IMG/VR virus record: IMGVR_UViG_3300036399_001267
Length of the DNA: 20,000 nucleotides
Reading direction: 5' to 3' (one strand)
From: an uncultured virus (IMG/VR IMGVR_UViG_3300036399_001267)
Lineage: Duplodnaviria > Heunggongvirae > Uroviricota > Caudoviricetes
Under the pieces are notes generated by a model. The model was not told the origin of the DNA and searched no databases. It saw only the letters and a list, made by a program, of their open reading frames with translations. Of this stretch, positions 1 to 20,000 are shown piece after piece. The stretch's first letter is position 1; every line of letters starts with the position of its first letter. Made by a program: the position numbers and the translations under genes.

Positions 1-2
1 TC

Positions 3-3000
3 GCAAATATAGGTGGAGCTATAGTAGCTCCATTTGCTGACGGACCAGCATTCTTCCCAGCAACAATCTCCGAAGTATCTACTTTAGAAAGTACTTTCGG
101 TTTAGCTGACGGAGTATATTATGGTCCATATACCGCAAAAGAATATCTACAACAACAAGGTATCGTTACAGTTGTTCGCGTAGGTGGTCTAACTGGTTAC
201 TGGCAAAAGAGTCCATTGATCGTTTATGCTCAACCAGGATCATGGGATCGTGGAGCAGACGCAGGTGCTATTACAACAGCATCATTCATGTATTTAGATG
301 ATACTAGTTATACTACCAATATTAATTATCAACAAAGTAGTTCCGTGTTGTATTCATCTGGTAGTAATAACACAGCTGTTGGAAAAAATAATTTTATTGG
401 ATTAAATGGTAAAATTACAGTAACCAAAGCATCTACCAGTGAAATTTCATCGTTTTTGTTGAATAATATTAGTAGTTTGCCATATTATTTATCACTATCA
501 AGTTCATTGGCTTCTTCTGGAAGTAAAGGTAAAGTATTAAAAATAACCACTACCGATTATTACAATCAATTTACCGCATCTGTACAAAGACGTAATTTTA
601 CAGTAGGCAAAACAACTAACTATAGTTTGGCAAATTTTGATTTCCAAAAATCACGTTTTTCAGGATCTTTATCTCAGAGTGCAACTACAGATTCATTGGT
701 ATTTGATACAAATACATTTGGAAATGTTGCTGGTACTCAAAATAACGCTCCATATTCTACAACCTATCCGTATTATAGTTATTTGACCGCTTCATATACA
801 TTAAGCGGAAATGTTATTACATACGGATTAGTATTTGCTAAACTGCCAAGTAATCAAACAACTAATTTCTCTTCGGTTACTTACAATTTAGCTAAATCTA
901 CAGGAAGTTATGAGTTCCGTGTAGACAATTCGAGATTGTCATTGAGCGGTGCAATTAATGTAAAATTCGGATCTGTAGCTGCTACAAGTTTAGTAAACGC
1001 GGCATCAACAGATGGCACAGGAACATTAAGTGGTAGCGTATTATACGCCGGTCAACAACTCAATTTGGGTAGTATTGGTCCTATTTTATTCACTAAGAAA
1101 GGCGCACCAGGTAATTCAAGTTATCCATATTACTATCTAAGTTCTAGTGTACAAGCACAAGATGTAAGTGCTGAAACTGTAATTTCTACAGCATTCGCTG
1201 AAAGCACAACCACAGTAGCTCTATTTTCTAGTTCTTACTTCGGAAATACAGCTGGAAATGTAATAGTTGACTATGACTCAGATGTATTGAATGTTTCTAG
1301 TGGTACTGTGAGACTCATAAGTGGTAGTGTTGAGTCTCTACGTGGTTCAGGAACATGTGTTGCTGGTCTACAACTTAAAGGTGTAATCAGTGGTAATTTT
1401 GCTAAATACACAGGAACATTTAGTCCAAATGGTACGAATAGCAACGACCCATGTAATCCAAATACATCAGGTCGTCAAAATATGATATTGGCAGTGTTAG
1501 CAAATACCCAAAATGCTTCTACACAATTTAGTAACGACTATGAAGTGTATGGATTTAATGGTACAACATTAAGTCAATTAACAAGTAGCGCATTCCCATA
1601 TAAGAACTTGATTAATCCAAACGAAAACGTTTATAATTTGGCTTTGAGATATAGTTTCTCAAATCCAAATGGCAGTGTTTCTTCCGGTACATATGGATAT
1701 TATGATTTCAGTCTAAATGAAAATGATAATAACTATATTAAAGATGTATTTGGAATCGATCCAACTGTTGGAAATCCAGACAAACAAATTGCCGGTCAAA
1801 AAGTTGAAGCTGCTTACAACTATGTTCTATTTGAAGACAGTATCAAGAAGTTCGTAGCTGAAAAGACCAGTACTTTGGGTTGGAGATTGCAAGTTGGTAC
1901 TAATAGTCTATCTGGAAGTACAATCGTAGGCGAACCTTTAAAGTTTGTCGATCAATATAGTACCAATTTAAATGCTGGAGACAGTCAATTTGGTATTACA
2001 AACGCTTATACTCCATGGGTATATTCACAAAAGATTTCTCCATTCAAAGGTAGTGCAAACGAAGCTGCTGTTCCAACTAAGTTCCAATTGTTCAAAGCTC
2101 ACACTTTGAGTGATGGTACATTGAGCAACAATAAATACAAGATTGAAATTAGCAACGTTAAGTTGGCTGGTACAGTTCCAGGAAGCGATTGGGGTTCATT
2201 TACTCTAGGCGTTCGTGCTTATAGTGATACAGATAAGAAGCCTAAGTATTTGGAAATCTTCCAAAACTTGAATCTAGATCCAGACAGTGCAAACTTTATT
2301 GCACGTAGAATTGGTGATAGATATGCTTATATTACTTATGCTGGTAAGATCATTCAATATGGTACTTATGCTAACTTGAGTAGATATATCAGAATCGAAA
2401 TGTCTGATGTAGCATATCCAGTTGTTTGTATACCATATGGATTTGAATCTTATAGTACTCCGATCAATAGTACTGCAAACATCTATGTACCATACGTACA
2501 ATATAGTAAAGCAAGTATTTATGGTCTAGCTCCTGGTAAGTATCCATCTGGCACTGTGTTCGGTGCAGTTCCAGGAACTGATTCCGAGATTCAATCTCTA
2601 TATCCAACTTCTTCTTTTGGAGTTGGTGTAGATAACAACACTAAACAATATTTCAATCCATTGCCATATTATGGTAGCACCGATAGTAATGGTTTGAATA
2701 TCGACTTCGATCTTGAAGATAAAGTTTACGGTACATCTACCGCTAAATATTATGCTCAAGGTACATCAGCGAGTACTGGTTCATTACTAAACCCAAGCTT
2801 GAGCGGTAGTATTCCAAGTATATATGATGCTGTGAATGAATCTACATATGTAAAACTACGTAAGTTCGTACTTGGATTCCAAGGTGGATTTGAAGGTCAA
2901 TGGCCAGCAATTCCAATCAATGTTGGTAGTAACATTACTCCAGGCAACACTCAAGGTCTAGATTGTACAAACATTAATAGTCCAGGTAGTATTGCTTACA

Positions 3001-3854
3001 AACAATGTATTGCTGCTCTAGGTAACGCAGATGAATTTGATATTAATTTGATCGTGTTGCCTGGTATCTTCCGTTCTCTACACAGTTATGTTACTGAATT
3101 GGTAATCGATATGTGTGGAACTCGTCAAGATTGTTTCTACATCATGGATAACGTAGTATTCCCAGCAAGTAATCAAACTGTAGGATTGATCGATGCTGCT
3201 ATAAACAGTGTCGCTGACATTGACAGTAACTATGTAGGTACTTATTATCCTTGGGTTAAGATCCTAGATACTAATACCAACAAGATTATTAGTGTTCCTC
3301 CTTCAGTAGTATTGCCAGCAGTTTACGCTGCTAACGATAACTCCGCTGCTGAATGGTACGCTCCAGCCGGTCTAAACCGTGGTGGTATTCCAACCGCAGT
3401 ACAAGTACTTGATCGTGTAACCCACGCTGAACGTGATACATTGTACGAAGGCCGTGTAAATCCAATCGCAGCATTCCCTGGCCAAGGTATTTGTGTATGG
3501 GGTCAAAAGACTCTACAAATTGCCCCAAGCGCTTTGGATCGTATCAATGTACGTCGTTTGTTGATCAACTTGAAGAAGTTTATCGCAAGTTCAAGCAACT
3601 ACTTGGTATTCGAACAAAACGTTGCTTCTACAAGAAATCGTTTCTTGAGTATTGTAACTCCATATTTGGAATCAGTACAACAACGTAACGGTATCTACGC
3701 ATTCCAAGTCAAGATGGATGCTGAAAACAATACTCCTGACTTGATTGATCGTAACATCCTCTACGGACAAATCTATATCCAACCAACTAGAACCGCTGAG
3801 TTTATTATACTCGATTTTAATATACTCCCAACGGGCGCTCAATTTTCTGCCTAA
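3..3854 (+). CDS. Tail sheath protein (T4 gp18-like), 5' end outside the window, >1280 aa
   Basis: The frame is open from base 3 (ANIGGAIVAPFADGPAFFP...TFG...TVVRVGG, a typical sheath N-terminus), so the TTG at 216 is not the start. The C-terminus has sheath motifs: YYPWVKI, VPPS, WYAPAGLNRG, RDTLYEGRVNPI, WGQKTLQ, SALDRINVRRL, FEQN, IQPTRTAEFIILDF. Confidence 0.95.
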   Translation, partial: ANIGGAIVAPFADGPAFFPATISEVSTLESTFGLADGVYYGPYTAKEYLQQQGIVTVVRVGGLTGYWQKSPLIVYAQPGSWDRGADAGAITTASFMYLDDTSYTTNINYQQSSSVLYSSGSNNTAVGKNNFIGLNGKITVTKASTSEISSFLLNNISSLPYYLSLSSSLASSGSKGKVLKITTTDYYNQFTASVQRRNFTVGKTTNYSLANFDFQKSRFSGSLSQSATTDSLVFDTNTFGNVAGTQNNAPYSTTYPYYSYLTASYTLSGNVITYGLVFAKLPSNQTTNFSSVTYNLAKSTGSYEFRVDNSRLSLSGAINVKFGSVAATSLVNAASTDGTGTLSGSVLYAGQQLNLGSIGPILFTKKGAPGNSSYPYYYLSSSVQAQDVSAETVISTAFAESTTTVALFSSSYFGNTAGNVIVDYDSDVLNVSSGTVRLISGSVESLRGSGTCVAGLQLKGVISGNFAKYTGTFSPNGTNSNDPCNPNTSGRQNMILAVLANTQNASTQFSNDYEVYGFNGTTLSQLTSSAFPYKNLINPNENVYNLALRYSFSNPNGSVSSGTYGYYDFSLNENDNNYIKDVFGIDPTVGNPDKQIAGQKVEAAYNYVLFEDSIKKFVAEKTSTLGWRLQVGTNSLSGSTIVGEPLKFVDQYSTNLNAGDSQFGITNAYTPWVYSQKISPFKGSANEAAVPTKFQLFKAHTLSDGTLSNNKYKIEISNVKLAGTVPGSDWGSFTLGVRAYSDTDKKPKYLEIFQNLNLDPDSANFIARRIGDRYAYITYAGKIIQYGTYANLSRYIRIEMSDVAYPVVCIPYGFESYSTPINSTANIYVPYVQYSKASIYGLAPGKYPSGTVFGAVPGTDSEIQSLYPTSSFGVGVDNNTKQYFNPLPYYGSTDSNGLNIDFDLEDKVYGTSTAKYYAQGTSASTGSLLNPSLSGSIPSIYDAVNESTYVKLRKFVLGFQGGFEGQWPAIPINVGSNITPGNTQGLDCTNINSPGSIAYKQCIAALGNADEFDINLIVLPGIFRSLHSYVTELVIDMCGTRQDCFYIMDNVVFPASNQTVGLIDAAINSVADIDSNYVGTYYPWVKILDTNTNKIISVPPSVVLPAVYAANDNSAAEWYAPAGLNRGGIPTAVQVLDRVTHAERDTLYEGRVNPIAAFPGQGICVWGQKTLQIAPSALDRINVRRLLINLKKFIASSSNYLVFEQNVASTRNRFLSIVTPYLESVQQRNGIYAFQVKMDAENNTPDLIDRNILYGQIYIQPTRTAEFIILDFNILPTGAQFSA

Positions 3855-3872
3855 TCTAGGATAAAGAAAATT

Positions 3873-3912
3873 AAACAGAACCCCGCTTAGAAATAAGCGG
3901 GGTTTTTTGTTT
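3873..3912 (+). terminator. Rho-independent terminator after the sheath gene
   Basis: Perfect 11-bp stem AACCCCGCTTA-GAAA-TAAGCGGGGTT (3879-3904) with a GNRA loop, followed by TTTTGTTT. Confidence 0.9.
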
Positions 3913-3919
3913 GATCGGT

Positions 3920-3928
3920 ATATTTATA
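3920..3928 (+). promoter_or_regulatory. Putative late promoter motif ATATTTATA
   Basis: Lies directly after the terminator and 3 nt before ATG 3932. The same motif recurs upstream of other structural genes. Confidence 0.55.
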
Positions 3929-3931
3929 TTT

Positions 3932-4222
3932 ATGATACTATTAACACGAATCGTTGAGGATTTAACTAACCCACAAGTTAAAAACGCCGTAGATCCATCT
4001 CTTTTAAAGTTAATTGACAAGGTAATCGATGACACAAATGTTTTGGTAGTTAATAACTTAAAAATGGTAAAGGATATTTTATCAAAAGAACCAATTGATA
4101 AAGCTAGATTAGACGTTGCACTAAGCAATTATAAACGTTATTTTAATAGAGACAACGGCGGCACACCTGAAGTGATTCGTGGTATGACAATGCAAAATAA
4201 ACTAGACGAGTTATCAAAATGA
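3932..4222 (+). CDS. Hypothetical protein (96 aa), probable internal head protein
   Basis: ATG 3932 is preferred to TTG 3911, which overlaps the terminator. It starts MILLTRIVE, resembling the leaders of the neighbouring genes. The stop overlaps the next start (ATGA). Confidence 0.7.
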   Translation: MILLTRIVEDLTNPQVKNAVDPSLLKLIDKVIDDTNVLVVNNLKMVKDILSKEPIDKARLDVALSNYKRYFNRDNGGTPEVIRGMTMQNKLDELSK

Positions 4223-4992
4223 TTAGTTTAAACGATTTATTATTAGAAGCCAAACTTCCTCAAAGCGAGCAAGATATGGATCTTTATGCTCGTAAATACA
4301 AAAAAACAATAGATTATTTACGTACCAAGAACAAAGTACTATTGCTTACAACCAGTAATAGATGGAGTGGTCACAAAGACGATATTGCTAAAAGTACACA
4401 ACTTGCATTTAAAATACAAGAATTATTAGGCAAAGAAAAAGTAACTTTGATTGATACAACCAAATTAAATATAGTTCCGTGTGAGGGCAATGTATCGTCA
4501 AAATGGGGAAATCATTGTGGTACAAAAGATTCATCTTTAAAAGATAAAGAAAAAAACCCAACAGGAGAACATCGTTGTTGGGCTAGTATAAATAATAAAA
4601 GCGATGAATTGTGGAAAATAAGTAAAGAATTATTTGAAAGCGATGTTGTTTTATTTTTTGCTAGTGTAAGATGGGGACAAGCTAATGGTTTTTATCAGAA
4701 ATTAATTGAAAGATTGACTTGGATTGAGAACCGACATTCTACTTTGGGTGAAAGCAATATAGTAAAAGATATAGATTCAGGATTCATTGCAACTGGACAA
4801 AATTGGAATGGCAAAGATGTTACACAAACACAAAAAGAAGTACTTCAGTTTTTTGGATTCAAAACACCAGACCAATTATTTTGGAATTGGCAATTTACTG
4901 ATAATAGTTTAGACGAAACTAAGAGTTCTTACAAAAAAGCAATTACTGTATTTGATAAAACATTTTTAAAACCATATGATAAGACTAAATAA
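4219..4992 (+). CDS. Flavodoxin-fold protein, WrbA / NADPH-dependent FMN reductase / iron-sulfur flavoprotein-like
   Basis: KVLLLTTSNR (FMN phosphate loop region), STQLA, IDTTKLNIVPCEG, DELWKISKELFESDVVLFFASVRWGQANGFYQKLIERL follow the family pattern D.M..I...L..AD.IV..SPVY.G......K..IDR. Confidence 0.75.
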   Translation: MISLNDLLLEAKLPQSEQDMDLYARKYKKTIDYLRTKNKVLLLTTSNRWSGHKDDIAKSTQLAFKIQELLGKEKVTLIDTTKLNIVPCEGNVSSKWGNHCGTKDSSLKDKEKNPTGEHRCWASINNKSDELWKISKELFESDVVLFFASVRWGQANGFYQKLIERLTWIENRHSTLGESNIVKDIDSGFIATGQNWNGKDVTQTQKEVLQFFGFKTPDQLFWNWQFTDNSLDETKSSYKKAITVFDKTFLKPYDKTK

Positions 4993-6010
4993 CATTTTAA
5001 GTGAGGTAATACAAGAAGGCGGCGCAGGTGGACATATGGCACATCCATTTGATTTTGTAAATACTGGCGCTAAATTGGTAGATGTATTTGCGAAAGCAGT
5101 AAAGTCTCTGAAGCAAGGCGCCGGTAGTGTAAAGATTGACGGTGTTAATGCAAGTATCCGTATGGTAAACGGTCAATTTGTAATGGATCGTGGATCAGCA
5201 AAACCACTTGATATCAAAGGAATGAGACCTGAAGATTTGGAGACAAGATTTGGAACCGGTCACGGATTTGTTAATATAGGTACTAAAGTTATCAATATTT
5301 TTGATGCTGCAATTCCATCCACAAGATCCGAATTGAAAACGCTTGGGTTACTAGATAATCCTAATATACTATTCAACATTGAATATGTAGAGGGACAAAC
5401 AAATGTGTTGGGATATGGTGAAATTGGAAACTTTTTAGCTATCCACGGATTAAAAGAAATTAAACCAAAAACATTTGGTAAAGACGGAAGTGTTAAATCA
5501 AGAGAAGCTGTTGAAATACCATATGATAAAACCGCAATGCAGTCTTATATAAACAAATTAAATAAGGTTGCTATGAAAAGTGGTTTTAAGGTATTGGGTA
5601 GCATTGACACTACTTTCAAATCAGAACCAAAACTAGCAAGCGTTTTGACGCAACAAGTTACATTGTATCCCACTGGCGAAGCTGTAACTAAGTCTTTGAA
5701 AGATTGGTTAAAAGGATTAAAGTTTAAAACTCCTCTTATTACCCGTGAACAATTTTTAAAAGCGGTAGATAGTAAGAATATCAGTCAAGATTTTCCAGGT
5801 CAAGATGTAAATAAAATAGTTAATGATACTATTGTTTATTTAACCACAATTAAATTGGGAGATGAAATATTAAAAAATGCTACCAGTGAAATTGGAGACT
5901 TGGAAAAACACGAAGGTATAGTTGTGAGAGACTCAAGTATTTATGGCAATCCATTTAAAATTACAGGAAGTTTTATTATAAAAGGTCTCGGCAGTAAGTT
6001 TAAGAAATAA
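4976..6010 (+). CDS. Putative ATP-dependent ligase-fold nucleotidyltransferase (RNA-ligase-like)
   Basis: Motif I SVKIDGVN (KxDG), motif III-like FNIEYV, motif IV HEGIVVR and motif V-like PFKITG. The N-terminus is MIRLNNILSEVIQEGGAGGHMAHPFD. Confidence 0.6.
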   Translation: MIRLNNILSEVIQEGGAGGHMAHPFDFVNTGAKLVDVFAKAVKSLKQGAGSVKIDGVNASIRMVNGQFVMDRGSAKPLDIKGMRPEDLETRFGTGHGFVNIGTKVINIFDAAIPSTRSELKTLGLLDNPNILFNIEYVEGQTNVLGYGEIGNFLAIHGLKEIKPKTFGKDGSVKSREAVEIPYDKTAMQSYINKLNKVAMKSGFKVLGSIDTTFKSEPKLASVLTQQVTLYPTGEAVTKSLKDWLKGLKFKTPLITREQFLKAVDSKNISQDFPGQDVNKIVNDTIVYLTTIKLGDEILKNATSEIGDLEKHEGIVVRDSSIYGNPFKITGSFIIKGLGSKFKK

Positions 6011-6028
6011 ATTAAATACGTATTTGTT

Positions 6029-6670
6029 ATGAAGAAAGCATCAGGTAAAAGTAATCTAGGCATTGTTAAAGATTACCTAGAAGGTAATCGTCCATTCGTA
6101 CAAGTTGGCTATGATGCCAATTTGGAGAACAATAAACGCAAAGAAGGTGAAGAATGGGAGGACGGTCAAGGCAGAAAATGGGTTTGGAAAAATGGAAGCA
6201 AACGTAGAATTTCAAAACGTGCTACCATTATCAATGAACAACGTTGTAAATGTTGTAATATGGATGTTCGTTGGGGTAATTATTTGGATGATCGTGTGTG
6301 GCCAAAAACAGGATATTGTTATGATTGTTTTATCAATTTTCAAACTGAACTAAAAATGATGGGAATGTTTGAAGTATATAACGAACTACAGGATCTTAAA
6401 AACGAACGTAGTATTTTAGAAGACTATAAAAGAAAGTTTGAAGAAAGTCAAACGTTCTGTCAAAAAAATCAAGGCAAACCAGTTGAATTCTTAGAAGAAG
6501 ATGGTTCATTTGAACGATGGGAAGGTGTTCAAGATTATACTAAAATTCTTGAAGATGTAACCAATGATTTAGTTAAAATCAACGTAGGTTTGGCAGAGAT
6601 TAATGTTAAAATAAAAGAGTACGAAGAAAAGTATGAGTCAGCCAAATCTCAGAGAAATAATAAAAAGTGA
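6029..6670 (+). CDS. Hypothetical protein with CxxC...CxxC Zn-finger and C-terminal coiled coil; candidate terminase small subunit
   Basis: CKCC and CYDC cysteine pairs and a helical charged C-terminus. It overlaps the terminase start by 38 nt. The TerS call rests on position only. Confidence 0.55.
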   Translation: MKKASGKSNLGIVKDYLEGNRPFVQVGYDANLENNKRKEGEEWEDGQGRKWVWKNGSKRRISKRATIINEQRCKCCNMDVRWGNYLDDRVWPKTGYCYDCFINFQTELKMMGMFEVYNELQDLKNERSILEDYKRKFEESQTFCQKNQGKPVEFLEEDGSFERWEGVQDYTKILEDVTNDLVKINVGLAEINVKIKEYEEKYESAKSQRNNKK

Positions 6671-8222
6671 GTATAAGAAGTGTATAGAAGATCCTATATA
6701 CTTCATGAAAAAATACGTCAAGATTCAACATCCTATTAGAGGTACTGTTGGATTTGAATTGTATCCATTTCAAGAAGACGCTTTACAAGACTTCGTTGAT
6801 AATCAATTAAACATTGTTCTTAAGAGTCGTCAGATGGGTATTAGTACTCTTACTGCGGCTTATAGTTTGTGGTTAATGACGTTTCATAACGATAAGAATA
6901 TTCTTTGTATTAGTATTACCCAAGAAACTGCAAAAGAAATTGTTACTAAAGTTAGATTTGCTAATGACAATTTACCAAGTTGGTTGAAAGTTCCTTGTGT
7001 AGAAGATAATAGATTATCATTGCGTTTAAAGAATGGTTCTCAAATCAAAGCAGTATCATCTGCCGGCACAGCAGGTCGTTCATCTGCACTATCATTACTA
7101 ATCATTGATGAAGCTGCATTTATCGATGGCATTGAAGAAATTTGGCTATCCGCTCAATATACATTGAGTACTGGTGGTAGAGCTATTATATTGAGTACTC
7201 CAAATGGCGTTGGCAATTTCTTCCACAAAACTTGGGTCGAAGCTGAAGAAGGAAAGAATAACTTCAAGACTATAAGATTACCATGGCATTTGCATCCAGA
7301 AAGAGATCAAGCTTGGAGAGATAAACAGACAGAATTATCCGGTGTAAAAGGTGCAGCGCAAGAATGTGATTGTGACTTTAGTACATCTGGTAATCAAGTT
7401 GTTAGTGTAGAGGTTCTTGAGTTTTATAAACAAACGTATCTAAAAGATCCTGTAGAAAAACGTGGTAATAATCAAGATTTATGGATTTGGGATTATCCTA
7501 ATTATACCAAAAACTACATATTGACGGCGGACTGTGCTAGAGGAGACGGAGGAGATTTTAGTGCATTTCATGTTATTGATATTGAAACCATGGAACAAGT
7601 GGCTGAATATAAAGGTCAGTTAACTACAAAAGATTATGGCAATTTATTGGTTAGTGTAGCTACCGAATATAACAATGCTTTGTTAGTGGTAGAAAATAAT
7701 AACGTAGGTTGGGGAACTCTTCAACAGATTATAGATAGAGACTATCAAAATACATTTTACAGTGCAACAGATCTTACTATTGTAGACGTAGAGAAATCTT
7801 ATAGCAATAAGTTACATGCACAAGATAAAAAATTGGTAGCTGGATTTACAACGACCAGTAAAAATAGACCATTAATAGTAAGTAATTTGGAGTTATTTTT
7901 TAGACAAAAACAAGTGATTATGAAGTCTAAAAGATTGTATGAAGAATTGAACGTGTTTATTTGGAATGGTCCAAAAGCAGAAGCGATGCGGGGTTATAAT
8001 GACGATTTGGTTATGTCTATAGGCATTGGATTGTGGGTACGAGAAACTGCATTGAGGCTTAGAAATGATCAAATCGCTTATAACAAAGCTATGATTTCTA
8101 AGATATCGAAAGTAACTAGTCCGGTTACTGTTCAGAAAGATGTAAGTCCTATTGCGGACCATCACAAAACCATGGAATTTACGGTAAACGATAAAAAAGA
8201 AAGTTTAACTTGGTTATTGTAA
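6633..8222 (+). CDS. terL: Terminase large subunit (T4 gp17-like)
   Basis: Q-motif LYPFQ, Walker A KSRQMGIS, Walker B LLIIDEAAF, coupling motif STPNG, and RNase H-like nuclease residues ADCARGDGGDFS, VENN, NDDLVM. Confidence 0.97.
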   Translation: MSQPNLREIIKSEYKKCIEDPIYFMKKYVKIQHPIRGTVGFELYPFQEDALQDFVDNQLNIVLKSRQMGISTLTAAYSLWLMTFHNDKNILCISITQETAKEIVTKVRFANDNLPSWLKVPCVEDNRLSLRLKNGSQIKAVSSAGTAGRSSALSLLIIDEAAFIDGIEEIWLSAQYTLSTGGRAIILSTPNGVGNFFHKTWVEAEEGKNNFKTIRLPWHLHPERDQAWRDKQTELSGVKGAAQECDCDFSTSGNQVVSVEVLEFYKQTYLKDPVEKRGNNQDLWIWDYPNYTKNYILTADCARGDGGDFSAFHVIDIETMEQVAEYKGQLTTKDYGNLLVSVATEYNNALLVVENNNVGWGTLQQIIDRDYQNTFYSATDLTIVDVEKSYSNKLHAQDKKLVAGFTTTSKNRPLIVSNLELFFRQKQVIMKSKRLYEELNVFIWNGPKAEAMRGYNDDLVMSIGIGLWVRETALRLRNDQIAYNKAMISKISKVTSPVTVQKDVSPIADHHKTMEFTVNDKKESLTWLL

Positions 8223-8231
8223 ATACTTATA
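8223..8231 (+). promoter_or_regulatory. Putative late promoter motif ATACTTATA
   Basis: One-mismatch copy of the recurrent motif in the 23-nt gap before the portal ATG. Confidence 0.45.
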
Positions 8232-8245
8232 TAATAGAATAATAT

Positions 8246-10144
8246 ATGGCAGATCAATCATTTCAGGAATTAAGAAATCGTTCATTATTTGCACGTTTGA
8301 AACGTTTGTTTTCAAACGATGTAATTGTTCGTAATATCGGCGGTAAAAAATTAAAGGTAATTGATACCGATGAAATTCAGTATGCTACAGATCGTAATAG
8401 TTTAAGAGATCGTTTTAATAGATTACGTACTACATCATATAATCAATATACAAGAGATTTCAACCTATCATATCAAAGTAGTCGTGTAGAACTATTTCGT
8501 GATTATGATACCATGGATATGGATCCAATTCTTGCATCCGCACTTGACATTTATGCAGATGAATGTACAACCAGAAATGAAATGGGTGATATTTTACAGA
8601 TTAAATCTACCAATGACGAAATCAAGAATATTCTTCATAATTTATTCTATGATATTCTAAACATTGAATTCAACTTGTGGAGTTGGACACGTTGTATGGT
8701 TAAGTACGGAGATTTTTATCTTCGTTTACACATTAGTCCAGAATACGGCGTATATATGGTTGAACCATTGAGTACCTATTATGTTACCCGTGTTGAAAAT
8801 GCACATATAACTAATAAAAATTTTGTTAAATTCCAAGTTAATCTTCCATATGGAAATAAGTTAGAAGATTTAGAAAACTACCAAATTGCACATTTTAGAT
8901 TATTGAGTGATAGCAATTTCTTGCCATATGGTAAGAGTATGTTGGAAGGCGCTCGTCGTGTTTGGAAACAATTAAGTTTGATGGAAGACGCAATGTTAAT
9001 TCATCGTATCATGCGCGCTCCAGAAAAGAGAATTTTCAAAGTTGATATTGGTAATATTCCTCCAAATGAAGTTGATAATCATATGGAACGAATAATGACC
9101 CAAATGAAAAAGACTCCATATTTGGATCAACAAACAGGCGATTACAATTTACGTTTCAACCTACAAAACATGGTTGAAGACTTCTTCTTGCCAGTTCGTG
9201 GAAGTGATAGTGGTACTAGTATTGATAATTTACCAGGTCTTGAATGGACCGGTACAGACGATATTGAATATCTTCGTAATAAGATGATGGCTGCACTCAA
9301 GATTCCAAAAGCATTCTTGGGTTATGATGAATCTTTGAGCGGTAAAGCTACTCTTGCGGCTGAAGATATTCGTTTTGCACGTACAATTCAACGTATTCAA
9401 AGAATTATTGTTAGTGAACTGAATAAGATCGCTGTCATTCATTTATATTCACAAGGATACCGTGATGAATCTTTAGTAGACTTTACACTAGAATTGACAA
9501 ATCCATCTACAATCTTTGAAAAAGAAAAGATCGATGTTTGGAAGAGCAAAGTTGAAGTCTCCAAAGACATGCAAGAAAATAAATTTTTTAGTAAAAAGTG
9601 GATTTATGAAAATGTATTTGGTTTAAGTGACCAAGACATGATTGATTTGCAAAAGCAATTGGTTGATGATGCTAAGGGCACATATAGATTTAAACAGATC
9701 GAAGAAGAAGGTAACGATCCAGCAATTAAATTCTTACAATCTAAAGACGAAGGTGATGGAGACGCTGGGGCCAGTCCAACAGATGGAGCCGCTGACACAG
9801 AAGCAGCCGATACAACGCCTCCAACAGAAAAACCACCCGGTGAGAGCAAGCCAGCTGATAAACAAAGCAAACCTAGTGAGTCGCCAGCAAAATTAGCGGA
9901 AAGAGATCAAACTGGAAGAAAAGATGCTAGTAAATATCCATTCGGAGAAGACCCATTAGGCGGTTTGGAAAATAATAGAAAGTCTGATTTATCCGTAACA
10001 CATAAATACAAAAACAAATCTCCATTATCATTGGAGTCGCTAAAAGGTTTGAGTGATTTGTTAAATACAGTTGAGGATGAAAAGAAAATTTTGAGAGAAG
10101 GTGAGGAAAAATCTTATATGGACGAAATAAATATAAAAGAATAA
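8246..10144 (+). CDS. Portal protein (T4 gp20-like)
   Basis: Motifs ALDIYADE, KYGDF, LMEDAMLIHRIMRAPEKRIFKVDIGN, EDFFLPVRG...IDNLPG, DIEYLRNK..AALKIPKAFL, EDIRFARTIQRIQ. It has an acidic, Pro-rich C-terminal extension. Confidence 0.97.
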   Translation: MADQSFQELRNRSLFARLKRLFSNDVIVRNIGGKKLKVIDTDEIQYATDRNSLRDRFNRLRTTSYNQYTRDFNLSYQSSRVELFRDYDTMDMDPILASALDIYADECTTRNEMGDILQIKSTNDEIKNILHNLFYDILNIEFNLWSWTRCMVKYGDFYLRLHISPEYGVYMVEPLSTYYVTRVENAHITNKNFVKFQVNLPYGNKLEDLENYQIAHFRLLSDSNFLPYGKSMLEGARRVWKQLSLMEDAMLIHRIMRAPEKRIFKVDIGNIPPNEVDNHMERIMTQMKKTPYLDQQTGDYNLRFNLQNMVEDFFLPVRGSDSGTSIDNLPGLEWTGTDDIEYLRNKMMAALKIPKAFLGYDESLSGKATLAAEDIRFARTIQRIQRIIVSELNKIAVIHLYSQGYRDESLVDFTLELTNPSTIFEKEKIDVWKSKVEVSKDMQENKFFSKKWIYENVFGLSDQDMIDLQKQLVDDAKGTYRFKQIEEEGNDPAIKFLQSKDEGDGDAGASPTDGAADTEAADTTPPTEKPPGESKPADKQSKPSESPAKLAERDQTGRKDASKYPFGEDPLGGLENNRKSDLSVTHKYKNKSPLSLESLKGLSDLLNTVEDEKKILREGEEKSYMDEINIKE

Positions 10145-10175
10145 CACAATTCCTATATATTTACATAGTTGATCT

Positions 10176-10188
10176 ATATTTATAAATA
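10176..10188 (+). promoter_or_regulatory. Putative late promoter (palindrome TATTTATAAATA)
   Basis: ATATTTATA at 10176-10184 overlaps a canonical T4 late box TATAAATA at 10181-10188, 8 nt before ATG 10197. Confidence 0.6.
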
Positions 10189-10196
10189 ATAATAAT

Positions 10197-11081
10197 ATGC
10201 ACAAGAAAGCAAAACATTCAAAATTCAAGAATGCTGGAATATTGTTTGAGCTTCTTACACGCCAAATAACTGCGGACATTTTGGCGGGTAGAGACGAATC
10301 GTTTACTAAAAATTTAATGTTTAAATACTTCCACGAAAGTAAAGAACTTGGTAAAGAAGCACAACTATACAATTTCATACTTCAACAATCCAGTAAGGAT
10401 GCAAATTCTGCCGAACGTATTTTAAATGTAGTACTACAGACACGATCAAAATTAGACGAACGTGAGTTGAATAAACAAAAGTATAGTATTATTAAAGAGA
10501 TAAAAGAAAAGTATAATATTGATGAATTTTTAAAGAACAAAATTCCAAATTATAAATTATACGCATCTGTGTATAAACTATTTGAAAATCAAGCTGATCA
10601 AGAAGTCAAGTTTAATGTTGAAGAGTTATTAGAATCTAGAGAATACGTCGTTGAAAATTTAATTAAAGAAAAGAAGAGCGGCGAGGAAAGTTTGGATGTT
10701 TATGGAAGTCAAAGTGCAGAAGTAAGATTGTTAGCTTATAAATTCTTGATTGAAAATTTTAATACTAAGTATAGTAATTTGTTACCAGCACAAAAGAAAC
10801 TACTTAAAGAGTACATCACAAATATTAGTAATTCAAGCAAATTTACCAAGTTTGTTAATGAAGAATACAAGAGAGTTAGTCTCATTCTAAAGGATAATCT
10901 TCAAACAATTAATTCCGATATAGTAAAGATTAAAATTACAGAAGTTGTTAATCAGTTTTCCAACAAAAGTGTTATTGGTGTAGTAAAAGAAAATCAATTA
11001 ACTTCATTGTTAAACGCTTACGAATTAGTTGAAGAAATCGAAAAGTTAAAGAATGAAATCCCATCTAAAAAAGAAGATTAA
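10197..11081 (+). CDS. Hypothetical helical protein, probable prohead core component
   Basis: 294-aa ORF (KHSKFKNAGILFELL...) between portal and protease, where T4 has core genes 67/68. Function is inferred from position. Confidence 0.7.
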   Translation: MHKKAKHSKFKNAGILFELLTRQITADILAGRDESFTKNLMFKYFHESKELGKEAQLYNFILQQSSKDANSAERILNVVLQTRSKLDERELNKQKYSIIKEIKEKYNIDEFLKNKIPNYKLYASVYKLFENQADQEVKFNVEELLESREYVVENLIKEKKSGEESLDVYGSQSAEVRLLAYKFLIENFNTKYSNLLPAQKKLLKEYITNISNSSKFTKFVNEEYKRVSLILKDNLQTINSDIVKIKITEVVNQFSNKSVIGVVKENQLTSLLNAYELVEEIEKLKNEIPSKKED

Positions 11082-12051
11082 GTTACTCTTAAGCAAATTA
11101 AGAGCTAAAAACGAAGCTAGTACTACTGGTACTGGCCCAGTTGCTTCTGGTCCTGTTGCTGTAGGCGGTGATGCTGCTAGAACGCCATTCGCTTTTTCTA
11201 GAAGAGGAGCAAGACCAGATACTTATACACAATTGGGATATAAGTTAGCTAAACCAGTAAAAAGAAGTACTGGATATAAATTAGAAAATCAAATGTATAG
11301 TCAACCAGCTTATGGAACTCCAGCACAAGCTATTGAATTAGGTTCAACATACACAGATGAAAATGGATTGGTACAACACAACGATCCTGATATGGATCCT
11401 AATTTAGTTGGATATAAACAAGGCAGTTTACCATTTACTGAAGGATTTAATGGTTTGAAATATGAACAAGAGGGACAACAATCTCCACAACCTGTTCAAC
11501 AACCTGCTCCAGCTGCCACTCCTCCTCAACAACAACCAAAACAAAAAACAAACGTTAATCCAACAGTTGATGTTAAGAGTTACGATGTATTGCCTGATTT
11601 TACATCATTCGATACAAAATTAAAGAATAGTACTGAAGTATTGAAGAATAATTTACAAAAAACTATTCAAGACAAAATTTTAGGTAAAAAGATTGTTGTA
11701 AGAGCTAGTAAGGGATACAAACAACCCGAAACCGATTACACAATTAATGTTACTGGAGTAGCTATAGATTATTATTACGATAGATACGTAATAATAATTA
11801 TAGGCCGTGAAGAAAATAAACAGAAAGTTGCTAAATTCTTTATTAAACCAGGATTTAAAATCAAAGTTCTAGGAAACGCTGATAATTTGAAACCAAGAGA
11901 TCAATATCAAGTTGCTAAATCAAAAGCATTGGTAGAACCTCAACAATCAGCTACTCCAACAAATACCATTACATCTGATGAAGAGGATCAAAATCCCGAT
12001 CAGCCAGAAGCTGGTGCTGAACAACAACCTTCTACACAACCAAAACAATAA
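11053..12051 (+). CDS. Hypothetical protein, probable internal head protein with Q/P-rich linkers
   Basis: 332-aa ORF that overlaps the upstream gene and ends 1 nt before the protease ATG. It has low-complexity linkers and a C-terminal beta-rich segment. Confidence 0.7.
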   Translation: MKSHLKKKIKLLLSKLRAKNEASTTGTGPVASGPVAVGGDAARTPFAFSRRGARPDTYTQLGYKLAKPVKRSTGYKLENQMYSQPAYGTPAQAIELGSTYTDENGLVQHNDPDMDPNLVGYKQGSLPFTEGFNGLKYEQEGQQSPQPVQQPAPAATPPQQQPKQKTNVNPTVDVKSYDVLPDFTSFDTKLKNSTEVLKNNLQKTIQDKILGKKIVVRASKGYKQPETDYTINVTGVAIDYYYDRYVIIIIGREENKQKVAKFFIKPGFKIKVLGNADNLKPRDQYQVAKSKALVEPQQSATPTNTITSDEEDQNPDQPEAGAEQQPSTQPKQ

Positions 12052-12052
12052 C

Positions 12053-12658
12053 ATGAAACAAGTACTAATCGATGTAATGCCATTTGAGTTTAAAAAGTCC
12101 GCCTTAAATGAGTCACTTAAGGACGGAAAACTACTCGTTAGTGGCGTACTACAACGTGCTGATGCAAAAAATCAAAATGGCCGTGTATATCCAGTGGATG
12201 TATTAAAGAGAGAAGCCGAAAAATACATGCAAAACTTTGTAAAACAACGTCGTGCTATGGGTGAATTAGACCATCCAGAAAGTAGCGTTGTTAATTTGAA
12301 GAATGTAAGTCACAACATCACAGATATGGGCTGGGATGGAAAAGACTTGGTTGGAACAGTAGAAATTCTACCTACTCCAAGTGGTAATATATTAAGAGAT
12401 TTATTGCAATCAGGAATTCTTTTGGGTATTAGTAGTCGTGGATTGGGTAGTGTTAAGAAAGACATGAGAGAAGGTGCCGACGTTGTTCAAGATGATTTTG
12501 ATTTAATTGCATTTGACTTCGTAAGCAATCCAAGTACTCAAGGAGCTTTTATGTATCCACAAGGAAAGATTAATGAAAGTGTTGAACAACATAAAACAAT
12601 TATTAACCCATATAGTAATGTTGAAAGAATTATCCACAACATTCTATCAGAACTATAA
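12053..12658 (+). CDS. Prohead core protease (T4 gp21-like)
   Basis: ADAKNQNGRVYP, GELDHP (catalytic His), GISSRGLGSV (catalytic Ser), FDFVSNPS. The start is moved to ATG 12053 (TAA-C-ATG junction) from 11978. Confidence 0.95.
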   Translation: MKQVLIDVMPFEFKKSALNESLKDGKLLVSGVLQRADAKNQNGRVYPVDVLKREAEKYMQNFVKQRRAMGELDHPESSVVNLKNVSHNITDMGWDGKDLVGTVEILPTPSGNILRDLLQSGILLGISSRGLGSVKKDMREGADVVQDDFDLIAFDFVSNPSTQGAFMYPQGKINESVEQHKTIINPYSNVERIIHNILSEL

Positions 12659-12666
12659 TATTTATA
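12658..12666 (+). promoter_or_regulatory. Putative late promoter motif ATATTTATA
   Basis: Exact copy of the motif, occupying most of the 12-nt intergenic gap, 4 nt before ATG 12671. Confidence 0.55.
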
Positions 12667-12670
12667 AAGT

Positions 12671-13114
12671 ATGAAATTAAAACATTTACTAGAAAATTCT
12701 ACTGAACACGCATATACTCCTCTTACCGTTTATGAGAAGAAGAATATGGTTGAAACGATCAAATCATATAACGAATATCGTAAAGGTTTGAAAACAGACA
12801 GTGTATATGAAACCGCACAAAAAATAATGGAAGCTGTTAATTTAGCAGAACGTTATGCTTTGAAAGAATGTGGCGATTGGATGGAAGCCAAGATGGTAGA
12901 ACGTGATATGAAAGAAATTAAACGTGATGCCGCAAAGATGTACGAAGAAGCTCAAAAGATGAAAGCTATTGAAAAACAACTTGAAATGTTGTACGAAGAA
13001 GTTGGTCGTCGTTTAGAGAGATATTTTGAAATTGCTGATCCAATCAATGAAGCTCCACAAGCTTATCAAACACAAAATCAACAAAGTTCAGTTAGTATCG
13101 ATTCATTGGAATAG
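12671..13114 (+). CDS. Hypothetical coiled-coil protein, probable prohead core protein
   Basis: 147 aa, helical, begins MKLKHLLE, immediately downstream of the protease. Confidence 0.75.
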   Translation: MKLKHLLENSTEHAYTPLTVYEKKNMVETIKSYNEYRKGLKTDSVYETAQKIMEAVNLAERYALKECGDWMEAKMVERDMKEIKRDAAKMYEEAQKMKAIEKQLEMLYEEVGRRLERYFEIADPINEAPQAYQTQNQQSSVSIDSLE

Positions 13115-13559
13115 AATCGATATATTCTAACATTTTATCAAACGTTTCGAATACATATTTTCTATTAGTTTCCAAAACATAGCCTTCGTCAGTTTTATAG
13201 ACGAAGGCTTTTATTTTTTCATTTTCCAATTGTAAAGCTGGAATTTCAATTTCAGAGAACATTTTATAGTCATCGTCGATTCTGAAATTCATCTCGCCTA
13301 ACATATCCAACTCTGAAAAGTTCCATCCATTTGGATGATCCAAATCTTCCAACTTATATATTTTAATATCTTCCTCAAAGTTATCGTTGTTTAAAAAATT
13401 AATCAACTTTGGACTTTTGTGGTTGTTGTAATTATTATTCATCGCACGAACGTCTGGATTAGAATATGGATTCTCATCGCCTTTTCTTTTGATATTTTTG
13501 TAATTATCCTTGGGTTGATTCATGTGTCTATTAAAATTTGGATTGAAATTGTATGGCAT
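13092..13559 (-). CDS. Hypothetical protein (155 aa)
   Basis: ATG-started ORF 4 nt downstream of the 197-aa minus-strand gene, with an Asn-rich N-terminus. No competing + strand ORF. Confidence 0.7.
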   Translation of the reverse strand: MPYNFNPNFNRHMNQPKDNYKNIKRKGDENPYSNPDVRAMNNNYNNHKSPKLINFLNNDNFEEDIKIYKLEDLDHPNGWNFSELDMLGEMNFRIDDDYKMFSEIEIPALQLENEKIKAFVYKTDEGYVLETNRKYVFETFDKMLEYIDSIPMNRY

Positions 13560-13563
13560 AATA

Positions 13564-14157
13564 TTACATTGATCCTAATGTTGTATTAATTCTGTCGATG
13601 AAATCAGATAACGTTTTACTTTTTTCTGCAAGATTTTCGTTATCAAAACTGTTGCTTAATAGATCTAATATTTCTTTATCGGGTTTATCGGGAAATGTTC
13701 TTTGAATAATACAAGCGTATTTGTTTTGTTTATCTTCGTTGTCTACCAACTTTTTAAACACATATTTTTTATTGGTACCATTACTATTGACTTCTGTAGA
13801 AACTTCGTTGGTACTTTTATTTTCTTTGAATTTTGTTTTTCCAAATCCACTAAATCCATTTTGTTTGGTTTGAAATACTTGTAATTCTTTTAGATCAAAT
13901 GGTACTCCAACTTGTTTAGATAAATGTTTTTTAAAACTTATACCGCTTACTTTTTTAATTTTACCCAAACTATATTCATTTTCTTTTAATTTGTGAATAA
14001 TTTCTTTTACTTTAGTAAAATCTTTTACACTACTTGGTTTTATAGTACGTGCCATTTTACGAACTTGCGGGGAAACTTCTTTTGATTTAATTCCGCCTTT
14101 TTGTAAAGCTCTTACTAGTCTAAAAAGTTTTGCTTGTTTTTGCGATTTTGCAGGCAT
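13564..14157 (-). CDS. Hypothetical basic protein (197 aa)
   Basis: Lys-rich N-terminus MPAKSQKQAKLFRLVRALQKG...VRKMARTIKPSSVKDF, preceded by the late-type motif on the - strand. Confidence 0.75.
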   Translation of the reverse strand: MPAKSQKQAKLFRLVRALQKGGIKSKEVSPQVRKMARTIKPSSVKDFTKVKEIIHKLKENEYSLGKIKKVSGISFKKHLSKQVGVPFDLKELQVFQTKQNGFSGFGKTKFKENKSTNEVSTEVNSNGTNKKYVFKKLVDNEDKQNKYACIIQRTFPDKPDKEILDLLSNSFDNENLAEKSKTLSDFIDRINTTLGSM

Positions 14158-14162
14158 ATATC

Positions 14163-14211
14163 AATAAATATAAAATATTTTTATTTATTTCCATTTTATA
14201 TTATATTTATT
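14163..14211. promoter_or_regulatory. Divergent promoter region with back-to-back ATATTTATT motifs
   Basis: Minus-strand ATATTTATT at 14171-14163 lies 5 nt before ATG 14157. Plus-strand ATATTTATT at 14203-14211 and TATTTATT at 14182-14189 lie upstream of the scaffold/capsid genes. Confidence 0.5.
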
Positions 14212-14311
14212 ATTCAAATACATCATTCTTTGATGTCATATCAATTTATCTTCTTTGGAGTTCTTCAATAGCTTCACCAACAAATAACAATAAGAAAGGC
14301 AAAATATAATT

Positions 14312-15373
14312 ATGAGCGATCTATTAAAAGAAAGCATTGCAGACGCGAAGGCTGTACGTGAAACAGCTTTGGCAAATGCAAAAACTTTCCTTGAAGAAAA
14401 TTTTGCTGCTAGCATGAAAGAAATGTTCGCAGACAAACTCAAGGAAGAAATGGCAGAAGAAACCAGTGAAGAAGAAGGCAAGATCGATGAAAAGCTTGCA
14501 TCTTCAAACATCGGTAAAGATGATAGTAACATTGCTTCTAAGCAACATCCAACTAAACCATCTCCTGCTGCAAACAAAAACACAACTCCTGCTGGAAAGC
14601 AAGAATTTGATGTAACACTTGAAGAAGAAACTGCAGTAGAAGAAGGTGCAGAAGTAACAAGCCAAGAACTAGATGAAATTCTAGCTGAATTGGAAAGTGA
14701 AGTATCCGAAGGCGATGATGCTCAAGAAGCACCAGAATCAGGTGATATGGACGAAGTTAGTTTGGATGAACTTCTAGCAGAACTAGAAGAAGAAGAAGCC
14801 GCTGTTCCAGCACCAGCTCCAGCACCAGTAGATCCAATGCAAGCAGCTGCTCCAGCTCCAGCTCCAGCACCAGCTCCAGAAATGGGACAAGTTCCTTCTC
14901 CAGTAGCTGAAGGTGAAGAAGACGGAGTTACCGCTGAAGAAATGGCAGAAGCTTTGGTTGCTATCAACGAAGAAAACGAAGCTCTAAAGAAACAACTTGC
15001 AGAATCTCTAAGTACTGTTAAGTACATGAAGGGCGTTCTAGCAGAAACCAACCTATTGAATGCTAAGTTGCTTTATACCAACAAGTTGTTCAAGGGTAAG
15101 AGTTTGACCGAAGATCAAAAACTTAAGATCATCAACACTTTCGACTTGACCAAGAATATTCGTGAAGTCAAGTTGGCATATACAGTTTTGGCCGAATCAA
15201 TTAATTCCGGTGCATCAGTTGCCAAGAAAAAGACAAATGCAACTGCTCAAACTATCACCGAAGGTTTGGCAAGCAAACCAGTATCATCAACAAAGCCTGC
15301 TTCTACCATTGTAGAACCTCAAGCTGATGTGATGACTTCAAGATTCCAAAAACTCGCAGGAATCAAGAAGTAA
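14312..15373 (+). CDS. Prohead scaffold/core protein (functional analogue of T4 gp22)
   Basis: Highly acidic coiled-coil protein directly upstream of the MCP. It has repeated LDE(I/L)LAELE segments, NLLNAKLLYTNKLF and a C-terminal RFQKLAGIKK. Confidence 0.85.
   Translation: MSDLLKESIADAKAVRETALANAKTFLEENFAASMKEMFADKLKEEMAEETSEEEGKIDEKLASSNIGKDDSNIASKQHPTKPSPAANKNTTPAGKQEFDVTLEEETAVEEGAEVTSQELDEILAELESEVSEGDDAQEAPESGDMDEVSLDELLAELEEEEAAVPAPAPAPVDPMQAAAPAPAPAPAPEMGQVPSPVAEGEEDGVTAEEMAEALVAINEENEALKKQLAESLSTVKYMKGVLAETNLLNAKLLYTNKLFKGKSLTEDQKLKIINTFDLTKNIREVKLAYTVLAESINSGASVAKKKTNATAQTITEGLASKPVSSTKPASTIVEPQADVMTSRFQKLAGIKK
14807..14879 (+). repeat. In-frame CCAGC(A/T) hexamer repeats encoding Pro-Ala linkers in the scaffold
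   Basis: ccagcaccagctccagcaccag...ccagctccagctccagcaccagctccag encodes PAPAPAP...APAPAPAPAP. Confidence 0.8.
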
Positions 15374-15427
15374 AATTAGTTTGCGAGTAAAAACCTAACA
15401 GTAATTAATATAGAAAGAAATAAAAAT

Positions 15428-17254
15428 ATGAGTATGGATGTAAAAAGTCTATTGACAAACAATATGAATCCACAAGCCAAATTGATGGCTGAAACACGTG
15501 GACTACAAAACAAGTGGGAAAAGACAGGCCTCCTAGAAGGTTGCCAAGGTGTTGAAAAAGCACACATGTCTATCCTCTTGGAAAACCAAGCAAAGCAATT
15601 GCTCGACGAAGCAACTACAACTGGTACTTCTACCAGTTCTGAACAATGGGCTGGCGTAGCTCTTCCATTGGTTCGTCGTGTATTCGCTGAAATCGCTGCG
15701 AAGGAATTCGTAAGCGTTCAACCAATGAACCTACCATCTGGTCTAATCTTCTATCTAGACTTCAAATATGGTACAACCGCTCCAAACCAAGACTTGCGTA
15801 ACTTGAACAACGGTAGTTCCAAGACTACCCGTGCAGGTAAGCAATTGAATGACAGTTTGTTCGGTGGTACAGGTAAGAAATTGGGTTCAACCGATAGCGC
15901 AGTACGTGGTCTATACGGTCAAGGTGCTTATGCATATTCTGTACGTCCAGTAAGTAGCTCTGCTATTACTTTGACAAAGACCGCTGGTTCAACAAACAAC
16001 GGTAACACAATTCAAACAGCTTCATGGAACGATGTTCAATTTGATGCTGATTTGAGCGCATCAGTTGTGGCTAAGAAGTTGTTCAAAGTTATTTTGAACC
16101 ACGACGACAATACCTCTGGTATTGCTGCAAACGGATATGTATACAACGCCGATTTGGTCGCAGTACGTTCATTCAACTTGATCTCTGGTTCAACTACTCC
16201 AACCACTCTACAAAGCAGTGGTTTGGTATTGAATACCTATAGCAAGGCAATTAACACTGGTAGTTTGGGCGATCCATTCTATCAATCTGTATACATTGTA
16301 TCTGCATCTAACAGTGCATTCGGCGGTGTATCTAGCAAGATTAAATTGATCTATAGTCTACAACCTACCGATAACTTACGTGGTGACTTCGAAGCTGGTA
16401 AGACCGCAGGTGAAGGTTCTGGTACCTCTGGTAACGTTGCTACACAAAGCATCGATACTGATATCAGTATCCCAGAAGTAAACTTGGTACTAAACAGTGA
16501 ACCAATCGTTGCTAAGACCCGTAAGTTGAAGGCAGTCTGGACCCCAGAATTGGCTCAAGACTTGAACGCATATCACTCCATTGATGCAGAAGCAGAACTT
16601 ACTGCTCTATTGAGTGAATATGTATCTATGGAAATCGACCTCGAAATCCTAGACATGTTGAACGAAGCCGTTCAAGGTCAAACAACCGAAGCTTGGTCCG
16701 CCCAAATCGGTGTTGAATTCAGCAAGAGCATCAACGCAACCACTGGTGAAGCAATCTTCACACGTAATGCAAACAGTTCACCAAACCGTACTGCTTACGT
16801 AAAGAGCACTTGGTTCCAAACTCTTGGAAACAAGATTCAAAAGGTATCTAACACAATCCAAAAATTGACCCTACGTGGTGGTGCTAACTTCTTGGTCGTA
16901 AGTCCAGACGTAGCAACCATCTTGGAATCAATTCCAGGATATGTAGTAAACACTGATGGTGATCAAGCTAAGTTCGCAATGGGCGTAAGCCGTGTTGGTA
17001 GCTTTGCTTCTCGCTTCCAAGTTTACAAGAACCCATATATGACCGATAACGTTGTATTGGTTGGTTTCCGTGGAAATAACTTCCTAGAAACCGGTGCTGT
17101 ATATGCTCCATATATCCCACTAATCCAAACTCCATTGGTCTATGATCCAGTGAACTTCACTCCACGTAGAGGTGTAATGACCCGCTACGCTAAGAAGGTC
17201 GTCAGACCAGAATTTTATGGAAAAGTTATTATCGGTGATCTCGATACCGTATAA
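15428..17254 (+). CDS. Major capsid protein (T4 gp23-like), 608 aa
   Basis: KWEKTGLLEG, LLENQ, LPLVRR, VSVQPMNLPSGLIFY, AKTRKLKAVWTPELAQDLNAYHSIDAEAEL, GAVYAPYIPL, DPVNFTPRRGVMTRY. Confidence 0.97.
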   Translation: MSMDVKSLLTNNMNPQAKLMAETRGLQNKWEKTGLLEGCQGVEKAHMSILLENQAKQLLDEATTTGTSTSSEQWAGVALPLVRRVFAEIAAKEFVSVQPMNLPSGLIFYLDFKYGTTAPNQDLRNLNNGSSKTTRAGKQLNDSLFGGTGKKLGSTDSAVRGLYGQGAYAYSVRPVSSSAITLTKTAGSTNNGNTIQTASWNDVQFDADLSASVVAKKLFKVILNHDDNTSGIAANGYVYNADLVAVRSFNLISGSTTPTTLQSSGLVLNTYSKAINTGSLGDPFYQSVYIVSASNSAFGGVSSKIKLIYSLQPTDNLRGDFEAGKTAGEGSGTSGNVATQSIDTDISIPEVNLVLNSEPIVAKTRKLKAVWTPELAQDLNAYHSIDAEAELTALLSEYVSMEIDLEILDMLNEAVQGQTTEAWSAQIGVEFSKSINATTGEAIFTRNANSSPNRTAYVKSTWFQTLGNKIQKVSNTIQKLTLRGGANFLVVSPDVATILESIPGYVVNTDGDQAKFAMGVSRVGSFASRFQVYKNPYMTDNVVLVGFRGNNFLETGAVYAPYIPLIQTPLVYDPVNFTPRRGVMTRYAKKVVRPEFYGKVIIGDLDTV

Positions 17255-17278
17255 TACTTAGTAGAAATAAAATAACTC

Positions 17279-17306
17279 AAAAACCCCAACGAAAGTTGGG
17301 GTTTTT
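17279..17306. terminator. Bidirectional rho-independent terminator between the MCP and the convergent block
   Basis: Perfect inverted repeat AAAAACCCCAAC-GAAA-GTTGGGGTTTTT with A/T tails on both sides, between convergent genes. Confidence 0.9.
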
Positions 17307-17312
17307 CTTGCA

Positions 17313-18086
17313 TTACTCAAAAAATTCGTTGGTAGATGTTACAACGATTTCTTGCACTTCTTCTTTGAACGAAGTATCTTTGGGGTAAGGTAGAACTTTA
17401 TGTTTTAGAGATTTAACCAGTTTCTTATTTTCTATCTTGTTGCTAATAAACTTGACGTAACGATGTTTACCACTTTCACGTTTACGCCAAAATGTTCTAC
17501 CTATACGTTCTTTTAATTTATCTACACTGTGTGTTTTCCATCTAGCATATACACTTCTACTATGTATCCATTCATATTGATTTGGACCAATTAAACTAAC
17601 ACTATAGTTAGGCATTATTGCTATATCCACATAGTTGTCTCCTTGATATACAAATCCAGTTGCTTGATATATTGTTCCAGCGTGTCCAACTTCACTATCT
17701 GCATAACTAAGAATACATTTAATGTGTGGATATTCTCTGTTTAATAGTCTAAAACTTTCAGCTATACAATAACTCTCTATATTTTTACCATAACCATCTG
17801 CAATCCATAACCGCGTTAATTCCAACACATTATTGTTAGTAAGTAGACAAGATACGCTGGTACTTGCATTTCTACCTACGGCATTTCCATATACTAATAC
17901 ACCTATCAGGCGTTCGTTAAATCCCCCAAAGAAAGTACTTTCGATATACTCTTTGTAATAAACTCCATAAGCTACAGTACAAAGTGACCACTTGTGAGTA
18001 TAGTGGTTCTTTTCAATAAGAATTTTTGCAACATTCTTATTGATGCTTTTGAGGTAAATTAATGAGGGGTTAAAATACTCCGACAT
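17313..18086 (-). CDS. Mom-family (GNAT-fold) DNA adenine modification protein
   Basis: NHYTH, LIGVLVYG, VLELTRLW, KNIESYCIAESFRLL and ILSYADSEVGHAGTIYQATGFVYQG match the motif order of phage Mu Mom homologues. Confidence 0.8.
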   Translation of the reverse strand: MSEYFNPSLIYLKSINKNVAKILIEKNHYTHKWSLCTVAYGVYYKEYIESTFFGGFNERLIGVLVYGNAVGRNASTSVSCLLTNNNVLELTRLWIADGYGKNIESYCIAESFRLLNREYPHIKCILSYADSEVGHAGTIYQATGFVYQGDNYVDIAIMPNYSVSLIGPNQYEWIHSRSVYARWKTHSVDKLKERIGRTFWRKRESGKHRYVKFISNKIENKKLVKSLKHKVLPYPKDTSFKEEVQEIVVTSTNEFFE

Positions 18087-18092
18087 TATTTC

Positions 18093-18120
18093 ATTATAAC
18101 AATATAACTCGACATGTCAA
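18093..18120 (-). promoter_or_regulatory. Consensus sigma70 promoter for the mom-like gene
   Basis: The minus strand reads TTGACA (18120-18115), a 16-nt spacer ending TGT (extended -10), TATAAT (18098-18093), then 6 nt to the ATG at 18086. Confidence 0.8.
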
Positions 18121-18132
18121 GATTTATATGAA

Positions 18133-18906
18133 TTAACACAATATATTTAATTCGTATCTCTCAACTAATGTGTTTATGTTTTGTTCTATTTTGGATATAT
18201 AATCTATCGTTCCATATTGATGTAGATTATAGTAGTGGTTATGTAACATTGGTTTAACTAATTTATTCCAGAATACCGGCGTTTTATGAATCATATCTTC
18301 AAACGAATTATACATTTTTATTTTATTAAATTTTTGATATTCATCAAATTCTTTGTATAGTTTGTCTAATTTATCAACATACAACTCATCACTCATTTGA
18401 CTTAACCAATCTGCCAATGCCACACATGCACCTAGTTGGTTTAATCCAACATTATAATTTGGTTTAAAATAATCGGTGGTTTTAATCAATTTACATATTT
18501 TGTTCTGTTCTTCTTGAGTTAGTATTTCTGAGAAGTTTTTGCTTACAAACTCACACCCTCTATCTACGTGACAATTTATATATTGGGCACCGGTTCCTAT
18601 TTTTTCATCTTTACTTTTTAAGAAACCAATGTCATGATATAACGTTGCGATCACACCACAGAAAAAATTATTTGGATCTTTTGTTATTATAGATTCTTTT
18701 ATAATACCATCATATATGTCTACAAATACCTCAACGCTTGATAAAAAATGATCTATATTATGATATTGTGTTTTTAATCTATAGTATTGATCATTTCCGT
18801 TTACACATAGTTCTATTAAAAACTCATAAAGAAACTTGATTCTAGGATCGGTATGTTTGAATAACCGGTTTGACGTTGTGGTAATGTAATCTAATGTGGT
18901 ATTCAT
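18133..18906 (-). CDS. HD-superfamily metal-dependent phosphohydrolase, candidate cyclic-nucleotide phosphodiesterase
   Basis: YHNIDH, LYHDIGFLK (HD), GTGAQY..CHVDRG and LADWLSQM...KL..LY.EF give a full H...HD...H...D metal-ligand set. Confidence 0.8.
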   Translation of the reverse strand: MNTTLDYITTTSNRLFKHTDPRIKFLYEFLIELCVNGNDQYYRLKTQYHNIDHFLSSVEVFVDIYDGIIKESIITKDPNNFFCGVIATLYHDIGFLKSKDEKIGTGAQYINCHVDRGCEFVSKNFSEILTQEEQNKICKLIKTTDYFKPNYNVGLNQLGACVALADWLSQMSDELYVDKLDKLYKEFDEYQKFNKIKMYNSFEDMIHKTPVFWNKLVKPMLHNHYYNLHQYGTIDYISKIEQNINTLVERYELNILC

Positions 18907-18907
18907 G

Positions 18908-19999
18908 TTAACTTTTTGATTTTAAGTTTAGGGGTTCATATACCTTCACAGGTATGTCCTTTCCTTTTACCTTGACCTCGACTACATAGTGATAGTCGAT
19001 ATCATCTTTACTTTTTTCATATACAGATTCAGACACTAAAATCTTTGTTTTATAAGTTTTATTAGCTGACTCCAAACGAGATGCTAAGTTAACAGTATCA
19101 CCAGTGACTGTGTAATTCATACGGTTGCTGGAACCAATATTTCCAACAATTACTTCGCCACAATTTATACCTATTCTGGTTTTAAATATGAATTTCTTTC
19201 CTTGAAATTCCCATCTTTTGTTTAATTTATCTATTTCATCACTTATCTTAAGAGCAGTTGCAACAGCTACACTCTCATGATTTTCTATTTTATTAGGAGC
19301 ATTCCAAAATGCCATTACAGCATCACCTATGAATTTGTCAACGGTGGCACCACTTTCTTCTAAACAATGTACATATACGTCAAAATATTCATTTAAAGAT
19401 GTAACAACTTCATCCACATCGTTGTTTTCGGAGATGGTTGTAAATCCTTCGATATCACTAAACAATACCGTTACGTATGTTTTTTCACCGCCTATTTTTG
19501 CATCTTTACCTTGAGTTATTAGTTGTTTAACAACCTTATCAGGAACATATTTTGCAAATGATCTCAAACCGGTTTTAACCTTATCAGTTGCATCAATCAT
19601 ATCATTTACTTCACTGATGTTGCTATTGAAGTCGATATGGTCATCTAAATTTAAATCTCTCAATTTAAGAATTTCATCTCTGACTCTGTAGAGAGGTTTT
19701 CTAATTGCGTTAGTCATCCAAATTATAATTGGACATATTAAAATTAACAATGTAAAAAATACACAAGTAAACTTCTTTTTATAATCAACGATATATTTGT
19801 CAGCGTCAACAGATTTAATATCACTACATACAACATAAATTAACTTTCCATTCTTAAATATAGGTTTATAAGCAGATAAAAATGTACCCCACTTATCTGT
19901 ATAATAATCATTTTCAAAGTATATTTCCTCTTTGGTATTTTTAAACAACTCTTTTAATCCATCACCAGCATCATCATATACTTCACCCAACTTAGCCTG
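18908..19999 (-). CDS. Membrane-bound class III adenylate cyclase (sensor domain-TM-HAMP-cyclase), 5' end outside the window
   Basis: Catalytic motifs VTVLFSDIEGFTTISE, DKFIGDAVMAFWNAP, RIGINCGEVIVGNIGS..RMNYTVTGDTVNLASRLE. TM segment FTCVFFTLLILICPIIIWM, HAMP-like RKPLYRV...SEVNDMIDATDKV, and a Cache-like segment YTDKWGTFLSAYKPI...VVCSDI. The frame is open to the window end (QAKLGEVY). Confidence 0.93.
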   Translation of the reverse strand, partial: QAKLGEVYDDAGDGLKELFKNTKEEIYFENDYYTDKWGTFLSAYKPIFKNGKLIYVVCSDIKSVDADKYIVDYKKKFTCVFFTLLILICPIIIWMTNAIRKPLYRVRDEILKLRDLNLDDHIDFNSNISEVNDMIDATDKVKTGLRSFAKYVPDKVVKQLITQGKDAKIGGEKTYVTVLFSDIEGFTTISENNDVDEVVTSLNEYFDVYVHCLEESGATVDKFIGDAVMAFWNAPNKIENHESVAVATALKISDEIDKLNKRWEFQGKKFIFKTRIGINCGEVIVGNIGSSNRMNYTVTGDTVNLASRLESANKTYKTKILVSESVYEKSKDDIDYHYVVEVKVKGKDIPVKVYEPLNLKSKS

Positions 20000-20000
20000 T

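Follow-up and report, generated by a model that had tools for sequence, protein, structure and literature searches.

Pairing a cyclase with a phosphodiesterase is a common logic in bacteria. Among phages, the curli (T8SS)-FecR-cyclase module of pelagiphages and methylophages (HTVC008M, Melnitz) combines a class III cyclase and a gene for an outer-membrane pore in one envelope-spanning cluster; these clusters are discussed in the available part of PMC9599517. Phage enzymes that act on nucleotide signals have mostly been described as counter-defence erasers. Phosphodiesterase families of jumbo phages are predicted counter-defences in PMC7824862, where both mentions of a cyclase in the available text concern other enzymes, and Apyc1 degrades cCMP and cUMP, according to the available text of PMC12484599. 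We find that genes for a putative β-barrel protein, a sensor cyclase and an HD hydrolase form a real, selected, accessory and swappable cassette in one clade of large T4-like phages from fresh water. We computed its gene anatomy, catalytic residues, HD and Cache folds, linkage, selection and boundaries, and detected no phage receptor for its presumed signal.

The window, by which we mean the whole 20,000-nucleotide stretch analysed, is the final stretch of a linear 73,608-bp virus record (G000) with a completeness rating of 27%. It encodes a terminase, a portal protein, a Gp23-like capsid protein and a Mom-like protein and therefore belongs to a T4-like phage. A relative of 295,831 bp (G001), rated 100% complete, has head proteins 50-69% identical to those of the record and carries all three cassette genes. 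The right edge of the window coincides with the contig end, where the cyclase gene is cut and its 5' end left open. No terminal repeat was found in G000, so the missing part does not lie at the contig start; a circular contig was rejected on the same ground. The upstream sequence was obtained from IMG/VR contig L001, which is 100% identical to the record across 7,685 bp, from the capsid region to the cyclase, and extends upstream; it completed the sensor domain and disclosed the barrel gene (Table 1). At least half of the window's words occur in 18 sequencing runs, all DNA runs, with labels that are mostly lake or freshwater; three of these runs may be the source. One 241-base contig from an RNA library maps inside the cyclase gene, which is too little to speak of expression and could derive from DNA.

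Table 1 Features of the cassette and its flanks (window positions, or L001 positions where marked).
Feature	Position	Strand	Remark
Major capsid protein gene (Gp23-like)	15428..17254	+	Phage context of the unit
Mom-like DNA modification gene	17313..18086	-	Flank outside the unit; also in siblings lacking the trio
Sigma-70-type promoter site, 12/12 consensus with TG	18093..18120 (L001:5827-5854)	-	Precedes the Mom-like gene, outside the unit
Downstream boundary of the unit	18129..18132	.	Sibling similarity resumes at ~18129 = L001:5818, 4 nt past the HD stop
HD hydrolase, 257 aa	18133..18906	-	Npun_R2479 (PF28239) family-like; class I cNMP phosphodiesterase-like fold
Predicted sensor adenylate cyclase, 3' part (residues 120-482 of 482)	18908..20000	-	Pfam Guanylate_cyc E 1e-27
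Class III catalytic domain	18958..19480	-	D301, D345 metal; K341, T416 base; N423, R427 transition state
HAMP-like linker, degenerate	19553..19714	-	Pfam scores of relatives
Second TM helix, residues 193-219	19700..19780	-	Hydropathy scan
Single-Cache (PDC-fold) extracytoplasmic domain, C-terminal half	19787..19999	-	Fold search on model
Cyclase residues 1-119	L001:3591-3946		Past the contig end
Putative barrel gene, 215 aa	L001:2947-3594		Past the contig end; directly upstream of the cyclase

The original prediction was of a sensor adenylate cyclase coupled to an HD phosphohydrolase. Both ORFs, the single base between the TAA of the cyclase and the ATG of the HD protein, and every residue it named are borne out. 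The complete cyclase, assembled from L001, runs from a first TM helix (residues 8-40 by hydropathy scan, beyond the window) through a single Cache domain, a second TM helix and a HAMP-like linker to the class III domain. In the numbering of the full protein (P0056), D301 lies in FSD, K341 in DKF, D345 in GD, T416 in NYTVTG and N423 and R427 in VNLASR, and none of the six varies among the 36 aligned relatives, drawn from 120 listed homologues, each of which is 69-97% identical to the phage protein. The best PDB sequence match is Pseudomonas aeruginosa CyaB (3r5g, E 5e-31), with Lys, Thr, Asn and Arg aligned, while in the guanylyl cyclase Cya2 the positions of K341 and T416 are occupied by Glu and Gly. 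We take CyaB-type cyclases to be those labelled IIIb. According to the available text of PMC4215837, Lys marks adenylyl and Glu guanylyl cyclases, Asn and Arg form the transition-state pair, and Thr at the second base site is found both in adenylyl cyclases and in some guanylyl cyclases. From these residues, the predicted product is very probably cAMP.

The Cache-like segment of the original prediction is upheld by a fold search and its TM helix by the hydropathy scan. The Cache model scores best against 8py0, a domain of a formate chemoreceptor (Z 12.4, rmsd 3.4, 147 residues aligned), and also well against CitA (2j80, Z 11.1), and the highest-ranked matches are single and double Cache/PDC sensor domains; because the top matches are nearly tied, no single ligand can be named. 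Across residues 30-210 most blocks have a pLDDT of ~65-81, and Pfam returned no Cache match on the phage cyclase. The predicted HAMP domain fared less evenly: Pfam gives no HAMP match in the phage protein, whose model is unreliable at residues 232-313, and E 0.16 in a relative (P0334), but in a bacterial relative (P0345) the corresponding stretch is a clear HAMP (E 1e-11). For the cyclase half, the AlphaFold model is poor (mean pLDDT 58) and was left out of the analysis.

The HD protein has the metal-site pattern Hx3H...HD...H...D (H49, H53, H91, D92, H113 and D166). A profile search returned 578 representatives at E<=0.001, 150 of them listed; across 121 aligned family members H113 is conserved in 120 and the other five ligands in all, as are Q170, L183 and E186. 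The protein resembles the Npun_R2479 family: it matches NF045583 at E 1e-14, falling under the curated cut-off (54 bits against 400), precomputed PF28239 annotations are present on 50 of 53 HD homologues, and its top Atlas clusters belong to this family (score 0.96). The phage proteins form a group of their own, at ~22-31% identity to the other aligned members. We found no paper on the function of Npun_R2479 in the open literature.

The model of the HD protein (pLDDT 96) places it with class I phosphodiesterases. Its best 16 matches among 48,161 chains are all class I domains (Z 15.6-17.7 over 217-235 residues), the first of them extending over the whole length (Z 17.7, rmsd 3.5, 231 residues aligned). 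Scores are lower against HD-GYP (4mcw, Z 9.5), alarmone hydrolases (<=10.7) and SAMHD1, and the uncharacterised HD protein 2pq7 follows close behind the phosphodiesterases (Z 15.2 over 172 residues). Foldseek gives a TM score of ~0.6 against class I enzymes, to which sequence identity is 9-18%. A PDB sequence search with the phage protein alone returned no matches, and the family profile reaches PDE5 and PDE10 over the YHN...HD part only (E 6e-4). Pfam PDEase_I does not match the phage protein (P0002) but matches 14 of the 121 family members at E<=0.01, and one GAF-fused relative exceeds the gathering cut-off; a PDEase_I scan of 251 genomes gave no matches and no matched positive control and is uninformative. 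Among 22 distant relatives, chosen mostly for length, eight carry GAF domains and one is a HisKA-REC-cyclase-HD fusion. The reading of YHNxxH/HD as a cyclic-nucleotide phosphodiesterase site thus gains from both the fold and the fusions. T209 (Thr in 116 and Ser in 5 of 121 members) and F212 (Phe in 118) presumably occupy the sites of the purine-binding Gln and clamp Phe of class I enzymes, a mapping made from PDE4/PDE4D numbering and aligned ranges. Like the missing PDEase_I match, a Thr at the presumed Gln site speaks against a straightforward assignment. The protein is nevertheless likely to hydrolyse a 3',5'-cNMP, with cAMP the somewhat less assured prediction for its working substrate. 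A class-I-like cNMP phosphodiesterase is accordingly offered as a candidate, model-based function for this uncharacterised bacterial family.

The third gene overlaps the start of the cyclase gene by 4 nt. Its product has a signal-peptide-like N-terminus, judged by eye, and a conserved aromatic-rich body; Pfam returned no match. We infer a barrel fold from its Atlas look-alikes, which comprise clusters from viruses and Verrucomicrobiota as well as the TorF/Gcw_chp, Porin_4 and MipA barrels (0.96-0.97). The cyclase directly follows it on 13 of 14 viral contigs with the barrel gene, and the fourteenth breaks off at the contig end. A module of two genes had been predicted, and the unit turns out to hold three. 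From this linkage we tentatively propose that the barrel may feed the sensor.

Barrel, cyclase and HD genes make up a 2.9-kb unit that is absent from five syntenic sibling phages and is present or absent across them as one block. Colinearity between the siblings and L001 extends to the stop codon of an ankyrin gene (L001:2897-2900) and resumes at L001:5818 in four of the five (5806 in the other); the trio is replaced by a stretch of ~200 bp, which in some siblings contains a 70-aa ORF. A promoter site similar to that in Table 1 is present in siblings L121 and L143. The barrel is preceded by genes for the 591-aa ankyrin protein, for a small membrane protein and for a lipoprotein-like product with spanin-like topology, and the unit sits directly behind them. 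The siblings lack the trio, few loci of the ankyrin gene show it downstream, and four of the clade's long contigs have neither the HD gene nor a second cyclase; the trio is therefore accessory. Purifying selection acts on each of its genes (dN/dS 0.09-0.21 for the barrel, 0.05-0.16 over 12 pairs for the cyclase and 0.05-0.15 for the HD gene).

Co-conservation of cyclase and HD protein, implied by the original prediction, holds in one direction. The HD gene is directly downstream of the cyclase in all 18 viral cyclase loci, whereas HD genes also occur without it: 18 of 24 viral HD loci have the sensor cyclase, three lack it and three are uninformative, and the corresponding metagenome counts are 26, 19 and 6 of 51. 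Both sets include near-duplicates, three of the 19 cyclase-less metagenome loci are distant matches (29-31%), and L216 is counted as uninformative although a small membrane gene abuts its HD gene. The pair is thus not obligatory, and the one-sided linkage suggests a writer that depends on the eraser and an eraser that is of use by itself. In a quick tree of the HD proteins, in which the cyclases of L017 and L211 are cut by contig ends, three types ~50-59% alike each stand behind cyclases that are 65-100% alike. Because identities of cyclase and HD protein disagree (87% against 52% for L011 and L021, 73% against 86% for L021 and L213), HD alleles have probably been exchanged with adjacency kept.

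The original prediction noted no cNMP-binding effector in the window, and this still held when the search was widened to five records: cNMP_binding (PF00027), HTH_Crp_2 and GAF_2 each matched none of the five, while controls matched. Most of these records are fragments; one is the trio-bearing and 100%-complete G001, searched with these three domain profiles. In the absence of a match to a phage-encoded receptor, the self-contained module that had been proposed is not supported, and the reader is probably host-encoded; readout of cAMP by cNMP-binding proteins of the host is our expectation, again a probable one. As to the host, there is a weak hint of Verrucomicrobiota: the named bacterial HD matches are from Opitutales only, Atlas neighbours include that phylum, and two of its genomes match the cyclase domain of the ankyrin protein. 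The hint is biased, because the genome search was confined to the phylum.

In that search the HD family is present in 23 of 251 Verrucomicrobiota genomes, including two Opitutales loci with no adjacent cyclase. The barrel matched one genome, weakly, and inspection by eye showed no cyclase in the ORFs around that match; the ankyrin protein's cyclase domain had 38-44% matches in two; and a bacterial source of the whole trio was not found in the 251. Of 27 bacterial HD matches, 26 loci were examined and two have a cyclase within ~6 kb, while several adjoin coaE-, rho-, comM- or PilB-like genes. In one bacterial locus (L090) the HD gene has a CHASE2 cyclase on one side and on the other a full-length relative of the phage sensor cyclase (27% identity), and on a GC-rich metagenome contig (L255) it stands beside a GAF-PAS cyclase.

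We give slightly better than even weight to the reading that the trio is an accessory cAMP control unit of large freshwater T4-like phages, tying infection to a cue from outside the cell. In this scheme the phage would make a small outer-membrane β-barrel after infection, and an inner-membrane receptor cyclase would bind a small solute through its periplasmic single-Cache domain. Binding would tune the conversion of ATP to cAMP through the HAMP-like linker, the cytoplasmic class-I-like phosphodiesterase would remove the signal, and cNMP-binding proteins of the host would read it, so that the phage could make the physiology of the host, or the pace of its own infection, follow the external cue. 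The writer and eraser of the original prediction gain support from the CyaB-type residues, the phosphodiesterase fold, the GAF and cyclase fusions, co-conservation and purifying selection. Against the scheme count the HD genes found without the sensor cyclase, the scarcity of nearby cyclases at bacterial HD loci, the low NF045583 score, the lack of a PDEase_I match, Thr at the presumed Gln site and the occurrence of the second-site Thr in some guanylyl cyclases. A more far-reaching version, which we regard as doubtful, is that the phage installs a ligand-gated, envelope-spanning cAMP circuit atop the soluble ankyrin protein's cyclase, to read an external solute and time infection or lysis; the HD protein would then be the first characterised member of Npun_R2479 as a class-I-like phosphodiesterase family of prokaryotes and viruses with a Thr-type base pocket.

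An unlikely alternative is that the HD protein works alone, erasing host cAMP or Pycsar-type cCMP and cUMP, and that barrel and cyclase are separate cargo in the same slot. It would account for purifying selection on HD genes without the cyclase (L016, L018), for the scatter of cyclase-less HD alleles over the HD tree and for Thr at the presumed purine-selecting site, and it has parallels in the available texts on jumbo-phage phosphodiesterases (PMC7824862) and Apyc1 (PMC12484599). It sits poorly with the constant company of the HD gene at all 18 viral cyclase loci, with gain and loss of the three genes as one block and with adjacency that persists across three HD types. Apyc1 has a metallo-beta-lactamase fold, against the HD/class I fold here.

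It is improbable that the HD protein chiefly erases the product of the ankyrin protein. This 591-aa protein, encoded just upstream of the trio and the commoner of the two cyclases (88 matching stretches), has a C-terminal class III domain (Pfam E 8e-5). The domain retains the two Asp, the Asn and the Arg, which are invariant in 8 of 8 aligned sequences, has non-canonical base residues (Leu replaces the base-selecting Lys) and shows a dN/dS of 0.04-0.07, and all three viral HD contigs without the sensor cyclase carry the gene (adjoining in L016, elsewhere in L018 and L019). Yet among 77 of its loci, some cut short, the trio is downstream in just seven and the HD gene alone in one more; four long contigs with it, one rated 100% complete, have no match to the HD protein or to a second cyclase, while the positive control matched.

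Less probable still is a Pycsar-style defence against superinfecting phages, in which envelope sensing would raise a cNMP that triggers a toxic effector. The unit is accessory and mobile, as such a system might be, and the PADLOC models for PycC match the cyclase domain (best E 3.6e-36), but their coverage reflects the shared class III fold only. The PycTM and PycTIR models matched none of six cassette proteins, and no cNMP-binding domain was found in the five records searched. As residue sets, the CyaB-type Lys and Thr differ from the pyrimidine-selecting Tyr/Asp/Arg, Phe/Arg/Gln and Phe/Lys/Phe given in the available text of PMC11224242. With no effector and purine-type base residues we rejected membership in Pycsar, and the Pycsar-like role once raised for the cyclase is unlikely.

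That host DNA was wrongly joined to a phage contig, or that the locus is cargo in neutral decay, is a very remote possibility. In its favour, the contig end truncates the cyclase gene, and GC is 29-32% over 18001-20000 but 41-43% in the capsid gene. However, the window has further phage genes that are equally AT-rich, the gene order recurs in many phage contigs, dN/dS is low, and misassembly is ruled out by the identity to L001 and by contigs from other lake samples, from two runs not marked as possible sources, that bridge Mom-HD-cyclase (X7, 17998-19327) and Mom-HD (X4, 17827-18274) with zero differences.

We return to the trio as a cAMP control unit and its place among known systems. Phage sensor cyclases are already known, and the linked phosphodiesterase-like gene is the new element, as far as our literature search goes: in open main texts we found no paper on the trio or on a cyclase-linked phosphodiesterase, and the words cyclase, cAMP and phosphodiesterase do not occur in the main texts of a huge-phage envelope preprint (10.64898/2026.10.24.761521) or of PMC12619734. 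Among 50,697 GenBank phage records the cyclase catalytic domain matches nine, and the HD and barrel proteins match none. The HTVC008M and Melnitz cyclases are 36-37% identical to ours in the catalytic part and have only this domain in common with it; their clusters contain CsgF/G/B and FecR (annotated in Melnitz) where the present unit has the barrel and HD genes, and have no annotated phosphodiesterase within 6 kb of the cyclase.

With CyaB and related membrane-bound class III cyclases the phage enzyme shares Lys, Thr, Asn and Arg, but its input is a single Cache domain with a HAMP-like linker, it is phage-encoded and it is linked to a phosphodiesterase-like gene. Class I phosphodiesterases (PDE4/5/7/10, RhoPDE and the trypanosomal enzymes) share the whole-length fold and the YHxxxH/HD/H/D metal pattern with the HD protein; their domain is longer and has an invariant Gln, whereas the phage protein is shorter and has Thr at the presumed equivalent site. 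The class III fold is common to Pycsar cyclases and the phage cyclase, which differs in its membrane sensor input, its purine-type residues and the absence of an effector. If the proposed reading is right, a lytic phage with a receptor-controlled writer and a candidate eraser could read conditions outside the cell and set the level of a second messenger in its host, and in this predicted logic the cassette would work much like a bacterial circuit of receptor cyclase and cAMP phosphodiesterase.

Upstream of the window lies an ankyrin-repeat protein that carries a class III cyclase domain, in which the Lys position, a base-selecting site of these cyclases, is occupied by Leu. For this ankyrin-cyclase, identities are 73-100% across 77 viral loci and dN/dS values 0.04-0.07.

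The variable slot that holds the trio of barrel, sensor cyclase and HD genes also holds other genes, and in most relatives it is headed by genes for a lipoprotein-like protein and a small membrane protein. The topology of the former looks spanin-like by eye; the latter gives a weak Pfam match to the MscS β-domain (E 0.03). A Pfam scan matched no family to the 70-aa ORF of L143, and in three loci (L016, L217 and L221) this ORF is placed between the ankyrin-cyclase and HD genes.

Features in the window, its flanking sequence and related phages (L001, contig identical to the virus record over 7,685 bp; other L numbers, loci of related phages)
Feature	Location	Strand	Remarks
Ankyrin-repeat protein, 591 aa	L001:1124-2899		C-terminal class III cyclase domain
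Lipoprotein-like protein, 321 aa	L007:2650-3615		Coiled coil, C-terminal hydrophobic helices
Membrane protein, 126-135 aa	L007:3661-4068		After 321-aa gene
70-aa ORF	L143:7773-7982		Fills slot where trio absent
Two genes, 155 and 197 aa	window 13092-14157	minus	Inside head gene cluster
Inverted repeat, 12-bp	window 17279-17306		Between convergent capsid and Mom-like genes
Tyrosinase-domain protein, 505 aa	L036:16444-17958 (G001)		Phage-encoded; domain match E 2e-36
Gene with prepilin-like N-methylation motif	L016:11166-11651		Phage gene; motif match below cut-off

Within 70 bases 5' of 13 of the 67 ORFs we found ATATTTAT, a candidate late-promoter motif enriched ~17-fold in the upstream regions of the virus record. 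It also precedes the lipoprotein gene (L007:2650), and an AT-rich variant lies upstream of the barrel gene (L001:2947). The inverted repeat is terminator-like.

Counterparts of the 155- and 197-aa genes, for which the Pfam scan matched no family, occupy the same place in relatives. The tyrosinase-domain protein, encoded by the relative G001, has an N-terminus that appears Tat-like by eye.

In several Verrucomicrobiota genomes (among the bacterial loci L069-L093), the Npun_R2479-like gene adjoins coaE, rho and genes for comM/YifB-like and PilB-like ATPases (neighbours assigned by eye, four genes confirmed by domain scan); this neighbourhood may connect the gene with type IV pili or with competence. 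In the ESM Atlas, two mostly viral clusters of 226-231 aa carry PDEase_I on 15-23% of members, which suggests that class-I-like phosphodiesterases may be encoded by other phages too.
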